Of a stretch of 64,000 nt of DNA, positions 1 through 64,000 are shown one piece after another. The position numbers were made by a program, and so were the translations under genes. Source of the stretch: a virus (taxonomy: Duplodnaviria > Caudoviricetes); the IMG/VR virus record IMGVR_UViG_3300005615_000002, positions 4,159 through 68,158 of that record; one strand, written 5' to 3'. The number at the start of each line of letters is the position of its first letter. Within the stretch, counting starts at the first letter, position 1. The notes beneath the pieces were generated by a model, which ran no database searches, was not told where the DNA came from, and was given only the letters and a program-made list of their open reading frames with translations.

Positions 1-1
1 A

Positions 2-877
2 CCAACACTTCCTCCTCCAACGCTTCCCTTGCCCCCTCCGCAATGTCCGAGTATGAAAAACTTGTTTATTTTTTACTCTGGGGTTAATACCTGTAGTTAT
101 CTCAATTCTACAGGTACCTGCGGTATAGGCGAAAATATAACTTTTAATGTTGGTACATTTGGTTATGATCTAGGGTGTGCTACCCATACTATAAGATGGA
201 ATTTCGGAGATGGTAGTGGTGCAACATTCCAAACGCCTCCCATTCCAGCCCCTATTACACATTCTTATACTAAAGCTGGAGAATTCCCAGTAACATTAAC
301 AGTGTCAAGTCTATTTGAAACCGCCACTCGGCAAATTACAATAAAAGTAGGTAGTGGAACTACTATAACTCCACCAACCCCGCCGCCAGGACCAGGACCT
401 GTTATCCCACCACCTACAACAACCCCAGAATGTCCGCCCATAACTCCATGTCCAACATTTCCACCATGCCCACCTTTATTGCCGACTTGTACATGCCCAA
501 CAACCACAATTCCATGTACTCTGGTTGCTGCATGTATTACAACTACACTACTACCACCACAACCACCACCAGTATTTATTGACAATAGTTGTACCAAAAA
601 TACATCAATATTTTATACTGGGGCTGGAGATTGTACATCGGCTGGCAGTGGTGGTTCTTGTAAAACTTTTAATAATGTGATATTTACAGTAGATAACTAT
701 CCTTGGGCAGATTGTACAAACCCCGTTATGACATGGATTTTTGGAGACGGTTCTACTCCACAAGAGGGTACATTAGTACAACACACCTTTACGCAGGCCG
801 GTAGATACAATATCCAGTTAACTATTACTGTAAAGGGTACAACTACAGTTCTAACTAAAACAGTGGTGGTTGAATAA
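2..877 (+). CDS. PKD-domain, Pro/Cys-rich protein (5' end outside window)
   Basis: Frame is open from base 2. Two PKD-type motifs (WNFGDGS..HSYTKAGEFPVTLTV; WIFGDGS..HTFTQAGRYNIQLTIT) joined by a Pro/Thr/Cys-rich linker. Confidence 0.8.
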   Translation, partial: PTLPPPTLPLPPPQCPSMKNLFIFYSGVNTCSYLNSTGTCGIGENITFNVGTFGYDLGCATHTIRWNFGDGSGATFQTPPIPAPITHSYTKAGEFPVTLTVSSLFETATRQITIKVGSGTTITPPTPPPGPGPVIPPPTTTPECPPITPCPTFPPCPPLLPTCTCPTTTIPCTLVAACITTTLLPPQPPPVFIDNSCTKNTSIFYTGAGDCTSAGSGGSCKTFNNVIFTVDNYPWADCTNPVMTWIFGDGSTPQEGTLVQHTFTQAGRYNIQLTITVKGTTTVLTKTVVVE

Positions 878-879
878 TT

Positions 880-2118
880 ATGATTTATGGGTGCTGTATA
901 GATGCTAAAAAACCACTTTACTCTGCATCACTTGCTTTGCTACATGATGTACTAGGTAAAACTCCATTTTTGCGAATGAGTAGTAGTACAGCAGACTTAT
1001 TTCCTGCTTCTACAGTCTCTAATTTTGACGCTTTAGATGCTCAAATTGAAAAGGTTGTAGAAGCCGGTTTTGGTATATATTTTAATCCCACCGAGCTACC
1101 TGCCTGGGCCACTGGAGGTAAGGCTGCTTACACCGCTGGAATAAGTGGTTCAAGTTGTGCTGTTTTAGCTCAATGGAATGTACCAAAAACGTTGTGGGAA
1201 CACCTTTATAGTTTAATGCAGACCACTGAAGATACTAAGCAGCAAAATGTAATTAAAACTTCACTAGATGGTGTGCAGGGTTTAACAAACAATACTACAA
1301 GTATTGCATGGCATTTTATCAAAAACTATAAAGCAGAATTAGAGCATACGTGGGCGTGGAATAACCCAGAGAAACCAGATGGCGGCATTCATGTTTGGGG
1401 AGATTCTACTTTTGTTGAACAAGACAAATTGTCTGCTCCACGGCCCTATCTATTAAGTGCTGCCACAATACCGCATGCAGATCCTGGTGCTGTAAACTAC
1501 ATCTTTGAAACTCTAATAGCCCGTTATCTAAATGTCTGTAATATGATTGGTTATGGTAATGAGCCTGATATTGCCTTATTCAATCCATTAATACTTTTCG
1601 ATGGAGTTAATGGCGGTAATGGTGGAGATATCATAAAAGACAGGCTTATACCAGAGATATATGAACCATTCCTTAGAAGTATTTATGAGGCTGGTGTTAA
1701 ATCTAGACCGCAAGTAATCGGGCCTGATGTAGCATATCCAGGAACCTTAGCCCGTATGTATACAGCTTTTGAGGAAGCTGGTTTAATACATAGTTTAAAT
1801 GTTTTATCTTTCCATTGCTACGGTGATGGATGGAGATGGCCTGAAGGTAGTTATGAGCACGCAAAACAGTATTCTACTTACCTAAAAGACCATAAAAAAA
1901 CAGGCTTGATAACTGAGATAGATGGTGTTAACATTACACAATGGCTTAGAACCATTCTTTCTCTCAATTTGGGCTTTAGTGGAATCACATTCTTAGAGCC
2001 CACCAGGTTTGTTTCTGGATTTTATGAAGGCACGCCAGAACTAACCTCAGAAGGTATAGAATTAAAAAAGATTACTTCTCCATTAACTACTTTTAAACGT
2101 AGAGTTGTAAAACATTAA
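880..2118 (+). CDS. Glycoside hydrolase, clan GH-A TIM-barrel (GH5/GH39-like)
   Basis: GNEPD acid/base motif, VIGPD, LSFHCY and LITE nucleophile-like motif in the expected order. Confidence 0.7.
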   Translation: MIYGCCIDAKKPLYSASLALLHDVLGKTPFLRMSSSTADLFPASTVSNFDALDAQIEKVVEAGFGIYFNPTELPAWATGGKAAYTAGISGSSCAVLAQWNVPKTLWEHLYSLMQTTEDTKQQNVIKTSLDGVQGLTNNTTSIAWHFIKNYKAELEHTWAWNNPEKPDGGIHVWGDSTFVEQDKLSAPRPYLLSAATIPHADPGAVNYIFETLIARYLNVCNMIGYGNEPDIALFNPLILFDGVNGGNGGDIIKDRLIPEIYEPFLRSIYEAGVKSRPQVIGPDVAYPGTLARMYTAFEEAGLIHSLNVLSFHCYGDGWRWPEGSYEHAKQYSTYLKDHKKTGLITEIDGVNITQWLRTILSLNLGFSGITFLEPTRFVSGFYEGTPELTSEGIELKKITSPLTTFKRRVVKH

Positions 2119-2129
2119 GGAGTACCTGA

Positions 2130-2312
2130 ATGAGACGTTGGGAAGTCTACTATACTTATTGTGTAGATGCTTCTGTTCGTGTAGATGCTGAATCTGAACA
2201 AGAGGCTATGGAAAAAGTATCTAATGCTTGGGAGAACAATGATGGGGAAGTAACTCGTCCTAAGACATTAGATTACTCAGACTTTGAAGTATTATATGCC
2301 AAGAAACGGTGA
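2130..2312 (+). CDS. Small hypothetical protein
   Basis: 60 aa ORF with AAGGAG RBS upstream; in operon spacing. Confidence 0.7.
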   Translation: MRRWEVYYTYCVDASVRVDAESEQEAMEKVSNAWENNDGEVTRPKTLDYSDFEVLYAKKR

Positions 2313-2315
2313 ATA

Positions 2316-2468
2316 ATGGATTCAGAAACTAGAAGAGCAGTTCAAGCCCTTTGTCGAAAATTGGGACATGAATGGAAAGAAACAACAATTTATAAGGTTA
2401 CAGAGGTTAGATGCAAGATTTGTGATATGAGTAAGGCCATATTTGATATGGGCTCTTATGATAGGTAA
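2316..2468 (+). CDS. Small Cys/His hypothetical protein (50 aa, not in ORF track)
   Basis: ATG 2316, MDSETRRAVQALCRKLGHEW...RCKICD..., TAA 2466-2468; fills the gap before polA. Confidence 0.6.
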   Translation: MDSETRRAVQALCRKLGHEWKETTIYKVTEVRCKICDMSKAIFDMGSYDR

Positions 2469-5064
2469 GTTTGTTAGTGGTGAGGGTCCAGAAGATGCCT
2501 ATGTGATGCTTGTTGGTGAGGCTCCTGGGCGAATGGAAGCATCTATAGGACGCCCTTTTTGTGGTGTAAGTGGGCAGGAACTCAATAGATACCTTCTAAT
2601 GCAGGCTGGTATAAGACGGCAGGATTGTTACATCACAAACGTAGTCAAGTACCGCCCTGATGAGGAAAATTCTGACCCCACAATTGAAGATATAGCTCGT
2701 GACGAGCCATATTTATTGGCTGAAATAGATCAAGTAAAACCCAAGATAATAGTTCCCGTAGGCAGAATTGCGGCTCAATACTTTCTTGGCCCAATTGACA
2801 TGGAATTCGAATATGGACTACCTCATTGGTCTGATAAATTCGATTGTTACATATTTCCAGTGTATCATCCCGCAGCCGGATTACATCAGGCGGATAGATA
2901 CTCTAAACTTATCTACAATGGGTTCAGGCGGTTAGGACTATTTCTTAATGGCCAGCTAGATAGAACACAAGATATACCCGCTAACTATCATAATAGAACT
3001 AGTTTTATCTTAGCTATTGAAATGGCTATTGATACAGAAGGTTATCCAACCAACCCTTGGGGATTGTCATGGTCTACAAATCATGGTGAGGGGTTTGTAT
3101 TAACTCATAATAATTTTAATAAATGGCTTATACCTCCAGAAAAAATAATCTTCCATAATGCTCTTTGGGATCTAAAAGTCCTACGCGGCATGGGTATAGA
3201 AATACCCCATAACAAAATAGAAGACACAATGCTTATCTCCCATTTGCTATGTGTTGAGCCCAAGAAACTTAAAGCTCTTGCCTATCGTGAAGCTGGCATG
3301 GAGATGGAGGAATATAAAGAGGTAATTAAAGAGGCTGATGAAAGAGTATCCCGAAATTACCTGGAACGAGTTTATAGCTCCAGTCTGTGCTCTGAATGCG
3401 GAGGCCGTGGAGAGTCTACAAGACCATGGAAACGAAATCCAAACAAATTTACCAAAGAAAAATGCAAACGATGTGATGGAGATGGGACAACCCTCCCTAA
3501 ACCCGAGTCTCAACTCGTATTCAACTCGGATTTCACTGCCAAACTCTATACCCCTGAAAGTACTGGTAGAAGACTTAGAGCATTTCTATCGAGTAATAAT
3601 AACTATCGAGATAGATGGTACGGACTTTCTAGTAACATCAGGAGCAGTATCGAAGTCAGCTTTGGGCAATTCCCAGAAGTAAGTCTAGATGATGTCGAGC
3701 CTAAAGAAAGGGCCATTAACTACTCTGCACGTGACGCTGATGCTACACTAAGGGTATATCACAAACTACGGCCTAGAATAACAGAAATGGGTCTAGAAAA
3801 GGCATATGAGATAGACCTAGGCTGTATACCTATTATTGATCGTATGCATCAGAATGGCATTTTAATAGATAAGCAATACTTCCGAGATTTAGATGCCAAA
3901 TTTGAAAAAGAGCAGTATTTAGTTCTTCAAAAAATGTATGATGAGGTTGGAGTTTATTTCAGCCCTACCTCACCTCCACAGATGAAACGTGAATTAGCCA
4001 AATTAGGCATTAAAAACCTAGATTCTACAAACGAGCGTACATTACAACTACTGAAAATACAAACAGACAATCCAAAAGTCAAAAGTCTTATTGATCTCGG
4101 TTTGGAGTACAGAGAACTCAGTAAGATGCGGGGAACATACACATATAGGCTAATCAATGAAGCTGATGAAAATTCTAGAATTCACACTACGTTTATTTTG
4201 TCTGCTCAGGAGGGTGAAGATTCTGCTGAGGCGCCATCTACGGGACGTCTCTCTTCCAGGAATCCTAATCTACAAAATATTCCGGTAGGACAAGGCCGTG
4301 GTGAGATGATCCGGGCTGGCTTCATTGCTAAGCTTGGATGCAGTCTATTATCTGTGGACCTTTCCCAGATTGAGCTTAGGGTAGGTGCCCACCTAGCTCA
4401 TGAAAGAAACATGATAGAAGCATTTAAGAGTGGTAAAGACTTGCATACCTTTACTGCTTCTAAAATGTTTAATGTGCCTTACGATCAGGTAGACAAAAAA
4501 AAGCACCGTTACCCAGCCAAATCTATTAATTTTGGTATTTTCTATGGAATGTCTGAATATAGATTACAGTCAGAACTAGCTGTTGAAGGTATCATAATTA
4601 GTTTAGAAGAAGCTAGAGAATTTATAAAAGCATGGTTCTCTATTTATCCTGGAATAAATGAATACATGCATAATGTTCAAGCAGAAGCCCGTCAGAATTA
4701 CTTTGTACGGACTATGTTTGGGCGTATTAGATATTTACCTAATGTACATTCTAAAGATCCCAGAGCACGTGAAGAGGCTTTAAGACAGGCGGGAAATCAC
4801 CCCGTTCAAGGCAGTAGTGGGGATATTCTAAAAATTGCTATGGCAAATATTCATAAAAAAGTCTATCCCGAGTTTAAGGCTATGAATAAATGTTTTGAAC
4901 CACTATTGTCAATTCATGATGAAATTATATTTGAAGTTGATGATGAAATAGCGGAATTAGCCTCTGCAATGGTTGCATATGAGATGGAACATGCTGTAGA
5001 ATTAGATGTACCACTACTCTCCTCTCATGTTATTGCAAAGGATTGGAGTAAATTAAAGGATTAA
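2458..5064 (+). CDS. polA: Family A DNA polymerase with N-terminal family-4-like uracil-DNA glycosylase domain and 3'-5' exonuclease
   Basis: UDG motifs GEAPG..E...G.PF.G.SG, ITNVVKYRP, YHPAA. Exo motifs IDTEG, FHNALWD, YSARDAD. Pol motifs TGRLSSRNPNLQNIP, DLSQIELR, AKSINFGIFYG, VQGS, IHDEI. ATG 2458 preferred over TTG 2443. Confidence 0.93.
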   Translation: MIGKFVSGEGPEDAYVMLVGEAPGRMEASIGRPFCGVSGQELNRYLLMQAGIRRQDCYITNVVKYRPDEENSDPTIEDIARDEPYLLAEIDQVKPKIIVPVGRIAAQYFLGPIDMEFEYGLPHWSDKFDCYIFPVYHPAAGLHQADRYSKLIYNGFRRLGLFLNGQLDRTQDIPANYHNRTSFILAIEMAIDTEGYPTNPWGLSWSTNHGEGFVLTHNNFNKWLIPPEKIIFHNALWDLKVLRGMGIEIPHNKIEDTMLISHLLCVEPKKLKALAYREAGMEMEEYKEVIKEADERVSRNYLERVYSSSLCSECGGRGESTRPWKRNPNKFTKEKCKRCDGDGTTLPKPESQLVFNSDFTAKLYTPESTGRRLRAFLSSNNNYRDRWYGLSSNIRSSIEVSFGQFPEVSLDDVEPKERAINYSARDADATLRVYHKLRPRITEMGLEKAYEIDLGCIPIIDRMHQNGILIDKQYFRDLDAKFEKEQYLVLQKMYDEVGVYFSPTSPPQMKRELAKLGIKNLDSTNERTLQLLKIQTDNPKVKSLIDLGLEYRELSKMRGTYTYRLINEADENSRIHTTFILSAQEGEDSAEAPSTGRLSSRNPNLQNIPVGQGRGEMIRAGFIAKLGCSLLSVDLSQIELRVGAHLAHERNMIEAFKSGKDLHTFTASKMFNVPYDQVDKKKHRYPAKSINFGIFYGMSEYRLQSELAVEGIIISLEEAREFIKAWFSIYPGINEYMHNVQAEARQNYFVRTMFGRIRYLPNVHSKDPRAREEALRQAGNHPVQGSSGDILKIAMANIHKKVYPEFKAMNKCFEPLLSIHDEIIFEVDDEIAELASAMVAYEMEHAVELDVPLLSSHVIAKDWSKLKD

Positions 5065-5065
5065 T

Positions 5066-5476
5066 ATGACTCAACCTACAATGAATGTACCAGTACCCGA
5101 TGTAGACGAATTGGAATTAGACAAATATACAGCATCAGGCCGTACAGCTAAAGAACTAGTTGACAGGCGGCAGTCTCTAAAAGATGAAATTGCTTTATGT
5201 GAACAAGAGATTAAAGATTTAGATACAGAACTTGGTTTAGCGTGTGACATGCGCAACGTTAAAAATGCAGTTTGTGGAAATTGGCTTATTATTAGACGTC
5301 AGGGTTCCAAGCCGCGCGCCACTTTAGATAGAGTACTACTTCTAGAGGCTGGAGTTACTCCACAACAGTTGGAAATGGGTACTAAACTCTCTGAACAAGG
5401 AAAGCCTGGAATTACTATACAGGACCTTTCTAAAACGACAACCAATAGATTTAATCATAATATAGAAGAATCATAA
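5066..5476 (+). CDS. Hypothetical protein with coiled-coil N-terminal half
   Basis: 136 aa ORF tightly spaced after polA. Confidence 0.75.
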   Translation: MTQPTMNVPVPDVDELELDKYTASGRTAKELVDRRQSLKDEIALCEQEIKDLDTELGLACDMRNVKNAVCGNWLIIRRQGSKPRATLDRVLLLEAGVTPQQLEMGTKLSEQGKPGITIQDLSKTTTNRFNHNIEES

Positions 5477-5483
5477 AAATTAA

Positions 5484-6641
5484 ATGCCTGTACCAATATT
5501 GTTAATATCGGATGCTCCCGATACTCAAACTGGCTTAGGACGTATTACACGCGACCTAGCTTTTGTACTATCTGAAATGCCAGAATTTAGGGTTGGCACT
5601 TTTGGGCGTGGAGGTTTAGGCTCTAAAAGTCTCCCCTGGGCTCAATACTTATTTCCGGAATCTGAGCAGTGGGGAGAGAACCTATTAATTAAAGCTTGTG
5701 AGGATTTTAGTCCAAATGTTCCATTCATTATTTTCACTATCTGGGACGCTTCTCGTTTGTTCTGGTTTGGTCATCCTGATACTCTTCCCGAGGGCTATCC
5801 ACTTAAGTCGTTCTTATTATCAAACCAATTCCAACGCTGGGGATACTTTCCTATTGATGCTTATGGTCCTAATAAGGGATTTTCTAGTATTAGTAGCGCT
5901 GCTTTGGATAGGTTTGACAGAATGTTGGCTTATTCAAAGTTTGGTCGAGATGTCCTCTCAGCTACCCGTGATAATTGGTGCCCAGATTTTATTCCGCATG
6001 GTATCGATCAGGATACTTTTATTAATATGGAGGATAGGAGTACAGGGAGACTTTTTTTAAATGTAGATATGGAAGCTAAATTAGTAGGTTGCGTGATGAC
6101 GAACCAAGCACGCAAAGATTGGGGTTTATGGGCACACATAGCTAAAAATCTTATAAACAAAGATCCTAAATATATGTTCTGGGTACACATCGATGCTTTA
6201 GAACGTTATTGGTCTTTACCAGCTCTTATAGAAGATTTTGGGATAGGCAAACATGTACGTGTTACACAGGCTCTTACTGATAATGAATTAGCTGTTTTAT
6301 ACAATGCTTGTGATATTACAATGCTTCCGAGTCTAGGAGAAGGTTTTGGTTACCCTATCGCAGAGTCTCTAGCTTGTGGGACGCCTGTAGTACATCATGA
6401 TTATGGGGCTGGCCATGAAATGATAGAATTTGGTGAAATCGTTCATGCAGACATATTTAGATTAGATACATTGCATAACGTCTACCGCCCGGTATTTTAC
6501 CCAGAAGTATGGGCTAGTAAAATACAGTATGCATTATCTAAACAGTACAATCGAGAAGAAGTGAGAGCCAGCGTAGAACATTTATTTTGGAATAATTTAG
6601 CACCTGTGTGGAAGAATTGGTTTAAACAAGGATTAACATAA
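5484..6641 (+). CDS. Glycosyltransferase, GT-B fold (GT4-like)
   Basis: ISDAPDTQTGLGR N-terminal motif, IPHGID, LYNACD..MLPSLGEGFGYPIAESLACGTPVV (EX7E). Confidence 0.9.
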   Translation: MPVPILLISDAPDTQTGLGRITRDLAFVLSEMPEFRVGTFGRGGLGSKSLPWAQYLFPESEQWGENLLIKACEDFSPNVPFIIFTIWDASRLFWFGHPDTLPEGYPLKSFLLSNQFQRWGYFPIDAYGPNKGFSSISSAALDRFDRMLAYSKFGRDVLSATRDNWCPDFIPHGIDQDTFINMEDRSTGRLFLNVDMEAKLVGCVMTNQARKDWGLWAHIAKNLINKDPKYMFWVHIDALERYWSLPALIEDFGIGKHVRVTQALTDNELAVLYNACDITMLPSLGEGFGYPIAESLACGTPVVHHDYGAGHEMIEFGEIVHADIFRLDTLHNVYRPVFYPEVWASKIQYALSKQYNREEVRASVEHLFWNNLAPVWKNWFKQGLT

Positions 6642-7070
6642 ATGAATGTTGGCATAGTTGGGCATGAAGCAGCTAAATTCACTACACTTAGCGAGGGTCT
6701 TGCCAGAAATCTTATACGAGAAATACTAATACAAGAAAAGCCTACCAAAGTAATAAGTGGTAAATGTCATTTAGGTGGGATTGATGTTTGGGCAATAGAA
6801 GAAGCTTTTAAAATGGGCATACCATTTAAAGAGTATCCTCCTGTTAAATTGAATTGGTCAGAAGGCTTTAAACCACGGAATATAGATATTGCTGCGAACA
6901 TTGATGTTATCTACTGTATTGTAGTTTCTAAGTATCCAGATGATTATGATGGTATGAGGTTTAAGCATTGTTATCATTGTAATACTTCTGAACATATTAA
7001 ATCTGGTGGTTGTTGGACTGCTAAATATGCTGAAAAACTAGGCAAAAAAGCTAGGTGGCTGGTTCTATGA
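6642..7070 (+). CDS. SLOG-superfamily (DprA/YspA-like) protein
   Basis: VGIVG start, VISGKCHLGGIDVWA, RN..IA, GG.WT pattern. Confidence 0.6.
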   Translation: MNVGIVGHEAAKFTTLSEGLARNLIREILIQEKPTKVISGKCHLGGIDVWAIEEAFKMGIPFKEYPPVKLNWSEGFKPRNIDIAANIDVIYCIVVSKYPDDYDGMRFKHCYHCNTSEHIKSGGCWTAKYAEKLGKKARWLVL

Positions 7071-8416
7071 AGATAGTATTAATTACAAGAGATCGCCCAG
7101 AATTAACTGAACAAACTATAAGTACCATGGTGACCAATGCGGCAAACTGGTCCGCACACGAGCTGTTTGTTGTCTATGATGGTGATGCTCATGATGCAAT
7201 GTTTGATTATTTACAGCAGATATTACCTGTTGAAGTACACCCTACTGGCAGTCAGTTAGGTGTAGGTGGTGCCAAAAATTTCGGTGTTGAATGTTTAGAA
7301 TATGAGCATGATGGGCTAGATGATAATGAAATCATTATGTTTTCTGATAATGATATGTATTATTTACCTAACTGGGACACGAATCTCGTTGGATTGTTTC
7401 ACAGTCCAATTAAACAATTAGGAGGGTGGAGACACCCCTTCCATAAACCTAGTTTAAATGCTTGGTCGGGATATATTACAGGTAAAGGCCGAGCTATCGA
7501 GGTAGATGCTGCGACAGGTAATTGTTTCGTAATTAAGTATTTAGATTGGACTATATATGGGCCTTTCGATGCTAATGCTCTAGGCCCTGGACAGTCAGAG
7601 GACTATGCATTATCACAGCGCATCAAGGCGGGAGGTGGTATTGTGGTAACTCTTGACCTTCCTGTTGCTATTCATTGTGGCCTTGCTAACTGCCTTGGAC
7701 AGCCTGCTACAGGGTGGGCAGAGATGGCTGAAATGGCTGAAAAGCAACTTGAAGCGAATAATATAGATAAAATTTGGTTATCAACTCCAGATGAAGGAAC
7801 TATTTTACTTGAAAATATTGGACAGACTCATACAATTCACACAAGCACTGTTTTTGGTGACTGGAACATTAATTTTAGTGGCATTAATTGTGGTAGTGGG
7901 CAAAGGAGTTTTGATAATACTAGGGGTTGGATAAATATTGATTGTGTTAGTCGTCCTCCTGACCAAGTTCCTGATGTGGTTTTGGACGCTACTAAGTTAG
8001 ATACTGTATTTGAAGAAAATTCCCAGAATATGGTAGTTCTTCATCATGTTTTAGAACATTTTGGGTGTGGAGAAGCAGATGAGGTTCTTAAACAATGCTA
8101 TAAAGTTCTTAGTCCTGGGGGTAGTTTACTCGTTTTTGTTCCTGATTTACGTAAGCTTGCTGGCCGTTGGTTATCTGGAGAACTCGAAGACTTCCAATTT
8201 TTAGTTAATGTTTATGGAGCCTATCAAGGTTTGGAAGGTGATAGACATAAATGGGGATATGATATTAACTTACTTAAAGATTATATAGTCAAAACTTTAT
8301 TTGATGGAGATTTTACACAACAAATAAAGATAAAAGAGTTTGATTGGAGAGAAATATCAGGAGCAGATATAGCTCGTGACTGGTGGATATTAGGCATGGA
8401 AGTGCTTAAATGCTGA
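7067..8416 (+). CDS. GT2-like glycosyltransferase fused to class I SAM methyltransferase
   Basis: N-terminal IVLITRDR..VVYDG..FSDND (DxD). C-terminal INCGSG..WINID..DAT..HVLEH..KVLSPGG. ATGA overlap with the previous gene. Confidence 0.82.
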   Translation: MKIVLITRDRPELTEQTISTMVTNAANWSAHELFVVYDGDAHDAMFDYLQQILPVEVHPTGSQLGVGGAKNFGVECLEYEHDGLDDNEIIMFSDNDMYYLPNWDTNLVGLFHSPIKQLGGWRHPFHKPSLNAWSGYITGKGRAIEVDAATGNCFVIKYLDWTIYGPFDANALGPGQSEDYALSQRIKAGGGIVVTLDLPVAIHCGLANCLGQPATGWAEMAEMAEKQLEANNIDKIWLSTPDEGTILLENIGQTHTIHTSTVFGDWNINFSGINCGSGQRSFDNTRGWINIDCVSRPPDQVPDVVLDATKLDTVFEENSQNMVVLHHVLEHFGCGEADEVLKQCYKVLSPGGSLLVFVPDLRKLAGRWLSGELEDFQFLVNVYGAYQGLEGDRHKWGYDINLLKDYIVKTLFDGDFTQQIKIKEFDWREISGADIARDWWILGMEVLKC

Positions 8417-9033
8417 CTATATTGGCACCTGCATATTATAATGACTGGTCTAAAGTTAAGTATCTAAAAGAGTCGGCAGAATACTTAGATATGCCTATTC
8501 ACTGGTATGGTTTTAATAAACCATATACTGGCTGGTATAATGTCCAAATCATTGATTTAATAACTGAACTTAAAAGCTTAGAAACTCCATATGTAATATA
8601 CACTGATGCTTCTGATACTATCTTTAATTTTCCAATCTATACTCCTGGGATATTACCACAAAAGGAGTGGATTATCATGAGTCAGGAACATGATGGAGGT
8701 TTATGCGCCGGTGGTTGGTTTGGACCGCGTGAATATGCCATTTCTGCGTTGGAGATTCTAAAAGATTACATACCTACCAATACTGTAGATGTGATGAATC
8801 CTCAAGAACGTTGGCGTGAAGCAGCTAAAAAGAAACTGGTTCACGTATTTCCAGATACTATGCGTACTTTTTTCCAAGTAGTAGATGAACCACTTGTAGT
8901 TAAAGACAAAATGCTTTATAATCCTGAGATCAACATATTTCCTAGTATTGTACACTGGGCAGGCGGATATACCGATCCAGAAAAAGGGAAGGCAGAGTTG
9001 ATAGAACCTTATTGGAGTCAGCTTGGATTTTGA
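8410..9033 (+). CDS. Glycosyltransferase-like protein (GT-A, PLOD-GT-like)
   Basis: VIYTDASD DxD motif, LCAGGWFG, IVHWAGG. Confidence 0.55.
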   Translation: MLTILAPAYYNDWSKVKYLKESAEYLDMPIHWYGFNKPYTGWYNVQIIDLITELKSLETPYVIYTDASDTIFNFPIYTPGILPQKEWIIMSQEHDGGLCAGGWFGPREYAISALEILKDYIPTNTVDVMNPQERWREAAKKKLVHVFPDTMRTFFQVVDEPLVVKDKMLYNPEINIFPSIVHWAGGYTDPEKGKAELIEPYWSQLGF

Positions 9034-9589
9034 AACTGTCTATAACACAAAGGTAGAAAAGTGCTCTCATGAAACTGCTTTTAATAAAGTAGAAGCAGAG
9101 AAGTTATGGACTTTAGCACAAACTTTGACTGGAGATGATTATGTAGTTGAAATCGGAGTAGAATTTGGCCGCTCTACAACAATTTTAGGATATTGTGCTT
9201 TAGCCAACTGCTTCAATTTCGTAGCTATAGATGCTTGGGTCGGAGAATATAGTCCTAAAGCAAAACAACATATACTAAATATTCTACAAGGTGAGTGGTG
9301 TTTACCAATCAATCTATGGAGTTTGTCATCATATGAAGCAGCTAAAATATATAACAAGCCTATTTCTTTAATACATATAGATGGTGGTCATGAGTATGAA
9401 GAAGTCCTACAAGATTGTACTCTATGGCTGCCTAAAGTTAAAAAAGGTGGGTATGCCTGTTTTGACGATTATGGTCATGATAGTCTACCAGGAGTATTTG
9501 CTGCGGTACAAGATTACATGAAGTATCATACAGAATGGGAGTTTCTTGGACGATTTGGAAATAAACTGGGTGTATTTAGGAATAAATAA
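9023..9589 (+). CDS. Class I SAM methyltransferase (Methyltransf_24-like)
   Basis: VVEIGVEFGRST, LIHIDGGHEYEEVLQD, KKGGYACFDDY; TTG start. Confidence 0.85.
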   Translation: MDFETVYNTKVEKCSHETAFNKVEAEKLWTLAQTLTGDDYVVEIGVEFGRSTTILGYCALANCFNFVAIDAWVGEYSPKAKQHILNILQGEWCLPINLWSLSSYEAAKIYNKPISLIHIDGGHEYEEVLQDCTLWLPKVKKGGYACFDDYGHDSLPGVFAAVQDYMKYHTEWEFLGRFGNKLGVFRNK

Positions 9590-9590
9590 A

Positions 9591-9878
9591 ATGACAACAG
9601 ACATCAATGTAATACTAGCTGATGTTGTAGAAGAAATAGAAGCGGCAGAAGCAAAATTTCCTCAATGGCCTATAGATCCAGTACATGCAGTTGCTATAAT
9701 TAATGAAGAAGTAGGTGAGCTTACTAAGGCTGTTTTTCAGGCATCATATGATCCAATATCAATAGATCAATTAATAGAAATAGAAGAAGAAGCTCTACAA
9801 GTAGCAGCGGCAGCCTTAATGTTTCTAAAACATACAAATAAGTATGAATATAAACCATGCGAGCAGACTAGACTGTGA
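9591..9878 (+). CDS. MazG-like all-alpha NTP pyrophosphohydrolase
   Basis: AIINEEVGELTKA...EEEALQVAAAA pattern; ATG 9591 directly after the previous stop. Confidence 0.7.
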   Translation: MTTDINVILADVVEEIEAAEAKFPQWPIDPVHAVAIINEEVGELTKAVFQASYDPISIDQLIEIEEEALQVAAAALMFLKHTNKYEYKPCEQTRL

Positions 9879-10624
9879 AATTTTCTCTTGTAATCCCTTC
9901 TTGGGATGCTGAACAGGCTCAGAAAACCATAGCTAATCTACAGAAATATGATACAAAAGGTTATATATCCCAATGTATAATCTCAGGTGCTAATAGAATA
10001 GAAAATCGCTGGGGTGCTGTAGAATCCATGGCAAAAGGGGCAGAAAAAGTTACGGGAGATGTACTAGTCTTCTGCCATGATGATGTGGAGGTTTACGAAG
10101 ATTGGACAGAATATCTTGACATCCTCTTCACAGCAAAACCTGATATTGGCCTCATCGGATTCCATGGAGCAAAAGGTCTTGGAACTGATGATATATATAG
10201 GACAAAATATAGGCTCGATCAACTTGCGAGAATTGCCCCAATGTCCAACATGATTGATGCAGATTTGCATGGTAAGCAGGTTACCTCGCCGCAAGAAGTA
10301 GCAACAGTAGATGGCTTTTTTATGGCGGTCAGAACAACAGCTTATGATAGTGTAGGTGGTTGGGCGGCCTGCCTTAAAGACAACATACCATACCACATGT
10401 ATGATCACTGGATGGCAATGGTTTTGCGGGAGCATGGATGGAAAACATATTTAGCTCCAGTAAGATGTAAACATTATGGTGGTGGAACTGAGGTGAAAAA
10501 AAGTGAAGAGTATAAAACCTGGGCCAATGAGAATGGCTTTGATTCGATTAATGACGTGCATACACAAGGGCATCTTGCGTTTTATAATAGGTTCAGGGGA
10601 CAGCTCCCCATTAGAGTTACATAG
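9875..10624 (+). CDS. Glycosyltransferase, GT-A fold (GT2-like)
   Basis: FSLVIPS, LVFCHDDV, VATVDGFFMA, YHMYDHW, VRCKHYGGG. Confidence 0.82.
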   Translation: MKFSLVIPSWDAEQAQKTIANLQKYDTKGYISQCIISGANRIENRWGAVESMAKGAEKVTGDVLVFCHDDVEVYEDWTEYLDILFTAKPDIGLIGFHGAKGLGTDDIYRTKYRLDQLARIAPMSNMIDADLHGKQVTSPQEVATVDGFFMAVRTTAYDSVGGWAACLKDNIPYHMYDHWMAMVLREHGWKTYLAPVRCKHYGGGTEVKKSEEYKTWANENGFDSINDVHTQGHLAFYNRFRGQLPIRVT

Positions 10625-10705
10625 TGGTTATGAAGGGCCAGACCTACCTACGCTAGAACAGGATGAACGTTTAAAGCATTCAATATCCAAACCCAAGGTT
10701 AGTTC

Positions 10706-11281
10706 ATGAGTAATTTCACTGTTTTAATAGATTTAGATTCTACAGTTTATGATTTACTTACTCCTTGGATGGAGTGGTACAATAAACATTATAATGATAC
10801 TTTTAAAGTTTCAGATATAAAAAAATGGGCTTGGAATGAAATCGTAAAGCCAGAATGTGGAACTAAAATCTATTCTTTTCTAAATAAAAAAGGTATGTAC
10901 AGTTCATTACAGCCTTTTCCAGGTGCTTTAGAAGCAATTAAAAAAGTTCATGATGAAGGTATCAAACAAATATTCTGCTCTACAATAATAGGAAATACTG
11001 GGGCTAAAGAAAAAGTAGAAGCTGTCGAACGGGACTTCCCGTACCTTGGTAAAGCAGCAGTAGTACTAGTAGGCAAGGATAAAAACTTAGTTAAAGGCGA
11101 TGTTCTAGTTGACGATGGACCACATAATTTAGTTGGCTTTGATGGTTATAAAGTATTAGTTAATCTACAAAATGCTCCATATGTCTATGAACATGCCTGT
11201 AACCCAGATGCAATTTTGTCTACGTGGGAGGATTACCCTGATATAATAAATAATCTCAAAGGAAATAAATGGCAGAAGTAA
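10706..11281 (+). CDS. 5'(3')-deoxyribonucleotidase, HAD superfamily
   Basis: LIDLDSTVYD (DxD), LQPFPGA, GDVLVDDGPHN. Confidence 0.85.
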   Translation: MSNFTVLIDLDSTVYDLLTPWMEWYNKHYNDTFKVSDIKKWAWNEIVKPECGTKIYSFLNKKGMYSSLQPFPGALEAIKKVHDEGIKQIFCSTIIGNTGAKEKVEAVERDFPYLGKAAVVLVGKDKNLVKGDVLVDDGPHNLVGFDGYKVLVNLQNAPYVYEHACNPDAILSTWEDYPDIINNLKGNKWQK

Positions 11282-11628
11282 GAGAGTTTAGTACTGGAGC
11301 AACTAGATCCTCACAGGAAGGTAAATTAGAATACCGCAGATTTCTTTCACCAACAGTCCTTAGACGTTATGCCGAATTCATGCATAAAAATAGATTACAA
11401 CCAGATGGATCATTTAGAGATCCAGACAATTGGAAGAAAGGCATAACTCTGGATTCCTATATGGACTCTTTGGGTCGGCATTTCATGGAGACATGGTTAC
11501 TGCATGATGGTCAGGAAGTTCAAGATGAAAAAGGAAATGTGGTAGACTTAGAGACTGTACTTTGTGCATTAATATTTAACTCAATGGGTTATTTGCATGA
11601 ATTACTTAAAAATAAGGAGAATACATAA
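11269..11628 (+). CDS. dATP/dGTP diphosphohydrolase-like (DUF5664-type) protein
   Basis: REFSTGATRS..GKL, DNWKKGI..SYMDSLGRHF pattern. Confidence 0.75.
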   Translation: MAEVREFSTGATRSSQEGKLEYRRFLSPTVLRRYAEFMHKNRLQPDGSFRDPDNWKKGITLDSYMDSLGRHFMETWLLHDGQEVQDEKGNVVDLETVLCALIFNSMGYLHELLKNKENT

Positions 11629-11630
11629 TT

Positions 11631-11978
11631 ATGGCCGGTGGACAGTTTACAACTCTTGGAGTTCAGGTAGGTTTTAGTCTATTGCAGCAGCTCATCATTT
11701 TCCTAGGTACCCGCAGAACTGGTATGACTGGAGCACAGAAGAGGGACTTTGTAGTAAATACCGTAGCACCACTATTACCAGTAGCTGCCCAGGCTGCTGT
11801 AGAGAATAGTAGCAATCCAACACATAAGGCGGAAATAGCCGTTCTAGCCCAGGGTTTCCATGACGTTCTAGCCGCAACTGGACAGATTCAGTCTACAGAG
11901 GTGTTAGAAGGTACTGAGCCTGTTGTAGCCAGTCCTGTACCACCTTCTGGTGAAGCTAGTACAAATCCAGCAGCTTAA
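11631..11978 (+). CDS. Hypothetical protein with hydrophobic N-terminus
   Basis: 115 aa ORF in operon spacing. Confidence 0.65.
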   Translation: MAGGQFTTLGVQVGFSLLQQLIIFLGTRRTGMTGAQKRDFVVNTVAPLLPVAAQAAVENSSNPTHKAEIAVLAQGFHDVLAATGQIQSTEVLEGTEPVVASPVPPSGEASTNPAA

Positions 11979-11979
11979 A

Positions 11980-12750
11980 ATGGACAATTGGGTTCTAATC
12001 CCTTGTCATAACAATTCTGCACTATTAATAGATGGGCTAGAGTCAATTCTAGCCCAAACTATTTCAGTACGAATTTTTGCTATTGATAATGCTAGTACTG
12101 ACAATACACCTTTTATATTAAATACTTTAAATAATAAACATGTAGTTGTTAGGTTTGACCCGCAACTTGGTGTAGCTGGGGCCTGGAATTTTGGCCTCAA
12201 CTATTTATTTAATAAAGAGGAAGTAAAGCATGTTCTGGTAGTAAACCAGGATGTTATAATAAGGCCGGATACCTATGCAGCTCTCATCAAACAAAATCTC
12301 GGTTTCGTATCTGCTGTCTCCAGAGGAACTAAACATGGCTTGGAAGACCAACTGGATTTCTCTAACATGTGTTCTACCAGACCCAATCCCGATTTCTCTT
12401 GCTTCCTCGTTCAAAAGTCTTGTTTCGAACGTGTTGGAGAATTCGACGAAACTTTCTATCCGGCATGGTTTGAAGATAACGATTACCATATCAGAGCTGC
12501 CAGAGCGGGAATAGAACTTTACTGTATTGATTTCCCATTCTATCATTATGCTGCTGGTACAATGAAAAACGCTACAGAAGAAGAAAGGGCTAATTACTAC
12601 AACCCAGGATTCCTCCATAGCAAACAATATTTTTTAGATAAGTGGGGGGTACTACCAGGAACTAAAGAATATGAAAATATGTGTAATCCGGCTTATTGGA
12701 CTACCACTGCGGACAATGACAGACACAAGATGTATGCTCTACGTGCTTAA
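11980..12750 (+). CDS. Glycosyltransferase, GT2-like
   Basis: VLIPCHNN, AIDNASTD, LGVAGAWN, VVNQDV, FDETFYPAWFEDNDY; ATG 11980. Confidence 0.88.
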   Translation: MDNWVLIPCHNNSALLIDGLESILAQTISVRIFAIDNASTDNTPFILNTLNNKHVVVRFDPQLGVAGAWNFGLNYLFNKEEVKHVLVVNQDVIIRPDTYAALIKQNLGFVSAVSRGTKHGLEDQLDFSNMCSTRPNPDFSCFLVQKSCFERVGEFDETFYPAWFEDNDYHIRAARAGIELYCIDFPFYHYAAGTMKNATEEERANYYNPGFLHSKQYFLDKWGVLPGTKEYENMCNPAYWTTTADNDRHKMYALRA

Positions 12751-13036
12751 CCCATCCCGCCTTTAGGAATTTCCTCTCTAGTATAGTTATATAAAAAGGT
12801 GTACCATTACGGTCCTTGTGTATGTCCCGAGGATTGTATCCCCATACTTGTGGCTCATCATCTTCTGAGTTATTCTCATTATTAGCTACACGTATAAATG
12901 GATCTAAAACACAATTTCCGCCAGATGAACAAGCCGCTACATAACAACCTTTAGTATTTTCTGTAGGCTGTATATCTTCAGCTTGGGTTGTTTGTGGAAT
13001 AAAACTCAATACAAAAGCTAATAAAAAGGATCTCAT
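12701..13036 (-). CDS. Secreted Cys-containing protein in lysis module
   Basis: N-terminal MRSFLLAFVLSFIPQTTQA signal-like peptide and paired Cys; ATGA overlap with the endolysin gene. Confidence 0.55.
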   Translation of the reverse strand: MRSFLLAFVLSFIPQTTQAEDIQPTENTKGCYVAACSSGGNCVLDPFIRVANNENNSEDDEPQVWGYNPRDIHKDRNGTPFYITILERKFLKAGWVKHVEHTSCVCHCPQW

Positions 13037-13611
13037 TTAGTTAGCCTGATTAATTCTCTAGATGCCATATCCTTTAGAATTGGGGCAGCACCTAATTGTT
13101 TTGAGACTAGGTTTGGGTCCCATCTACCATCTGAACCATATTTTCCTTTAATATAATGATTAGTACCACTCCAAAGGTATGGTGTGTTGATATTATGGTT
13201 TCTGTATCCTAGACCATTGTACGTCTCTAACTTATAAAGAATTCCTGCAATACTCCAATCCTTCCAGGCTGTTAATTTATCTAGTTGTAGGGCATCCACT
13301 GCGCTATCTTCCCAGGTCCAGTGATCTAAAGGAGGTCTACCAGTGGGTACATGTACAGTTCTGAACTTTAAAGGATCTCCGTTATGTAAATGCTGAGAAA
13401 AGTTACTACTACACTCAAGTAGATGAATAAGCCCTACTACATACCAAGGAACTCCAGTACGGACAGAGACAGCTTCATATCTAGATTTACCCGAGGTTAT
13501 ACTACTTACCGCTTTTGCTAAGGTAGTATAAAAGTTTGGGAAACTTGGGTTTTGTGTTTGAGACTCATACAGTTTTAAATACTCTTTTCTAAATTCTGGA
13601 GTTAATATCAT
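13033..13611 (-). CDS. Endolysin, lysozyme-like (COG5526-type)
   Basis: IHLLECS, LHNGDPL, LETYNGLGY, PYLWSGT..Y.KGKY..DG, SKQLGAA. Confidence 0.8.
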   Translation of the reverse strand: MILTPEFRKEYLKLYESQTQNPSFPNFYTTLAKAVSSITSGKSRYEAVSVRTGVPWYVVGLIHLLECSSNFSQHLHNGDPLKFRTVHVPTGRPPLDHWTWEDSAVDALQLDKLTAWKDWSIAGILYKLETYNGLGYRNHNINTPYLWSGTNHYIKGKYGSDGRWDPNLVSKQLGAAPILKDMASRELIRLTK

Positions 13612-13613
13612 AG

Positions 13614-14366
13614 TTAAACACCTGCAAACTTTGCTTTTACGCCTTTAATAGACTGTACTTCTTTAAGCCAACCTTTACATGTTTGACACTGATAACGTTT
13701 ATACAATCTAGTTCTAGCTTCGTACTCACCACGAGACTGAATTCTATCACTAGGTCCACCACATTTCGGACAACCTTCTCCACGAGAATAAAGATTGAGA
13801 TTCGGATGATTGCACATCCAAGGACGTAGAGTAAGATATACACGTTCTAACAGGGTTACATCGTGGGCATTATACGTTTTCATCTTGGCCCAGGCTTTAG
13901 AATTGCCAGCACGGCACTCTTTCCATAGTTCATAACCGCCTGTTGCCATTTTTTCGCCCAAACCTAAAAACTGTACAAGGTTTTCAAGTGAATTAGAATC
14001 GAACCCGAATATTTCCTTGGCAACTTTTTTGGTATCAACTTTTTGTACTGGAGTGGGAGGAGGAAGGTTAAACTTGATAAATGCCGAATTCATACGCCCG
14101 AAATCAAAGGCTTTTCCATTATGAGCCACAATGATATCAGCACCATCTATCATACTCCAAAGTTCTGTAATTAGAGACTTCTCTGGATTCTTAGTATTAT
14201 AATCACAGAGAGCTTTGGTTATGTGTTTACCATCTAACCACTTGGCTGAGAACGAAATTATACTGGAATATTCTAATACTTCTAAAGCACGACTATCCCA
14301 CGGACGCCATGAATAATAAAGCATAGGGAAAGTCTCTAAATCAAATATTAATATTTTAGCTGCCAC
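13614..14366 (-). CDS. RNase H-fold DEDD 3'-5' exonuclease with C-terminal Zn ribbon
   Basis: IFDLET, VAHNGKAFD, YNAHDV; CPKC...CQTC. Confidence 0.85.
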   Translation of the reverse strand: MAAKILIFDLETFPMLYYSWRPWDSRALEVLEYSSIISFSAKWLDGKHITKALCDYNTKNPEKSLITELWSMIDGADIIVAHNGKAFDFGRMNSAFIKFNLPPPTPVQKVDTKKVAKEIFGFDSNSLENLVQFLGLGEKMATGGYELWKECRAGNSKAWAKMKTYNAHDVTLLERVYLTLRPWMCNHPNLNLYSRGEGCPKCGGPSDRIQSRGEYEARTRLYKRYQCQTCKGWLKEVQSIKGVKAKFAGV

Positions 14367-14544
14367 TCACACCACCAGCATTTATGGCATTTATAAAAAG
14401 TTGTAATTCATCAATTGCAGTATTTACAGCAGACATAGGATCTTCTCCTAGCCTGACTGATAGTTTTAGTTCACTGGATACTTCTTCTAGTTTATCTAGT
14501 AGAAAAGAATAAGCTTCTTCCCAATCAGTGGTTAGTTTTTGCAT
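14356..14544 (-). CDS. Small hypothetical protein
   Basis: 62 aa ORF in operon spacing. Confidence 0.6.
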   Translation of the reverse strand: MQKLTTDWEEAYSFLLDKLEEVSSELKLSVRLGEDPMSAVNTAIDELQLFINAINAGGVSGS

Positions 14545-14571
14545 CTAAGTAGTATACTACAGAGCCAAAGA

Positions 14572-14856
14572 TCAGGGCAACAGCTTTTTGAAACCCCAAT
14601 TGGCCAGTTGATTAACTACTACAATAACTCCACCCATTATTAGACCAACCTTCCATGTTAATAGGTTGATAGAATGTTTTAATTCAGCAATTTGAGAGAT
14701 CACTTCTTCTTTGAAAACTCTTAAGCTTTCTACACTTCCTTTAAGATCACTTACCTGTGGTTCTAAAGCAGCTAAACGTTCAAGAATTTTCAGATTCAAT
14801 ACCTGTTCCATCACACTAGCTGAAGTTATTTGTTCTGTCTGTCGTCTGTCTGGCAT
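14572..14856 (-). CDS. Holin/XhlA-like coiled-coil protein with C-terminal TM helix
   Basis: Start MPDRRQ at 14856; coiled coil then WKVGLIMGGVIVVVNQLANWG. Confidence 0.55.
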   Translation of the reverse strand: MPDRRQTEQITSASVMEQVLNLKILERLAALEPQVSDLKGSVESLRVFKEEVISQIAELKHSINLLTWKVGLIMGGVIVVVNQLANWGFKKLLP

Positions 14857-14872
14857 AGTATGTTTTTTTACC

Positions 14873-15205
14873 TCAGTGTTTGGGTGGAACAAGATCAAAG
14901 TGGGCTTGTTCAGCCTCAGTACGGTCTTTTTCAGGAATCTCTTCCACGCGTCTGGTTTCGGTCGCATCAGCCATTTCACCTAATTTAAGAGCATTCGCAG
15001 TTTTGACTTCAGCATGTACTTCATCAACTTTTGTTTCTATTTGAGAAGCCTTAACTGCTGTTTGTAAATGTTCTTTATGACTTTCATTACGCATTCTTCG
15101 GTTCCACCACATCAAAACTGCTGGAGCTACTACACCGTTGATGAGCCATAGTACATAGGATGCCCACCATGGACCGCCTGTAGGTGGTGGTAATTGAGGA
15201 GTCAT
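14873..15205 (-). CDS. Single-TM membrane protein (holin-like)
   Basis: N-terminal TM WWASYVLWLINGVVAPAVLMWW followed by a charged tail; near the endolysin. Confidence 0.5.
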   Translation of the reverse strand: MTPQLPPPTGGPWWASYVLWLINGVVAPAVLMWWNRRMRNESHKEHLQTAVKASQIETKVDEVHAEVKTANALKLGEMADATETRRVEEIPEKDRTEAEQAHFDLVPPKH

Positions 15206-15213
15206 TATTTGTT

Positions 15214-18036
15214 TTATTTACCTTTTATGAATTCTTTCCTGTTCAATACTTTAAAATAGTTATACACATCTGGGTATTTAGCTTTGAAGGCACTAGGATT
15301 TGCCATATATTGTCCTTGAAGTTCAGCAAATGCTTCTTCACGCTTCATTTCCTTTTCCCCATACAGGTCATACCACATTATTGCTTTTGGATAAGATGAG
15401 CTAATACGTTTATATATTTCGGACCATTGTTTAGAACCTACTTCAGGATTAGCGTCTCTGGCTTTCCCGAGTTCTTCCTCACGGTCATGTATAATACGAT
15501 CAAATATAAAATTCCATTCAGTTTGCTCGGCTGGGGTTAGATCATTTTTCCACATGGAATGCCCTAGTTCATGAGCAAATGTTTGTGGTTGATCTCCTGC
15601 TTCTTTAGAAATTAATGCTGTGTTTTGTTGCTGTTCAGGAATAACAGCATTCTCACTGTCTGTAGCAATTTTTCCGGATTCTGGACCAGATACAAACTTA
15701 GCACCATACATACCTAATGCATGAGGATTCCGATCGATTTTCCCTGATAAAGGGGAGCCATATAGCATTTGACGTGCGTGTTTAAAACGCGAATCTAGTA
15801 GAATCGATGGAGCATGTGTACGTAGAAGGTCTTCATTCTCGTTTTTATCATTATGCCCTTCTGGCCATTCCGTGACAGGACTATTGGTACGGCGATAACT
15901 GTCTCCACTTTTCTTTTTATTACTAGAACCTGTTAGATCATCTAAAAGTACATTATATTGGCCTGTATATGGTGCAGAACGTTCCACTACCACATATGGA
16001 CCTTTTTTAGATTGTTGTACTTCTGAGGCAACTTTACCTTTAATAGTCTCTCCCCCACGAGAGAATCTAACTAAATCACCCTTTTTATATACTGCTTCTG
16101 TAGACGAAGAGGAAGGAGTTACAGATTTAGCTATAGTAGCAGCTTCTGATTCTGGGGGTGGAGCGTTGGGATCAGGACCTCCTGGATTATAGTTTTTAAA
16201 CCCACGGTCTTGTATTTCTCTAATCTCAGGCCGCATTGTAGAAGGAGAAGCCATAGGTTTACGAGATTCCATGTCTTTGCGTAAAGAATCTACTATCTCT
16301 TGTGCTCTAGTTCCTGTACGTGGTCTAGCATTATACTGTGCCTCACCAGCTTTTTTTACTAGAGAATCAATATTATCTGGATGTGTAACTGGAACGGTTT
16401 GGTCTGCTGATACTTCAACAACTTTACTTTTTTGATTATCTAATACTAATGCTTTCCATTGTGGTATTCCAGTCTCAGGATCAGCAACCGCATATATCTT
16501 TTTTACTTCTCCTGAAACTAAAGTTTCACCAGTGGTGTCCATTCCAGTTACGGTTTGACCCTCCTCTATATGAGTTGGGGGTTGTGGGAAATTAGATTGT
16601 ACAGAACTAGTCTCTGTATTAGCACCTGGGGGTGTGGGTGGTAATTCTAGTTCTGGTGGAGCTGCATTTGGTGTTGATAATCCACGTGTAGGATCTTTAA
16701 GCCACCAAGGTTTTTCCGTCAAAGCTGAAGCAAGCCCTGTACGTACTGGCATACCGATTTTACCAGACTGAAAGCCAGGAGCGGGCTTATCTCCAATAGC
16801 TTCTTTTACTGCATTTTTGACGATTGCTTTTGGATTTACTTTATTTAATATACTAGGAGAACTAGATGTCCTACTAGTCGCTAATTTCTCTGGTAATATT
16901 TTCTTCCCCTGCATTAAATCTGCCATATGGGAATTAACCAGTTCTAAAGCAGACTGTCCATTTGGCAACCTAGTAGCGTTCTCTGCTGCCTTAATTAGGG
17001 CAGAAGATACTCTACCTGCTTTTTGGTTTAAAGCTAAATCTGGAGCTTCAGTAGAGAAACTTCCATAATTAGGATCGATGATACCTTGATCTCTCATCTG
17101 CTCAATATCAGCCGCACTAAGTTTTCCACCACGTTTAGCTATTTCGGCAAGAAGTTTATTGCCAAAAGCATTAAACTGAGTGACTGTTCCATCAGGAACA
17201 TTGGTTGGGGCTATAGTTTGTACTTCTGGTGCTCCTGTAATAGGATTTGTACCTACAGGGCCAAAGTTATCTTCAATAAATTTAATGCCATCTATTGTTT
17301 TAGCTTGGGCTGCGGGATGTTGTAATATACTATTTTTTACATTAGAAGCTTCTTCTAAACCCGCCTTAACCGCCTTGGGAAGTCCTGTTTCTTTATATAC
17401 ACCAGCAGAGGGTTGAGATGCTTGTCCACGTGTTAGTGGTCCTTGTTTAGATCTAGCCAGCCCACGACCTAGATCTTTACCATATTTAGGTTCTATAGAT
17501 TCTTCACCTACAGCTTTGTTTATTAGGTCGAATTTGGCCTGTTCTGGTATTACCGAACGTATGAGTTTAGGGCCAGTAGCTAATGCCAGTGGAACCGCTC
17601 TACCCATAGCACCTGCATAGTTACCTTCTGCCAAGGGAGGTCCCAACATGGGAACCGCAGCACCTAATGAGTGTTTTAAATATGCTCCATATTCTTTGTG
17701 CTGTAATGCATCTAGAGCTTTACCACCCTGTTCACCTATTTCTGAAGCAATAGTATATGGAATACTACCCAGCATTTTAGCTTGAGCTACCATTGGAAAT
17801 GAAGCTATTGGATGCTTCATAGGGTCGAGCTGCTCTCCTATGGCCATAATATCTTCTTTTGATGCGGGGAGTCCTGCACCATGCATAAATCTAGTAAATG
17901 CCCCTTCTTGAGGATCTACTGTAGGCTTCTGAATAGGTGGGGGAAGCTTAGGTAGATTAACCGTCTGCGGTGGAGGAGCAGTTTTGGTATAACTATCTGC
18001 GGCTTCTAACACCGATTTATCAAGATCATCTGCCAT
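15214..18036 (-). CDS. Large internal virion/ejection protein with C-terminal zincin-like metallopeptidase motif
   Basis: 940 aa, last of three low-complexity genes after the tail module; FAHELGH...EEAFAE near the C-terminus. Confidence 0.6.
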   Translation of the reverse strand: MADDLDKSVLEAADSYTKTAPPPQTVNLPKLPPPIQKPTVDPQEGAFTRFMHGAGLPASKEDIMAIGEQLDPMKHPIASFPMVAQAKMLGSIPYTIASEIGEQGGKALDALQHKEYGAYLKHSLGAAVPMLGPPLAEGNYAGAMGRAVPLALATGPKLIRSVIPEQAKFDLINKAVGEESIEPKYGKDLGRGLARSKQGPLTRGQASQPSAGVYKETGLPKAVKAGLEEASNVKNSILQHPAAQAKTIDGIKFIEDNFGPVGTNPITGAPEVQTIAPTNVPDGTVTQFNAFGNKLLAEIAKRGGKLSAADIEQMRDQGIIDPNYGSFSTEAPDLALNQKAGRVSSALIKAAENATRLPNGQSALELVNSHMADLMQGKKILPEKLATSRTSSSPSILNKVNPKAIVKNAVKEAIGDKPAPGFQSGKIGMPVRTGLASALTEKPWWLKDPTRGLSTPNAAPPELELPPTPPGANTETSSVQSNFPQPPTHIEEGQTVTGMDTTGETLVSGEVKKIYAVADPETGIPQWKALVLDNQKSKVVEVSADQTVPVTHPDNIDSLVKKAGEAQYNARPRTGTRAQEIVDSLRKDMESRKPMASPSTMRPEIREIQDRGFKNYNPGGPDPNAPPPESEAATIAKSVTPSSSSTEAVYKKGDLVRFSRGGETIKGKVASEVQQSKKGPYVVVERSAPYTGQYNVLLDDLTGSSNKKKSGDSYRRTNSPVTEWPEGHNDKNENEDLLRTHAPSILLDSRFKHARQMLYGSPLSGKIDRNPHALGMYGAKFVSGPESGKIATDSENAVIPEQQQNTALISKEAGDQPQTFAHELGHSMWKNDLTPAEQTEWNFIFDRIIHDREEELGKARDANPEVGSKQWSEIYKRISSSYPKAIMWYDLYGEKEMKREEAFAELQGQYMANPSAFKAKYPDVYNYFKVLNRKEFIKGK

Positions 18037-20240
18037 TATTTCTTACCAATTCCAGATGGATTACCTGGATCTGCTGTAATACGGCCATTGCGCCATAGTA
18101 AAAATAACGCATCTTGTTTACTCATACCAGGATGTTTAGCTACTACAGCATTTACCATACCATTCATATAGCTATCCCAATAGAGGTTAGACATTAACTC
18201 TTTTTCTCTAATATAAGGTATTTTATCTCCCCAACGCGCACTTTCTAGGGTATATAGACCATCTGCCATGTTCCTATCTAGCGAACTAAGATGGCCCAAA
18301 ATTAGAGGCAAATCCATTCCAGGGTTTAACAGACTGGACTTCAAGAATGAATAAGTTTTAGCCACACCCTGAACTCCACCAATGACGTTTCTAACATCAG
18401 CAAAGTTAAAAAGTCGTGATGTAGTAATGAGATCTGCCGCTTTAGCCGCAATTACATCCTGATTTTTGAGCAATGTGTGTGCTAATTCCGGACGTTCCTG
18501 GGCTAGTTTATTAACCAAATCCTTGCCGAATCTGGTATCTGGAGTAAAATCTACGGCTTGTGTATCTGGACCGCCACTACCACTAAATGGAGGGAAAGCA
18601 CTTATTCCCTTAGCATATCCTACTCTATTCATCATATCAATCCAACGCCCTGCTACCATGCCAACTAAAGCGCCGTTAGTATCAGTTAAAATGTTTTTAA
18701 TATTCAAAGCGGCATGCATACCATTGACAATAGCTCCACGTTGTTTGTCAAAGTCCGCGTACTTGAGTTCCTTGACCGGTGTGGGTGCTCCAGAAAGCCC
18801 ACGTTTCTGGAACTCTCTATCCCACATTTCTTTACGTGGACCTGTAGAATCAAAGGCTTCAGGATGCTTTACATAATTAGCAATAGATCTATCCGTGGGA
18901 TCAAGAGAATTTTCTAACTTCTCTAGATTAAATTCTCCATTGGGTGCCCGTTGATATGCTTGAGAAGGTTTAGGTGTAGAAACTCTGCTAGTTGGTGGCC
19001 CTCCTAAGCCTGTAGGGTGCTGTACACCTTTAGGAAGTATACTAGGTGTACCAGGAGGGGGTGGTATATTAGAAACTCTGGGTAATGCAGAGCTACCACC
19101 AGAAAATACTTTGCTGGTAGTTTCGGATTTAACTGTACCACCGCCAGGAGTTGGAGTAGTACTTACGCTACTAGACGTGCCTGTTTGAATCGGCATCTGG
19201 CCCTCTAACTTAATAGGACCTTTGGCTGTAATAGCCCAAATAGAGCCATCTTTAGCAGTTTCAATACGTGGATTTTCATCAACTGGCTGAACTTCTACTT
19301 CTTGTCCAGGTCCGGTTCTAATCCAGGTTGATCCATCTCTCCAACTTTGCATAGCAGGAGATATGAAGTATTTACCTTGATTATCTTGAAATAGTCCACG
19401 CGCAATTGGACGCCATTGAGTAACCGGAGCATTAAGCCCAGACATACGTGCAATGGCGGCAAACTGTTCAGAGCCAGTGGGAGAACGTCTATCTAACCCA
19501 GTTTGTTGAGAAAACATAGAAGACATTAATTGCATCTTATACTGCATCTCAAGCCGCTGTTTTACAACATCTGGAATTACTCCCATGGCCATCTTACCCA
19601 TAGGAGTAGGAATCCCCATACTGCCATACAATGGTTGCCCACCAGATAATGACGTCAACATATCTGGAATAGAGGCAGACGTCATGTTTGGAGCCCCACC
19701 ACCAATATTAGGTAAGGATGTATTTGGAGGCACATTTGGGGCCTGCTGTGGAGCTGTCATTGCTGTAGTACCCTGTGATGGCCCCTGCGACGCAATAGGA
19801 GCCCTCTCTTCCTCTTCAGAGCCTCCGAGGGAGGTAGGTATACCTGAAAGACTAGAAGCGCCCTGTGAGCCTGCTGTAGCCTGTTGTGGGGGTTGGGTGG
19901 GTTGTGAGGGTTGAGTACCAAACTGCTGAGAATGGTAATCAGATACTTTTTTCTGGGTAGATTGTTCTATAAGATCATGTAATCCTGATTTTTCACCCTT
20001 GATTAGTTGTTTATAGCCTTTAGGATCTAAAATTGGATTAGCAGATGCCCAGCCTTTAGCTCTATTTAATAGTTCTCCTGCAATGTCCTGATCCCCACCG
20101 CTTTGAAGTATGGTATCAGCCAAATGACCGTAAAGCTGTGCCATAGTGTGGGATTTTTCATTAACAAAATCCAACATTTTCTGATTATACTGGCCCTGAG
20201 CTTCCCCAAAACCACTAGCTAATCCACCAAAAAAACCCAT
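18036..20240 (-). CDS. Internal virion/ejection protein
   Basis: 734 aa, Gly/Gln/Pro-rich, starts MGFFGGLASGFG; position typical of podoviral ejection genes. Confidence 0.6.
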   Translation of the reverse strand: MGFFGGLASGFGEAQGQYNQKMLDFVNEKSHTMAQLYGHLADTILQSGGDQDIAGELLNRAKGWASANPILDPKGYKQLIKGEKSGLHDLIEQSTQKKVSDYHSQQFGTQPSQPTQPPQQATAGSQGASSLSGIPTSLGGSEEEERAPIASQGPSQGTTAMTAPQQAPNVPPNTSLPNIGGGAPNMTSASIPDMLTSLSGGQPLYGSMGIPTPMGKMAMGVIPDVVKQRLEMQYKMQLMSSMFSQQTGLDRRSPTGSEQFAAIARMSGLNAPVTQWRPIARGLFQDNQGKYFISPAMQSWRDGSTWIRTGPGQEVEVQPVDENPRIETAKDGSIWAITAKGPIKLEGQMPIQTGTSSSVSTTPTPGGGTVKSETTSKVFSGGSSALPRVSNIPPPPGTPSILPKGVQHPTGLGGPPTSRVSTPKPSQAYQRAPNGEFNLEKLENSLDPTDRSIANYVKHPEAFDSTGPRKEMWDREFQKRGLSGAPTPVKELKYADFDKQRGAIVNGMHAALNIKNILTDTNGALVGMVAGRWIDMMNRVGYAKGISAFPPFSGSGGPDTQAVDFTPDTRFGKDLVNKLAQERPELAHTLLKNQDVIAAKAADLITTSRLFNFADVRNVIGGVQGVAKTYSFLKSSLLNPGMDLPLILGHLSSLDRNMADGLYTLESARWGDKIPYIREKELMSNLYWDSYMNGMVNAVVAKHPGMSKQDALFLLWRNGRITADPGNPSGIGKK

Positions 20241-20923
20241 TAGGTGTAGCTCCCATCACCTGTGTTTCCGTAAAACCCCTGCCATGAATCATAACCAGGG
20301 TTGTATGAACCAGTTCCCATACCTCCATACCAACCACTGTTGTCAGGCTGCTGAGTAGCCTTATTAAGTAGGTATGCTTGGTATATATTAAATAGACCAC
20401 TACCCAAACCAGCACCTTGTTGATATTGCTGTTGGTTAGCAGCTAGTCCCTGATTAAATATATTCCCATAAATACCAGCACCAAGACCTTGAGATTGTAG
20501 ACCTAGACCACTTAATTGGGGACCAAGACTACTAAGGGCACTAGCCGCCATTGGGCGCCCCTGTTGAATGACATTTTCCTGGGCCTGACGCTCTTGCTGC
20601 CCAATATTGGCTGCCTGAGATGGACCAAATCTACCACCACGAGGCCCAGCATTCTGAGCACTAGCAACACTACCAGCATACATATTAGAAATACGGTTTT
20701 GTTCTGGTGCAGTAGCTTCTCTAGGATTAGCCAACATAGAAGTATAGTAGCTAAGAGCCGGAGCTATAGCTTGCCGCCCTTGTCCTAGAAACTCTTTACC
20801 TTCCTGTTGACCTTGTTCTGCTGTACTAAGCTGCTGATTTACAAGCTTTTTCTGTAACTGGCCCTGCTTATGTTGTTCATAAGCGCCATATAACGCAACA
20901 GCAATAGGAACGGCAGCAGCCAT
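20240..20923 (-). CDS. Pilot/DNA-transfer (ejection) protein
   Basis: 227 aa Gly/Ala/Gln-rich with hydrophobic N-terminus; position after the GNAT-like gene. Confidence 0.6.
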   Translation of the reverse strand: MAAAVPIAVALYGAYEQHKQGQLQKKLVNQQLSTAEQGQQEGKEFLGQGRQAIAPALSYYTSMLANPREATAPEQNRISNMYAGSVASAQNAGPRGGRFGPSQAANIGQQERQAQENVIQQGRPMAASALSSLGPQLSGLGLQSQGLGAGIYGNIFNQGLAANQQQYQQGAGLGSGLFNIYQAYLLNKATQQPDNSGWYGGMGTGSYNPGYDSWQGFYGNTGDGSYT

Positions 20924-20959
20924 AGTTAATAATCCTCAATAATTAGTTACTATTATACA

Positions 20960-21325
20960 TTATGGAATCTTATTAGAATAAAGAACTCCAACTTGTTTAA
21001 AACCATTAGCTTCAAGAATATCACCAAGTCTAGGATCTGGCACAGTTATATAATATTGCATACCAGAAACTTCCTTAAAACCATCAAATAGTGTATTCTG
21101 TAGTTTATGTAGACTTACAGAGCCTGTATAAGCTGGATCTATGCCTACAGGTTCGGCGTGGGCACACATTTGAAGGAACCAGAATGCTACAACCTTATCA
21201 TCTTCCTTAGCTACGGCGGCAGATGAGACTTCCGGGCCTGGGAATATTACATCTGGAAATAGTTCTGTATATAATGGTCTGAGAGATTCCCACTCTGAAA
21301 TTGGCAACATTTCATATGTAATCAT
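20960..21325 (-). CDS. GNAT-fold-like virion assembly protein
   Basis: VAKEDDKVVAF..HAEP..LEANGFKQ pattern; lies between tail and ejection genes. Confidence 0.5.
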   Translation of the reverse strand: MITYEMLPISEWESLRPLYTELFPDVIFPGPEVSSAAVAKEDDKVVAFWFLQMCAHAEPVGIDPAYTGSVSLHKLQNTLFDGFKEVSGMQYYITVPDPRLGDILEANGFKQVGVLYSNKIP

Positions 21326-21341
21326 AAGGATTTATTATACC

Positions 21342-22322
21342 TTACCACGTTTTCCATATACTTCCTGTCCATGTAACTCTAGAAACTCCATAATTGGTAT
21401 TTATTACAAGTGTAGCAGCCCCATCTATATTATTACCATTACCATTAACTGTGATATTATTTGCTGCACCTTGTCCTAACACATCTAATACAACATAAGA
21501 ATCAAATAAGGCTGGGCTAGCAGGCAATTTAACAGTGGTAGCTCCTACATGCGTAACTCCTACAAAGAAGCCTGTTCCTGTTATGGTATAAGTGGCAGTA
21601 CTAGCAACCTCTGCTGATAACCGTAAAGCATTTGTTACTGATAATTTGGATAGAATATCCGTTTGTCCACTATTTTCTATACGTAAATATGGAGTAGCAG
21701 CAATACTTAAAGTAATTGTAGCGCCAGTACCATCAGAGTTGAGGTTGGTTACATTGCTACCATCTAGTTGTAGGATATTTCTAGTTGTCCCACCAGCATC
21801 TTTAGCTTGTAATGCAATAGCATTATTTAGTATCTGTACTACAGTAAAAGTCTTAGTTCCAGTAACATTTTGAGCTGTATCCGTGGTCATCATATTAGAA
21901 AATGATCCACCGCTACCTAGTCCGCTAACTAATTTAATTAGAGTATTGGGATTTCCACCAACAACAGTATATAGATCATAAGCAGATCCATTTTGAACTA
22001 ATATAGCTTGTGTATCTCTTATACTCTGTAATAGTAAGCCGGTCGGTGTAGTAGGAAATCTAACCAAACCAGCTAATTGTGGGTCACCTAATACTCCTCT
22101 AAGAGCTGTCACGTTAAGTGGTTTAGAGCCAGTAGCTTGAAGAGAATCACGTATAATAGATAGATTAAAGTTAGAAGCTAATTGTTTTATTTGATCTACA
22201 GCTTTTGATAATCTGGTATTTACAGAGGAAATATTATCAGCTATTACTCTAAGTACACGTACTAATAGTATAGGATTCTTAGTATCTTCTACTGTAACTA
22301 CTACAGGTTGGAGGTCTGGCAT
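21342..22322 (-). CDS. Tail fibre-like protein
   Basis: Thr/Gly-rich beta repeats, AQNVTGTKTF motif, C-terminal TVKLPASP..NITVNGNGNNIDG..W domain. Confidence 0.65.
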   Translation of the reverse strand: MPDLQPVVVTVEDTKNPILLVRVLRVIADNISSVNTRLSKAVDQIKQLASNFNLSIIRDSLQATGSKPLNVTALRGVLGDPQLAGLVRFPTTPTGLLLQSIRDTQAILVQNGSAYDLYTVVGGNPNTLIKLVSGLGSGGSFSNMMTTDTAQNVTGTKTFTVVQILNNAIALQAKDAGGTTRNILQLDGSNVTNLNSDGTGATITLSIAATPYLRIENSGQTDILSKLSVTNALRLSAEVASTATYTITGTGFFVGVTHVGATTVKLPASPALFDSYVVLDVLGQGAANNITVNGNGNNIDGAATLVINTNYGVSRVTWTGSIWKTW

Positions 22323-22323
22323 A

Positions 22324-25300
22324 TTAAATCTGGGCTAACCCATCTCCTGAATCGGCACCCCAACCTGTCCACCGTGCAAACTGCTCTGCCGAAGCCCAAG
22401 GCTTGACTAGCACGCCACAATGCCGTTGATATATCCTAAAGGGAATATTAGAAGCCTGGGTAATTTTAAACTTATAAGTTTTTCCCTTAATGAAACTAGC
22501 AGGTCCCAATAGTAAATAAAACTCTTTGCCACGGACTCCAGCCGAACTAGGAATGGTATAAGACTGAGAAGTATTATCATCCATTCTAGTTATAGTGAGT
22601 GTTAGATTTGCGGTAGAAGTATGGGTTATCCATATTGCCTTCATATGAATGAACCCAACATGCCCAAATGATGTCTGTTGAGTATCCCAAACTGTGACAA
22701 GTGGGGGTTCTGGCTCCCATACCCATCTCCACTTGAATAACTTCCAGAAATTAGAATCCGTTGGCAGCATCCGTACCATATGGGCTACAAAACCACTAGT
22801 AAATGAATAAGGCTTTTGAAGACGTCCATTGTGTTGTACTACTACTGTATCTTGAAGAGTTCCGCCATCTGATTGGATTTGTATAGTACGCGGCTGATTT
22901 AAAGTATCTGCTTCAATTTCTATACCTTGGTAGAACTTCTCTCCCTCATAATTAGAATCATCATATTGTATTGCTCTCAAAAAACTATTCTCTGGACGAG
23001 AGGTAAACGATGGCTCTATTAAATATAAAAGTGAGTCTGTCGTAGTACCAGCAAGGTCTACTGCCAGATTTCTACCTTCTGCGCCATTACCAGAATTAAT
23101 ATCAAAAACTGTTTGATTCCGTCCAGCACCCGAAATATTAGCTGGAGTAAGAGTTAGAGTAGATCCATAATTATTAATACCAGCATTTACTGCTATCGTA
23201 CCAGTACCAGGGTTTACATCACATATGAAATCCCCCCAAAGTTTATCTGCACGACGATCTCCCGCATCATATGATCCTTGTCTAAAATGCCATGAAACAG
23301 CAGTTCCATTATCAGTTGTACCGCCGTAACTATATAAAATACCAGAAGTTGTATCAGCACCACCTAATAGCAGGCTGTGTACACCATCTCCTTCTTCTCC
23401 ATAATGACAAATAATTCCTGTATTGGTTCCACCAGGATTATATACATCAGGAAACCATCCAGATTGTGGAACATTTGGCGACGCAAAATTACCTATAGCA
23501 TAGACTAAACATCTCAATCTATTATTAGTATCTGGGTAATTAAAATATAAATAATTATCATAATATGCCATGCGGAAAAAGATGGAGGCATCACTAGTTA
23601 ATCCAGATACTGTTATATTTCCAGTAGTCATATTAGGTGGGAAAAATCCATTTGTTTGTACTCCCAGTTTACCTTCTCTAGGGAATAATGGAAACAGGGT
23701 ATCAAATGTCATGGACCGGCATACTCCACCATCTGTTTCATAAATACCATCTTTGGACAAGAACCAAATATGTGGACCGACAGCGAAACTCCAACGATAC
23801 ATTAGTCCTTTGCCAGTTGGTACATCCCGAGATATAAATGCACCAGGAGAAATTTCTATAATCTCTAGCATTCTCTCTGGAGTAAATACATAACAACGAC
23901 CATTATAAACACAGCCGTTTTGTAGAGGTTCAGATGGGCCAGTAACTTCTAACCAGTTAGTATCTTGTGTACCATCCGGATTATTTTGGTTGGTCCAATA
24001 TAATCTTCCAGGATTTATAGAATCTCCACAACCAAAGAACCAGCCATTAAATGGTCCCCAAAAGCATGGTAGTGGTTGGGAAGCTATAAAAGGCTCAGCT
24101 ATCTCCCATGTGGAGTTAGTCAATGCACCAAGACAATCTTCAACCTCCAACACGGACGTAGATAATACTCGTCGTAGTGATGTATAGAAAGACCCAACCT
24201 TTATTGGAGTACCTTTAGCCCAGTTTACATTAAAATTTGTGCCTGAGTCTTTTAACATAGTACCTGCGACCGTACTAGCTGTTCCAGTAGCAGGTTTTTG
24301 TGGAATTAGCCATGGTTGATAATATTGGTCTATTTGTTCTGAAGAAGATGTAGTGCCTCTAGCATAATCATCATCAGATGTATCAGAATAACCTGCCCCA
24401 GTAGCACCTGTACCAATGTTAGCCCAATCTGTAACTAATCCACCCAGTCTTTGTACATCAATTTTATCTACCTCTGGGCAATTAGATGGAGCAGATAATC
24501 CAGATACAGTAATGCCATTTCTAAAAACTACAACACCATCTCTAGTAGCTGGGCTCCAATTGGATAATGCCCCTGTAGTTGAGCAACGCCATCTATATCT
24601 AAATATATAAGGAGCACCAATATCGCCAATATCTAATGATCCTCCACCAAATTGATTTAAAGAAGAGAACTCCATTACTGTACTAACAGCTCCAGTTATT
24701 AAGGTAATCTCAAATTTAATTGCCTGTACAGACTGCCATCCTTTAGACCAATCAGTTCCAACTCTAGTAAAATCCCCCTTTCTACAACGTATTTCGGACC
24801 ACTGATTATCTCCCGTACCTGTTTGATCTCGTGGACTACCAGAATTTTTATCTGTAGGTGCATCATCAGGGTTATCAAAGGCTGGACCCGAAAAGTCAGA
24901 CGAATTTCTACCAGGACCAATATTAGAATCATCTCCAGGGGCAGAAATACTGAATTGTGGTGGACGTTTGGTAATAATTCTATTTTGAACTTGAGTATTA
25001 GTTCCACCAAGAATAGTCTGACTTCCTTTAGCAATAGCTACTAAATCAGAAGGCGTGAAAGCCCTATAATAACAATTCTTGGCAAAACTCTTGTCATCTA
25101 CATCAAATATCAAACGTCCCTGTACTATTTGCGATAGATCAGCACATTTAAAAGAATAGTGAATATAATCTAATTCATTAATACCATTAGTACCATCTCC
25201 TTGACTCATATCTAAAGGAGAACCAGGAGTATAAACTATACCACCAATTAGGGTTCCACCCGATGGAGCAAAAGTTGATACAATTGAATCTGAACTAAGA

Positions 25301-26433
25301 GTATCAGTACTCAAGGCTCCTGAAACGTCGTAAGCTCTGAAAGAACTAGCAATCGTTAGACTCTGACCAGCAGAAATAGTTGTAGCGCCAGTATTAATCT
25401 TAAAAGCTACAATAGTATTGTTTGGGCTACTTATGACTTCTGTTATTCTATAATAATTAGTTCCATTTATTAATACTACTGCATTTCTTTTGATTTCTGG
25501 TACTGAGGCAGATGGTGCAACAGTACAACTTCCAGTGTTAGTTGGGTTGTTGTCATAAATAACTTTAGAAACTGTATTTCCAGAAATAGCACCGGCTCTA
25601 TAAACCTCATAAACCATCATATAATATGTAGACAAGCCTTGGGTACCTACTAAAATGGTTCCAGGCCCAATGTTGGCCATAGTGCTTGGTACGATGGATA
25701 GCCACCCTGTTGAGCCACTGTCATGTAGTAGTGAGGTAATGGTAATAGCAGTAATTCTAGTAGTATGTGATACTGCACCAGCTACACCACTAGAATCAGG
25801 AGCCCAACCAGTGGTAGAAGTCATGATCCCACCACCTATAGAATTAGCAATAGATATTCCTAAGAGGCCAGGAGCACTTAATTCTACGATTGGAGGACTG
25901 GTAGGGGCAGGTAGACCAGCCTGATGCACTAATGTAGATGAGCCATCATAGGTAAGCTTTATCATGCTTAAAGCATTACCACCCGCAGAAATACTTGAAT
26001 CAGCCACATACATCCAGCTAACGGGACTTTGTGATGGGCGCCAAGGAGACATGGCAAGTGGATTACCAGACATTACTAGATTAGAACTATTGTATTGTGT
26101 CTGTACAAAAGACGTTTGACCATTAGCCAAAGCATTGCCAACACCTATAATTCTAGTATATGTATTATTAAGCTTATTATTAAGTCTTCTAATACTATGT
26201 ACTGGGGTCTTACCGGAAACTACATTAGCTGCAACTTGAGTAATACCCTGCCGAGGTTGTATAATACCGTCTGTATAAGATCTTAAATTTTCTAATATCG
26301 GGTAGTGTCCATCTTTGACATTATCTATTGGAGAATTTAAATCAATACCACGGCAGTATAGACGTTGAGTCTCTCTTGTATATCTAAGAGGAACACCTTC
26401 GAGGGACTGAGTTACCTGACCTTGCCGTGGCAT
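22324..26433 (-). CDS. Tail nozzle / stabilisation protein (P22 gp10 / T7 gp12-like position)
   Basis: 1369 aa beta-rich; GIDL..P, LENLR, RLYWT, IWFLSKDGIY propeller-like motifs; follows the adaptor genes. Confidence 0.65.
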   Translation of the reverse strand: MPRQGQVTQSLEGVPLRYTRETQRLYCRGIDLNSPIDNVKDGHYPILENLRSYTDGIIQPRQGITQVAANVVSGKTPVHSIRRLNNKLNNTYTRIIGVGNALANGQTSFVQTQYNSSNLVMSGNPLAMSPWRPSQSPVSWMYVADSSISAGGNALSMIKLTYDGSSTLVHQAGLPAPTSPPIVELSAPGLLGISIANSIGGGIMTSTTGWAPDSSGVAGAVSHTTRITAITITSLLHDSGSTGWLSIVPSTMANIGPGTILVGTQGLSTYYMMVYEVYRAGAISGNTVSKVIYDNNPTNTGSCTVAPSASVPEIKRNAVVLINGTNYYRITEVISSPNNTIVAFKINTGATTISAGQSLTIASSFRAYDVSGALSTDTLSSDSIVSTFAPSGGTLIGGIVYTPGSPLDMSQGDGTNGINELDYIHYSFKCADLSQIVQGRLIFDVDDKSFAKNCYYRAFTPSDLVAIAKGSQTILGGTNTQVQNRIITKRPPQFSISAPGDDSNIGPGRNSSDFSGPAFDNPDDAPTDKNSGSPRDQTGTGDNQWSEIRCRKGDFTRVGTDWSKGWQSVQAIKFEITLITGAVSTVMEFSSLNQFGGGSLDIGDIGAPYIFRYRWRCSTTGALSNWSPATRDGVVVFRNGITVSGLSAPSNCPEVDKIDVQRLGGLVTDWANIGTGATGAGYSDTSDDDYARGTTSSSEQIDQYYQPWLIPQKPATGTASTVAGTMLKDSGTNFNVNWAKGTPIKVGSFYTSLRRVLSTSVLEVEDCLGALTNSTWEIAEPFIASQPLPCFWGPFNGWFFGCGDSINPGRLYWTNQNNPDGTQDTNWLEVTGPSEPLQNGCVYNGRCYVFTPERMLEIIEISPGAFISRDVPTGKGLMYRWSFAVGPHIWFLSKDGIYETDGGVCRSMTFDTLFPLFPREGKLGVQTNGFFPPNMTTGNITVSGLTSDASIFFRMAYYDNYLYFNYPDTNNRLRCLVYAIGNFASPNVPQSGWFPDVYNPGGTNTGIICHYGEEGDGVHSLLLGGADTTSGILYSYGGTTDNGTAVSWHFRQGSYDAGDRRADKLWGDFICDVNPGTGTIAVNAGINNYGSTLTLTPANISGAGRNQTVFDINSGNGAEGRNLAVDLAGTTTDSLLYLIEPSFTSRPENSFLRAIQYDDSNYEGEKFYQGIEIEADTLNQPRTIQIQSDGGTLQDTVVVQHNGRLQKPYSFTSGFVAHMVRMLPTDSNFWKLFKWRWVWEPEPPLVTVWDTQQTSFGHVGFIHMKAIWITHTSTANLTLTITRMDDNTSQSYTIPSSAGVRGKEFYLLLGPASFIKGKTYKFKITQASNIPFRIYQRHCGVLVKPWASAEQFARWTGWGADSGDGLAQI

Positions 26434-27879
26434 TTATTCTCCCATCTGTCCATTATCTGGATTAGTAGGTGCACTTTGGTTAATATTAGAAGATCCTCCA
26501 GACACTGGAGTACCCTGCAATGCCCCTAATCCGCCAGAGACACGATAATTTCTATCTTCTGAATCTGCAGAGGCTTGACCAAGCAGTGCAAGAACATTTG
26601 GATTCATAGCAGTAAGACGCTCGTTATAAGCCAGGGCCGCAGCAAAGAAATTATCCGCACCCTTAAATGTAGATCTAAACTCTTCTCCTCCCATTTTGAA
26701 GGCAGCAAGATGTTCTGCATAATCTAGTACAGCATCTAACTGTTCTCGACCGATTTGTACAAAAGCAGTATCATCAACTGTAGTCTGAGCCAGTATACCA
26801 GCAGGAATTGGAGCCTTACTGACCACATCAAAAGAAATAGAATAAACGTCGTCTGGACATGGAGATACAGCAGTTAAAGTTCTAATAGAAGCTATTGAAT
26901 CCGGAATTCCAATAGAAGTTTGCCATGTTTGATTAAAAGCATCCATATTTGTTAATGAATCTGTATCTAGTGGTACTCCATTTATTTCAGCATTAACCAC
27001 AACTGGAGCTATCTTGATCAACTCTACACCAAGTTGGTAGCGACGTTCACAATAAGCAGATCGTACATGATCTCTGGCAGGACCGTCTTTAGCTAATAGG
27101 TCTGCCATAGCCCCCCATTTTATAGCCCATACATAATCATCTGGAATACCTAAAAGCACCCCAATAGATGGATTCAATACTGCTCCTGTCTGTACTGCAA
27201 CAAGGTCCAAAGTTCCTGGTTGGTTACTAGGAGGAACTAATATAATTTCTGTGGGCCGTGCTGAGGCAGAAGAATATGTGTATACATCCCCTGGAGTGAA
27301 CAATTCATCAGATTGAAAATTACGTTGAGATAATATATCAGTAGGAATGAGCGGATGTATCACCCCACTAGAGTCTAAGAAAGCTAAACGGCGTATTGCA
27401 ATGACCCGATCCGATAAAAATATTTTACTTACTGTTGGGGTAAGAGCTATACCACTAGTTCTTGTTACTACACAACCAGTATCAGCTAATAATTGATCAC
27501 GACGTTTTTGTATAGAGTTGGTTAGATCTGAGAGAGTAAATTGCTCAGACCCAGTCCAGGAATTACCTGTGGAAGGCTCTAGAAAATGGTATTGAATTAG
27601 TCTAACAGTATCTTGATCTTTAACAACGTGATTTAATAAAGGTACACCATCGCCATTTGTTAAAGTTGTAAGATCATAAAAAGGTTGTGAAGCTACAGTG
27701 TTTAAAGTGCCTGAATCTCTCCAGAAACCAGTAAGTACATTCCAAGTTCTAAATGTTTCGATTAGATATAGTCCCAGCTCTCCATCTGTCCAGTATATAT
27801 TACTAGGATCAGATAATTTTAGAGCCAAGGCGGCTTTTAATTGCCCCCAAGTGATGTGTTGATACGGGACTATAGGCAC
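26434..27879 (-). CDS. Head-tail adaptor-like protein
   Basis: LSDPSNIYWTDGELGLYL N-terminal motif and IPDDYVWAIKWGAMADLL motif. Confidence 0.55.
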   Translation of the reverse strand: MPIVPYQHITWGQLKAALALKLSDPSNIYWTDGELGLYLIETFRTWNVLTGFWRDSGTLNTVASQPFYDLTTLTNGDGVPLLNHVVKDQDTVRLIQYHFLEPSTGNSWTGSEQFTLSDLTNSIQKRRDQLLADTGCVVTRTSGIALTPTVSKIFLSDRVIAIRRLAFLDSSGVIHPLIPTDILSQRNFQSDELFTPGDVYTYSSASARPTEIILVPPSNQPGTLDLVAVQTGAVLNPSIGVLLGIPDDYVWAIKWGAMADLLAKDGPARDHVRSAYCERRYQLGVELIKIAPVVVNAEINGVPLDTDSLTNMDAFNQTWQTSIGIPDSIASIRTLTAVSPCPDDVYSISFDVVSKAPIPAGILAQTTVDDTAFVQIGREQLDAVLDYAEHLAAFKMGGEEFRSTFKGADNFFAAALAYNERLTAMNPNVLALLGQASADSEDRNYRVSGGLGALQGTPVSGGSSNINQSAPTNPDNGQMGE

Positions 27880-27898
27880 TTAACACACCAACCCTCAA

Positions 27899-28093
27899 TT
27901 ACTTACGAGTAGGAGCTTCTGGATGATTCTCAAAAAGCTTTTCATCACAAGCAGCAGGACTAGAAGTCCGTTTTGGTAAATCCTGCCCTTTAATAGTCAA
28001 GCCGTTTGACATTCCGCCTAATGTAGGAGTCATAGCAGGATTAGTTTTAAGTGGAGTAAATGTGAAATCAATTAATTTAGTATCTTTGGCCAT
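27899..28093 (-). CDS. Small hypothetical virion-module protein
   Basis: 64 aa ORF in late operon. Confidence 0.55.
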   Translation of the reverse strand: MAKDTKLIDFTFTPLKTNPAMTPTLGGMSNGLTIKGQDLPKRTSSPAACDEKLFENHPEAPTRK

Positions 28094-28102
28094 TTTTAAT
28101 CC

Positions 28103-28312
28103 TTATTTATATAGAACTACTTTACAACCCTTATCTATTTCTATATCAGAGCCCGTGTTTGGTACTGTAGAATAGAGAGTTTCAACAGGATTATCTCCCC
28201 TGTTTCGACTAATGGTTGCTCCACGCACAGAATGAGTCTCATTTCTATCTGGACTATTCGATGGTGATGACACTGGACATATCGCCGGAGTATTCAGTAG
28301 TGAGTTTGCCAT
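28103..28312 (-). CDS. Small hypothetical protein
   Basis: 69 aa ORF in late operon; start uncertain. Confidence 0.4.
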   Translation of the reverse strand: MANSLLNTPAICPVSSPSNSPDRNETHSVRGATISRNRGDNPVETLYSTVPNTGSDIEIDKGCKVVLYK

Positions 28313-28499
28313 GTTCTTGTTTTTCCTTGTCCAAAATGTGCAATAATTTTTGTTTTATGACATCATAATTATCATCTAGAGTAATATCCATTATTAATTC
28401 TCTAGACTCTACTATTTCTTCATTATCACTATTATACCTAAACGGCATACAAGCCACTATATTGTTATCTATTTTTAGATATGTATAAAGTATTACCAT
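28254..28499 (-). CDS. Small hypothetical protein
   Basis: 81 aa ORF coupled to the upstream adaptor stop. Confidence 0.5.
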   Translation of the reverse strand: MVILYTYLKIDNNIVACMPFRYNSDNEEIVESRELIMDITLDDNYDVIKQKLLHILDKEKQEHGKLTTEYSGDMSSVITIE

Positions 28500-29428
28500 T
28501 ATGCTAAATCGTGAGACTGCATATAAGATGCATTTAGATTACTTTGATTACGGCTTTGATCTGCCTGATACCAAATAGAATTCTGCATTCGTTCTACATC
28601 TTCTTTAATTAATATTCCAATGCGTCTATCATAATTTTTTTCATGAAAATCAGCAGTATTTTGAGAAAAATACGGATTTGGATCATTACGGTTTGGTCCA
28701 GGCCACTTAGCGGTATACATCAACCCACGTTCTAAGATGATATCTCCATCACCCAACGTATCTGGAATGACTACACCGGCATCAAAAGCTGCACCATAAT
28801 TACTCATATAAGCCATCAAATAAAAAGCTTGAGAAGTCTGGTGTGGCCATAGTTCATAACGTGGAGAACCATTATAATAATCATATGGTACTAAAACTCG
28901 TGGAGGACTACCCACTACTGAACGTTGTGGATCTCGTCGATCTATCATTTCTAAGTTGACGTTGTCTGTTACTACAGTCCAATACGTAACTGGATCTACT
29001 ACAGATAGAAATGATTGAAAGTCTGACGGCATTGATATAAAAGCTTGATATACTTTAAATGCTTGGTCAGTAGCACTTTGTCCAGTCCAGTTTTCAGATA
29101 AAGTATAAGTATTAAGTCCAGTATCCACCCCAGTTATAGTCAAAATAGGGGATGCTACACCGGTTCTAAACTGGCGACCTTGATGAGATATATCTACCAC
29201 ACCACCACCAGTTAAAGTCACGGTTGGTGAACCATAACTAACAACAGCAGTTCCAATAGAATAAGCTGTGGGTACAGTAATTTGAGCACGCTTAATACGC
29301 CATGACCAAGAATACAGGTCACGAACATCATCAAACGCTTTTTTAATTAGATCTCGGGCTATGAAAGGCCCAAGCTTAGGGCATCTTAAAAGTAGTTTTC
29401 TCGCAAGCCCATCAAAAGTTTCCGACAC
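28499..29428 (-). CDS. Head-tail adaptor protein
   Basis: 309 aa; IKKAFDDV..YSWSW, PPRVL..YELWP motifs; after the capsid genes. Confidence 0.55.
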   Translation of the reverse strand: MSETFDGLARKLLLRCPKLGPFIARDLIKKAFDDVRDLYSWSWRIKRAQITVPTAYSIGTAVVSYGSPTVTLTGGGVVDISHQGRQFRTGVASPILTITGVDTGLNTYTLSENWTGQSATDQAFKVYQAFISMPSDFQSFLSVVDPVTYWTVVTDNVNLEMIDRRDPQRSVVGSPPRVLVPYDYYNGSPRYELWPHQTSQAFYLMAYMSNYGAAFDAGVVIPDTLGDGDIILERGLMYTAKWPGPNRNDPNPYFSQNTADFHEKNYDRRIGILIKEDVERMQNSIWYQADQSRNQSNLNASYMQSHDLA

Positions 29429-29431
29429 ATT

Positions 29432-29683
29432 TTACCGTCCAATGACGTAAACTCTACCAGTAAAAGCGCTGCCAAGGTTGAACGTTACCTGTCCTGCTGT
29501 AGAACCCGAACCTACAGTCCAGCCCCCAGCAGCCCATTTACTAGAATCACTAATAGAAACAAGCCATACATCTTTGAGGCCGGTTACCAGAACATCCCCA
29601 TTGCTTAGCGTAAGAGACTTCCAAACCCTGGCTCTTTCATTAGCTAAATCATAAAGATCAGCTTTAGTTTTAATAGTTGCCAT
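29432..29683 (-). CDS. Small structural protein
   Basis: 83 aa beta-rich ORF in capsid module. Confidence 0.55.
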   Translation of the reverse strand: MATIKTKADLYDLANERARVWKSLTLSNGDVLVTGLKDVWLVSISDSSKWAAGGWTVGSGSTAGQVTFNLGSAFTGRVYVIGR

Positions 29684-29697
29684 TTAAGTTTGGCTCC

Positions 29698-30306
29698 TTA
29701 GTCAATAAAGTCTATATTCAAGTAAGCTGGGAACTTGCCCCCAGAAGCAGTAGGAGATAGTACCGTTCCGATTAGTACAGCCGAAGTAGGAGCTGTTCCA
29801 GCAGCTACTGAGACAGCATCGGCGCTAGTACCAGTATTAGCTACAAAAGCATCACCTGGGTTTGGCGTGGATGAACTCTTGACGCCAGCCCCAGAGTCTT
29901 TACCAGAAACACCGGTAGTACCCTTCTGGTGAACAAAGAACTGTTCTCCCGCAACTGCGGCCATTTCTACTATACCTGCTACAGCATTACGATGATCTTT
30001 GGTTACTGTATTAGCTGGTAGAAGAGCAGAGTCTGCGAATCTAGAATCATTCGTAACTAGGTACTGAGTACGATCCTTCCAGAACGCTACCTGCCCCGCA
30101 GCCGGAATACCAGTAGGAGTTGCCGAGGTGGCACCGGAATCCATCTTAACTAGCTGGAACTGATGACCAGACCACGGTAGTACTCCACCAATTTCACCCG
30201 GCTCTAGAAGGCCAACACCATTTAGACCTTCTGTATTACCATGCCACGTAAAGGGATTTCCGTTAGGAACGGTTGCCGCTCTACGATACTGATTAAAATT
30301 ACCCAT
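29698..30306 (-). CDS. Capsid decoration/cement protein
   Basis: 202 aa Gly/Ala/Thr-rich, directly after the MCP gene. Confidence 0.55.
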   Translation of the reverse strand: MGNFNQYRRAATVPNGNPFTWHGNTEGLNGVGLLEPGEIGGVLPWSGHQFQLVKMDSGATSATPTGIPAAGQVAFWKDRTQYLVTNDSRFADSALLPANTVTKDHRNAVAGIVEMAAVAGEQFFVHQKGTTGVSGKDSGAGVKSSSTPNPGDAFVANTGTSADAVSVAAGTAPTSAVLIGTVLSPTASGGKFPAYLNIDFID

Positions 30307-30334
30307 TGTTTTCGTTCCTCCGATAAATCCTTAA

Positions 30335-31426
30335 TTAACCTGTAATACCAAATAGCTGCCGGTGATAACGAGGACCTGGAACAGTAATATTACCAGCAAA
30401 TAGAATCTGACCTACGATAGTAGTATTATCCTGTGCTGGTTTGAATCCTGTAAATCCGAAGCGGAATTCAGGATCACTTGAAATATAAAGGTTAAGATAA
30501 GGGTTACGTGCATTAATGATCCACAGAGATTCGGCATTTGTAGCTCCACCTACTGTTGGATAGTTAGTGCCTGGAACGCCTGTAAGGGAGTCCATAAAAG
30601 CGCTAACTACTGGATCGCCACGGTTTACAATAGCAGATCCTGGTACGTAACGAGAGCGAAGAATAGTAGCCCCGTTAAACTTCATACCAGTAATACCAGC
30701 CTTGATGTCAGTAACGCTTTCATAGCGCTGCTGAGCCTGGAACTTCTCCTTTAGATAAGAGAAACCAAGAACTGTAGTAGCTAGAACATTCGGTTCTTTA
30801 TCACCAAAAGTAGCGTTACCATATTCCTCTTCCAGACGTGGATACTCTAAAGTACCAGCAATGTTCTGAGGAGCAGTATTAAGAGCCGCACCTACTACAC
30901 CACCACGAGTAATTGTTCCATAGGTACCATAAGTCTGCCCATTCCAAGAGGTATTAGTACCATCATTGAGGGCTTCTGCAAAACCATTTACGTTATTGGA
31001 GTAATTGGCCTGCACACCATCTAGATACATACCTATTGAAAGCTGAGCACCAATCCAGGTATATGCTTCTTCGGTTGCAGCCTTGACAATAGAGAAAATT
31101 GCCTCGTCTGAGCCGTTGTTGAATACTTGAATATCTTCTTTATACAACGTAATATTACTGTAGTAGAATTTAGGAACTACCTGAATTGCCTGCTTGGTAA
31201 GCTTCTGAGATATATTAAAGCTCTGGCCCTTGGCATATGGCCCACCATTAGGTACATCATACAGGAAATTTTCCTGAATAAGACGTCCACCAGTGAAATC
31301 GATCTTTAGAGTATCACGCATATATGCAAATACAGGATCGTTCTGGTAGATATTGTCTAGAATCTTGTTGCGTGCATTCTTAATAAATCTACGCGTCGAA
31401 AGGGTAATTAGATCTAATTCGGCCAT
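30335..31426 (-). CDS. Major capsid protein
   Basis: 363 aa; DNIY..DP, GG.LIQ.NF.Y, NNG...IFSIV pattern; downstream of scaffold; biased codon use. Confidence 0.85.
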   Translation of the reverse strand: MAELDLITLSTRRFIKNARNKILDNIYQNDPVFAYMRDTLKIDFTGGRLIQENFLYDVPNGGPYAKGQSFNISQKLTKQAIQVVPKFYYSNITLYKEDIQVFNNGSDEAIFSIVKAATEEAYTWIGAQLSIGMYLDGVQANYSNNVNGFAEALNDGTNTSWNGQTYGTYGTITRGGVVGAALNTAPQNIAGTLEYPRLEEEYGNATFGDKEPNVLATTVLGFSYLKEKFQAQQRYESVTDIKAGITGMKFNGATILRSRYVPGSAIVNRGDPVVSAFMDSLTGVPGTNYPTVGGATNAESLWIINARNPYLNLYISSDPEFRFGFTGFKPAQDNTTIVGQILFAGNITVPGPRYHRQLFGITG

Positions 31427-31484
31427 TGCCTATTTTCCTCCCCAACACACCCGGCCCAACAATGGCCGAATATAAAAGGTATTT

Positions 31485-32303
31485 TTAATGTGCTATACCG
31501 GATCTACCAGTACGCATTGACTGTACAAAATCAGTCATAAGTTCAAAATCAGATGGACCATTATTAGTTGCGGCTCGATCACTAGCCTGAGCTGCTGCTG
31601 CGGCTGCTTGAGGAGTCTGAGTACGCTCCGGAGACTGGTCACGTAGCACTTCATCAAGTGGTGAAGTAACCTCTTCTCCAGTTGTAGCACTACGATTACT
31701 TAGGAGATAGCTATTGACGCCACTACGAGTGGCCTCATTCTGCATCTTTTCAGTTAGTTCCTTAGTAATCTTGTCTCTAAGTTCTTTTTCTTTACGTTCT
31801 GCTTCCATAGGAGCTACCCATTCCTGATAAGCTGCCCATGGTGTAAGTTTCTTTTCTTCAATGAGTTTTTCTATTGGCTCAATATCTGGTAGGGTTTTGT
31901 AATTATCAAAATGATATTTACGAACCTTTTCCAGGTCCCGCTGAACTGCTGAGAAGTTTCGATAAATGCGCTGTTCAGTTTCAGCTATATTCTGGTTCTG
32001 AGCTGGCTGAGATGGTGTAGATTGCGGTGTAGTAAGTGTAGTATTTGGCTGGCCTGTGAGGGTATTTTGAACTGTATCTAGCTGAGCTTTAACCTTTTCA
32101 TACTCGTTAGCTAGTGCCTCGATCTGAGGCTGCTTTTCAAACCAGAACCTATTCCAGCTTACTACTTTATTTTGCTCTTCTGTTAAAAGGGCATTACTCT
32201 CTGACATATCTCCGTCATAAAGTTCTAGGATTGCACGAGCTGCATCTTCCGAAATTCCATACTGCGTTTTAAGATCGTTAATCTTTTCTTTAAGCTTTGC
32301 CAT
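31485..32303 (-). CDS. Capsid scaffolding protein
   Basis: Acidic coiled-coil protein immediately upstream of MCP. Confidence 0.7.
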   Translation of the reverse strand: MAKLKEKINDLKTQYGISEDAARAILELYDGDMSESNALLTEEQNKVVSWNRFWFEKQPQIEALANEYEKVKAQLDTVQNTLTGQPNTTLTTPQSTPSQPAQNQNIAETEQRIYRNFSAVQRDLEKVRKYHFDNYKTLPDIEPIEKLIEEKKLTPWAAYQEWVAPMEAERKEKELRDKITKELTEKMQNEATRSGVNSYLLSNRSATTGEEVTSPLDEVLRDQSPERTQTPQAAAAAAQASDRAATNNGPSDFELMTDFVQSMRTGRSGIAH

Positions 32304-32349
32304 AAACTCTTTCTGTTAAGTAATATAATACACTATTTGTATTTTTAAT

Positions 32350-32877
32350 TTACATTCCAGGGATCATCCCAGGAGGAGGTGGCATTGGAGGACCAGCGCC
32401 AGGGCCTTGTGGAGGCATTGGACCGCCAGTACCCATAGGCATCCCAGGAGGAGGCATCATCCCAGGAGGACCTTGTGGACCTGGAGCAGGAAGCGGCATA
32501 CCCATCGGAGGTACAAGCCCTGTTCCCCCATTTGTAAAATCATTCATCATCTGTGGTACGAGCATCGTAAGACGCCCAGTAAGATCACTTAGAACTGGCA
32601 CCAAACCGGGTAGGACTGTAGAAAGTGTTTTAATACCAGTCATAACCTGGGCTAAAGCCTGATTTGCCAATACTTGAACACTACCACCCTCAGCACCTAA
32701 CCCATTTGCATTCTGGTCCATAAGCCCACCAGACGCCTGTTGAAATAAAGAACCTTTTGGAGTAGCAGGCTGAGGCTTATCTTCCGATGGCGGAGGGCCA
32801 TCATCTATAGTTCTATCTGGGGCTTTGGATGGTTTATCTGATTCATCCTGACCTTTTAATTGGGTAATTAATGCCAT
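32350..32877 (-). CDS. Pro/Gly/Met-rich hypothetical protein
   Basis: 175 aa with PPGM-like low-complexity C-terminus. Confidence 0.7.
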   Translation of the reverse strand: MALITQLKGQDESDKPSKAPDRTIDDGPPPSEDKPQPATPKGSLFQQASGGLMDQNANGLGAEGGSVQVLANQALAQVMTGIKTLSTVLPGLVPVLSDLTGRLTMLVPQMMNDFTNGGTGLVPPMGMPLPAPGPQGPPGMMPPPGMPMGTGGPMPPQGPGAGPPMPPPPGMIPGM

Positions 32878-33006
32878 TTATTTGAGTTTCTTAGAGGTTA
32901 CTGCTGGAGATACTAGCTGACCTGTTTTAGCTGGTGTTCGGCGGATACCCTTCATCGACAACTTACCAGTCACTGACTGTTTACTTGCAACCTTAATTCC
33001 TGCCAT
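32878..33006 (-). CDS. Small Lys/Arg-rich protein (42 aa, not in ORF track)
   Basis: MAGIKVASKQSVTGKLSMKGIRRTPAKTGQLVSPAVTSKKLK; AAGGAG RBS; abuts both neighbours. Confidence 0.65.
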   Translation of the reverse strand: MAGIKVASKQSVTGKLSMKGIRRTPAKTGQLVSPAVTSKKLK

Positions 33007-33186
33007 TTATGCTCCTTTAAGTGGGACATTTGCGCCTAATTTTCGTGCTTTACTAAGTAATATGGCTGTTTTCTGCTTCTGTGCTCTAGCTATTCCAAAT
33101 TTTCGCTGCGTATCTTTCAATACACTTGGTGGGTTGTTTTTTATCTCATTTCCCACAGCTTTAAGAATACTACTTTTATCTGCCAT
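33007..33186 (-). CDS. Small Lys-rich protein (59 aa, not in ORF track)
   Basis: MADKSSILKAVGNEIKNNPP...KARKLGANVPLKGA; abuts the next gene. Confidence 0.65.
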   Translation of the reverse strand: MADKSSILKAVGNEIKNNPPSVLKDTQRKFGIARAQKQKTAILLSKARKLGANVPLKGA

Positions 33187-33231
33187 ATTTGTAGCTTATT
33201 AATAATACCATAATTGATAATTATAAAACTA

Positions 33232-35241
33232 TTAGTTATAAGACATTAAAACCCATGTAGTAGAAGCTTGGTCATATATAAACGTAGCAGCATGTACTCC
33301 TACTATATTAGCGCCTGTATTAGTACGAATCCTATTAGCAGCAGTACTGGAAGCATCTGCATTAACTAAGGTCATAGTCTGAGCGCCTAAATACATAATT
33401 CGTATTTCTCGTCCCTGCCATCCATCTGAAAAACCGCCAACAGAGAATCCTGCTGAAGGTCCAGAAAGTAATAGATTTTTATATGTTTGCTGTATTACAA
33501 TGTTAGAATTCAATCCATTACCAAGGGTAAGTGCTCGTGGTGCCATTCCACCACCTTCCACAACATCACCCCCAATGGTAAGGAATGGTCGAAGAGCAGT
33601 AGGTATCTGTGGTGGTTGTCCAGTAGCTACGGTATCATCACCAAACCACTGCCAATCGGGCTCTGCCGATAATTTAAATGGATAGTGGGTAGGCATGCTG
33701 GCAAAATAAGTTGTAAAATTTATTCCACCACCATTAACAATCTTTGGAAACTCGAAATAATAAGAATTTCCCTGGAAAATCATAAGTTGAGGTACATCTG
33801 TTTGTAGATTCAAGACGCCAACATTATTACCACTTATGTTGGTAGTTCCACAATTAAGATAACTGTCACGTATAATAAAAGACGTAGGGGATGGAGGATT
33901 AAATCCGTTGGATAAATTGGGCGCTGTAAACCAGTACGCTACTGGTACTCCTCCAGCAAATTCTCCACCAAAACGTGATTTATTAATAACTAAATTACTA
34001 CCATGCATATCTATCCAACGCTGTTGAAGAGCTTCATCTAGTACCGGTGATCCCCAAAAATCCTCTAAATTAAGTACACAATTCGTTGCAACATATATTA
34101 GGGCTGAGTTACTTGGCGTGTTTATTAAACCAGTATCTACACTACCTCCAGTAATCCATATATGTGACATGTTTGTAGGAGCGGAAGTGGTATACATAAT
34201 CTTCTGGCATCCAGTAAAACGTGAACGTTCTACTGTAACTGTAGTATTGCCTGCTGTAGATCCGTCAATAGCCCCATAAAGAGCATAATCATGGGAATCA
34301 ATAAAAGAACAATCTAAAATTGATAATAGACCACCCTCATTATTGCCATTATTATATGCAATATGATGTCGTCCACCGCGGAATTTAAGTCCAGAGATTA
34401 CATTATCAAAATTTCCACTTTTAAGAGCCCCAGGATTAAATGTCCATACTAAAATATCACTAGTAGCATCTGTTTGATAAATAAGAGCCCCACCAGTACC
34501 AGAAAAACTAGTATACTGGCCATACTGTAATACTCCACCAGGATTAACTTTAATAGCATGATTAATTACATATACTAAACCTGGGATTTGTACTGTTTGT
34601 CCTGCAGCACTAACACTACCAAGACCGGCTCCAAAAGTTGTTGCTTGGCCAGCAGCAGTAGTACATTTTTGTAACACGGCCCAGTCTAGTTCATCAGTCA
34701 AACTGGTAACTTCTGGGTAATCTACTTGGGCAGCAACAAGAGTAGAATAAAATCCTGAAAGTGGTTTAGAAAATCCATTGCCCAAGACAGCTAGTTGGCT
34801 TCCAGTAGCAGTACATGTTCTAACATCAAAGCTGCTTTGCCCACTAACACCCGCCGCACTAGGCCATGTGAAGGGAGATATACAAGGTAATTGTCCAGTT
34901 AAACCACAACTGGTAGTAATTCCTGTGCCTGAAAATTTAATATCAAAATTGGTGGAATCAGTCCAAAAACTGAAAGATCCATCACTTCCAGCTGTAAATG
35001 GATTTGCTTTATTAGTACCATTATTATCAGAAAACAAAGGAACTAACGTAGTAGTACCGGCAGCATATACTGTGACGGTACAGTTAGGAAATGATCTTTG
35101 TACCTGTGTTAAAGACTGGGACCCAGAAGTGAGTACCCTAGCTCCACCCTGTTGAGCATAATTAAAATAATATACTCTACCAAAAACATTAGTAGAAATA
35201 AGAAATAGAGAGGCTATAAAAAGACTTTTAAAAAGTTTCAT
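33232..35241 (-). CDS. Tailspike-like / pectate-lyase-like beta-helix protein with N-terminal signal peptide
   Basis: MKLFKSLFIASLFLISTNVFG signal-like peptide; VTVYAAGTTT..NPFTA.SDG.F particle-binding-type domain; beta-helix-like repeats (ISGLKF, ILDCSF, VERSRF). Confidence 0.6.
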   Translation of the reverse strand: MKLFKSLFIASLFLISTNVFGRVYYFNYAQQGGARVLTSGSQSLTQVQRSFPNCTVTVYAAGTTTLVPLFSDNNGTNKANPFTAGSDGSFSFWTDSTNFDIKFSGTGITTSCGLTGQLPCISPFTWPSAAGVSGQSSFDVRTCTATGSQLAVLGNGFSKPLSGFYSTLVAAQVDYPEVTSLTDELDWAVLQKCTTAAGQATTFGAGLGSVSAAGQTVQIPGLVYVINHAIKVNPGGVLQYGQYTSFSGTGGALIYQTDATSDILVWTFNPGALKSGNFDNVISGLKFRGGRHHIAYNNGNNEGGLLSILDCSFIDSHDYALYGAIDGSTAGNTTVTVERSRFTGCQKIMYTTSAPTNMSHIWITGGSVDTGLINTPSNSALIYVATNCVLNLEDFWGSPVLDEALQQRWIDMHGSNLVINKSRFGGEFAGGVPVAYWFTAPNLSNGFNPPSPTSFIIRDSYLNCGTTNISGNNVGVLNLQTDVPQLMIFQGNSYYFEFPKIVNGGGINFTTYFASMPTHYPFKLSAEPDWQWFGDDTVATGQPPQIPTALRPFLTIGGDVVEGGGMAPRALTLGNGLNSNIVIQQTYKNLLLSGPSAGFSVGGFSDGWQGREIRIMYLGAQTMTLVNADASSTAANRIRTNTGANIVGVHAATFIYDQASTTWVLMSYN

Positions 35242-35248
35242 ATTTATT

Positions 35249-36631
35249 TTATAATCCTACAACACAATGACTTCCACGTTTTACTGTAATAGCATCAGAA
35301 GTATTTCCAGTAAGTACAAGAATATTAATAATAGACTCTGATGCATTAGAAGGCTGTTCTATAAAACCACTTATTACAGCGTTCCATACTGTTGTAATAG
35401 CCGAAGGAGTAAACGTAACAATAGAAGTTGCTGTAGTGGAAGCTAGCGTTGGCACGTTGGCATTTACAGCGGCGCTTGTAGATGTCCAAACAGTTGCTTT
35501 GGCCATAATATTGGTAGGGGCTACCGAGACATCCTGAATACCAAACTGGTTAGCTACAGCCGCAGTAGCCTGTGAGTATAATATTTCACATCTAAATGGT
35601 ACATTTGTGGCACGATTAGCTGGCATCGTCCAAGACAGGCCAGTAATAGTTACAAAAGTGGCTGAAGATGTTGTAAAATCTGAGGTACCAACTTTAAAAA
35701 TATTACCATCAGGAATAATAGTAGAACCAGATGGGTTACTGATTATGGCCCGTTGCGTATTAGATAGACCAAAATCTTTGATTGATAGGGCAGTATTAGC
35801 TACATGTTGGGTAGTACCAGATGCTTGTGGGGTACCGGCTTGAAATAAAAGCTGTGATCCAGCAGCAGTACCAGTACCTAAAGATGTTATTAATTTGGCA
35901 TCTGCTCCAGCAACGTTTGAATCTGTACCACTACGAGAACCCTGGAATGTTACAGTTTGAGCAACTGGAGATGCAGCGTCATCAGAACCAAACTGAAAAG
36001 AGGCCGCAGCCCTACGTCGTATAAGCAAATCCTGCGCGGAGCCGAAGTTTAATCCTGTTGGTGCTACGACCATAGCAAGTGTAGGGGTATAGGTATTCCC
36101 AGGTGTTTGTCCGGAATCAATAAGAAAGTTGAATGAGCCCAGGCCAAGAGAAAAAATACCGGGATTAGCAGTTTTTGCAACCCAGTTAGTACCATTGAAA
36201 TATGCACCAACCGCTATGTTTGCATTATTGGCTCCAGAAGCAAATATGTAAAGACCAGAGTCAACATCGGTTGTAGACATATGGAGTCCCTGAGTTCCAC
36301 TCAAAGCGCCATATAGATCAAGAACATAACGAGATGTACCAGTACCTAATCTAAGACTGGTAGCAGTAGGAGCACCCAAAAATGGAGTTGTTAAAGCCAA
36401 ATCAGCATCAGTTACAGATGTTCTAGTACTTAATGGCTGAAATGTAGTACCATCATAGTAAAACAGTAAATGAGAAGTAAGATTTTCATAAATATCACCT
36501 TCTACAGGATTAGAAGGTGCTCCATTAAACCTTACAACTCGTCTGGCTGTTGAAGAACTTACCCCATCAGCATACAAATGCGTGCCTGTTAAGACTAATA
36601 GGGCAAAAAGGAATCCACAAAATTTCTTCAT
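35249..36631 (-). CDS. Fibre-like beta-rich protein with N-terminal signal peptide
   Basis: Start MKKFCGFLFALLVLTGTHLYA; Thr/Gly/Ala-rich fibre-like body. Confidence 0.55.
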   Translation of the reverse strand: MKKFCGFLFALLVLTGTHLYADGVSSSTARRVVRFNGAPSNPVEGDIYENLTSHLLFYYDGTTFQPLSTRTSVTDADLALTTPFLGAPTATSLRLGTGTSRYVLDLYGALSGTQGLHMSTTDVDSGLYIFASGANNANIAVGAYFNGTNWVAKTANPGIFSLGLGSFNFLIDSGQTPGNTYTPTLAMVVAPTGLNFGSAQDLLIRRRAAASFQFGSDDAASPVAQTVTFQGSRSGTDSNVAGADAKLITSLGTGTAAGSQLLFQAGTPQASGTTQHVANTALSIKDFGLSNTQRAIISNPSGSTIIPDGNIFKVGTSDFTTSSATFVTITGLSWTMPANRATNVPFRCEILYSQATAAVANQFGIQDVSVAPTNIMAKATVWTSTSAAVNANVPTLASTTATSIVTFTPSAITTVWNAVISGFIEQPSNASESIINILVLTGNTSDAITVKRGSHCVVGL

Positions 36632-36644
36632 TATATATTTTCTC

Positions 36645-36980
36645 TTATACATGCTTTATTAGCTGTGCCACAATTATAGCTCCGGCCGTATCAGACTTAA
36701 CCCACCAGTCAGCCGCCTGAAACCCGCTAGATGTAGGTGATACAGGTGGTCCATAGGCCCCGTCTGGACCTAAAAAGTTTATACCAGCGTTTGACACAAC
36801 ATCATCACCACCAGCAAATCCAAAGGCTCCATTAGTTTGGCACTGAAAAGTAATAGCTCGGCCTTTATGAGTAGATAGCGTAACTGTAGTTGGTGCACTC
36901 GTAGTACCTGTAACTACATTATATGCAGTATTTGCTAAAGTACAGGTTATTCTATATGTTTTTATTGAATTGCTTGCCAT
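36645..36980 (-). CDS. Small structural protein
   Basis: 111 aa beta-rich ORF after the portal gene, with RBS. Confidence 0.6.
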   Translation of the reverse strand: MASNSIKTYRITCTLANTAYNVVTGTTSAPTTVTLSTHKGRAITFQCQTNGAFGFAGGDDVVSNAGINFLGPDGAYGPPVSPTSSGFQAADWWVKSDTAGAIIVAQLIKHV

Positions 36981-36988
36981 ACTTCTCC

Positions 36989-39028
36989 TTAACTTGTTCT
37001 AATAGTACTACCAGCCCCACCACCATTGTTTCCAGTACTGGGCATCGCTTGATAACTATCTGGTCTTCCAGCACCAGGAGGTTGAGGCCCAATACCCATG
37101 GCACGTTGAGCAGCCAGTTTATCTATTTCTGTGACTGCTCCTGCTGGCGGCTCTCCAAATCCAGGAATATCAAGTGCCTTGGCTAGAGTCCAGATAGAAA
37201 TAATTCCTAAAGTAAAACCTTTTAGATATAACAGTTTACGTGTAGTTGCACTAGAATTTAATAATGATCCTGGAGCAATATTGAAGACTAACTGTCTCTG
37301 TACTTCTTTAAATCTATCAAATACCGGTAGTGGCCCACGTTCTAGGGCCACTTTAGTTAGATTACCTTCTCCGTCAAAATCTTCTGGATGTATAAAATCT
37401 GGTATTAACGTGTTTGGATCAAAGTCAAAATCTTCTGGCTGTGCTCCGGACGGACCTAAAATTCTATAACGTTTTGCAATTGTATAGAATTGCGCAAACA
37501 TTGAAATGAGAATAGTTGCAAACTCTCTCATAAAACATTCTATAGAACGTGATCTGGATTGAAGTATATAAGTCTTAGCTTCAATCATTTTTTCTATAGT
37601 TTCTGTTTCTGGTAACTGGTTTAGTGTTAATAGACTTTTGCCTAAATCAGACAATCCTGCTAGATCATCCATTTCAGCTTTAACCCAGTCAACTTGCTCT
37701 TTAATAATAGGCTCTAAAGGTGGCACCCCTGGCATAATAGGAGTTTCACCCATTGGATTAGCCAGTATCTTAAGACCTGGCCTGCGGGTATTGATAGCCT
37801 CCAAAGCCCGCTTACCCATTGACATGGAATTGGTTATAACGGGTGGATTAGCTACTTGTGCGGCATGATCATCTATAACCCTAAGTAGCCAGTCTAAGGA
37901 CTCTTGAAGAGGTAAAAGATCCCACATAGGACCCAAACCAAACCACTTATTGGGGAAAGGATCTAGTGTTAATTTAACAATTGGGAAATGTACCTGTTCT
38001 CCAGCAGCAAACCAATAAGGGTTTGGTATATCTTCTAAAACAGCGGATCTAGTAAAAATTACCCGCCGCCCTCTTGGATATTTCTTTTCTCCTGGCTTGA
38101 CTTCATAAGACCAATTGTTTGCCGGGATCTGTGGAGGTTTTGAAAATATATTTGCTATACCTTCTGGTTTTACCCAGGTAGGATCATCCTTAAATTCTCC
38201 CATTTGTATTGGAATAGTATTGCGGTTAATTTCAGCATCCATTACATACATTGTATAAATATAGATTGCTGGTTGTGCTCCAATAGAAGCTTTTGGACGA
38301 GAGGAAAATAATCCCTCATCTAGTGGGTTGCCAGCTTTCATATTAATGCTTTGATAAACCTTACCAGCTCTAGTAGACTCTAAGGCAGTACCGTCCAAAG
38401 CATCATGATCTGAACTTAAATATGGGGCAGCGTCAGGCCATAAAAGTCTGGCATGAGAAAGTGTATATTCTTCACGTACTATTACCCCACGGGAATTTTG
38501 AATAGATAAAAACTCACCATCTGGGCGGATGGGTATTAAATCTCGTGGATCAACAGCTTTAGGCATTATTTCTTGTCGTTCCGGGTCCCATTCTAACCAT
38601 AAATATCCACAGCCAGCTACCCAAGCATACCGTAGACATTGCGCCAGCCCTATTTGATCACAAGAAACGCGTGTATACCATGACGTGGCAAGTTTAGAGA
38701 AATTATCAGCAGTTTGGTCTAAGGAAGAGTTATAAGCTTTGATTTCAAAAAATGGCTTGATGTCAGTCATTTGAGCTACACCTTCCAAAAGTATCTTTCT
38801 CATGCGATTAGAAGATGTAGTAGCCAAACCACTAGGTCTATCTAATTCGGCCAGCATTGAAGATGTTTTTTTAGAACAAACTCTATCTATTACTGGTTGG
38901 ATTAAGTCATATCCAGTTTGCCGTTCTAAAAACTTTTGTCCGTCATCAAGACATAGTCCACCATACTGTATGATCTCAGAGGGATTGCCTCGACTAGGAA
39001 GTCGGATTGGGGCAGCACCAAAAGCCAT
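36989..39028 (-). CDS. Portal protein (P22-like)
   Basis: 679 aa after terminase; GCGYLWLEWD, VDPRDL, FPIV..DPFP..WFG.G..DLLPLQ motifs. Confidence 0.85.
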   Translation of the reverse strand: MAFGAAPIRLPSRGNPSEIIQYGGLCLDDGQKFLERQTGYDLIQPVIDRVCSKKTSSMLAELDRPSGLATTSSNRMRKILLEGVAQMTDIKPFFEIKAYNSSLDQTADNFSKLATSWYTRVSCDQIGLAQCLRYAWVAGCGYLWLEWDPERQEIMPKAVDPRDLIPIRPDGEFLSIQNSRGVIVREEYTLSHARLLWPDAAPYLSSDHDALDGTALESTRAGKVYQSINMKAGNPLDEGLFSSRPKASIGAQPAIYIYTMYVMDAEINRNTIPIQMGEFKDDPTWVKPEGIANIFSKPPQIPANNWSYEVKPGEKKYPRGRRVIFTRSAVLEDIPNPYWFAAGEQVHFPIVKLTLDPFPNKWFGLGPMWDLLPLQESLDWLLRVIDDHAAQVANPPVITNSMSMGKRALEAINTRRPGLKILANPMGETPIMPGVPPLEPIIKEQVDWVKAEMDDLAGLSDLGKSLLTLNQLPETETIEKMIEAKTYILQSRSRSIECFMREFATILISMFAQFYTIAKRYRILGPSGAQPEDFDFDPNTLIPDFIHPEDFDGEGNLTKVALERGPLPVFDRFKEVQRQLVFNIAPGSLLNSSATTRKLLYLKGFTLGIISIWTLAKALDIPGFGEPPAGAVTEIDKLAAQRAMGIGPQPPGAGRPDSYQAMPSTGNNGGGAGSTIRTS

Positions 39029-39351
39029 TAGTTGTCCAAGACCTCATCTTTAATACCTTCAGCAGCGTGATTTATCAAACCATGTTCTTTATTGAACTTC
39101 TGATGTTCTCTATAGGATGTTATCTCCTTACGCTCATAACCCTGTTCTTTATAATATTTTGGCATTTCCCCATCATTACGGCCAGGATAACGTACCTCTC
39201 CTGTTAATGGATGTTGCCAAACTACAGGACGTTCATTTAGAGGTAACTGTGCTAACCTACTATGTCTAATACTTTCAGAATAGTTTGTGGCACAAGACGG
39301 ATATTCTTCCATTTTTTTATGCATATAACAATACTGATATTTTAAGCTCAA
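39028..39351 (-). CDS. Hypothetical protein upstream of portal
   Basis: 107 aa, translationally coupled to the portal gene. Confidence 0.65.
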   Translation of the reverse strand: MSLKYQYCYMHKKMEEYPSCATNYSESIRHSRLAQLPLNERPVVWQHPLTGEVRYPGRNDGEMPKYYKEQGYERKEITSYREHQKFNKEHGLINHAAEGIKDEVLDN

Positions 39352-39863
39352 GTTCTAAGTTCCTTCTTTATCATAGATTCGAAGAAAGACTTTGGAGTTC
39401 TACCACCATACATAGCTAGGCTAAGTACGCGTTTCTGGGCTGGGGTAAGAGTAATTTCCTCTCCATCTATTTTCACTGTACCGGCTTTGATTAACAATTT
39501 AAGTGCTTGAGATGCAGATTCAATAGGCCACTTTTGGATTATATTTTCTAGTTGACCACGTTCTGAGTCTGAAAACCATAAACCACGTAAAGCATTATGG
39601 TTCTTACAATTAGCAAGTCTATGCTGCATGAGTTCTTCTACTGTGATGTCTGATTTAGTAGCAACCTTGGCATACTCATCATATACCGACTGTGGTATTT
39701 TAAGGGTCACAGTTTCTGAAGTTTCTACTATTACAGGAATATCCACACCAGTCATCAATGGAAATTCATCACGAAAAGTTTCAGAAGGTTTATCTACTTC
39801 TTCCACTTCCTGAGTTACCACTGTTGGCTTCGGTACAAATACTTTAGGTCTTATAGTTGCCAC
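39348..39863 (-). CDS. Hypothetical protein
   Basis: 171 aa, GTG start with GGAG RBS. Confidence 0.7.
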   Translation of the reverse strand: MATIRPKVFVPKPTVVTQEVEEVDKPSETFRDEFPLMTGVDIPVIVETSETVTLKIPQSVYDEYAKVATKSDITVEELMQHRLANCKNHNALRGLWFSDSERGQLENIIQKWPIESASQALKLLIKAGTVKIDGEEITLTPAQKRVLSLAMYGGRTPKSFFESMIKKELRT

Positions 39864-39907
39864 TATTTCTCCAATTTAATATTATATATTAATTATACTT
39901 TATTAGG

Positions 39908-40783
39908 TTACAGCCGCCCTATCTCCTCGAAACGATCTTCCCATGCTCCTTTTAAAGCTTCCGAGGACATATCGGACATTTGCCAGTTAACAGATTTACC
40001 CTTTGCAATTCTAGATTCATCTGGTATTTGGACTTGTGTATTAAAGTCGTGCGCCGCAAACCAAGCCAAAGCAGCAGCTCTCACTCTATCATCATGAATA
40101 CCATTGGTTCCCTCAGCATAGATAGTAAATTTTTCTGGATCTAATTTACAATCTGACATCTCTGATAATAGCCAAGGAGAACGAATTATTACCTTGCCAG
40201 AACGCACGTGTTTTCTAGTAAAAATAGACAAATCTCTTACTTGTTTAGGCCCTGCTTCCCAGCCTATACCTTTGGCTGGAGCATAAGTCAGATCGTTTAT
40301 ATACCTGGGTCTATAATAGTTTACATATCCATAGTGGTGAATTAAAGATTGTTCTGCAGGCCAGCCAGGACCAGGATATACTTCCAAAATTACATGAGCT
40401 TGGCCCATTTCATTGTTACCAGAGTATAGTCTGCCTAAACCATTTACAACAGGGGCAAGCTCATAAGCATCAACTGGGGCTGCAAATTCGGCCACCTGAT
40501 AATCTCTACCATCTCTACCAATACGCCATACAGAAACAGCCGCATTGTCGATTGATAGATCTGAGTCTGTAGTTAATTCGGGTGCCCACCCAGGAATACC
40601 AAAGGTTGGATCTACTCCAATCACATATTGTTGTCCAGGTTGTGGAGATTCAAACAACCATACATACCCACGTGCTTGAGATGGGGTAAGATCCTCTATA
40701 GCTTTACCTCGTATAACTCCAAGATCCGGGGTAAGTATATGCCCACCAGTTAAGATCCGATAAGTAGGAAATTTATCAGTCAT
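39908..40783 (-). CDS. terL: Terminase large subunit, nuclease domain as stand-alone gene
   Basis: YVIGVDPTFG, DNAAVSVW, ILEVYPGPG, HDDRV.AAALA RNase H-like motifs. Confidence 0.85.
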   Translation of the reverse strand: MTDKFPTYRILTGGHILTPDLGVIRGKAIEDLTPSQARGYVWLFESPQPGQQYVIGVDPTFGIPGWAPELTTDSDLSIDNAAVSVWRIGRDGRDYQVAEFAAPVDAYELAPVVNGLGRLYSGNNEMGQAHVILEVYPGPGWPAEQSLIHHYGYVNYYRPRYINDLTYAPAKGIGWEAGPKQVRDLSIFTRKHVRSGKVIIRSPWLLSEMSDCKLDPEKFTIYAEGTNGIHDDRVRAAALAWFAAHDFNTQVQIPDESRIAKGKSVNWQMSDMSSEALKGAWEDRFEEIGRL

Positions 40784-42057
40784 TATTGAATACGTCCTAC
40801 TGCTTGTGTATTTTGGAAATTATATGGAATTCCCCCTACAATACCTGCACGTAAAGCATCTATGGTTTCTACATCAAAAGCCCTGTTTCCAGATACTTGA
40901 AAACTCTCTTCTAGTGTAGTGGGATAATTAGTTAAGAAGTATGCAGTTCTGCCTAACTGTCTTTTAGCTTCATATTCAGACTCCCACCAATATGCCTGCT
41001 CTTTTGCGATCGTGACCTTCTTACCAAACATATAAGAGGCAGATGTACGTTCTGCCGTTTCTATCATTTGTTTAGTACGAGGAAGAGGTTCCCAGCCAAG
41101 AGGAGGTTGTTTTCTGTTGTGTCTAGGTTCAGCATAAAAAGGACAAAACAATACATCATACCTTGTACGACCTTCACGGGAGGCTGTTACTGTTTGATGC
41201 CACGTATTACCACGGCCATTAGATGTGGATTCCATTATTACTAGAGTTTCAGGGGACTGTGGCCATGTCGGTTCTAGATCTAAGAAAATAGATTCAGAGC
41301 CTGCCTGCCCTTGAGTAGTATTTATGTCCCAGTTGCCTAATTCTGTGATATGATTTATTGGAATTGTTTTACCCATACCCAAACCACCTTTCTGAGTGGC
41401 TTGGGCATAAAGAATCTTGCTACCCATCTTGCCAAAAGTCAGATGTATATTTTTAGCATCATATTCAATAGAAGGTTTTAACCACCAAGGTAGATGATCA
41501 TAGATTTCATGATCTCTATCATAAAGCTCTTGAACCATTGTTTCATCTATTGAGGCGGCCAATGCACGAGAATCTTCCCAAAAGAAAACTCTATGAGTTG
41601 TCAAAGCACGACTCATAGTAGTATAGCCTTCCTGTCTAGCTTTACAGCATAAGACTAAGAAGCCATCTACTGGTTCTCCACGCCTTTGAGCCTCTACTAT
41701 AGACTTTTCTTTTCTGGCCAAATATTCCATGAACATTTCTTGTGGAACTAATGGCTCTTTAACGCGGGAGATAATTACTGGATGATCTTCTAATTTGATG
41801 AGAGTATGACAATAACGTGTAAAATAATAGCGGAAATCATACTTACAAACGAGACGCTCATTTTTTATAAAAGCTCGTTCTGGAGGCGTAAGTGATCTGA
41901 CTTTGGTAGCAAAACCCCATTTATCCCTAGTTTCTACAGCTTTTTCCAACTGGTCTAACATCTCGTCCAACATGGTATCGTCATAGCGGACTAGTTTAAT
42001 ACCCAGTTTATTTCCCGCTTCCCAAAGCTGCTGATCTGTTAATTCTTGGTTATACAA
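40783..42057 (-). CDS. terL: Terminase large subunit, ATPase domain as stand-alone gene
   Basis: KARQEGYTT (Walker A-like), HITELGNW (Walker B), MESTSNG (motif III), YPTTLEESF. Confidence 0.87.
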   Translation of the reverse strand: MYNQELTDQQLWEAGNKLGIKLVRYDDTMLDEMLDQLEKAVETRDKWGFATKVRSLTPPERAFIKNERLVCKYDFRYYFTRYCHTLIKLEDHPVIISRVKEPLVPQEMFMEYLARKEKSIVEAQRRGEPVDGFLVLCCKARQEGYTTMSRALTTHRVFFWEDSRALAASIDETMVQELYDRDHEIYDHLPWWLKPSIEYDAKNIHLTFGKMGSKILYAQATQKGGLGMGKTIPINHITELGNWDINTTQGQAGSESIFLDLEPTWPQSPETLVIMESTSNGRGNTWHQTVTASREGRTRYDVLFCPFYAEPRHNRKQPPLGWEPLPRTKQMIETAERTSASYMFGKKVTIAKEQAYWWESEYEAKRQLGRTAYFLTNYPTTLEESFQVSGNRAFDVETIDALRAGIVGGIPYNFQNTQAVGRIQ

Positions 42058-42060
42058 AAT

Positions 42061-42435
42061 TTACTCTTCGTAGGCATCCCACAGTAAATTTGTAATATAT
42101 TCTGTAAGATACTCGACCTCTTTTTGGATATTATCTATTTCTTTAAAAGAAAGTTTACGTTTTTCATGAGCTTTTAATTTAAGTGGTTGTACAATTGTAT
42201 GAACTAATTCATGTATTATTGTACGTTCTTGTGTAATTAAAGTATCTTTCCAAAACTCTGGAAATATTTTTATACATATCTCCAGATAAGTTCTATTTAA
42301 ATCTACTTCAGCTCTAACATCGGCATCCTCACACTGAATATTACAAAATGTTATATGTACTGTCCAGTGTTGTAAAAGAAGACGCTTTCGCCACTTTTTT
42401 GCCCACTTGATTATTCTGGTTTTGTTGTGTGGCAT
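42061..42435 (-). CDS. SprT-like / minimal zincin (HExxH) protein
   Basis: TIIHELVHTI motif. Confidence 0.6.
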   Translation of the reverse strand: MPHNKTRIIKWAKKWRKRLLLQHWTVHITFCNIQCEDADVRAEVDLNRTYLEICIKIFPEFWKDTLITQERTIIHELVHTIVQPLKLKAHEKRKLSFKEIDNIQKEVEYLTEYITNLLWDAYEE

Positions 42436-42680
42436 TAGTTTATTATTACCCCACCTATTCTATTTGCTAAATGCTGTTCTACTAACTCCGCATTTTCATC
42501 CGAATAACTTACGCTAGAGTAATCATCTGGATCAAAATCCCTATCTGGTACTATTTGTGGAGAATCTATCTGGAAAATTTTCTCTAAATTATAGTTTAGA
42601 CGTTTAAGCTCAGATACAATCTCAGAAACATCTAATTTAATTATTCTCTGGCTTATTAAGGCCATTTTTACAATCCTCAC
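42435..42680 (-). CDS. Hypothetical protein
   Basis: 81 aa ORF coupled to the next gene. Confidence 0.6.
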   Translation of the reverse strand: MRIVKMALISQRIIKLDVSEIVSELKRLNYNLEKIFQIDSPQIVPDRDFDPDDYSSVSYSDENAELVEQHLANRIGGVIIN

Positions 42681-42748
42681 ATTTAGAATGATTTAATATA
42701 TACTCATCTAAGGAAATCCATCTTGAGCATTTACTACATTTTTCTAGC

Positions 42749-43534
42749 TCATTCTCCTTCAACGATTTCAGCATTTTGGACTTCTTCTTGCTCATTATCC
42801 ACTTTCTTTGCAGTCTTAGCTGCGACCTTCATCAATTCTTCAAAGTTGTCTACACCTTCCACAGTAACATTTCCAATTTGTTGATTAATTACTGAAGGGG
42901 AGTCTTTTAGTAGACCAACTGCTTTAAATACGTCTCGTCTAGCTTCTCTATCTCCACTAACTCGTACCTCTCCAGACCCTTTACATTTAGGGCATGGAAC
43001 TTCCTCATTCCCCCGCTTAATAGTTTTAAAACCTGTACAAGTCGGACAAGTATCTTGTGAGGGTGAGGCATCCTCTACAGCTCCCTGAGCTATCTTAGGC
43101 ACGCCTTGGAAAAAAGTTATGAATGTTTCTAGGAAATGCTTCTCTCTAAATAAATTACACAACTCTGGTAGAGTCATCCCAGCCCTGCGAGCTAATGCTT
43201 TAATTCCGTAATGTTGATACTTGCCAGAATCTAACATCTCGAAAAGTTTCTTGGCCTTCTGATTCTCACTCCATGAAGCTAGTTCCTTTAATCCTTCTTT
43301 TCCCCCAACTAGTTCCGAAAACTTTGTGTAGGCAGGGTCATCCCGTTCTGGGGTCATAAGGCGGTCATCAGCTTTAATTGCTAAACTACCCCCATAATTA
43401 TCTCCAGCATTTACTTTGGAATTTTTGCTTCCAGGTTTTCTTCCTGCTTTCCATGCATTGGGGCGGGCATAAGCTCGCACTATAGTTACACCAGCATTAT
43501 CTTCTGGCGGAATATTGTTGTTATTATCTTCCAT
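42749..43534 (-). CDS. Terminase small subunit candidate with HTH and DnaJ-type Zn finger
   Basis: First gene of the late operon; WKAGRKPGSKN, IKALARRAGMT HTH-like segment, CPTCTG...CPKCKGSG, low-complexity tail. Confidence 0.6.
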   Translation of the reverse strand: MEDNNNNIPPEDNAGVTIVRAYARPNAWKAGRKPGSKNSKVNAGDNYGGSLAIKADDRLMTPERDDPAYTKFSELVGGKEGLKELASWSENQKAKKLFEMLDSGKYQHYGIKALARRAGMTLPELCNLFREKHFLETFITFFQGVPKIAQGAVEDASPSQDTCPTCTGFKTIKRGNEEVPCPKCKGSGEVRVSGDREARRDVFKAVGLLKDSPSVINQQIGNVTVEGVDNFEELMKVAAKTAKKVDNEQEEVQNAEIVEGE

Positions 43535-44366
43535 GAATGTGTATATTATAAACCTTTATAAACCCACGGAGGCTGGCCGGAGTGGGAAGGCTTCTTTAAA
43601 TCTCAAACCTGGGTAATATCTTTAATTGGTAGGTGTAAAACCATTATACTCTAATAAAATTTTCCATTTTCGCGGCAAATTGGGGCTAAGTATTAATATT
43701 ATGTATTAATTATTATATATTTTATACATGCATGGTAGTAGTTAGAAATTTCCTGTGGTAAATCTTATTATATATTATTTAATTCCACTATTTAATATTA
43801 CTAGTATTCTATAATTTTTTTTTTAAAATGTAAATAGTCGGTACCCCCATTAGCACCCCTACCCCCAGGCCAACCCTTTGCACAATTGCCTTAATTAAAT
43901 ACATAAACTTATTTGAAGTCGTGGGAATAAAGTTATTAATTTGATTGTTATTATGTATGTAATATAGGAACCGGGGTTATTATGAGTTCCCCGCTGACCA
44001 TCGCTGGGGATGGAATTAAGTATGTACAAGTTTTCCCCGGGATAATCTGCATAATCAGGCTGTATTCGAGGCCACATCTTACCGCCTAAATTTCGTAAGT
44101 CGTTTAAAATCAGTGGTTTAGTGGGCGTAAGTTGCTTCCAAAACTGTGTGTTTCCAAAATTGCCGGATGACAAATCGGGGAGCTGGACCGAAATTGGGCA
44201 GCGTCGAGAGGCCGTCCAGCGCGAATCAGGAGAATGGCCTTGACAGACAGGCATGACCGGCAAGTTATCGGGTTATACAAAGCATGCGGTTAGTGACATC
44301 GATAGACCCGAGTGGGCACTAACAAATTTATTACATAACAGGTGTTTCAATTAGGTAATTAAGTAT

Positions 44367-44504
44367 TCTATACCAGACGAAGCGAGGTGTATTTCACGGT
44401 AGCTATAATGCTCCTGATGCAAACTGCTGAGTCTGGTATGGAAGTAATTGATAAATAAGTAATCATAATCACAGAGTTTGTAACTCTAGGTCGAGTGATT
44501 GTGA
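44367..44504 (+). promoter_or_regulatory. Structured leader (two stem-loop domains) upstream of first + strand gene
   Basis: 12-bp stem 44367-44378/44431-44442; 10-bp stem 44463-44472/44495-44504 enclosing a 6-bp hairpin. Confidence 0.5.
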
Positions 44505-44537
44505 ACGAATAACACAACTACTCATAAGGAGATAGTT

Positions 44538-44891
44538 ATGGAGAATAAAGAACCCTCGCGCGGTGTCAAGTTCATGGACACGAAGTATTCCCCAGTGAAA
44601 TTTCTCACCGTTGATGACGACCGCAACTACAAGCAGGGTGATCTCGTCTTCGTTGGCGGAGAAAGCAAGGTGTACGGCCCTTATCAACTCGATCTCCAGA
44701 TCGGACAGGGTAATGGGCAGGTTCACTGGAAGGCATTCTCGGTCAACAGCAGGGCGCAGCAGAAGCCTATGACCAAGGACGAGTTGGAGCAGCAGAACGC
44801 ACAACTCCTCGCCCGTATCGAAGAACTGGCCGCACAGGTGAATGCTGCCAAGCCGAAGCAACCCAAAGCGGCGGCGAGCACCAAAGCCTAA
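44538..44891 (+). CDS. Early hypothetical protein, GC-rich codon usage
   Basis: TAAGGAG RBS; C/G-ending codons; Lys/Ala-rich tail. Confidence 0.8.
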   Translation: MENKEPSRGVKFMDTKYSPVKFLTVDDDRNYKQGDLVFVGGESKVYGPYQLDLQIGQGNGQVHWKAFSVNSRAQQKPMTKDELEQQNAQLLARIEELAAQVNAAKPKQPKAAASTKA

Positions 44892-45026
44892 ACTAACCAA
44901 CCACTAGCCAACCTGAAAATCGTGTTAATGGTAGGTCGTGACACTCGGTAATGATAGGATAGCTAAACGATTAAGGGTGTCGAATCCAGCAAATCCTATA
45001 ACCAGCTTATAGTTTTCCTCCTTCTG

Positions 45027-45069
45027 GTGGCCCTGAGTCTGAAATATGGCTCAGGGCCACTTTGTGTTT
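45027..45069 (+). terminator. Intrinsic terminator
   Basis: 13-bp GC-rich stem gtggccctgagtc/ggctcagggccac (one G-U), 8-nt loop, tttgtgttt tail. Confidence 0.8.
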
Positions 45070-45098
45070 ATAGACTGGTTTAGACAAGGAGGGTTATA

Positions 45099-45374
45099 AT
45101 GAACAAACGAACATTAGGCATTGAAGAGCACAATATCCTCCTGAGTTCCTATACTGATGATGCCTTAATTGTGCAAGCCATCAATGAGGCACTCAAAGAC
45201 ATGGACATAAATATAGATAACTCCCTGAACAACTTTTACACATCCATAAAGGCTTGGGGAGACTTCTTAGTAACTGTGTCCGGGTATCATGACGAAGAAA
45301 AACGTACTCAAGTAATAATTAATATTGCTGCTATAACTGAGTGGGGAGAGTTTGCTTATGTCAGACCTGAATGA
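45099..45374 (+). CDS. Hypothetical protein
   Basis: AGGAGGG RBS; 91 aa. Confidence 0.75.
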   Translation: MNKRTLGIEEHNILLSSYTDDALIVQAINEALKDMDINIDNSLNNFYTSIKAWGDFLVTVSGYHDEEKRTQVIINIAAITEWGEFAYVRPE

Positions 45375-45639
45375 GTTTACTCTCATCATTAAGGGCGATT
45401 TGCAGAGTTCTGTAGCAGAACTAGTCAAGCATATTCATGACTTCACACATGGTATCTCTTATATGGACTACAGTGCGGAGTTTGATGAGACAAAAGTACG
45501 AATGCCATTGAGTAAAGACTTAGCCAAGGCGCTTTATCTATGGCTGCATGAGCCACCTGATACTGCTCCCTACCCGCCAGGAACCTTGTTACGGAGCTTA
45601 CTGTTGCGGGTGAAAGGGGCGAACCATGTGGACGTTTGA
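45358..45639 (+). CDS. Hypothetical protein
   Basis: ATG 45358 after GGGGAG; overlaps both neighbours. Confidence 0.6.
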   Translation: MSDLNEFTLIIKGDLQSSVAELVKHIHDFTHGISYMDYSAEFDETKVRMPLSKDLAKALYLWLHEPPDTAPYPPGTLLRSLLLRVKGANHVDV

Positions 45640-45964
45640 GTACACCAGCCAGCCGATCGACTACGCGAACCGGTACGGGCGCCTGACGCTCGTGCTGACC
45701 ACCGACTTCGTCCCGGTGTCCTCGATTCACGGTCGGGATCTACCGGACGAGGTCCGGTTCCGTGGCTTCGACACGGCGGAGCAGATCGCGCTCATCACGG
45801 ACAACCGGCGTTTACAGATCGCGTTCGTTCATCCGCTCTCGGCGGAGATTGGCTTCGTCATCGTGCACAACTCGCCGTCCACTGCGGCGGTTGCGCGCAT
45901 CGATCGGCTGGAGTACACGGGACCGAACGCGCAGAACGAGATCGCTCGGCTCGCGCACGTCTAA
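45626..45964 (+). CDS. Hypothetical protein, very GC-rich (foreign-looking)
   Basis: 112 aa; almost all codons end in G/C, unlike the flanking genes. Confidence 0.7.
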   Translation: MWTFEYTSQPIDYANRYGRLTLVLTTDFVPVSSIHGRDLPDEVRFRGFDTAEQIALITDNRRLQIAFVHPLSAEIGFVIVHNSPSTAAVARIDRLEYTGPNAQNEIARLAHV

Positions 45965-45984
45965 GCGGAAGGGAGGATTAAGTC

Positions 45985-46620
45985 ATGGATCTTGTTTATA
46001 AGTTGACAGACCAACAAATGCGGACGTATAACGGCTTTCAGTGGGAATTAAATGTAACACGTTTTACAGACGGAAAGGGCCATCTTTGTAGTCCTGGTTG
46101 GTTGCACTCATATTCAGATCCACTATTGGCCGTACTTCTCAACCCTATTCATGCCCGTATTAGAAATCCTCGACTTTTTCTTGGTAAAGCGTCTGGTGCT
46201 TTTTTGAACGATAAAGGTTTAAAGCAGGGACATACCAATCTGACTTTAGTAAAAGAGTTACCAATTCCCACTATTTCAATTGAGCATAAAGTAGCTTTTG
46301 CAATCTTATGTGGTTTAGAGGTCTACAAATCCTTGAATTTTAATGCTTGGGCGCAGAAATGGCTAGTAGGCATAGATAGATCCTATGACTCAGCTATGAA
46401 TGCTTGGTACAAAAATAGGAAAGACAAACTTTCTGCTGCTAACTATCTTTCTGCTGCTAACTATGCTATTGACGCTGCTATATATAGCCTAGAGATGTCT
46501 AAGCACCCCTTCTGCAAAGACATTATTAACACCTTTGTAGCACTTGTTGCTGAGTATACTGCTACAAGTGCTTCTGTTGATTTCGTCAAGCTAGCATACA
46601 AGGCTATGGAAATAGTGTAA
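45985..46620 (+). CDS. Hypothetical phage protein with Ala-rich C-terminal half
   Basis: YKLTD..M.T.NGFQW, LC..GWLH motif; GGAGG RBS; 18-bp tandem duplication (LSAANY x2) at 46429-46464. Confidence 0.75.
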   Translation: MDLVYKLTDQQMRTYNGFQWELNVTRFTDGKGHLCSPGWLHSYSDPLLAVLLNPIHARIRNPRLFLGKASGAFLNDKGLKQGHTNLTLVKELPIPTISIEHKVAFAILCGLEVYKSLNFNAWAQKWLVGIDRSYDSAMNAWYKNRKDKLSAANYLSAANYAIDAAIYSLEMSKHPFCKDIINTFVALVAEYTATSASVDFVKLAYKAMEIV

Positions 46621-46635
46621 GGAATAGGATGTTTT

Positions 46636-46860
46636 ATGGCATATGTTGTCATGACTACACTTGATGGAAACCCAGTTTTTGTATCAGAAGATCATGTTTT
46701 ACATGCAACATATACTATGCATCTAGATAAAGCTGCTAAATTCCAAAACCGTTTGGACGCGGTTAAATCAGCGGCTAGAGAAGAATATCACAACATAGCG
46801 TCTTGGATGGTAGTACCTTTAACATGGGTGGCGCACATGGAGAGTCCAGCTTTGGACTAA
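46636..46860 (+). CDS. Hypothetical protein
   Basis: 74 aa ORF with RBS. Confidence 0.65.
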   Translation: MAYVVMTTLDGNPVFVSEDHVLHATYTMHLDKAAKFQNRLDAVKSAAREEYHNIASWMVVPLTWVAHMESPALD

Positions 46861-46865
46861 ATTTT

Positions 46866-47078
46866 ATGAGACAAACATTCTGGTTCGATGTTTTTGAAAA
46901 TTTCGTTGTATTCATATTAGCAATGTTGGGTGGGTGGATAGGTGTTCTGACATTGGTAATAATTTTAACTGTTGATGTGTTTCTATATGTCAAGGTAGTT
47001 TTTATTAGGGATACTGACCTACCTAAATACATTGGAAGCGGAATCGTGGCCTACCTGGAAGAACTTATTTATGGCTAG
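46866..47078 (+). CDS. Small membrane protein
   Basis: Long hydrophobic stretch; ATG 46866. Confidence 0.6.
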   Translation: MRQTFWFDVFENFVVFILAMLGGWIGVLTLVIILTVDVFLYVKVVFIRDTDLPKYIGSGIVAYLEELIYG

Positions 47079-47301
47079 ATGCATTGCTTGCTTTATACAC
47101 CAAAATAGAAATGGCCCTGTGTGTGAAATCCATCCAGAAACAGCTAGTATACAAGAGGACATAAATCTCATCGAAGAATTACATAAAGAGTTGCTCGCTA
47201 TGCAAGAAATATTAAGCAAATGTACTAATATTTGTGGCATGTTAGCAACTTTAACTGAAAGTATAATGGATGGAGATGTAGATGGAGGCACAGCATGCTA
47301 A
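47071..47301 (+). CDS. Hypothetical Cys-containing protein
   Basis: ATG 47071 overlapping the previous stop. Confidence 0.55.
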   Translation: MARCIACFIHQNRNGPVCEIHPETASIQEDINLIEELHKELLAMQEILSKCTNICGMLATLTESIMDGDVDGGTAC

Positions 47302-47528
47302 TTACTATATGCTTGAACTATAAACATCTATATATTGTTTTATTGCCACTATGTATAGCATTTATAGTTTCTTCGGTTGTGTGTTCGGCCATATTTTGGG
47401 TTTGGGTTGGTTTTCTTAACAATGATTGGGATATTCCACCCAAAATTATCCTAATTTTTGGATGGCAACTGCCGCTAGTATGTATATTTGGTCTAATTAA
47501 ATTAATATTATACATATTTACTTGTTGA
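47295..47528 (+). CDS. Small membrane protein (2 TM)
   Basis: GGAGG RBS; two hydrophobic segments. Confidence 0.6.
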   Translation: MLITICLNYKHLYIVLLPLCIAFIVSSVVCSAIFWVWVGFLNNDWDIPPKIILIFGWQLPLVCIFGLIKLILYIFTC

Positions 47529-47534
47529 TATTAT

Positions 47535-47564
47535 TGTCCGTTAGCTCAGTTGGTTAGAGCAGAC
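47535..47564 (+). pseudogene. 5' half of a disrupted tRNA-Ile(GAU)
   Basis: tgtccgt-ta-gctc agttggtta gagc-a-gac: acceptor 5' strand, complete D arm and start of anticodon stem; pairs with 48027-48069. Confidence 0.8.
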
Positions 47565-47588
47565 GTTAGAGTATGATATACTCTAACA
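47565..47588 (+). promoter_or_regulatory. Perfect 10-bp hairpin containing an extended -10 (TGaTATACT) 6 nt before the HNH ATG
   Basis: gttagagtat-gat-atactctaac; no SD before ATG 47589. Confidence 0.55.
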
Positions 47589-47963
47589 ATGACAACTTGC
47601 AGTATATGTAGACGGATATATAGGTATAATAGATTTAAAGGTCATACTAAAACTAAGTGCAATTCGTGCATGGTTAATATTAGACGTTTTAAACTGAAAA
47701 ATACATGTGTACAACTATTAGGTGGAAAATGTTACGAATGCGGTTATACAGAGTGCATAAATGCTTTGGAATTTCATCACATAAACCCAACGACCAAATG
47801 TTTTGAAATAAGTGGTTCACATGCGCGTTCTTGGAATATGATAGAGACAGAATTAAAGAAATGTAAATTACTATGTGCTAACTGTCACAGAAAAGAACGT
47901 TGCAGCAGTAATTATAACTGTAAACATGCACCCGTGGTGTACGGAGCACGGAAAGTCTTATAA
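47589..47963 (+). CDS. HNH (homing) endonuclease
   Basis: CYECG..LEFHHINP..KCKLLCANCHR; N-terminal CxxC motifs. Confidence 0.85.
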   Translation: MTTCSICRRIYRYNRFKGHTKTKCNSCMVNIRRFKLKNTCVQLLGGKCYECGYTECINALEFHHINPTTKCFEISGSHARSWNMIETELKKCKLLCANCHRKERCSSNYNCKHAPVVYGARKVL

Positions 47964-48020
47964 ACTTTATAAACGCCAGATTAGCGTACGGACTGAGTTC
48001 AACTCTCAGCGGGTGTACCA
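47928..48020 (+). tRNA. tRNA with UAU anticodon (nominal Ile) and long variable arm
   Basis: Acceptor gcacccg/cgggtgt, A73, encoded CCA; anticodon arm aaagt-ctTATaa-acttt; 24-nt variable region with acgc/gcgt stem; T arm ctgag-ttcaact-ctcag. Confidence 0.85.
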
Positions 48021-48026
48021 AGGACG

Positions 48027-48069
48027 GATAAGGGTCAGGTCACGGGTTCGAGTCCCGTACGGACTACCA
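48027..48069 (+). pseudogene. 3' half of a disrupted tRNA-Ile(GAU)
   Basis: GATaa-gggtc-aggtc-acggg ttcgagt cccgt-acggact-a-cca: anticodon, variable loop, T arm, acceptor 3' strand and CCA. Confidence 0.85.
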
Positions 48070-48137
48070 AACTTCAGAGGTTATATGAAAACTCTCTATA
48101 TTATGTTACTAATATTTTGTGTGCTCAAGGCCAACTA

Positions 48138-48515
48138 ATGGAAATATCTAACCGTGATATTGCATGGTATGAACTGGCTCTAAAAGTAGCTGCTGATAGT
48201 AATGCATATGATCGCCACGGATGCGTATTAGTGCGCAGTGGAACGGTTCTAGGGGTTGCTACTAATCGTCAAGGTATTAGCCATCCTGTTAGTCAATCTT
48301 TTAATAAAGGTGGAGTACATGCAGAACAACGGTTACTATCAAGAGTAAAAGATTGCACAGGGACTACGCTATACTCTGCCAGAGATCACGTATATAATCC
48401 GGTTAGTTTTCCATGTGTGATGTGTGTTCAACTGATTTGTGATGCTAAGGTCAAATGGGTTGTATACCATGATGGTTTCAAAATATGCAAGGCTAGAATA
48501 CAACGTTATACATAA
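48138..48515 (+). CDS. Zn-dependent cytidine/dCMP deaminase-family protein
   Basis: RHGCVLV, VHAE, PCVMC motifs. Confidence 0.85.
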   Translation: MEISNRDIAWYELALKVAADSNAYDRHGCVLVRSGTVLGVATNRQGISHPVSQSFNKGGVHAEQRLLSRVKDCTGTTLYSARDHVYNPVSFPCVMCVQLICDAKVKWVVYHDGFKICKARIQRYT

Positions 48516-48785
48516 GTGTATGGGAGGTCATTAATGGATACTACAACCATTGGCAGGATACATGAAGATTTAATAAGAAAACAAGGAACAGTTGAGCAGA
48601 CAACGAATTCAGTAATTGTTAGATGGCGTCACTATTCAGGAATATCTCCCCTAGTTGCTAAAACCTATACTCCTGAAACCCTGATACTAGCTATAGAAAC
48701 AGCAACTAAGAAATGCGCGGAACATGCCACCAGAGAGCTGCAAACATTATATGGTTATGTTGCTTTGTGGCAGAGTCTTACATAA
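48516..48785 (+). CDS. Hypothetical protein
   Basis: 89 aa ORF; alternative ATG 48534 after GGGAGG. Confidence 0.6.
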   Translation: MYGRSLMDTTTIGRIHEDLIRKQGTVEQTTNSVIVRWRHYSGISPLVAKTYTPETLILAIETATKKCAEHATRELQTLYGYVALWQSLT

Positions 48786-48799
48786 TATTTATGGCTTCT

Positions 48800-49280
48800 A
48801 GCTTAATCTGTGCCATGGTAGAGCGAAATAATACCAAATAAACAGTATCCCTACCAAAAACTAGATTAACATTGTTCTTTAAGGATAATGCTCCTTTACA
48901 AAAGCATCGTTATGACTAGGCTATTCGTGAACCGCCTAGCTCACTAGTAGCAAGGTCAACCCAGCGGTAAAGAGTTGATAAATGACAGAGTTCTCCTCCG
49001 TTGATGAGAACGAATAGATAAAAGGCTGGGTAACAAGTCTATCAACTTACTCTATTAGATATTTTTACATAAATTCAAGGGTTAAATACAACAGTAATAT
49101 TGGCTTCTTACTTAACCCTCTTCAACTATTAATTGGCAAACCCAAGATTTGGGTCAACACGTATAGCTACAGGCTAGCCTCTGAGAATATCACGATATTT
49201 TCCGTGAACACTCTTGTAAGGTGTGATACGTGAGTAGGTTGTAGGGTTCTAAGAAGCCAATATTACTGTTGTATTTAAAA
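48800..49280 (+). ncRNA. Candidate large structured non-coding RNA
   Basis: About 520-nt gap with no credible + strand ORF, with more than 10 complementary segments, including a perfect 29-bp inverted repeat 49082-49110/49250-49278 and crossing stems. Strand inferred from the flanking genes. Confidence 0.65.
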
Positions 49281-49309
49281 GAAAAGGAATTATAAGGAAA
49301 TGTGAGCGT

Positions 49310-50383
49310 ATGAAAAAGGCCGGTATAAACAAGATTGAAGTTCTTAGCAGTGAAAATCAAACTGTAAGATATAAACTGACTTCTCATTATTGTACTATAG
49401 GATTGGATACGGAATTCCTAGCGTTTAACGCTGGTAAAATTCTTTGGCCTGATGTTGTAGGATTGCCTCAACAGCGTGCTCTCAGTCTCAAAACTACTGG
49501 TGATCAGAGCTATTATGACTTTCATGGTGATGGTTTCGCTACGGAGTTATGCACTAAGCCAGACGTGTGTATTGAACAGCTAATGAATCACGTTGCAAAA
49601 GGATTTATGTGGTGGGGATATACATATGGCGGTAGGCATAACGCTAGTTTTAATGCTCCGTCAGTTTATAACGTTCCCAAAGCTGTAGTGAAAGCTGCTT
49701 CAGATGAATCTAAAAAACTAGGTTGTATGCCTTCCTTTAATGTATATGGAGATCCAGGAACACCGGAAAGTCTTAGTGATACACAACGTACTACCGGATG
49801 TCATCTTCATATGTCACACCCAGCTTTAGCCGAAGAAACTAACGCTAAGAACCTAGTTAAATGGGCAGATATATTAGTAGGATGTGTGTGGACTTATATT
49901 TCCCCAGAAGATCCTAATATCGAACAACAGCGAAGAAAGGCATATGGAAGAGCGGGGGAGTTTCGATGGAAGGATTACTCTGAAGATAAAATACATAATA
50001 GACATCTTCTAAGCGAGTTTAAACAGGGAGTAGAATACAGAGTTTTGCCAGGGATGGTATTACATCATCCAGTATATTTTTCTTTAATGTTTAATCTATA
50101 TCGAAACGCATTAAAGACTGCAATACTGCATGGAACTCCTGATGAAACTTTATCCCTTATGGCAAAAGATGCAATAAACAACGCAGATAAAAACCTGTCA
50201 CAGGAGGTTATAAATACTATCCCATTTACTTTGAAAAGCGCGGCTTTACTTCGTTATCTACGGCGAAGGACACTAGATGCTACAAATATGTATAAATGGG
50301 CCAGGCTTGGGGAAATGACTAAAGGCCATCAGAAGTTTGCTATGAATGAAGATTATCGTAGAAATGAGGTCAAAGATGTTTAA
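49310..50383 (+). CDS. phiEco32-like COOH-NH2 ligase type 2
   Basis: IGLDTEF, DGFATEL, TTGCHLHM, RRKAYGRAGEFR.K, GVEYRVL. Confidence 0.8.
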   Translation: MKKAGINKIEVLSSENQTVRYKLTSHYCTIGLDTEFLAFNAGKILWPDVVGLPQQRALSLKTTGDQSYYDFHGDGFATELCTKPDVCIEQLMNHVAKGFMWWGYTYGGRHNASFNAPSVYNVPKAVVKAASDESKKLGCMPSFNVYGDPGTPESLSDTQRTTGCHLHMSHPALAEETNAKNLVKWADILVGCVWTYISPEDPNIEQQRRKAYGRAGEFRWKDYSEDKIHNRHLLSEFKQGVEYRVLPGMVLHHPVYFSLMFNLYRNALKTAILHGTPDETLSLMAKDAINNADKNLSQEVINTIPFTLKSAALLRYLRRRTLDATNMYKWARLGEMTKGHQKFAMNEDYRRNEVKDV

Positions 50384-50738
50384 CAGCAGTGATATTTCTT
50401 GTGGAGTAGTGCAATTACATTCTTTTGATCAGCATACTACACCAGAAAAATTTCTTTTTGACTCTTTGGATGATAATTTTGGAGGAGAGTTTGCATTTGC
50501 TATCTTTTCAGACGTCCTAAAACCGAAACGTAAACTTAGCGGTACTAAATTTGCCAAATACATAAAAGATTCTGGCTTAGGTACTGTGGTAGAAACGAAA
50601 ATAAAAATAAACCCAAATAGTGGAAATAAAATTCGTGTTTGGGTTTGGGAAGTAGATAGAGCTAAACTAGATGCTTGGTATGAAGCCAGATCCACTGATA
50701 AAGATGAAGACGGTGATTATTGGGGAAACTATAAATAA
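50376..50738 (+). CDS. Hypothetical protein in ligase cluster
   Basis: ATG 50376 after GAGG; INPNSGNKIRVWVW motif. Confidence 0.7.
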   Translation: MFNSSDISCGVVQLHSFDQHTTPEKFLFDSLDDNFGGEFAFAIFSDVLKPKRKLSGTKFAKYIKDSGLGTVVETKIKINPNSGNKIRVWVWEVDRAKLDAWYEARSTDKDEDGDYWGNYK

Positions 50739-50741
50739 ACT

Positions 50742-51467
50742 ATGGCAAGTGTTCATATATGGTGTCCTAGATTCTCAGACAGTGCTGTAGCGATACGCGA
50801 TTCTTTACGCATAAATAACATAAGAGCGTACAAAACTATAAAAAATATAGAGGGTAGGCGGCTACTAAAATTCCTATCACGTGTTAAAGATGGAGATTTG
50901 TGGATTAATTGGGGAGCGCCCTTCTTACATGATTTACCTAAAGTAACCTGTCTTAATTCAGTGAGAGCACAAGATAAAAAACAACAATTAATCACATTGG
51001 CTGGTGCGGGAGTTCCCACATTAGAAGTTTCTGAACAGAATCGAGACGGATGGTTAGGCCGTTCTTTGCATCACCAAGAAGGGCGGGATTTATTAAATAA
51101 TTCTGGTAAAGATTATTGGACACGAAAACTAGACTTCTCTAGAGAGCTTCGTATACATATCTATAAAGATAAGTCTATACATGCAGGACTTAAAGTTCCT
51201 AGAGTACCAAACCCACACACTTGGATTAGGTCATATAATTCTGGATGGAGGCTAGACTATTCAAGAGCTAAAGATATAAATAACTCTAGGCGTGAGTTGG
51301 CGAAGCAAGCGATAAAAGCCTTGGAATTGGATTTTGGTGCTGTGGATATTGGAATACTTAAGAATGGTAATCCTGTTGTAATCGAGGTTAACACAGCACC
51401 AGGATTAGATATAGGGCCATCAGTACAAGTATATACAAACATGTTTTTGCGAGAGTTAGGCAAATGA
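50742..51467 (+). CDS. ATP-grasp ligase (RimK/YheCD-like)
   Basis: RELRIHI, LELDFGAVDI, VIEVNTAPGL. Confidence 0.85.
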   Translation: MASVHIWCPRFSDSAVAIRDSLRINNIRAYKTIKNIEGRRLLKFLSRVKDGDLWINWGAPFLHDLPKVTCLNSVRAQDKKQQLITLAGAGVPTLEVSEQNRDGWLGRSLHHQEGRDLLNNSGKDYWTRKLDFSRELRIHIYKDKSIHAGLKVPRVPNPHTWIRSYNSGWRLDYSRAKDINNSRRELAKQAIKALELDFGAVDIGILKNGNPVVIEVNTAPGLDIGPSVQVYTNMFLRELGK

Positions 51468-52135
51468 TAAATACTCAAAGACCTTTTGCATACCAGGAGA
51501 GAGAAAGACGTTTAGATAGGAGACTCAGACGAATGCCACCTATCAGGGAGTTGTCTGCTAATATTCATGGTATTTGCATAACCTGTGGAAATCGCTTTCA
51601 AAAAGTGTTTAAAGAAAAGTTATGGGCCAAGAATAAAAATGGCGATTTCAAATTAAGTCCGGAAGGAAAGAAGATTTGTATTGGTATATCTAACAAGATT
51701 GAACCATGCAAACGTTGTATCCTTAGAGGACTAATTGGTACAGTTATGGAGTTTCCCAAAAGCATGCTTCCATGGAAGGTTAATGATGGCCCTAACTCAC
51801 CTTTCATATGTGGACTATGCGGTTTAAGATTCTATAGCTATTGCGTTTTAGGGAGTATGTGTAGTCATAAAAAACACGCACTAAAGTCTACGTGTCGGTT
51901 TTGCTGCAGTAAGGTTGAAAAAAAAGAAGAAAATAAGCCATTAAGTGTTTCTTCAGATTTATCAGACGGAGAAATGTTCTACAGAGATTTTCTATATGCT
52001 CCAACAGAACAACAGGTTAATAATACATACTCTCACATACTAACACGATGGGCGCAAGCAAACGATATAACAATAGATACACAAATAAATCCAATGTTTA
52101 CATCAGATGATTTTGATTATGAGGAAGACTATTAA
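51464..52135 (+). CDS. Cys-rich hypothetical protein
   Basis: Several CxxC pairs; ATGA coupling. Confidence 0.65.
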   Translation: MINTQRPFAYQERERRLDRRLRRMPPIRELSANIHGICITCGNRFQKVFKEKLWAKNKNGDFKLSPEGKKICIGISNKIEPCKRCILRGLIGTVMEFPKSMLPWKVNDGPNSPFICGLCGLRFYSYCVLGSMCSHKKHALKSTCRFCCSKVEKKEENKPLSVSSDLSDGEMFYRDFLYAPTEQQVNNTYSHILTRWAQANDITIDTQINPMFTSDDFDYEEDY

Positions 52136-52144
52136 TAAGGAGTC

Positions 52145-53593
52145 TTGATGCACCGATGTAGAAATTGTGAAAGGGAGTTTAATAGCTCGTTTTGGCCTAG
52201 GTGTAATTGTAGTTATTGTGTAGAAAATGGTTTAATACAGTGTGTTTTTTGTTGTTATGAAGCTTTGCCACAAAACCATAGAATCCTAATTAGAGTTGAA
52301 CCAGACATGTTTTTATGTTTGGCATGCAGAATGCCGCATCCTTTTGATAGGTTCTGCAGATGTTGTATTCATCATTCCATATGTTTAGACCATTGTGTAC
52401 ATTCATGCTGTCAAACCAACGAAGCTATACGGTTCATACATCGCTCTTTACGTTTTGCATACCCCTCTACTAAAGCCGATGCTTATGGTAATAATATTGG
52501 TTGGTTAGAGCGGGACTATTCTGAAGGTATACTAAATCGTACAGCATCTTTGAAAGGATTCAATATAGATCCTAGAGGCTTTACAATCAATTCCTCTAGA
52601 CGTTTTGCAGCAGTAGAGTTAGAATTTATAGATTATAAAAATGCTTATAAATTAAATAATTTACTAGTACAATATAACTGTAGTGTAGTTGAAGATGGTA
52701 GTATGGCCCGGCAATATTATGTGGAACATCCTAATAGTAGAAGAAGGAACCTGAAGCCATTTGAAATTAACACATCACCGGCCTGTGGTAATGTATTATT
52801 TCAGCAGATTTTTGATATTGGCATGGCCGTTAAAGAAGCGGAAGCTGTAGTATCTTTGGGTTGCGGAGTTCATGTTCATATAGATTGTCGTGATTTTGGC
52901 TATCAAGAACTACAAAAAGTAATTAGAGTTTATCATGTAATAGAAGAGGCTTTATTTGCAGCCGTGCATTTCTCTAGATATGATAACGAGTTTTGTAGCC
53001 ACTGCGGCACACGTTTCTATGAGCGTTTTATTAATGGGGTTAAACTCGATACTAAGGGGCTAAAAAATAAGCTTATATCTGGTGTTTACGGACGTTCAGC
53101 CTTAGACATAAGGGCTTCGCGAGAAGATAGACAACCTTTATACCACAGAGCTAGAGCAGACCACTATGGTAGGCACGATGGATATACGCGTAATCCCATG
53201 CGTTATTCTGCATTAAATCTACATAGCTATTTTCTACGTGGTACTGTAGAATTTAGACTTCATCATGGTTCAGATGATGCAAAAGAAATATATGAGTGGG
53301 CCAAGATCCTAATAGATTTGTTTGATATTATAGGACATATATCCGAACAAAAATTACAAGAAATACTAAGCGTAAAAAAGTCAGAAACAATAGGGGCATT
53401 GGAATTAATCAAAGCGGATAAATTCCAACGACAAGATTTAAACAAGGTTTTATTAGCTAATGGTGTAGTTGTTATGCGTTCTCTATTGCCAGATGAGACA
53501 TTTAGATATTTACTTAACAAAATTGATATAGCATGTGTTAATTCCAAGGTAGCTACTGAAAGAGTATTACCATGCCACTTAAAAAAGGAATAG
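52145..53593 (+). CDS. Putative amidoligase (GCS2/COOH-NH2 ligase superfamily) with Cys/His-rich N-terminus
   Basis: AVELEF, VEDGS, EINTSP, CGVHVHID, RYSALN, TVEFRLHHGS. Confidence 0.88.
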   Translation: MMHRCRNCEREFNSSFWPRCNCSYCVENGLIQCVFCCYEALPQNHRILIRVEPDMFLCLACRMPHPFDRFCRCCIHHSICLDHCVHSCCQTNEAIRFIHRSLRFAYPSTKADAYGNNIGWLERDYSEGILNRTASLKGFNIDPRGFTINSSRRFAAVELEFIDYKNAYKLNNLLVQYNCSVVEDGSMARQYYVEHPNSRRRNLKPFEINTSPACGNVLFQQIFDIGMAVKEAEAVVSLGCGVHVHIDCRDFGYQELQKVIRVYHVIEEALFAAVHFSRYDNEFCSHCGTRFYERFINGVKLDTKGLKNKLISGVYGRSALDIRASREDRQPLYHRARADHYGRHDGYTRNPMRYSALNLHSYFLRGTVEFRLHHGSDDAKEIYEWAKILIDLFDIIGHISEQKLQEILSVKKSETIGALELIKADKFQRQDLNKVLLANGVVVMRSLLPDETFRYLLNKIDIACVNSKVATERVLPCHLKKE

Positions 53594-53601
53594 CTTACTA
53601 A

Positions 53602-55092
53602 ATGTGCGGAATTTATGGATTTCAAGTTGCACCAGACGCGGAGTTGTCCCTTTATGAATCAACGGTCATAACTCACCATTTGGCACGTGAAATGGAAACT
53701 AGAGGTAGAGACTCCTTTGGAAGTGTAATATTTCCCGAAGGGTTGGTTTATAAAGGGTTGGGAAGGGTTACAGAATGCGGAGTTAAGTTGCTTAAAGCCG
53801 CGTCAGAATCTAGATGTTTTTTGGCGCACACACGTGCAGCTACGGTAGGTGATGTTGTTGTTGAGAACTGTCACCCATTCAATATCGGTAACGTAATCGG
53901 TGTGCATAATGGCAGTGTTTACAACTATCGTACGTTAAATGAGAAGTACAAACGTCCATGTATGGTAGACTCTGAGCATGTTTTCTACCATATTAACGAA
54001 AGGTTGGACCTGTCTGAAATAGAAGGATATGGTACTTTCTTTTGGAAACTAAAGAGTGAGAAAAACTCTAAAATCTATCTTGCAAAAACAGTTAGTGGAA
54101 GTATTACCATAGCTAGACTTTATCGTGGAGATCCTAAAGACGGGGACAACAAAGCTATTGGAGTGATTTGGGCATCAGAATACTTGCCGGTCAGACATGC
54201 CGCTGGAATTTTGGGATTAGAATATGAGAGTATTACTATAGATCCAGCTAAGGTATATTTTATCCAAGACGGTGAAGTTTATAAAACAAACGAGACTTTT
54301 GATGTAAAATCGTCTACTTTTAATAATAGTAATAGTGGCAGCTATGGCAAATATGTTGGTTATAGTAAAAATACAGATGATGAAGATGACGACGATGCTT
54401 ACATCAAGGCTTGGTTAGCTGAAGATAAAAAGAAGAAAGAAGCTGATTTACGTGATGACATCCTTATCTCTCCCTCTAGTGATGTACTTACCAGAGGGTT
54501 AATTTCCTTACTTGGTAATAAAAACTTCTCTAAAAAAGAACGTAAGGCTATTAAGCGTAAGCTTGCCTACTTTAAGAGTAAAAATAAGACTAAAATCACA
54601 GAACCGAGCATACATCAACTCCATAATGGTGTAGGATTTATGCGACATTACGCTCCAAATCTTGTCAGTAAAGAGGTTGAAACAATATTTCATTGCCCGG
54701 AGTGTCAGTGTGACTTGGCACAGCATCTTTGGGGTTGGTGTATAAATGATATTAGAGTAGGATGTAAGGCTAAGGTTGGGAATGGTTGCAATGATAATAG
54801 AGAAATGTTGAGGATTTGCCAAGACTGCGGACATTATTTGATACAGGGAGTGCATAATGTAGATACTAAGTATGAAATTGTACATTGTGCCGTATGTAAT
54901 GATTATTGTGTTCCTGAATCTCAGATTGTTAAATGTTTCCAAGACGGTGATGATGAAATAAGTGAAGGAGCTACTAATTCAACCAATCTAGAGGATGAAA
55001 CAAAAACTAAACTCTACTTAGTACCACCACAGGAGAATGATATAGATACACAGAATTCTCCAGACGACACGGAACTACTTATTAGTGAATGA
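53602..55092 (+). CDS. Class II glutamine amidotransferase with C-terminal Cys-rich extension
   Basis: N-terminal MCGI, RGRDSFG, AHTRAAT, HPF, HNGSV, VDSE. Confidence 0.9.
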   Translation: MCGIYGFQVAPDAELSLYESTVITHHLAREMETRGRDSFGSVIFPEGLVYKGLGRVTECGVKLLKAASESRCFLAHTRAATVGDVVVENCHPFNIGNVIGVHNGSVYNYRTLNEKYKRPCMVDSEHVFYHINERLDLSEIEGYGTFFWKLKSEKNSKIYLAKTVSGSITIARLYRGDPKDGDNKAIGVIWASEYLPVRHAAGILGLEYESITIDPAKVYFIQDGEVYKTNETFDVKSSTFNNSNSGSYGKYVGYSKNTDDEDDDDAYIKAWLAEDKKKKEADLRDDILISPSSDVLTRGLISLLGNKNFSKKERKAIKRKLAYFKSKNKTKITEPSIHQLHNGVGFMRHYAPNLVSKEVETIFHCPECQCDLAQHLWGWCINDIRVGCKAKVGNGCNDNREMLRICQDCGHYLIQGVHNVDTKYEIVHCAVCNDYCVPESQIVKCFQDGDDEISEGATNSTNLEDETKTKLYLVPPQENDIDTQNSPDDTELLISE

Positions 55093-55585
55093 TCAACTTG
55101 AGTTATCTTCAAACGCTACTAATCTAAAAATAGATGAAGAATGGTTTGTGCAGGGACGAATAATCCCGCCATCTTGTACCAAAGGTGAAGGGTGTTTATT
55201 ACATCTGCAAGCGCAAAGAAAAGGGTGGGAGACAGGCCATTTCCATACAGGACGTAGTAACATACCACCAGAAATGGGGGTAGAGCTAGTTACATCCTTA
55301 CTTATACCTATTCAAGACATGTTGATTTGTTCTAGTATGGATGCAGAGGAACAGGAGCATCAGATTGAATACTTAAGTATGGTTAAACTAGTTCAACCTA
55401 CTGATACTATAGGTTTTATGACAACAAATGGTTTGATTTACTTAATACAAATTCAAGGATTAAATAGCATGTTTGGTATATCTGAGAAATGTAAATACTG
55501 CCTTAATACAATATCTCCCACAATAGGTTTTGATGGTAATCTAGACAGTCTAATGCTGGTAAATGAAGATGAACGAAGCCATTAA
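55085..55585 (+). CDS. Hypothetical protein
   Basis: 166 aa, GTG start overlapping the GATase stop. Confidence 0.65.
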   Translation: MNDQLELSSNATNLKIDEEWFVQGRIIPPSCTKGEGCLLHLQAQRKGWETGHFHTGRSNIPPEMGVELVTSLLIPIQDMLICSSMDAEEQEHQIEYLSMVKLVQPTDTIGFMTTNGLIYLIQIQGLNSMFGISEKCKYCLNTISPTIGFDGNLDSLMLVNEDERSH

Positions 55586-55749
55586 TACAGAGATAGAATT
55601 CCCTCTAAAAAAGAAACATATAACCAGAACTCGGGCAGCAAAGCATACATACAGGACACGTACAGGACCGAATTGTTGTACAGCAAACTGTCCAGCAAAA
55701 GGCCCAGAAAAGAAGTATCCATATTACAACAATAGAACGAGAAAACGAG

Positions 55750-56043
55750 TTATTGGATAACTTTTTTGTTAGCTTCTCGTTCTCTACACTTATTAAAATA
55801 TTCTACTAGACTTGGATCTTGTGATTCTAGAGACTCGAAATACTCAGCTAATACAGAAGAAATGACACGTGGCACGCTCCAATATTCTGGTGGTGTGCTA
55901 CCATCAAAATTCTCTGAGAATGCATCTTGTGTCCAACGATCTGAGATCCAAACGCATTTTTTGTAGAGTTCGGCGGGAAGGCATAAAGAGCGAGTGATAC
56001 TACCTTTTCTAGAAGTACCACGTGGACGGCCTAATTTTGGCAT
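55750..56043 (-). CDS. Putative DNA-binding regulator (GRPR motif plus RHH-like strand-helix)
   Basis: MPKLGRPRG..TRSLCLPAELY; the only credible - strand gene in the right arm. Confidence 0.5.
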   Translation of the reverse strand: MPKLGRPRGTSRKGSITRSLCLPAELYKKCVWISDRWTQDAFSENFDGSTPPEYWSVPRVISSVLAEYFESLESQDPSLVEYFNKCREREANKKVIQ

Positions 56044-56137
56044 GAACTAATTAACCCTTTCTTAAGCTTGGTTTTGTATAAAAATAATAGCATACATGAC
56101 AGGTTAATTGCAAATATAACCAAAAAGGCCAAAAAGT

Positions 56138-56289
56138 TAAGTTGTTTATTATCAACAAGTTCTTACCTCATAGTATATTAGTACTAATATCGATAAGTAC
56201 TTAGTGTATTGTAGAGTTCGTACGTAGTACTTACCGACATTTATACTAATATACTAACATGTGGGAAACTATTGAAAACAAAGGGACTT
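56138..56289. repeat. Cluster of palindromes and inverted repeats (candidate origin/operator)
   Basis: 16-bp palindrome 56175-56190; taagtactta 56194-56203; 13-bp IR 56171-56183/56244-56256; flanking imperfect inverted motifs 56138-56161 and 56267-56289. Confidence 0.6.
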
Positions 56290-56496
56290 TAATTTTAAAC
56301 ATTTTCAATACTTTTTAAATTAATATGTCTTAGACGATAACATGCTGAAAAGATTGAGGTTAGCTAAATTAACAGGAAATTTGATAGAAAGGCTACTATA
56401 TTATGCTCCGCCCTTCTCAGATTACATCTGTTATAACAAGCATTTTGAAACTTATATTCCAGCAACCCAAAAATAATTTTTAATAGGTAGGTTGAA

Positions 56497-56664
56497 ATGT
56501 GGTGTGTAAAATGTGATCATGACGTGGTAGAATGTGACTGTCCAGACATTGAGCAACGTCTCAGGTCTTTGTATGAAACTGATATGGGACTAGCTGCTGC
56601 ACAGAATATACAGGCACGTAAGGCTTTATGGGATAGTGAAACTCTAGAAAAGGACGCATCATGA
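56497..56664 (+). CDS. Small Cys-rich protein (55 aa, not in ORF track)
   Basis: MWCVKCDHDVVECDCPD...; ATGA coupling to the next ORF. Confidence 0.6.
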   Translation: MWCVKCDHDVVECDCPDIEQRLRSLYETDMGLAAAQNIQARKALWDSETLEKDAS

Positions 56665-56882
56665 GTAAAAGTATAGGAATAAGACCTATAACTAGACCAT
56701 TAGAAAGAGGAATAACTAGGTGTATATTTTGTGCTACCCCTGTGACAGTTGGGTATTCTAAGCCTAACGGGTCAGATAGAGAATGTAGCGATTTAAAGGC
56801 TTGTCGCGAACGTATTTTAGATAGCGTAATTAATATTGAGCAGAATTTGCGTGCTCTGAAGAGTAGGTATGAGTATGAGTAA
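56661..56882 (+). CDS. Small Zn-finger-like protein
   Basis: CIFC...C..L.AC pattern. Confidence 0.55.
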   Translation: MSKSIGIRPITRPLERGITRCIFCATPVTVGYSKPNGSDRECSDLKACRERILDSVINIEQNLRALKSRYEYE

Positions 56883-57072
56883 GGGAACTGATTTAGCTCC
56901 TCCCGGCATGGTTTACAAATGCATGAGTTGCGGTAAAAAGAGCAAAACAAAATATGGCTTTTTAGTAGACGGTTCAAATAAACTACCGGACGGCACAAAA
57001 GTTGCTGATTCGGGTTATGATGAAAGTTGTATGTTGAATAGCGAGTTAGTCAGTGAAAGCGAACAGATGTGA
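56875..57072 (+). CDS. Small hypothetical protein
   Basis: YKCMSCG motif; overlapping starts and stops. Confidence 0.55.
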   Translation: MSKGTDLAPPGMVYKCMSCGKKSKTKYGFLVDGSNKLPDGTKVADSGYDESCMLNSELVSESEQM

Positions 57073-57235
57073 ATGTCAACCCTGTATTGCTCAGGAATTA
57101 ATACCAATTCTACGTTGTTCTGAGTGTCCTCATCAATTTTATGAACATCAACCAGAGAAACTAGAATATACTAAGCAAGTACTTAGTCCATGTAGTAAAT
57201 GTAGATGTGGCAATTTTGTATTTAAAATAATGTAA
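57053..57235 (+). CDS. Small Cys-rich protein
   Basis: CECQPC, CSECPH, CSKCRC. Confidence 0.5.
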   Translation: MKANRCECQPCIAQELIPILRCSECPHQFYEHQPEKLEYTKQVLSPCSKCRCGNFVFKIM

Positions 57236-57246
57236 AGGATATTTAT

Positions 57247-57411
57247 ATGACAGCTTTTATTCCAGTATTTATGGTAATCATCGGGGTGCTAGTTTATGCA
57301 CTAAGCAATAATGCCAAGGTGCAAGAAATTGGGCGAATCGTGTTAGCTGCAGGTTTATTTTCTATTGCATTTGCTTATGCTACAAGGTTAGTTACTTTTT
57401 TAGGTAAATAA
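57247..57411 (+). CDS. Small 2-TM membrane protein (54 aa, not in ORF track)
   Basis: MTAFIPVFMVIIGVLVYALSNNAKVQEIGRIVLAAGLFSIAFAY...; AAGGA RBS. Confidence 0.65.
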   Translation: MTAFIPVFMVIIGVLVYALSNNAKVQEIGRIVLAAGLFSIAFAYATRLVTFLGK

Positions 57412-57414
57412 AAC

Positions 57415-57948
57415 TTGCGCCCTAAACTATACGCAGTACAAGATGAGGAGACTTCTAGTTACTATGAAGAGTCTCCGTCATTCTCTGACCGGCACTACTC
57501 TATACCGGCGTCTAATGAGCTAGGACAGTCTTGGCCTATTGGAGCATCTATAATGTTGGATGAAAACCGGATAATAGAGGAAATAATTCAATCCGGTAAG
57601 ATCAAACAGTGGAGGGTAAAGGCGGATTTTATTAGATGGGCAGTCCACGAAGGACTTAAACAGCTAAGAAAAGAGTTACCATTTATATCGTCCGATCTTG
57701 GCCGTGTTGAGGCTTTAGTAGAATACCTATCACATGAAGAACGCCGCGCACAGTTTGTTAAATTTTTTGATAAAGTAGATAGAGCTATCCAAGGATGGTT
57801 AGACGTTCAGGCGCACGACGAAGCTAAAAGGCTTATTACTAACATTTCAGAGCGTGTTAGATCCGAGTTTAACCATCCCGAGGATGAATGGATAAGACAA
57901 GAAGTAGAAAAGCGTTTATCTAAATACATAGGACTATATGAAGTATAA
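57415..57948 (+). CDS. Putative RHH/CopG-like regulator
   Basis: WRVKADFIRWAVHEGL helix motif; TTG start. Confidence 0.5.
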   Translation: MRPKLYAVQDEETSSYYEESPSFSDRHYSIPASNELGQSWPIGASIMLDENRIIEEIIQSGKIKQWRVKADFIRWAVHEGLKQLRKELPFISSDLGRVEALVEYLSHEERRAQFVKFFDKVDRAIQGWLDVQAHDEAKRLITNISERVRSEFNHPEDEWIRQEVEKRLSKYIGLYEV

Positions 57949-57972
57949 AACACAGCAATAAGAAAGGCGTTA

Positions 57973-58176
57973 ATCACGTCTAAAATAATAACCTATAAAT
58001 GTGATTGTTGTGGTAATGAATCTGAATTAAATGAATTAGAAGCTGTACAATGTTTCATTTTCAGTTCTGATTTCTCGGAACCAAATACAATTGATTACTC
58101 TCAAGTCTGTCTTAGTTGTAGAGAGGAATTAAAAAAAATTCTTAATACTTGGATTAAAGACAAGGTGGTAAATTGA
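57973..58176 (+). CDS. Zn-finger protein with apparent non-canonical ATC start (not in ORF track)
   Basis: AAGAAAGG SD 5 nt before ATC; YKCDCCG...VCLSC; TTGA coupling to the next gene. Confidence 0.55.
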   Translation: MTSKIITYKCDCCGNESELNELEAVQCFIFSSDFSEPNTIDYSQVCLSCREELKKILNTWIKDKVVN

Positions 58177-58394
58177 AAGTTTATGTATTACAATTTCATG
58201 ATTACGAAGGTTCATTTTTTAACTCTGTATGGAGTAGGCCAGAATTAGCAGAGGCTGAAAAGGCTAGATTAAACAACCTTAACAAGTCTTCTCCTTTTTC
58301 TATTGACTATAAACCTTCTTATGACTATGAAGAAATAGAGGTTGACATACCAGCTGAAGAAATAGAGGTTGACATACCAGCTTATGAATTGTAA
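58173..58394 (+). CDS. Small hypothetical protein
   Basis: MKVYVL..D.EG pattern; contains an internal duplication. Confidence 0.65.
   Translation: MKVYVLQFHDYEGSFFNSVWSRPELAEAEKARLNNLNKSSPFSIDYKPSYDYEEIEVDIPAEEIEVDIPAYEL
58328..58382. repeat. 27-bp exact tandem duplication (EEIEVDIPA x2)
   Basis: gaagaaatagaggttgacataccagct occurs twice in tandem. Confidence 0.95.
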
Positions 58395-58647
58395 AGTAAT
58401 AGAAAAATATCCACTTCCTAAACTTCCACCAAACAAGATATTACAAATGGATTTATCGCTGGAAGAATCAGCTGCTTTATATCTTGTTTTATTTGCATTC
58501 TTAGCACTCAAAGACCCTGAAACTAGTCTATATATAACAGTAGAGAATTTAAAAAACCACAGTGTATTCAAAAAAACTATAATAGATATTTTTGGCCCAG
58601 CTACTACTGTACAAAATATAAAAAGATACTTTGAGGACTTACGCTGA
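58384..58647 (+). CDS. Hypothetical protein
   Basis: ATG 58384; 87 aa. Confidence 0.6.
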   Translation: MNCKVIEKYPLPKLPPNKILQMDLSLEESAALYLVLFAFLALKDPETSLYITVENLKNHSVFKKTIIDIFGPATTVQNIKRYFEDLR

Positions 58648-60236
58648 GTAAATTTCCTCCACCTGAGTGTTATGGCCTTCCCAGCTTCTTTAAGGACTGG
58701 CGGGAGGGCCAGATGGAGGCGGTTCAGAACTCCAAAGCATCTACTAAACGAGTAGTAGGGCAAGCCGCGCCAACCGGGGTAGGAAAGAGTCTTATACTAA
58801 TGGCCGAGGCTAGTATGTCTGCGGGCCGCAATTTAATTTTGACGTCTAACAAGTCTTTACAAGACCAATATGCAGCACAATTTAGAGAAACCATTACAGA
58901 TTTACGCGGTCAGCAAAATTACCTATGTCTCGCCTTACAACCAGGGGGAGAACACTATGCTCCTTATATACCTGTTGGAGCTACAGTTGATGAAGGTCCT
59001 TGCCACTATGGCCAAGGATGCTCGCTCTTGCTAGGCGGTTGTACTTATTATGACAAAATACGGCAAGCGAAAGTAGCTCACACTGTAGTTACAAACTATG
59101 ATTTATCACTCTCTGTTAATAAATATTCTGACGGGTTAGGGTTATTTAATTTTGTAGCATGTGATGAAGCGCATGAGATACCTGAAAAGCTGGCTAGTAT
59201 CATGGCGGCAGAAATCACAGAATGGGAGGCTAAAACATTATTACATCAAGAATTATTCCCGTCTACCGATCCATTGTATTGGGCGGGTTGGGCAAGTAAA
59301 GCAAAATTAGGTGTTACTAGAAGCTTGGAGGCTATCAAAGAAGGATCAAGTATAGATACTCCAGAAGCTAAATATAGGTTTAAATCTCTGGTTAAATTAA
59401 ACCGCACACTAGATCAAATGTCTGTCGCAGAAAAAGACTGGATTGTAGAATTAAGTAGTAATAAGGTACGTATAGAGCCTTTATGGCCACATAGATTTGT
59501 AGAATCATATTTATTCAATGGTGCAAAAAAGATAGTCTTTTCTTCAGCAACAATACGACCTAAGCTATTTGGGTTTTTAGGTATAGATGACTATGACTTT
59601 TTTGAGTATCCATCACCTTTTCCAGTCAATCAACGTCCAGTCTGGTATGTTCCAACAGCTTGGATGCGCTATGATATGGACAATTTTGATAAGTTGCGTA
59701 TTGTCAGAGCGGTAGACCAGATAATAGCCAGACGTCTAGACCGTAAAATCATAATTCCAACTACCAGCTTCGCCTTACAAAAGTTCCTAGAAGGACATTC
59801 TAGATTTAGTCAATACATGCATACTAATTCTAGAACAGCAGGCGGGCGTTCTAACACTCAGTCTACTCTAGAACAGTTCAAGAATGCTACTGCTCCCGCC
59901 ATATTAGTATCTCCGTCTATTTCTACCGGGGTTGACTTTCCTGATGATCAATGCGAAACTATAATCATCATCAAAGTCCCATTTCCTGATATATCATCGT
60001 GCGTCTATAAGGCACGTAGTTCTGCCGACAGCGAATATGGTCCTTATATTGCGGCACAAACTATCGTGCAAATGGCAGGTAGAGGGATGAGGAGCGAGAA
60101 TGATAGATGTGAGGTAATCATATTAGATCAAGCATTTGGATCATTGAAATCAAAATACTCATATCTTTTTCCCCAATGGTTCTTGACGGCTGTTCGGAAA
60201 AGCGATATACTACCAGCTCCACTACTAAAGTTATGA
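58644..60236 (+). CDS. DinG/Rad3-family SF2 helicase (probable CTG start)
   Basis: APTGVGKS, CDEAH, SATI, TGVDFP, QMAGRGMR..DRC..IILD. The Q-motif-like FKDWREGQ lies upstream of the ATG at 58713. Confidence 0.85.
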   Translation: MSKFPPPECYGLPSFFKDWREGQMEAVQNSKASTKRVVGQAAPTGVGKSLILMAEASMSAGRNLILTSNKSLQDQYAAQFRETITDLRGQQNYLCLALQPGGEHYAPYIPVGATVDEGPCHYGQGCSLLLGGCTYYDKIRQAKVAHTVVTNYDLSLSVNKYSDGLGLFNFVACDEAHEIPEKLASIMAAEITEWEAKTLLHQELFPSTDPLYWAGWASKAKLGVTRSLEAIKEGSSIDTPEAKYRFKSLVKLNRTLDQMSVAEKDWIVELSSNKVRIEPLWPHRFVESYLFNGAKKIVFSSATIRPKLFGFLGIDDYDFFEYPSPFPVNQRPVWYVPTAWMRYDMDNFDKLRIVRAVDQIIARRLDRKIIIPTTSFALQKFLEGHSRFSQYMHTNSRTAGGRSNTQSTLEQFKNATAPAILVSPSISTGVDFPDDQCETIIIIKVPFPDISSCVYKARSSADSEYGPYIAAQTIVQMAGRGMRSENDRCEVIILDQAFGSLKSKYSYLFPQWFLTAVRKSDILPAPLLKL

Positions 60237-60421
60237 AACATAAAAAAGAAATCGATGAGTTTGTTGAATCCATGTACAACAAATGGTGTACAACTCCAGA
60301 AACTTGGACTAATAACGAAGTCCAAAAACTGCTAAGTATTATAGAAGATCAACGAGTACATATTATTGAATTAGAACGGAGGTTAGACCTAGCACGTAGG
60401 AATACTATTGATTGTTGGTAG
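60233..60421 (+). CDS. Small hypothetical protein
   Basis: ATGA coupling to the helicase stop. Confidence 0.6.
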   Translation: MKHKKEIDEFVESMYNKWCTTPETWTNNEVQKLLSIIEDQRVHIIELERRLDLARRNTIDCW

Positions 60422-60471
60422 TGTCGTTGAATTAATGATGTATAAATTAAATCAGAAGGAGAGTTTTAATA

Positions 60472-61314
60472 TTGTCTAGTCATACATTTTCAGAAGGACA
60501 GGAAATCAGCTTTGGTGTAAATGATGGTTCATTTAAGGAGACTGGTTTTCTAGATGGCGCCACAGTAAAGATCGTTGAAGCCCGTTACGGTAAGTCGGCA
60601 GATGTAGATCCTAAGTATCAAGATCCCAAGAACCCAATCCCATCACGAATAGTCGGTAAGTTCATTTTTAACATTCTTAAACAGGATGGTACTACTACAA
60701 CCCTCAAGCCACAGGAGTATTCGACTGGAATACAGTGGGATGGAGAAAAGGCGACTGCTACAGTTACCCCGGATGGAAAGCGCCTGATTGCAAAGAAGGG
60801 TTTTACCGGCTTTAGTAAGGTCACAGATTTTTATCATCTACTTGAAACGGCTGTTAATGCTGGTTTTCCAGAGGATGGTTTCAAGGGTGATCTTAGTGTG
60901 TTTGACGGACTTACTTTTCAGCTTGTATCAGAGCCAAACCCACGGGCTAAAACACTAAAGGATGGCAAGGAGCCCCGTTCTAAACCATTTTTTGCTCTAC
61001 TGATTGGCGGGTCTGATGTGTCTACTCCAGCTCCTAGTGCGTCTGGTTCATCGACAGAGACTGTTTCTAGTATTATTGATCCTGCTGTATTGACTGCTGG
61101 TGTTGAGGCTCTGAAGGCTATTGTAGCTGAAAGTCCTAATAATACTATCTCTCGTCGTGATCTAGCAGCTAAGGTTCCTCCTGTTGCAGAACGTAATAAG
61201 TGGGATCTTAGCACTCGTATAGCTGTTATGAATGCTCTATTTGAACCTAACAAGCTTGGACAGATTGCTACTGAAGCCGGTCTTAAGCTTAATGGTGATG
61301 TAGTTACGGCATAA
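60472..61314 (+). CDS. Hypothetical replication-module protein (possible ssDNA-binding protein)
   Basis: 280 aa; GAAGGAG RBS, TTG start; beta-rich N-terminal part, Ser/Pro linker, helical C-terminal domain. SSB call is positional only. Confidence 0.45.
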   Translation: MSSHTFSEGQEISFGVNDGSFKETGFLDGATVKIVEARYGKSADVDPKYQDPKNPIPSRIVGKFIFNILKQDGTTTTLKPQEYSTGIQWDGEKATATVTPDGKRLIAKKGFTGFSKVTDFYHLLETAVNAGFPEDGFKGDLSVFDGLTFQLVSEPNPRAKTLKDGKEPRSKPFFALLIGGSDVSTPAPSASGSSTETVSSIIDPAVLTAGVEALKAIVAESPNNTISRRDLAAKVPPVAERNKWDLSTRIAVMNALFEPNKLGQIATEAGLKLNGDVVTA

Positions 61315-61319
61315 AGTCT

Positions 61320-61505
61320 ATGACAAAATATAAGTGTAATCAGTGTGGGGCAGAGGATAGTGATCGCTCTGCCTCCCCTTTTCTTGCTCTTATTTGCTGG
61401 AAATGTAGAGCTGGCAGAGATACTAAGAGCCCCATGCAGCAATTAGAAACTAGAGAAGGTATGTTTCAGGTAGATGATGAAGGACGATTTCCCTGGGAAA
61501 GATAA
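61320..61505 (+). CDS. Small Zn-finger protein
   Basis: CNQC...CWKC. Confidence 0.6.
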   Translation: MTKYKCNQCGAEDSDRSASPFLALICWKCRAGRDTKSPMQQLETREGMFQVDDEGRFPWER

Positions 61506-61533
61506 GGATAATTAGTTTTAGTATAATGGCTAA

Positions 61534-62136
61534 ATGCCAGAAATAATTGAAATTCCATTTGATTACTCTACGTTATCTCTTTCAGAAGAAGATGAATTCA
61601 GGACTCGTTCTCCGGGGTTACATTTAACTGACATTACTAAGTCTATGCTCATTGCAGCTAGATTAGCAAAATGGGCGAATGATAAAGATCCTGACCCTAT
61701 CAAGCGCAAGATGCAATTTGAAAAGGGATTTTTATGGGAGCGTATTATTCAGTTATGCCTTAAATCTCAGATGGAGCGAGATATTAAAGCTTCTGATGGA
61801 TTGTTATACCGACCTGGAGAATATACTTATAATGGTGTGATTTGTACACCAGATGCCATTAACGTAGTAGATCGCTGTTTAGAAGAGTGGAAAGCTACAG
61901 CAATCTCTCCCAAAAATTTAAACAAGGATACGTTGTTTTATGAGAAACCAGAGTGGAAATGGGCTGCAGCTTGGCATGTGGAATATTTTGGATTAGATTC
62001 TGTTGTATTCCGCATATGGCATCACAGAGATTTTGATCCAACCATTAAACAGTACAAAGCTACATTTACCCCGGCAGAATTACGAGATAATAAAGAAAAA
62101 TTAATTAACTATGCTAAGGCGACAAACATGCTATGA
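61534..62136 (+). CDS. PD-(D/E)xK exonuclease (Cas4/YqaJ-like)
   Basis: GLHLTDI, FEKGFLWE, CTPDA, EEWKAT. Confidence 0.75.
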   Translation: MPEIIEIPFDYSTLSLSEEDEFRTRSPGLHLTDITKSMLIAARLAKWANDKDPDPIKRKMQFEKGFLWERIIQLCLKSQMERDIKASDGLLYRPGEYTYNGVICTPDAINVVDRCLEEWKATAISPKNLNKDTLFYEKPEWKWAAAWHVEYFGLDSVVFRIWHHRDFDPTIKQYKATFTPAELRDNKEKLINYAKATNML

Positions 62137-63236
62137 GTAGTTTAAAGGTCGAAGTTGTCGAAATAGATAATATTGAAGACCATCCAAACGCGGATAGGTT
62201 GGAAATAGCCAAAATCGCAGGTTGGACATGTGTAGTACGAAAAGGAGAATTCAAAGCGGGGGATAAAGTAGTTTATATTCCTATTGATGCAATTCTTAGT
62301 CCAGATGTAGAAACTAAACTATTTCCTGCCGAGTCTAAAGTAAAACTGTCTAGATCACGGGTAAAGACTATTAAGCTACGTGGTGCAATATCACAAGGTG
62401 TTGTTGTATCTTTATCTGAACTAGATTTAGCAGAAACACTACCTGTTGGTACTGATGTTGCAGGGGTTTTAGGTATCACCAAGTATGAGCCTCTAGAAGC
62501 TTCGCAGCCTAATAATACCAAAGGTAATGTAATATCTCCAAAGAAGGGTAATCCAGCTTTTCATAAATACACCGATATAGAAAACTTCAAACATTACAAC
62601 CAGTTATTTGAGCCTGGAGAAATGGTCTATGTAACGGAAAAATTACATGGCACCTCGGCTAGGTATGGCTGGCTTCCTACAGTAGCTAATACTTGGTGGA
62701 AGAAGACTAAACGTTTTTTTGGACTTCTACCTAGGTATGAATTTTGTCTTGGTAGTCGTAATGTACAATTACAAGATAGAAAATATTCTGGGTTTTATCC
62801 AACTGATGTTTATTCCAAGATTGCTAAAGATTTAGATCTTAAATATAGATTGATATATGAAGGGCAAAATCTATCAATATATGGAGAAATTGTAGGCGGT
62901 GGGATTCAGAAAAATTATACATATGGACTTAGTCCAAGTGAGCATGAATTTTATGCTTATGACATTAGTATAAATGGTAAATATCTAGATCCAATTGCTT
63001 TTAGACAAATTTGTGGTTGTATAGGGGTAAAAACTGTTCCACTCCTATATATTGGTCCATATTCTCAAGAAAAAATGAAAGAATTATGTGCTGGAGATTC
63101 AGTTATAGGGGGCCAGAAAATCAGAGAGGGTATAGTAATTAAACCAATTAGAGAAACTACTTGTTATATAGGTCGTAAAGTTTTAAAATACCTTAATGAC
63201 CAGTACTTACTTTCAGATCCAACGGATTTCCACTAA
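62133..63236 (+). CDS. RNA ligase, DRB0094 (Rnl5) family, with N-terminal OB domain
   Basis: HPNADRLE OB domain; TEKLHGTS (KxxG), YGEIVG, FYAYDI, REGIVIK, LKYLN. Confidence 0.9.
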   Translation: MSSLKVEVVEIDNIEDHPNADRLEIAKIAGWTCVVRKGEFKAGDKVVYIPIDAILSPDVETKLFPAESKVKLSRSRVKTIKLRGAISQGVVVSLSELDLAETLPVGTDVAGVLGITKYEPLEASQPNNTKGNVISPKKGNPAFHKYTDIENFKHYNQLFEPGEMVYVTEKLHGTSARYGWLPTVANTWWKKTKRFFGLLPRYEFCLGSRNVQLQDRKYSGFYPTDVYSKIAKDLDLKYRLIYEGQNLSIYGEIVGGGIQKNYTYGLSPSEHEFYAYDISINGKYLDPIAFRQICGCIGVKTVPLLYIGPYSQEKMKELCAGDSVIGGQKIREGIVIKPIRETTCYIGRKVLKYLNDQYLLSDPTDFH

Positions 63237-63517
63237 TGTATATTGCTAGTCTGTTGGATGAAACCGTATATATAACTAGTCCAGAGGTTATAATCAGCAT
63301 TACTTATCCATTTTATTGGATGGCAATTAATGCTTACTCAGGTATAGCTGAATGTTGTAATAGATTTTCTAGAGATCCAGATTTGCATCCAACATTAGAG
63401 CCTAAAATCTATGTTTATGGAGAGATGTATACATGGAAACAGTATCTAAAACGTCTATTACTAACAGCAGAGAAAATAGGCGCCAAAATTCACATTAAAT
63501 CGGTAGAATCTGCTTGA
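63236..63517 (+). CDS. Hypothetical protein
   Basis: 93 aa ORF coupled by TAATG overlap. Confidence 0.6.
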   Translation: MYIASLLDETVYITSPEVIISITYPFYWMAINAYSGIAECCNRFSRDPDLHPTLEPKIYVYGEMYTWKQYLKRLLLTAEKIGAKIHIKSVESA

Positions 63518-64000
63518 AAAAACCTATAATATATTTAATTGGATCTCTTCGTAATCCTGAAATTCCACACATTGCAATTCAATTACGAGATGTTGGTTTT
63601 GAGGTTTACGATGCTTGGTGGAGCGCCTCTGAGGATGCAGATGATTGGTGGCAAAAACACGAACGTCTTAAAGGGAATGATTACAAAAAAGCACTAAATG
63701 GTCATCATGCTACTGATGTCTTTGAAGTAGACAAGAAGCATTTAGACAGGTCTGATTTGGCAGTTCTTGTAATGCCTGCTGGACGTTCAGGACACTTAGA
63801 ATTGGGTTATTTCATTGGTACTGGTAAACCTGGATATGTATTGTTTGACCAAGAACCAGAGCGTTTCGATCTCATGTATAAGTTTTGTGTAGATGTATGT
63901 TTTAGTATAGAAGATTTAAAAACTGTATTGGGGAGGCATGTTCCAAGAGCGGCGATGGACCCTTGCAAGGTTCGTGAGGTGGGTTTGATTCCCACCCTCT
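63514..64000 (+). CDS. Nucleoside 2-deoxyribosyltransferase-like protein (3' end outside window; not in ORF track)
   Basis: TTG start; IYLIGSL, D..HLDRSD..VLVMPAGRSGHLELGYF.G.GKP; no stop before the window end. Confidence 0.75.
   Translation, partial: MKKPIIYLIGSLRNPEIPHIAIQLRDVGFEVYDAWWSASEDADDWWQKHERLKGNDYKKALNGHHATDVFEVDKKHLDRSDLAVLVMPAGRSGHLELGYFIGTGKPGYVLFDQEPERFDLMYKFCVDVCFSIEDLKTVLGRHVPRAAMDPCKVREVGLIPTL
63930..64000 (+). tRNA. tRNA-Ala(UGC), 3' end truncated by window
   Basis: Acceptor GGGGAGG/CCTCT.. with G3-U70; anticodon arm ggacc-ctTGCaa-ggttc; T arm gtggg-tttgatt-cccac; D arm atypical. Confidence 0.7.

Follow-up and report, generated by a model that had tools for sequence, protein, structure and literature searches.

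The large terminase (TerL) of this phage is very probably made as two polypeptides, a packaging ATPase and a nuclease, from two adjacent co-oriented genes. The genes lie in the window, the whole stretch of 64,000 nucleotides that was analysed, which comes from a metagenome-assembled virus record of 68,158 bp with terminal repeats, rated 100% complete. The window does not hold a canonical one-chain TerL: a stop codon and a frame change part the ATPase from the nuclease. In related genomes, where the initial annotation had proposed to look, 57 of the 64 IMG/VR loci classified carry the split, each at the same position within the linker. Judged from these sequences, the split is a real, selected arrangement that is common to most of a large clade. 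The clade-wide pattern supports the original idea of a natural two-subunit terminase, in which the two chains would assemble into one working motor, and the split form is presumably a working enzyme. The nuclease chain would have to associate non-covalently with the ring of ATPases, with the portal or with the DNA complex in order to cut concatemers when packaging begins and when it ends. The isolated nuclease domain of the P74-26 TerL neither binds nor cleaves DNA (PMC5389665), and a free nuclease here would therefore need another binding mode.

Gene layout and the junction between the two genes

All features described here are on the minus strand. The ATPase gene (40783..42057) encodes 424 aa, with a TTG start and a TAA stop at 40785-40783. 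The position of its start is common to about 50 homologues, all of which begin with MY..I. The nuclease gene (39908..40783) encodes 291 aa and has an ATG start at 40783-40781. In the window the nuclease ORF is in frame -1 relative to the ATPase ORF.

Four of the properties of the junction described in the initial annotation were confirmed by direct reading. The ATPase stop and the nuclease start have one base in common in a TAATG, exactly at 40785-40781. An AGGA, a possible Shine-Dalgarno sequence, is found at 40798-40795, exactly 11 nt 5' of the nuclease ATG. The nuclease frame, reported as open for about 12 codons upstream, is open for 12 codons and is bounded by a TAA at 40822-40820. No strict X-XXY-YYZ heptamer is present in the overlap.

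TAATG is also found in the closest relative (locus L007, 80% identical), and other relatives have ATGA, TGATG and further overlap types. ATGA and TAATG overlaps are an ordinary mark of coupled separate genes. The AGGA is not conserved among relatives, many of which have no motif resembling a Shine-Dalgarno sequence at all, and termination-reinitiation coupling is therefore the likelier entry to the nuclease ORF. Since the distance from the AGGA to the ATG is also long, independent initiation of the nuclease is not proven. The TAATG overlap most likely couples translation of the two genes: ribosomes ending at the TAA would restart at the ATG, and the weak AGGA may aid this restart.

The cut falls inside the flexible inter-domain linker. 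This linker is made of ATPase tail residues 407-424 and nuclease head residues 1-39, and its 57 residues compare with 61 in the one-chain TerL of Tunturiibacter phage Tunturi_1, which contradicts the earlier impression that extra linker-like residues are present on both sides of the junction. In the clade alignment a fused relative (L046) is collinear with its split neighbour (L053). By this alignment, the split simply divides a linker that exists already, one part ending the ATPase and the other beginning the nuclease. In the AF2 models, the tail and the head at the cut are low-confidence regions. Conserved motifs of the form P-x-Y-x-F/I, which occur both at the end of the ATPase and at the start of the nuclease, were considered as a junction duplication; this was rejected, as the fused L046 and L017 have both in series.

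The surrounding genes are probably a late packaging operon, most likely co-transcribed in the order small ORF, ATPase, nuclease, two small ORFs, portal. A scan for promoters and terminators around the operon gave results at chance level. The small ORF just upstream of the ATPase gene (42061..42435; 124 aa) has no Pfam or PHROG match. It is a candidate small terminase by its position in the usual gene order. The portal protein gene lies downstream in the same operon (36989..39028) and matches PHROG 156 (1e-6) and, under the Pfam curated cut-off, SU10_portal (1.7e-5).

Identity of the two halves

The product of the first gene is a complete packaging ATPase, equivalent to the N-terminal domain of T4 gp17 with both its subdomains, and that of the second a complete RNase H/RuvC-like terminase nuclease. 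Pfam gave no match for the nuclease half and nothing at E <= 0.1 for the ATPase half (Terminase_1/3/6N, GpA). Because Pfam was empty for both halves and PHROGs produced a weak match for the ATPase alone (PHROG 5989 TerL, 5e-9), the two proteins were identified through profiles of their families and through their folds. The Pfam models do not reach so divergent a lineage, and its membership of the TerL ATPases therefore rests on profile and fold.

The ATPase family profile matched T4 gp17 among PDB structures (E 6e-6). With the AF2 model of the ATPase (pLDDT 88.1), Foldseek ranked the ATPase domain of T4 gp17 first (2o0j; E 3e-13; alignment over 357 columns of a 360-residue chain), followed by the TerLs of HK97, D6E, P74-26 and Sf6. 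The whole T4 gp17 N-terminal domain is covered, so that both subdomains of the terminase ATPase domain are present. The homologue alignment places a deviant Walker A of terminase type, K-A-R-Q-E-G-Y-T, at residues 139-146 (41620..41643), where it aligns with SRQLGKT of T4 gp17. Its K139, R141 and Q142 are invariant, and G144 and T146 show little or no variation. Alignment with homologues and T4 locates the end of Walker B and the catalytic glutamate at T238-E239 (41341..41346), where the invariant E239 corresponds to E256 of T4. The one departure from the terminase motifs is T238, which sits where T4 has the Walker B Asp (D255). It is at least 90% conserved family-wide and is replaced by Ser in the fused Tunturi_1 TerL. 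From its place after Walker B and general knowledge of terminase ATPases, we take E-S-T at residues 276-278 (41224..41232) to be the coupling (C) motif, with E276 invariant and S277 and T278 invariant or nearly so.

For the nuclease, the family profile matched the RB49 gp17 nuclease (3c6a, E 1e-5) in the PDB. The AF2 model (pLDDT 76.8) has the RNase H/RuvC-like fold of terminase nucleases. Its Foldseek matches were T4 gp17 (2.7e-9), RB49 (4.5e-8) and G20c (5e-7), and further matches included the P74-26, SPP1, HSV pUL15 and HCMV terminase nucleases. The acidic metal-binding residues are all present, and each is invariant in 35 sequences: the catalytic Asp D58 on the VIGVD strand (40610..40612; codon verified in the sequence), E99 (40487..40489), and the aspartates D231-D232 of the H-D-D motif (40088..40093), which align with the HDD of RB49 gp17. 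By analogy with the RNase H/RuvC-like terminase nuclease fold, E99 is probably the second metal ligand.

The T4-type one-chain TerL (gp17; 3cpe, 3ezk, 2o0h/2o0j; RB49 3c6a) is the best sequence-profile and fold match for both halves. Both catalytic modules are found there, in the order seen here, with a SRQxGxT-type Walker A, a catalytic Glu after Walker B and a coupling motif in the ATPase, and an RNase H/RuvC-like nuclease with D...E...HDD. Here, in contrast, there are two polypeptides cut in the linker, the Walker B Asp is Thr, an extra N-terminal region of about 130 residues precedes Walker A, and identity is about 15-20%. The closest annotated sequence relatives are the Tunturi_1 TerL (723 aa) and the 933W/Stx-phage and Bcep22/DC1-type TerLs, with about 24-28% identity over 60-82% of the ATPase. 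All of these are single chains, unlike the pair in the window. These TerLs are equal to the split pair in total length and linker length, and have Ser/Thr for the Walker B Asp. In the Tunturi_1 alignment, ATPase residues 60-406 correspond to 66-407 and nuclease residues 40-249 to 468-670.

Distribution of the split among relatives

The arrangement of the halves varies widely within the clade. Among the split loci, 24 have an overlap of 1, 4, 8, 11 or 26 nt, three have a gap of 0-18 nt, and in 30 the halves are set apart by entire additional genes (methyltransferases, HNH endonucleases, unknowns). The intervening ORFs in these 30 spaced loci are tightly packed, on the plus strand and from 61 to 981 aa long, and the gaps reach 3.1 kb. 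HNH genes are found between the halves in, for example, L019 and L024. All three relative reading frames (offsets 0, 1 and 2) are seen among relatives. The order ATPase, nuclease, portal and their orientation are kept in every locus in which both halves were found.

The remaining 7 of the 64 loci are fused and are scattered in the ATPase tree, in which well-supported branches require at least four changes between the split and fused states. The clade of seven rows that contains the window is all split. So are the closest relatives (L007, L005 and L006, 68-80% identity), and the possibility raised initially, that all close homologues might be fused, can be discarded. The same break is seen at the protein level. 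ATPases of 400-425 aa with a common end point occur in about 50 protein clusters, which come from several sources and reach down to 34% identity. Nuclease ORFs start with their own start codon at one common alignment position. Among the best 150 representatives of the nuclease profile (50% identity level), 66 are standalone with their own Met and at least 57 are fused.

Substitution rates were also compared. dN was 0.15-0.27 and dS was saturated; dN/dS could be estimated for two pairs only, owing to dS saturation elsewhere, and was 0.044-0.061 in these two comparisons. By these values, strong purifying selection acts on both genes.

In the phage collection, no cultured phage with the same split was found, and the collection held only fused TerLs, the best isolates reaching about 28-30% identity at most. 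A scan of bacterial and archaeal genomes returned only three distant matches, all in soil MAGs (Pseudonocardiaceae, Acidobacteria, Abditibacterium), with 27-30% identity.

Alternative explanations

The most probable alternative, itself very unlikely, is that the two functions have parted, with the ATPase alone packaging DNA and the free nuclease acting elsewhere, for example in resolution, in recombination or in breaking down host DNA. Some packaging ATPases do lack an active nuclease: the chain of phi29 gp16 retains a vestigial domain of nuclease fold, and phi29 needs no cutting. In some of the split loci the nuclease is up to 3 kb off, behind unrelated genes, as might be expected of a free enzyme. 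However, unlike in phi29, a fully equipped nuclease is retained here as a second gene. It keeps the terminase-type fold and active site, and the genome has no other terminase nuclease: exactly one ATPase match and one nuclease match were found genome-wide, and searches of the complete genome for a second terL copy or a Terminase_6N (PF03237) match found neither. The constant ATPase-nuclease-portal order and the interchange of fused and split forms within the clade also argue against separate roles. Finally, the genome has terminal repeats, so concatemer cutting is probably needed.

If ribosomes made a programmed -1 frameshift close to the end of the ATPase ORF, or if slippage during transcription had the same effect there, the product would be a one-chain TerL, the apparent second gene being its -1 continuation. 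The -1 frame of the nuclease, with its 12 open codons before the ATG, is compatible with this, as are the many relatives whose offset is likewise -1 (+2) and whose genes overlap by 1 or 4 nt. Yet the overlap contains no canonical slippery heptamer, and no homopolymer of at least 5 nt occurs within 50 nt of the junction in the window sequence. The sole relaxed slippery match in the overlap, T AAT TTC, re-pairs poorly and is missing from L007. Neither a conserved slippery heptamer nor a fixed frame relation was found in the clade, where the offsets are 0, 1 and 2, the overlaps extend to 26 nt and gene-filled gaps reach 3.1 kb. The nuclease start codon at a common alignment position is a further point against a frameshift. 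We consider a frameshift very improbable. The reservation attached to the first reading of the junction, that a -1 frameshift was open, is effectively removed as far as a general mechanism is concerned, given three offsets, 30 spaced loci and an unconserved slippery site.

Rejoining of the halves by a group I intron or by split-intein protein trans-splicing can hardly be credited. Interrupted terL genes are known from Shewanella phage KASIA (PMC8541194) and Microcystis phage Mic1 (PMC7156551), and Dassa et al. 2009 described a 'fractured' terminase with a split intein (PMC2677866). In these and in the Twort-like phages and Bastillevirinae, terL is likewise in pieces, and homing endonuclease genes are possible between them, as with the HNH genes of L019 and L024. 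Inteins even occur inside the ATPase of some relatives in the clade, L067 having one in its Walker A. The published interrupted genes restore one chain by RNA or protein splicing, whereas here the cut contains neither intron nor intein sequence. Zero nucleotides separate the two genes in the window, which leaves no room for an intron, and an Rfam search of the window junction and of 16 spaced loci brought up no intron and no other RNA family. Tail and head run collinear with the corresponding stretch of fused relatives and of Tunturi_1 (57 linker residues here, 61 there), so there is no intein sequence at the cut; a search for a C/S/T-plus-HN boundary signature or intein-sized extra sequence there found none, and neither a ribozyme nor intein blocks flank it.

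An indel introduced by assembly or sequencing, or a terL that has lately become a pseudogene in a defective virus, would explain a one-base frame difference at a domain boundary in a metagenome-assembled record, but its probability is negligible and the original caveat is effectively excluded, since the break point recurs in 57 of 64 independently assembled loci and about 50 protein clusters, the catalytic residues are all kept in both halves, purifying selection is strong, and the genome is complete with no spare terL.

Discussion

In the literature searched, no published natural two-chain TerL was found, only the intron and intein cases and unrelated uses of the word 'split', an absence that is not proof. 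A parallel may exist in another essential phage enzyme. Friedrich and colleagues are said to have reported in 2007 that nrdA of Aeromonas phage Aeh1 is split by the homing endonuclease gene mobE and that the resulting ORFs work as separate chains. The Aeh1 ribonucleotide reductase is thus likewise encoded in two ORFs, with mobile endonuclease genes at the split site. It differs in being another enzyme in a single phage, whereas the terminase split is old, clade-wide and mostly without an endonuclease.

Why the split arose invites speculation. It may be an adaptive alternative motor with a detachable nuclease, in which the nuclease would be called in to cut at initiation and at headful termination alone, and its stoichiometry could differ from that of the five ATPases. 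Splitting may also remove a single-chain, two-domain surface of TerL that is sensed by bacterial Avs-type sensors, the gap may be a preferred slot for accessory genes (methyltransferases, homing endonucleases), and switches from split to fused may reflect selection and not drift. This adaptive scenario is tentative, and we regard it as rather doubtful.

The finding has practical consequences. Annotation pipelines, TerL phylogenies and virus-detection tools that expect a protein of 500-700 aa will either mis-call the split genes or miss them.

In models of packaging in tailed phages and herpesviruses, the covalent link between ATPase and nuclease is held to be part of the mechanism. Its presumed roles are communication between the domains, restraint of the nuclease during translocation and delivery of DNA from the ATPase to the nuclease. 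Here a deep and diverse clade has the link cut, with fused and split forms alternating among near relatives. On comparative sequence grounds, the covalent link would therefore appear to be dispensable in nature, the split form being presumably functional. Matched natural pairs, such as the fused L046 and the split L053, would serve as tests of what the linker contributes. They could also be used to ask by what means a free nuclease is recruited and kept silent, and which of the domains touches the portal. The split thus offers a natural test of why the terminase is normally one chain.

Two terminase genes and their junction

The large terminase subunit (TerL) of this phage is encoded by two minus-strand genes, an ATPase ORF of 424 codons (TTG start at 42057, TAA at 40785-40783) and a nuclease ORF of 291 codons (ATG at 40783-40781, end at 39908). 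The record is 68,158 bp long, has terminal repeats and is rated complete, the window spanning its bases 4159-68158. At the TAATG junction the ATPase stop ends on the base that opens the nuclease ATG, and the nuclease ORF therefore lies in the -1 frame. An AGGA is found 11 nt upstream of the nuclease ATG, the nuclease frame has 12 open codons ahead of that ATG, and the ORF overlap contains no strict slippery heptamer or homopolymer. The initial annotation had described TAATG, the AGGA spacing, the 12-codon open frame and the lack of a slippery heptamer, all correctly on re-reading. Searching the genome returned a single ATPase match, a single nuclease match and no other terminase.

Pfam returned zero matches for either ORF, and the sole PHROGs match was a weak TerL match for the ATPase. 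Profiles of the two families together with predicted structures settle the identity of both ORFs. The profile built from ATPase homologues matched T4 gp17 (6e-6), with KaRQlgaT opposite SRQLGKT, the Walker A of gp17, and hlTE opposite IDE. The ATPase AF2 model (pLDDT 88.1) matches the N-terminal ATPase domain of gp17 over its full extent (2o0j, E 3e-13, 357 columns); its next structural matches are the TerLs of HK97, D6E, P74-26 and Sf6. The nuclease profile matched the RB49 gp17 nuclease (1e-5), and the AF2 model (pLDDT 76.8) resembles the terminase nucleases of T4, RB49, G20c, P74-26, SPP1 and herpesvirus. Invariant residues include K139, R141, Q142, E239 and E276 in the ATPase and D58, E99, D231 and D232 in the nuclease, judging by sequence the set expected of active enzymes. 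At T238 (window 41344-41346) a Thr replaces the Walker B aspartate family-wide (alignment A3 of ATPase homologues), the catalytic Glu after it being invariant; in Tunturiibacter phage Tunturi_1, whose TerL is a single chain, the residue is Ser.

Split and fused loci among relatives

The ATPase search yielded 56 protein clusters, nearly all of 400-425 aa, down to 34% identity and with a common alignment end; one fused form was among them (P0048, 667 aa). In each of 80 related IMG/VR loci that were fetched, the ATPase stop and nuclease start were located: 57 loci are split and 7 fused. The halves overlap by 1, 4, 8, 11 or 26 nt in 24 of the 57 split loci, are separated by 0-18 nt in 3 and by 95 to 3,101 nt in 30, and each of the three possible frame relations is represented. 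L007, the nearest relative (80% identity), shows the window's TAATG again, and the next-closest, L005 and L006, carry a 61-aa and a 114-aa ORF, respectively, between the halves. Selection is strongly purifying (dN 0.15-0.27 with dS saturated; dN/dS 0.044-0.061 where measurable).

This pattern of overlaps, gaps and frames is incompatible with a conserved frameshift. It also rules out an assembly error. The indel and frameshift caveats of the initial annotation are thereby removed, and its proposal of a two-subunit terminase is supported. The split arrangement of the TerL genes in the window is confirmed.

Longer gaps are filled with tightly abutting same-strand ORFs, and the space between the terminase genes repeatedly houses accessory genes. 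It holds Methyltransf_24 proteins, one of which also has a GT2 domain (L011:3515-5386, L014:2316-3620, L016:4574-6459), HNH_3 endonucleases (L019:4741-5232, L024:4757-5251) and an ORF of 981 aa that Pfam does not match (L020:4681-7626). Small uncharacterised ORFs occur there as well.

Fused loci are scattered over the ATPase tree, for which Tunturi_1 served as root, and well-supported branches force at least 4 changes of state; the window falls in a starred clade whose seven rows are all split. The tree was built quickly and its outgroup branch is long, so it does not tell a single old split followed by re-fusions from several separate splits. A nuclease profile search over 1.84 billion representatives gave 6,852 matches at E <= 0.001. 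Among the best 150 of these, 66 are standalone nucleases that have a Met of their own and lack an ATPase domain, at least 57 are fused and 20 look partial. Given this mixture and the scattered fused loci, the split/fused state is labile over evolutionary time, and phages can live with either form.

Comparison with one-chain and rejoined terminases

The ATPase ORF aligns to residues 66-407 and the nuclease ORF to residues 468-670 of the Tunturi_1 TerL (723 aa), so together they equal one ordinary TerL interrupted in its linker. That linker comprises 18 + 39 = 57 residues in the window against 61 in the fused protein, and the extra linker residues of the initial annotation are not real. The fused locus L046 reads like the split L053 pair joined end to end. 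Tails of the ATPases and heads of the nucleases line up collinearly with the fused members of the clade, and hence no split-intein sequence is present. Neither at the window junction nor in any of 16 spaced loci did Rfam find an intron.

The "split" terL genes found in the literature are rejoined, by group I introns in KASIA and others (PMC8541194), by inteins in Mic1 (PMC7156551) and by a split intein in a metagenomic gp17-like terminase (PMC2677866), while the window pair has neither intron nor split-intein sequence at the cut. No published natural two-chain TerL was found in the literature, nor is one mentioned in a 2026 review.

Insertions and other features of the genomes

Some relatives carry insertions within the halves. 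In L067:3501-5333 (also L068) an in-frame insert of ~230 aa lies exactly inside the ATPase Walker A (KARQLGA|C...VSHN|T); it carries a LAGLIDADG-like LLDGEGS block and looks like an intein in the P-loop. The ~760-aa ATPase ORF of L039:3501-5789 has a second intein-like insert, placed immediately ahead of the conserved CATPEESFQ motif (...VHN|C). ATPase matches are in two pieces in L062, L071 and L073. Four standalone nucleases of 645-676 aa (P0064, P0077, P0080, P0124) also match their profile in two pieces, which implies an insert of ~350 aa inside the nuclease, possibly an intein.

Elsewhere in the window (G+C ~40%) are a family A DNA polymerase with an N-terminal uracil-DNA-glycosylase-superfamily domain (2443-5064, plus strand; Pfam DNA_pol_A 1.7e-101, UDG 1.5e-29) and an ARAGORN tRNA with anticodon UAU (Ile) at 47928-48020 (plus), which at 93 nt is unusually long for tRNA-Ile. 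A glycosyltransferase/methyltransferase cassette (5484-8416, plus; GT1 and a GT2-methyltransferase fusion) and an amidoligase and class II glutamine amidotransferase pair (52145-55092, plus) suggest DNA or virion modification chemistry, like phiEco32-type peptide-ligase clusters. Weak SU10-type matches of the portal (36989-39028, minus; SU10_portal 1.7e-5, below the curated cut-off) and adaptor (26434-27879, minus; SU10_adaptor 2.2e-9) hint at a kuravirus-like podovirus body plan.

Proposed working of the two chains

From the sequence, the two chains probably form one motor. The gene order (small ORF, ATPase, nuclease, two small ORFs, portal) and the one-base overlap suggest one late transcript for the operon and termination-reinitiation coupling at TAATG, which would yield roughly equal amounts of the ATPase and nuclease chains. 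The AGGA spacing is at the long end of the useful range, and AGGA is not conserved in relatives. The nuclease would be recruited in trans. By analogy, its contact with the ATPase ring or portal is expected, because the isolated nuclease domain of P74-26 TerL neither binds nor cleaves DNA, gripping being done by the ATPase domain (PMC5389665). The ATPase tail (~395-424) and nuclease head (~1-30) are low-confidence in the models, yet have conserved short motifs, and are candidates for that contact.

The two-gene TerL is thus a known enzyme in a new form rather than a novel type of system, and its interest for the mechanics of the packaging motor and for annotation is real.

Follow-up and report, generated by a model that had tools for sequence, protein, structure and literature searches.

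A ribozyme-free HNH endonuclease cassette carrying a complete tRNA gene lies inside a broken phage tRNA gene

Homing endonuclease genes are thought to persist within other genes only when they are accompanied by an intron or intein that repairs the interrupted product, and otherwise to reside between genes. How, then, does an HNH endonuclease gene come to lie inside a phage tRNA gene that it leaves broken, and what takes the place of the lost tRNA? The locus that raises this question is found in a 64-kb stretch of DNA (hereafter the window) taken from an IMG/VR virus record of 68,158 bp that has direct terminal repeats. The window has genes for a family-A DNA polymerase and for tail proteins as well as a phiEco32-like ligase cluster, and no DNA-level relative of it was detected in the INPHARED phage collection. 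A preliminary description of the locus reported two mutually complementary tRNA halves on either side of an HNH gene and a tRNA(UAU) gene, and all of these parts could be located by direct reading and with ARAGORN, Rfam and PHROG.

The locus, all features of which are on the plus strand, is flanked upstream by a membrane-like ORF of 77 amino acids (47295..47528), the stop codon of which is 6 nt 5' of the split tRNA, and downstream by a dCMP/cytidine deaminase gene (48138..48515; Pfam PF00383, E 4.7e-10). The 5' part of the split, or outer, tRNA (tRNA positions 1-31; 47535..47566) reads TGTCCGT-TA-GCTC-AGTTGGTTA-GAGC-A-GACGT, which corresponds to the acceptor strand, U8 and A9, the D arm, A26 and the 5' strand of the anticodon stem. 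The 3' part (positions 32-76; 48025..48069) reads CGGATAA-GGGTC-AGGTC-ACGGG-TTCGAGT-CCCGT-ACGGACT-A-CCA, that is, the anticodon loop, the stem, the variable loop, the T arm, the acceptor strand, A73 and CCA. Both parts were recognised by direct reading and by the split-tRNA detector described below, and together they form a cloverleaf. Between them is a ribozyme-free cassette of 458 bp (47567..48024), the excision of which gives back a 77-nt tRNA frame. The cassette holds an HNH homing-endonuclease gene of 124 amino acids (47589..47963), identified as an ORF with PHROG matches and 83 homologues in the protein collection, and a complete inner tRNA(UAU) of 93 nt with a long variable (V) arm and an encoded CCA (47928..48020), identified by ARAGORN and by the Rfam tRNA model. 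The ORF and the inner tRNA occupy 47589-48020, leaving 22 nt between the 5' end of the insert and the ORF and 4 nt between the inner tRNA and the insert's 3' end.

The sequence GACG, which had been noted at both junctions, is present at 47562-65 and 48023-26. A perfect 10-bp inverted repeat (47565..47587; GTTAGAGTAT gat ATACTCTAAC, with its arms at 47565-74 and 47578-87) ends 1 nt 5' of the HNH start codon, and its left arm is a repeat of the D-arm word GTTAGAG (47553-59). A homologous hairpin is present at the locus represented by L009 and L010, where the left arm is the D arm itself. This element had been called a palindromic promoter; the palindrome is perfect in both arms, but a scan with the sigma-70 consensus yielded no promoter-like match. 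A 10-nt repeat, CGTACGGACT, is common to the inner V-arm region (47985) and the outer acceptor (48056); repeats of this type are expected by chance about 0.17 times by our estimate, and no inference was drawn from it.

In an independent assembly of the source run (Logan), 47300-48300 lie within a single 68,138-nt contig with zero differences, so that the junctions are not assembly artefacts, an alternative named in the preliminary description. Among sequencing runs, the DNA source sample was the only one found to contain this sequence. The relationship of the two halves was examined with a detector that looks for a T arm, takes the 7-nt strand that follows it, and requires, at most 1.8 kb upstream, a 7-mer complementary to this strand, along with U8 and a D arm of 4 bp that has A14 and GG. 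On both strands of the 64-kb window the sole match was the 47535/48069 pair, and 40 dinucleotide shuffles gave 0.175 matches per window. The outer acceptor strands pair at six of seven positions, U1.U72 being unpaired, and the outer tRNA has a canonical D arm, a canonical T arm and an encoded ACCA.

Cutting out exactly 458 bp (47567-48024) leaves a cloverleaf of 77 nt, identified by ARAGORN as tRNA-Ile(gat), and the insertion point can be read as the boundary between tRNA positions 31 and 32 (31|32) without any lost letters. The rejoined anticodon arm is GACGT-CGGATAA-GGGTC, and the rejoined tRNA has three faults, namely the U1.U72 pair, a G30.G40 mismatch and G33. Position 33 is nearly universally U in tRNAs. 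Thus, despite the acceptance of the 77-nt join by ARAGORN, the outer tRNA does not have the U33 and the fully paired anticodon stem of a canonical tRNA. ARAGORN accepted nearly every join of the halves among the many cut pairs tried, and hence the junction is not placeable by this program; in its intron mode, with introns of up to 600 nt, the split gene was not reported. About 4 nt of the anticodon arm had been described as missing. Removal of 458 bp leaves nothing missing, but the conclusion that plain excision yields no normal tRNA stands either way, since "4 nt missing" and "three substitutions" are two readings of the same letters. The anticodon, given earlier as GAU, is GAU by position only: a single change separates the loop CGGATAA from CTGATAA (GAU), two changes separate it from CTTATAA (UAU), and a relative described next has UAU at this locus.

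That relative was reached through a homologue of the deaminase (P0085, 71% identical) on a 35.8-kb contig (locus L170). In a tblastx comparison, window positions 47080-47531 matched L170 614-1109, the deaminase gene matched L170 1396-1785 and the ligase cluster matched L170 2864-5308, with amino-acid identities of 40-76%. Between the upstream ORF and the deaminase gene, L170 carries one intact 78-nt tRNA-Ile(UAU) and no HNH gene; this tRNA starts 5 nt past the upstream stop codon, compared with 6 nt in the window. The HNH gene is therefore present in one and absent from the other of two homologous loci, L170 being the one relative in which this was seen. The preliminary description had looked to a relative with an intact tRNA-Ile(GAU) at the locus; L170 provides the intact, HNH-free tRNA, but with the anticodon UAU. 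Because L170 has a single intact tRNA at the site, the separate decay of two independent tRNAs, which had been named as an alternative, is ruled out. The outer tRNA and the L170 tRNA have 53 of 77 letters in common, within the range of unrelated phage tRNAs (median 47, maximum 60), and homology between the two is shown for their position only, not for their sequence. In the more distant deaminase relatives L171, L172 and L173, which have little synteny with the window, no tRNA was found at the site.

Uninterrupted copies of the outer tRNA were also sought directly. An exact-word search of IMG/VR with the 5' half gave no match, and one with the 3' half gave a sole match, the tRNA-Asp of an unrelated phage; a combined pattern had no match in JGI metagenome contigs. 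An apparent joint, 47561>48038, in the source-sample assembly was considered as an empty allele and rejected, as it belongs to a tRNA-His(GTG) of another organism with a different acceptor stem. The contig with this tRNA-His(GTG) has D-arm and T-arm words of 20 and 21 nt in common with the two halves. Such generic words, like the tRNA-Asp match of the 3' half, are what one would cite in support of the view that the halves are unrelated to each other, whether left over from two distinct tRNAs, matched by chance or wrongly assembled. The acceptor strands are complementary, however, and the halves sum to exactly one tRNA length, L170 has a single tRNA at the site, the independent assembly agrees, and seven other lineages show the arrangement again, with 7/7 acceptor pairing, all of which makes this view very nearly untenable.

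The inner tRNA is the sole tRNA that ARAGORN reports in the window, and it passes the Rfam tRNA threshold with 40.4 bits against 29. Its anticodon loop, CTTATAA, has a purine at position 37 as well as U33, and its V arm forms the hairpin ACGC-CAGATTA-GCGT at 47973-47987. Inner-type tRNA(UAU) genes of 88-95 nt were found at seven phage loci, where the loop of the V-arm hairpin is conserved as a YAGATTA-like sequence, three of the four V-arm stem pairs show compensatory changes, and the acceptor, T-arm and V-arm pairs covary. At two loci (L004 and L006) a long-V-arm tRNA(UAU) directly abuts an HNH gene with no split gene around it, which fits the idea that the HNH gene and the tRNA may move as one unit. 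In 17 large ORFs of the phage, ATA accounts for 41% of Ile codons (25.5 per 1000 codons), and AUA is the codon read by the only intact tRNA gene of the window.

The product of the HNH ORF, which has its own start and stop codons, matched phrog_2255 with an E value of 4.7e-22 and other PHROG HNH families with values from 1e-18 to 6.4e-11; against Pfam alone there was only a weak match. In an alignment with the 20 nearest homologues, residues C48, C51, H63, H64, C96, C99 and H100 are invariant. The gene's final 12 codons coincide with the first 36 nt of the inner tRNA, and the TAA stop codon lies inside the anticodon loop CTTATAA. Because of this overlap, processing of the 5' end of the inner tRNA would cut the HNH mRNA ahead of its stop codon, and in this way the endonuclease is probably kept at a low level.

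Further loci with this HNH family were gathered in three ways, by exact-protein look-ups, by an alignment scan of IMG/VR (80 loci) and by a scan of JGI metagenomes (80 loci); single-protein locus searches of IMG/VR with the deaminase and the HNH protein as queries returned nothing useful. In 65 of the 80 IMG/VR loci, tRNA genes lie within 400 nt of the HNH gene. Three arrangements were seen: the HNH gene is in a group I intron (class A), in a ribozyme-free split tRNA gene (class B), or, in the majority of cases, free-standing between tRNA genes (class C). A FastTree phylogeny of 163 sequences was poorly resolved with low support and was used for clustering only; in it the window HNH falls, with weak support, in a clade of 21 rows that holds nine of the ten rows of class B, interspersed with free-standing members adjoining tRNA-Ile, tRNA-Lys or tRNA-Asn genes. 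The intron-borne enzymes are in other clades of the tree.

Class A offers both a control and an alternative. The HNH family resides in bona fide group I introns at 22 metagenome loci, which the Rfam model Intron_gpI (RF00028) scores at 60-102 bits, and the introns that were read base by base (L107 and L122) interrupt the anticodon loop of tRNA-Asn(GUU) at 35|36. A scan of 47000-48600 with Rfam at E<=10 detected nothing beyond the inner tRNA, neither an intron nor a self-cleaving ribozyme, and at the class B loci no ribozyme was found with Rfam at E values of up to 1. The negative result in the window is meaningful because the same Rfam model scores the class A introns at 60-102 bits. In addition, the 3' end of the insert (...AAGGA) has A as its last base and not the terminal G of a group I intron, and the helix at 47565-87 is fully Watson-Crick, without the U.G pair found in group I P1. 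A P1-like helix was considered at L009 and rejected, as its candidate U.G is U.U in L010. The known group I introns of bacterial tRNA genes thus resemble the window locus in having an endonuclease of the same family inside a tRNA gene with perfectly matching halves (the 22 tRNA-Asn introns), but they possess a ribozyme core, sit at 35|36 and leave a tRNA that can be restored, whereas the window cassette has no core and no terminal G and sits at 31|32.

One could nevertheless envisage the cassette as the remnant of a group I intron, the ribozyme core of which has since disappeared or given way to the inner tRNA. The occurrence of the family in the true group I introns of tRNA-Asn(GUU), together with ORF-less intron-like inserts in phage tRNAs near such HNH genes (L030), would be in keeping with this origin. 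We regard it as unlikely, given that the intron-borne enzymes fall in other clades and their introns at another site, that no trace of a core was detected at permissive thresholds in the window and seven other ribozyme-free loci, and that the only base able to form a P1-like U.G is not conserved between L009 and L010.

The ribozyme-free arrangement is not confined to the window. Class B comprises the window, L005, L008/L007, L011, L015, the second HNH gene of L070, L093/L094, L099 and L009/L010, so that the HNH subclade is found inside tRNA genes of eight other lineages, in four of which a whole tRNA is nested as well; L008 and L007, which are one phage in two samples, were merged for the excision analysis, and at L009/L010 a lone 5' half was seen. 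The nested form, with two halves, an HNH gene and a whole tRNA, is thereby present in five lineages including the window, among several unrelated uncultivated phages. The outer tRNA is Ile(GAU) by position in the window with an inner UAU tRNA of 93 nt, a UAU tRNA in L007/L008 with an inner UAU tRNA of 91 nt, Lys(UUU) in L093/L094 with an inner Ile(GAU) tRNA of 74 nt, and Asn(GUU) in L099 with a complete inner Asn(GUU) tRNA; the inner tRNA of L011 is a UAU tRNA of 78 nt. When inserts were excised in silico at 31|32, the removal of 522 bp from L005 gave a flawless tRNA-Ile(UAU), that of 461 bp from L008 and L007 gave a tRNA-Ile(UAU) with several G.U pairs, and that of 448 bp from L093/L094 gave a flawless tRNA-Lys(UUU). 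The exact 31|32 site is therefore seen in four lineages, the window included. The outer halves of L005 and L093 have zero defects, which fits a recent insertion but also a retained function; a search for the empty site of the L093 tRNA-Lys, similar to that made for the window, gave no match. At the other loci the junctions differ: in L011, L070 and L099 the outer anticodon arm is partly gone, and in L015 the HNH frame extends across the T arm and acceptor strand of the outer tRNA. Such non-uniform junctions are expected of DNA insertion and not of a splicing signal. What the inserts have in common is limited to the sequence that codes for the HNH protein, at 65-75% DNA identity, and to generic words of 18-20 nt from the D arm, and no non-coding sequence common to the inserts was found at the loci compared.

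These comparisons bear on whether the outer tRNA might still function at the RNA level, with host RNases trimming the insert and an RNA ligase sealing the ends, or with two pieces held together by the acceptor stem. The split tRNAs would then contain ribozyme-free intervening sequences at 31|32 that are removed or bridged by proteins, for example by host RNases and the phage's own RNA ligase, which has an N-terminal OB domain (62133-63236; PF09414, 78.5 bits, and PF21189). The recurrence of exactly 31|32 in four lineages could be taken in this sense, as could the fact that L005, L007/L008, L011, L070, L093 and L099 retain fully paired (7/7) acceptor strands, CCA and intact D and T arms although the HNH DNA of these loci is only about 65-75% identical. 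If this were true, a bacteriophage would have tRNA splicing that depends on proteins, or a tRNA that works in two pieces. The rejoined window tRNA, however, would bear G33, a G.G stem pair and U1.U72, and a break at 31|32 would open the anticodon arm, which in L011, L070 and L099 is in part absent. The insert ends of different loci have no conserved sequence or pairing, and a comparison by eye of the insert's first 8 nt with its last 9 nt, in the window and L005, disclosed no 4-bp complement of the kind that forms a bulge-helix-bulge. A search for RtcB did not find it. We consider a functional outer tRNA to be highly improbable.

A different role for the halves is conceivable, in which they are kept as a tRNA-like clamp. 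Pairing of the acceptor and T arm across the cassette would then create sites for RNase P and for 3'-end processing, by which the HNH/tRNA transcript would be delimited and made more stable. CCA and the sequences of the acceptor, D arm and T arm are preserved while the damage falls on the anticodon arm (window, L011, L070 and L099), and control linked to processing has been proposed for endonucleases in tRNA clusters (PMC2330249). The same pattern would be expected soon after insertion without any selection, however, and the clamp of the window is weakened by U1.U72, and so we give this role a slender chance. It is compatible with the origin of the locus that we favour.

That origin, which we judge to be likely from the sequence comparisons above, is that a homing-endonuclease cassette without an intron disrupted the resident tRNA, by presumed cleavage and homing, and supplies a replacement. 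The HNH enzyme would cut or nick endonuclease-free tRNA alleles near the boundary of the anticodon stem and loop, and the exact 31|32 site may be taken as a concrete prediction of where it cuts. Repair of the break from a cassette-bearing genome would copy the cassette in, the conserved D-arm and T-arm words perhaps serving as short homology, and the insertion would remove the target site and so shield the allele from being cut again. A D-arm word ending in AGAG(C) is kept in most of the outer (target) tRNAs, and the long-V-arm cargo tRNAs have divergent D arms; this hints that the D arm and loop may be what the enzyme recognises, which we offer as a lead only. Because the cassette has no ribozyme, the outer tRNA would be beyond repair and now a decaying relic, as U1.U72, G30.G40 and G33 suggest, and the cargo tRNA(UAU) would provide the AUA decoding that the phage needs, offsetting the loss. 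The core of the preliminary description, a selfish HNH element in a disabled tRNA gene that it compensates with a substitute, is borne out by the lack of a ribozyme, by L170 and by the eight other lineages, but its suggestion that the substitute has a different anticodon is doubtful, given the UAU of L170 and an outer loop two substitutions from CTTATAA.

Homing endonucleases in phage tRNA clusters are known. The GIY-YIG enzyme SegB of T4 recognises a conserved motif of the T loop and cleaves within tRNA genes of related phages that lack the endonuclease; it carries flanking tRNA genes along, and processing of the tRNA transcript has been proposed to limit its expression (PMC2330249). F-TflI/II/IV of T5 are HNH genes in a phage tRNA cluster (PMC2330249). 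SegB and these T5 genes resemble the present case in that an endonuclease gene is located among phage tRNA genes (PMC2330249), but they lie between tRNA genes, whereas the window HNH gene and its cargo tRNA lie inside a tRNA gene at 31|32 that is left broken; SegB, moreover, is of a nuclease family other than that of the window HNH. In the "fractured genes" of Dassa et al. (2009), a free-standing homing endonuclease gene with its own control elements lies between the halves of a host gene divided by a split intein, mainly in phages (PMC2677866), a likeness that ends with the product, since there it is restored by protein trans-splicing, and here an RNA gene is broken, no restoring device is seen, and compensation comes from a second gene. 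Integrase-borne elements likewise target tRNA genes and leave the cell with a working tRNA, but they do so by rebuilding the tRNA 3' end, while the window cassette, at 458 bp, has no integrase and no att duplication of the 3' end, and the tRNA is replaced. The nested arrangement had been put forward as one not known to have been described, and our full-text literature searches, the coverage of which leaves out most subscription journals, likewise gave no account of a homing endonuclease that divides a tRNA gene without an intron and is accompanied by a nested replacement tRNA.

One HNH subclade is thus found repeatedly inside tRNA genes without a repair device, and in five lineages a whole tRNA was brought along. 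For annotation, this means that broken tRNA genes, and the 22 intron-split tRNA-Asn genes, are missed by tRNA finders. The cargo tRNA would represent a third way for an endonuclease element to pay its cost, and the cassette would be a vehicle by which phage tRNA genes are swapped, with a bearing on how phages acquire and exchange tRNAs, including those that match codon usage or escape host anticodon nucleases.

A group I intron of 550-650 nt that both splits a tRNA gene and encodes an HNH endonuclease of the same family as that of the window was found in 22 of the metagenome loci (L-numbers) collected around homologues of the window HNH, with Rfam scores of 60-102 bits (L106, L107, L114, L115, L117, L125, L132, L135, L137, L138, L144, L146, L147, L149, L151, L152, L154, L156, L159, L167, L168 and L169; for example, L107:1366-1986). 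The flanking tRNA halves were recovered by our purpose-written split-tRNA detector in 20 of the 22 intron loci, and ARAGORN called none of the intron-split tRNA genes of these 22 loci. Base-by-base reading of two loci, L107 and L122, showed a tRNA-Asn(GUU) with U1-A72 and G73, interrupted by the intron between anticodon positions 35 and 36. No description of group I introns in tRNA-Asn genes of bacteria or phages was found in the literature searched.

Inserts lacking an ORF, about 190-235 nt long, occupy the anticodon loops of two tRNA genes in L030 (2008-2272 and 720-1029), and these inserts look like small group I introns. The L030 phage tRNA cluster also contains an HNH gene of the window family. 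Two further tRNA-like genes were not called by ARAGORN. The first, of 102 nt (L010:1917-2018), combines ACCA with well-formed acceptor, D and T arms, and its anticodon stem, CCCCC/GGGGG, encloses 37 nt as opposed to a 7-nt loop. The second (L091:1191-1300) has a long variable arm and a CTTATAA loop; it lies on the minus strand relative to the HNH gene, the two being arranged tail-to-tail.

Many tRNAs in the HNH-bearing phage clusters combine class I anticodons with long variable arms and class-II-like D arms (L027, L037, L054, L056, L065, L066, L069, L073, L087, L113 and L118, among others). When counted over 514 distinct tRNAs, this combination was present in 18 of 62 Asn(GUU), 13 of 45 Ile and 5 of 15 Cys tRNAs, and in some Arg, Thr, His, Lys and Val tRNAs. 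A tRNA with the amber-reading CUA anticodon lies directly 5' of the HNH gene in L006 (336-411), and the L070 tRNA cluster includes a tRNA-Sec-like match (205-294; RF01852, 54.2 bits).

In three loci, the HNH gene takes its stop codon from the TAA within a CTTATAA anticodon loop; this loop belongs to the inner tRNA in the window (stop codon at 47961-47963), and to the outer 3' part in L005 (858-860) and L007 (447-449). Because the frame ends within a tRNA anticodon loop, tRNA processing would be predicted to truncate or remove the end of the HNH mRNA in all three. The window also carries two copies of the 10-mer CGTACGGACT, one immediately 3' of the V-arm hairpin of the inner tRNA (47985-47994) and the other in the outer tRNA, where it makes up the T-stem end plus the 3' acceptor strand (48056-48065), so that the outer 5' acceptor strand could pair with either copy. 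We estimate that chance alone would give about 0.17 repeats of this kind in 600 nt. An RNA ligase of 367 aa is encoded at 62133-63236 on the plus strand (PF09414, 78.5 bits; N-terminal PHA02142 OB-fold domain), and a search for RtcB in the window phage genome did not find it.

The sequencing run of the rhizosphere sample from which the window derives contained a 387-nt contig from another organism bearing a tRNA-His(GTG), whose D arm (20 nt) matches window 47542-47561, in the outer 5' part, and whose T arm (21 nt, one difference) matches 48038-48058, in the outer 3' part. These matches show the extent of short homology, usable for recombination, among unrelated tRNA genes.

What the first reader, a model, noticed from the sequence alone, without database searches (positions are those of the whole stretch)
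49078..49280. Perfect 29-bp inverted repeat closing a branched RNA-like structure just before the peptide-ligase cluster
Seen: ttaaatacaacagtaatattggcttctta (49082-49110) and its exact reverse complement (49250-49278). The stem continues inward (aaccct/agggtt, caact/ggttg, cacgtat/atacgtg) into a multi-branch head with hairpins acccaa/ttgggt, tcacg/cgtga and acac/gtgt. An alternative hairpin, agggttaa/ttaaccct (49078-49085/49112-49119), is mutually exclusive with the long stem. The element ends 31 nt before the ligase ATG. Inference: an undescribed phage ncRNA or conformational switch tied to the amidoligase operon. Alternatives are a TTAA-flanked MITE, or a retron-like a1/a2-closed RNA whose RT lies outside the window.
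Basis: partly seen in the sequence, partly recalled or inferred. Interest (0 to 1): 0.85.

Follow-up and report, generated by a model that had tools for sequence, protein, structure and literature searches.

The report
Conserved folded RNA before phage ligase operon
The perfect 29-bp inverted repeat is the closing stem of a roughly 200-nucleotide folded RNA that nine related soil phages keep, in shape rather than in sequence, at the head of their amide-ligase gene cluster; it matches no catalogued RNA family, and it is neither a jumping element nor a retron.

Summary
The arms 49082-49110 and 49250-49278 are exactly complementary. This is the only perfect long inverted repeat in the window, and it occurs once in the complete 68-kb phage genome.

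Eight other metagenomic phages have a COOH-NH2 ligase 45-57% identical to this one. All eight carry an equivalent element at the head of the same operon.
- **Closing stems:** they share about 27% sequence identity, yet each pairs with its own partner (93%, against 40% for other phages' partners). They contain many G-U pairs and no A-C mismatches, so the + strand is the folded one.
- **Shared inner architecture:** a long rod, a junction motif UGGC(A/U)AA, hairpin P2, covarying helices P3 and P4, an almost invariant internal loop (CAGYCUC / GNGAACACU), and a variable hairpin P5.
- **P4 covariation:** 93% paired, compensatory changes in 7 of 8 pairs, reached by 0 of 500 shuffles.

No Rfam family matches. 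The genome has no reverse transcriptase and no second copy of the element, and no relative with this operon layout lacks it, so the retron and MITE readings fail. The proposed alternative "switch" hairpin is not conserved.

My best reading is a new RNA leader or processing element of the ligase operon. Its rod is a likely RNase III substrate and its invariant loop a likely recognition site. The RNA structure is well supported. The function is inferred, and no RNA data exist.

The parts
49082..49278 (+). Whole element (197 nt): a rod-closed three-way-junction RNA
   Evidence: Folds at -77 kcal/mol, z = -8.6. Equivalent elements occur in 8 related phages.
49082..49110 (+). P1 5' arm (29 nt)
   Evidence: Exact reverse complement of 49250-49278. 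Across 8 loci each arm pairs with its own partner at 93%, against 40% for other loci's partners.
49250..49278 (+). P1 3' arm (29 nt)
49114..49127 (+). 5' strands of the inner rod: P1b AACCCU (49114-19) and P1c CAACU (49123-27)
   Evidence: MFE and constrained folds. The rod totals 40 bp here. In the relatives it is 35-45 bp in L006, L007, L009, L010 and L012, 23 bp in L257 and 16 bp in L008. The unconstrained count for L011 is unreliable.
49237..49248 (+). 3' strands of the inner rod: P1c GGUUG (49237-41) and P1b AGGGUU (49243-48)
49133..49140 (+). Junction motif UUGGCAAA (consensus UGGC(A/U)AA)
   Evidence: Found at the same place in 8 of 9 loci; L010 has a divergent version.
49140..49154 (+). 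P2 hairpin ACCCAA-GAU-UUGGGU
   Evidence: A hairpin sits at this position in most relatives. It is tiny or absent in L006 and L010.
49158..49164 (+). P3 5' strand CACGUAU (pairs with 49226-49232)
   Evidence: Counterparts with different sequences in 7 other loci, all pairing.
49226..49232 (+). P3 3' strand AUACGUG
49168..49173 (+). P4 5' strand UACAGG (pairs with 49213-49218)
   Evidence: Covariation: 93% of cells paired, 7 of 8 pairs with changes on both sides, 0 of 500 shuffles as high, slid controls 35-51%.
49213..49218 (+). P4 3' strand CUUGUA
49174..49181 (+). Conserved internal loop, 5' side: CUAGCCUC (consensus CAGYCUC)
   Evidence: A, G, C, U and C are invariant in 9 loci.
49183..49202 (+). 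P5, the variable apical hairpin (GAGAAUAU-CACG-AUAUUUUC)
   Evidence: The segment between the two conserved loop strands is 18-74 nt in relatives and has no sequence conservation.
49204..49212 (+). Conserved internal loop, 3' side: GUGAACACU (consensus GNGAACACU)
   Evidence: Eight of nine positions are invariant in 9 loci.
49219..49225 (+). 3' bulge between P4 and P3 (AGGUGUG; G-Y-U-K-R-like in relatives)
49279..49309 (+). A-rich spacer with the Shine-Dalgarno sequence AAGGAA and an AUG-UGA start-stop (49300-49305)
   Evidence: Read directly from the sequence. Spacers are 25-48 nt with an SD-like motif in the five relatives measured, L006, L007, L010, L011 and L012.
49310..50383 (+). First gene of the operon: phiEco32-like COOH-NH2 ligase. 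It is followed by ATP-grasp, Amidoligase_2 and class-II GATase genes, up to 55092.
   Evidence: Pfam and PHROGs. Homologues were found.

Best explanation
The inverted repeat is helix P1 of a roughly 200-nt RNA transcribed on the + strand as the leader of the phage's amide/peptide-ligase operon.

**Shape.** The RNA is a three-way junction made of:
- a 35-45-bp rod (P1, P1b, P1c);
- a junction strand UGGC(A/U)AA followed by a small hairpin, P2;
- an arm P3-P4 leading to an almost invariant asymmetric internal loop (5' CAGYCUC / 3' GNGAACACU), capped by a free-to-vary hairpin, P5.

**Shown.** The fold, the strand and the link to the operon are conserved in nine phages whose ligases are only 45-57% identical.

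**Inferred mechanism.** The element acts in cis at the RNA level.
- The rod exceeds two helical turns of perfect or near-perfect duplex, so host RNase III probably cuts it. That would separate the ligase-operon message from the upstream early transcript and give it a defined 5' end.
- The invariant loop is probably a specific recognition site, most likely for a protein, that sets how much of the operon is expressed.
For: **The repeat is real and unique.**

**Same position in relatives.** In seven relatives (L006, L007, L009, L010, L011, L012, L257) a long closing stem with different sequence lies directly upstream of the ligase gene. The spacer is 25-48 nt in the five measured. In the eighth, L008, one small ORF lies between the element and the ligase.

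**P1 is conserved in structure only.** Over the outer 19 bp in 8 loci, each arm pairs with its own partner at 93% and with other loci's partners at 40%. Slid controls give 34-45%. The arms are 27% identical. There are 8 G-U pairs and no A-C.

**The + strand is the folded one.** The rods hold 31 G-U pairs and no A-C mismatch, leaving out L011, whose unconstrained fold is unreliable. In five relatives the + strand folds 13-22 kcal/mol better than the - strand.

**P4 covaries.** 93% paired, 7 of 8 pairs compensated, 0 of 500 shuffles as high.

**P3 pairs in 8 loci with different sequences.**

**The core is specific.** A covariance model of the core scores the nine elements at 38-71 bits. The next best hit in 227 kb is 17 bits.

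**Controls.** About 240 chance hits to the sequence motif in IMG/VR lack the P4 pairing and lack the ligase.

**Context.** All genes from 45.6 to 64 kb are on the + strand. No terminator-like site lies nearby on that strand. An idealised E. coli RNase III substrate is 22 bp (PMC3867540).
Against: - No RNA data exist. Only two DNA metagenomes hold the sequence.
- Neither RNase III cleavage nor any binding partner has been shown.
- No convincing promoter was found, so I cannot say whether the element is a 5' leader, an internal spacer of a long transcript, or a 3' end.
- In L008 the rod is only about 16 bp.
- The ribosome-binding site lies outside the structure, so direct translational control is not evident.
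- The operon proteins of unknown function show no RNA-binding domain.
Confidence: 0.5

Rival explanations
1. A stable RNA that acts in trans. The rod serves only as a processing stem, like the stems flanking 16S and 23S rRNA. RNase III releases a core RNA of about 150-190 nt, which then works elsewhere, for example as a protein sponge, as a 6S-like decoy for RNA polymerase, or as a scaffold or cofactor for the ligase enzymes.
For: - Rod length is fairly constant at 35-45 bp in six of the nine loci.
- The loop and junction are invariant while the periphery varies.
- In L008 a 117-aa ORF separates the element from the ligase.
- A second conserved RNA-like module (domain A) and a tRNA gene lie nearby, as in the stable-RNA regions of other phages.
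Against: - The element always heads the same operon.
- Genomes whose ligase cluster has another layout lack it.
- No 6S or other Rfam hit, even at E = 10.
- No target is known.
Confidence: 0.2
2. A metabolite-sensing riboswitch for the ligase operon. The junction and the internal loop would form the ligand pocket.
For: - It lies in the leader on the same strand.
- Conserved nucleotides sit in junctions and loops, flanked by covarying helices and a variable peripheral stem.
- The operon handles small carboxylates and amines, and glutamine.
Against: - The closing helix is 35-45 bp and perfect in this phage, so strand exchange is implausible.
- No conserved alternative pairing.
- No terminator.
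- The SD lies outside the fold.
Confidence: 0.08
3. A new self-cleaving ribozyme that cuts the polycistronic transcript ahead of the operon.
For: - About 20 near-invariant nucleotides are held by covarying helices, which is typical of small ribozymes.
- Such ribozymes are common in phage genomes (my own knowledge).
Against: - No match to any ribozyme family in Rfam.
- Nothing in the sequence requires catalysis.
- The long rod is unexplained by this reading.
Confidence: 0.04
4. A structure of + strand single-stranded DNA, such as a priming site or an origin, rather than an RNA.
For: - The G-T versus A-C asymmetry shows only that the + strand is the folded strand.
- Single-strand origins of plasmids are rod-like and of similar size (my own knowledge).
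Against: - Tight linkage to the operon start and the co-orientation with the genes.
- P4 carries many G-U pairs, which are weak in DNA.
- The phage has direct terminal repeats, a DNA polymerase and a helicase. This points to ordinary double-stranded replication.
Confidence: 0.05
5. A TTAA-flanked miniature transposable element (MITE).
For: - Perfect 29-bp terminal inverted repeats, TTAA at both ends, about 200 bp, non-coding.
Against: - One copy in the complete genome.
- Absent as DNA from the phage and IMG/VR collections.
- Eight relatives have it at the same place. Their arms are 27% identical, with compensatory changes and strand-specific G-U pairs.
- No relative with this operon layout lacks it.
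Confidence: 0.01
6. A retron-like msr/msd RNA closed by a1/a2 repeats.
For: - A long inverted repeat closes a structured non-coding region.
Against: - No RVT_1 match anywhere in the complete 68,158-bp genome, while the control genomes did match.
- The downstream gene is a COOH-NH2 ligase in all nine loci.
Confidence: 0.005

Closest known systems
RNase III processing signals between genes of phage T7-type polycistronic mRNAs (R sites)
   Same: Both are hairpins in intergenic spacers of co-oriented phage genes. Both are conserved as structure rather than sequence. In both, an internal loop sits between two helices and the duplex is long enough for RNase III.
   Different: This element is about four times larger. 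It has a three-way junction, a 35-45-bp rod and some 20 invariant nucleotides, and it occurs once per genome at one particular operon. Cleavage is not shown.
Processing stems flanking 16S and 23S rRNA
   Same: Sequences on either side of a folded RNA pair into a long duplex that RNase III cuts to release the RNA.
   Different: The enclosed RNA here is about 110-240 nt and of unknown role. It sits in a phage messenger context.
6S RNA (ssrS, co-transcribed with the downstream ygfA gene in E. coli)
   Same: Both are rod-like RNAs of about 200 nt whose 5' and 3' ends pair. Both are encoded directly upstream of an enzyme gene on the same strand.
   Different: No hit to any 6S model. This RNA has a branched junction with a hairpin instead of a plain central bubble. 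The comparison rests on my own knowledge and was not otherwise tested.
Riboswitch aptamers
   Same: Both lie in a leader. Both have conserved junction and loop nucleotides, covarying helices and a variable peripheral stem.
   Different: The closing helix is 35-45 bp instead of 4-8 bp. There is no expression platform and no conserved alternative pairing.
Bacterial MITEs such as Correia or ERIC elements
   Same: Both are about 150-200 bp and non-coding, with terminal inverted repeats of 26-29 bp and TA-rich ends.
   Different: This element is single-copy and positionally orthologous in diverged phages. Its arms have diverged with compensation, and it has a conserved inner core.
Retron msr/msd non-coding RNA
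   Same: A flanking inverted repeat (a1/a2) closes a structured RNA.
   Different: The genome has no reverse transcriptase, and a ligase gene lies downstream.

Membership tests
MITE | Several to many copies per genome or lineage | tested here: not met
   One copy in the window and in the complete 68-kb genome. No DNA match in the phage or IMG/VR collections.
MITE | Empty-site alleles in relatives, with target-site duplication | tested here: not met
   All 8 relatives with this operon layout carry the element at the same place. The TTAA is part of the palindrome, so a duplication cannot be read.
MITE | Terminal repeats conserved in sequence between copies | tested here: not met
   The 5' arms are 27% identical on average, yet each pairs with its own partner at 93%.
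Retron msr/msd | A reverse transcriptase gene next to the RNA or elsewhere in the element | tested here: not met
   PF00078 finds nothing in the complete genome, while the control genomes match.
Retron msr/msd | An a1/a2 inverted repeat closing the RNA | tested here: met
   29-bp repeat. This alone is not diagnostic.
Any Rfam 15 family (riboswitches, ribozymes, 6S, GOLLD/ROOL, HEARO and others) | A covariance-model match | tested here: not met
   At gathering thresholds only a tRNA matches in the window. At E up to 10 on 48600-49450 there is no credible hit. At E up to 1, none of the eight relatives' elements matches a family; the only hit is an unrelated tRNA gene in L006.
RNase III processing signal | About 22 bp or more of near-regular double-stranded RNA | tested here: met
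   29 perfect bp here. Rods of 35-45 bp in six of the nine loci. Substrate size taken from PMC3867540.
RNase III processing signal | Cleavage that depends on RNase III | not testable with these tools
   No RNA run holds the sequence. The phage encodes no RNase III of its own.
Riboswitch | An expression platform with mutually exclusive pairing | tested here: not met
   The alternative hairpin is not conserved. There is no terminator. The SD lies outside the fold.
Riboswitch | Specific ligand binding | not testable with these tools
   Needs in-line probing or a similar assay.

The most novel reading that the evidence does not exclude
The element is the first member of a new class of functional RNA with its own activity. 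It could be a ligand- or protein-responsive regulator, a ribozyme, or an excised RNA that works together with the ligase/amidotransferase enzymes as scaffold, cofactor or substrate. In that case it would be more than a processing hairpin and would be dedicated to the still uncharacterised phage amidoligase pathway.
Probability: 0.12. Interest if true: 0.8.

Novelty: new variant of a known kind. Interest (0 to 1): 0.58.

Why it matters
Phage amidoligase / COOH-NH2 ligase / ATP-grasp / amidotransferase clusters were predicted years ago to make peptide-like modifications, but they remain biochemically obscure (my own knowledge of the comparative-genomics literature).

- **A handle on the pathway.** A dedicated, strongly conserved RNA at the head of such an operon shows how and when the pathway is switched on. 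It also provides a compact probe for finding the pathway's protein or small-molecule partners.
- **A new RNA family.** The element is a well-supported uncatalogued RNA family, with nine members, three covarying helices and an invariant loop. It can be modelled and searched for.
- **Correct classification.** It shows that a perfect inverted repeat that looks like a transposon can be a selected RNA helix.
- **Annotation.** Gene callers can run through it. The ligase call in L009 is over-extended across the RNA.

Tried and rejected
- **DNA similarity searches.** The 525-nt spacer found nothing in the phage collection. The arm found nothing in IMG/VR.
- **Pattern scans of IMG/VR for the core motif.** These gave more than 230 hits on both strands. 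They are chance matches: almost none have the P4 pairing and none has the ligase.
- **Search for more family members.** IMG/VR, JGI metagenome and GTDB genome scans for the ligase added only a few loci. A scan for the neighbouring conserved module found only a contig I already had.
- **More distant ligase loci.** L014, L016-L019, L258 and L259 (38-48% identity, other operon layouts or coding sequence upstream) lack the element.
- **Sequencing runs.** No RNA holder is listed. Two rhizosphere DNA metagenomes hold the sequence. The second one's contig stops at 48938, so it says nothing about the element.
- **MAFFT full-length alignments (A2, A6, A8, A10).** These were not structure-aware. I therefore scored P1 and P3 with my own end-justified scripts. 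The P3 helices were picked by hand, so that figure is biased upward.
- **Promoter.** No convincing sigma-70-type promoter lies on the + strand near the element. No T7-type RNA polymerase was found, but that search rang in no control genome, so it is uninformative.
- **Small ORFs between the two RNA modules in some relatives.** They are unrelated to one another.
- **Operon proteins of unknown function.** They show no informative Pfam hit.
- **Literature.** Full-text searches found no description of an RNA linked to amidoligase clusters.

Full report
**1. The observation**

The two arms, 49082-49110 and 49250-49278, are 29 nt long, perfectly complementary and 139 nt apart. No shuffle of the window gives such a match. 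It is the only perfect long inverted repeat in the 64-kb window.

The 221-nt stretch folds at -77.3 kcal/mol, with z = -8.6. In this phage the minus strand folds equally well, so the strand had to be settled by comparison with relatives.

The element lies at the 3' end of a 525-nt stretch with no ORF of 30 codons or more on the + strand (48786-49309). It ends 31 nt before the ATG of a 357-aa gene.

**2. Context**

The window is most of a complete 68,158-bp virus record with direct terminal repeats.

- **Downstream:** a co-oriented cluster of a phiEco32-like COOH-NH2 ligase, a 130-aa unknown, an ATP-grasp enzyme, a 223-aa unknown, an Amidoligase_2 enzyme and a class-II glutamine amidotransferase.
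- **Upstream:** a tRNA-Ile(UAU), an HNH-like ORF, a dCMP deaminase and an 89-aa ORF.
- **Orientation:** all genes from 45.6 to 64 kb are on the + strand.

**3. Relatives**

DNA searches found nothing. The ligase has 43 homologues at 36-57% identity in metagenomes, several of them on contigs of about 65-71 kb. I fetched the loci I could.

- In L006, L007, L010, L011 and L012 a long inverted repeat lies 25-48 nt before the ligase start. The arms are 19-31 nt and enclose 147-191 nt. The arm sequences are unrelated to those of the window.
- L009, L008 and L257 have the same thing.
- In L009 the automatic gene call runs through the element.
- In L008 a 117-aa ORF sits between the element and the ligase.

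That makes nine loci with the element, in phages whose ligases are 45-57% identical.

**4. Shared architecture**

All nine loci contain two nearly invariant strings, CAGYCUC and GNGAACACU, separated by 18-74 variable nucleotides. Around them the layout is:

- **P4:** a helix of 5-9 bp with a different sequence in each phage directly encloses the two strings. Examples are UACAGG/CUUGUA, GAUGCAAA/UUUGCGUU, GAUUGUGG/CCACAAUC and UUGGCUAGG/CCUAGCCGG.
- **P3:** a second helix just outside P4 pairs in eight loci, again with different sequences.
- **3' bulge:** a G-rich bulge of 4-10 nt lies on the 3' side between P4 and P3.
- **Junction and P2:** a junction strand UGGC(A/U)AA is followed by a small hairpin, P2.
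- **Rod:** P1, P1b and P1c total 40 bp in this phage and 35-45 bp in L006, L007, L009, L010 and L012. The rod is 23 bp in L257 and 16 bp in L008. The unconstrained count for L011 is unreliable.

Forcing P4 and the open loop costs only 2-6 kcal/mol relative to the free minimum-energy fold.

**5. Statistics**

- **Core model.** A covariance model of the core (R1) scores the nine elements at 38-71 bits. The best other hit in 227 kb is 17 bits.
- **P4.** On the model-guided alignment 93% of cells pair, and 7 of 8 pairs show changes on both sides. No shuffle in 500 reaches the observed values for pairing, compensated cells, pair types or the covariation score. Sliding the partner gives 35-51% pairing.
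- **P1.** I used an end-justified comparison of the outer 19 bp in eight loci. Each arm pairs with its own partner at 93% and with other loci's partners at 40%. Slid controls give 34-45%, and the arms are only 27% identical.
- **Strand.** The outer P1 has 8 G-U pairs and no A-C. The rods have 31 G-U and no A-C, leaving out L011's unreliable unconstrained fold. In five relatives the + strand folds 13-22 kcal/mol better than the minus strand.

A palindrome maintained at the double-stranded DNA level would show no such asymmetry. The folded molecule is therefore the + strand, which is the sense strand of the operon.

**6. What it is not**

- **Any Rfam 15 family.**
- **A MITE.** There is one copy in the complete genome. 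The copies in relatives are positionally orthologous, with diverged and compensated arms, and no relative with this operon layout lacks it.
- **A retron.** The complete genome has no reverse transcriptase, while the control genomes match.
- **An intrinsic terminator.** No U-tract follows the stem, and the scan finds none on this strand.

Relatives with a more distant ligase, or with another cluster layout, lack the element. This includes a 97%-complete 63-kb genome.

**7. How it probably works**

*Shown:* a conserved + strand fold that heads one type of amidoligase operon.

*Inferred:*
- The rod is longer than the 22-bp idealised RNase III substrate (PMC3867540). The phage has no RNase III of its own, so the host enzyme is the obvious actor. 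It would cut the rod, detach the operon message from the upstream transcript, and excise or trim the core.
- The invariant asymmetric loop is held between covarying helices and capped by a free-to-vary hairpin. That looks like a specific recognition site, most likely for a protein.

I put about 0.5 on this cis-acting processing and regulation reading. I put 0.2 on an excised RNA that acts in trans, and smaller odds on a riboswitch, a ribozyme or a single-stranded DNA element. None of these can be separated without RNA data, and none exist: only two rhizosphere DNA metagenomes hold the sequence.

**8. Novelty**

Full-text searches found no description of an RNA associated with amidoligase clusters. 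A survey of over ten thousand candidate phage and virus RNAs does not mention these genes.

Earlier notes of this scan describe other uncatalogued phage leader RNAs on other DNA, and none describes this one. Later checks of those notes gave low odds to bold functional readings, so I have kept mine modest.

I class the element as a new RNA family of a familiar general kind, a structured phage leader or processing element, with an unusually well-supported fold.

Noticed in passing
window 48900-49050: A second conserved non-coding module lies just upstream. It has a hairpin CUAGGC/GCCUAG whose loop contains GAAC. It also has two crossing helices (ACCCAGC/GCUGGGU and GAGUUGAU/AUCAACUU), which form a pseudoknot and covary in L007 and L009. 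A strict motif search finds its first block in 8 of the 9 loci that carry the main element. It has no Rfam hit. In four relatives it is separated from the main element by small ORFs that are unrelated to one another.
   Followed up: partly
window 56145-56282: A large imperfect palindrome (57-nt arms, 75% complementary, 24 nt apart) lies inside an ORF-poor stretch of about 1.8 kb (55.6-57.4 kb), ahead of the helicase region. It may be an origin or another RNA.
   Followed up: no
window 47928-48020 and 47589-47963: A 93-nt tRNA-Ile(UAU) with a long extra arm is overlapped by an HNH-endonuclease-like ORF. Relatives L006 and L017 also carry a tRNA-Ile(UAU).
   Followed up: no
L009 4001-5368: The automatic ligase gene call (455 aa) starts inside the RNA element. 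Homology to the other ligases begins only about 190 nt into the call (near 4190), so the call is over-extended at its 5' end.
   Followed up: partly
window 49294-49312: An AUG-UGA start-stop pair (49300-49305) sits between the Shine-Dalgarno-like AAGGAA and the ligase ATG at 49310.
   Followed up: no
window 48364-48938 and 49912-50062: A second rhizosphere metagenome holds a relative of this phage that is roughly 93% identical, at low depth. Its contig ends before the element.
   Followed up: partly
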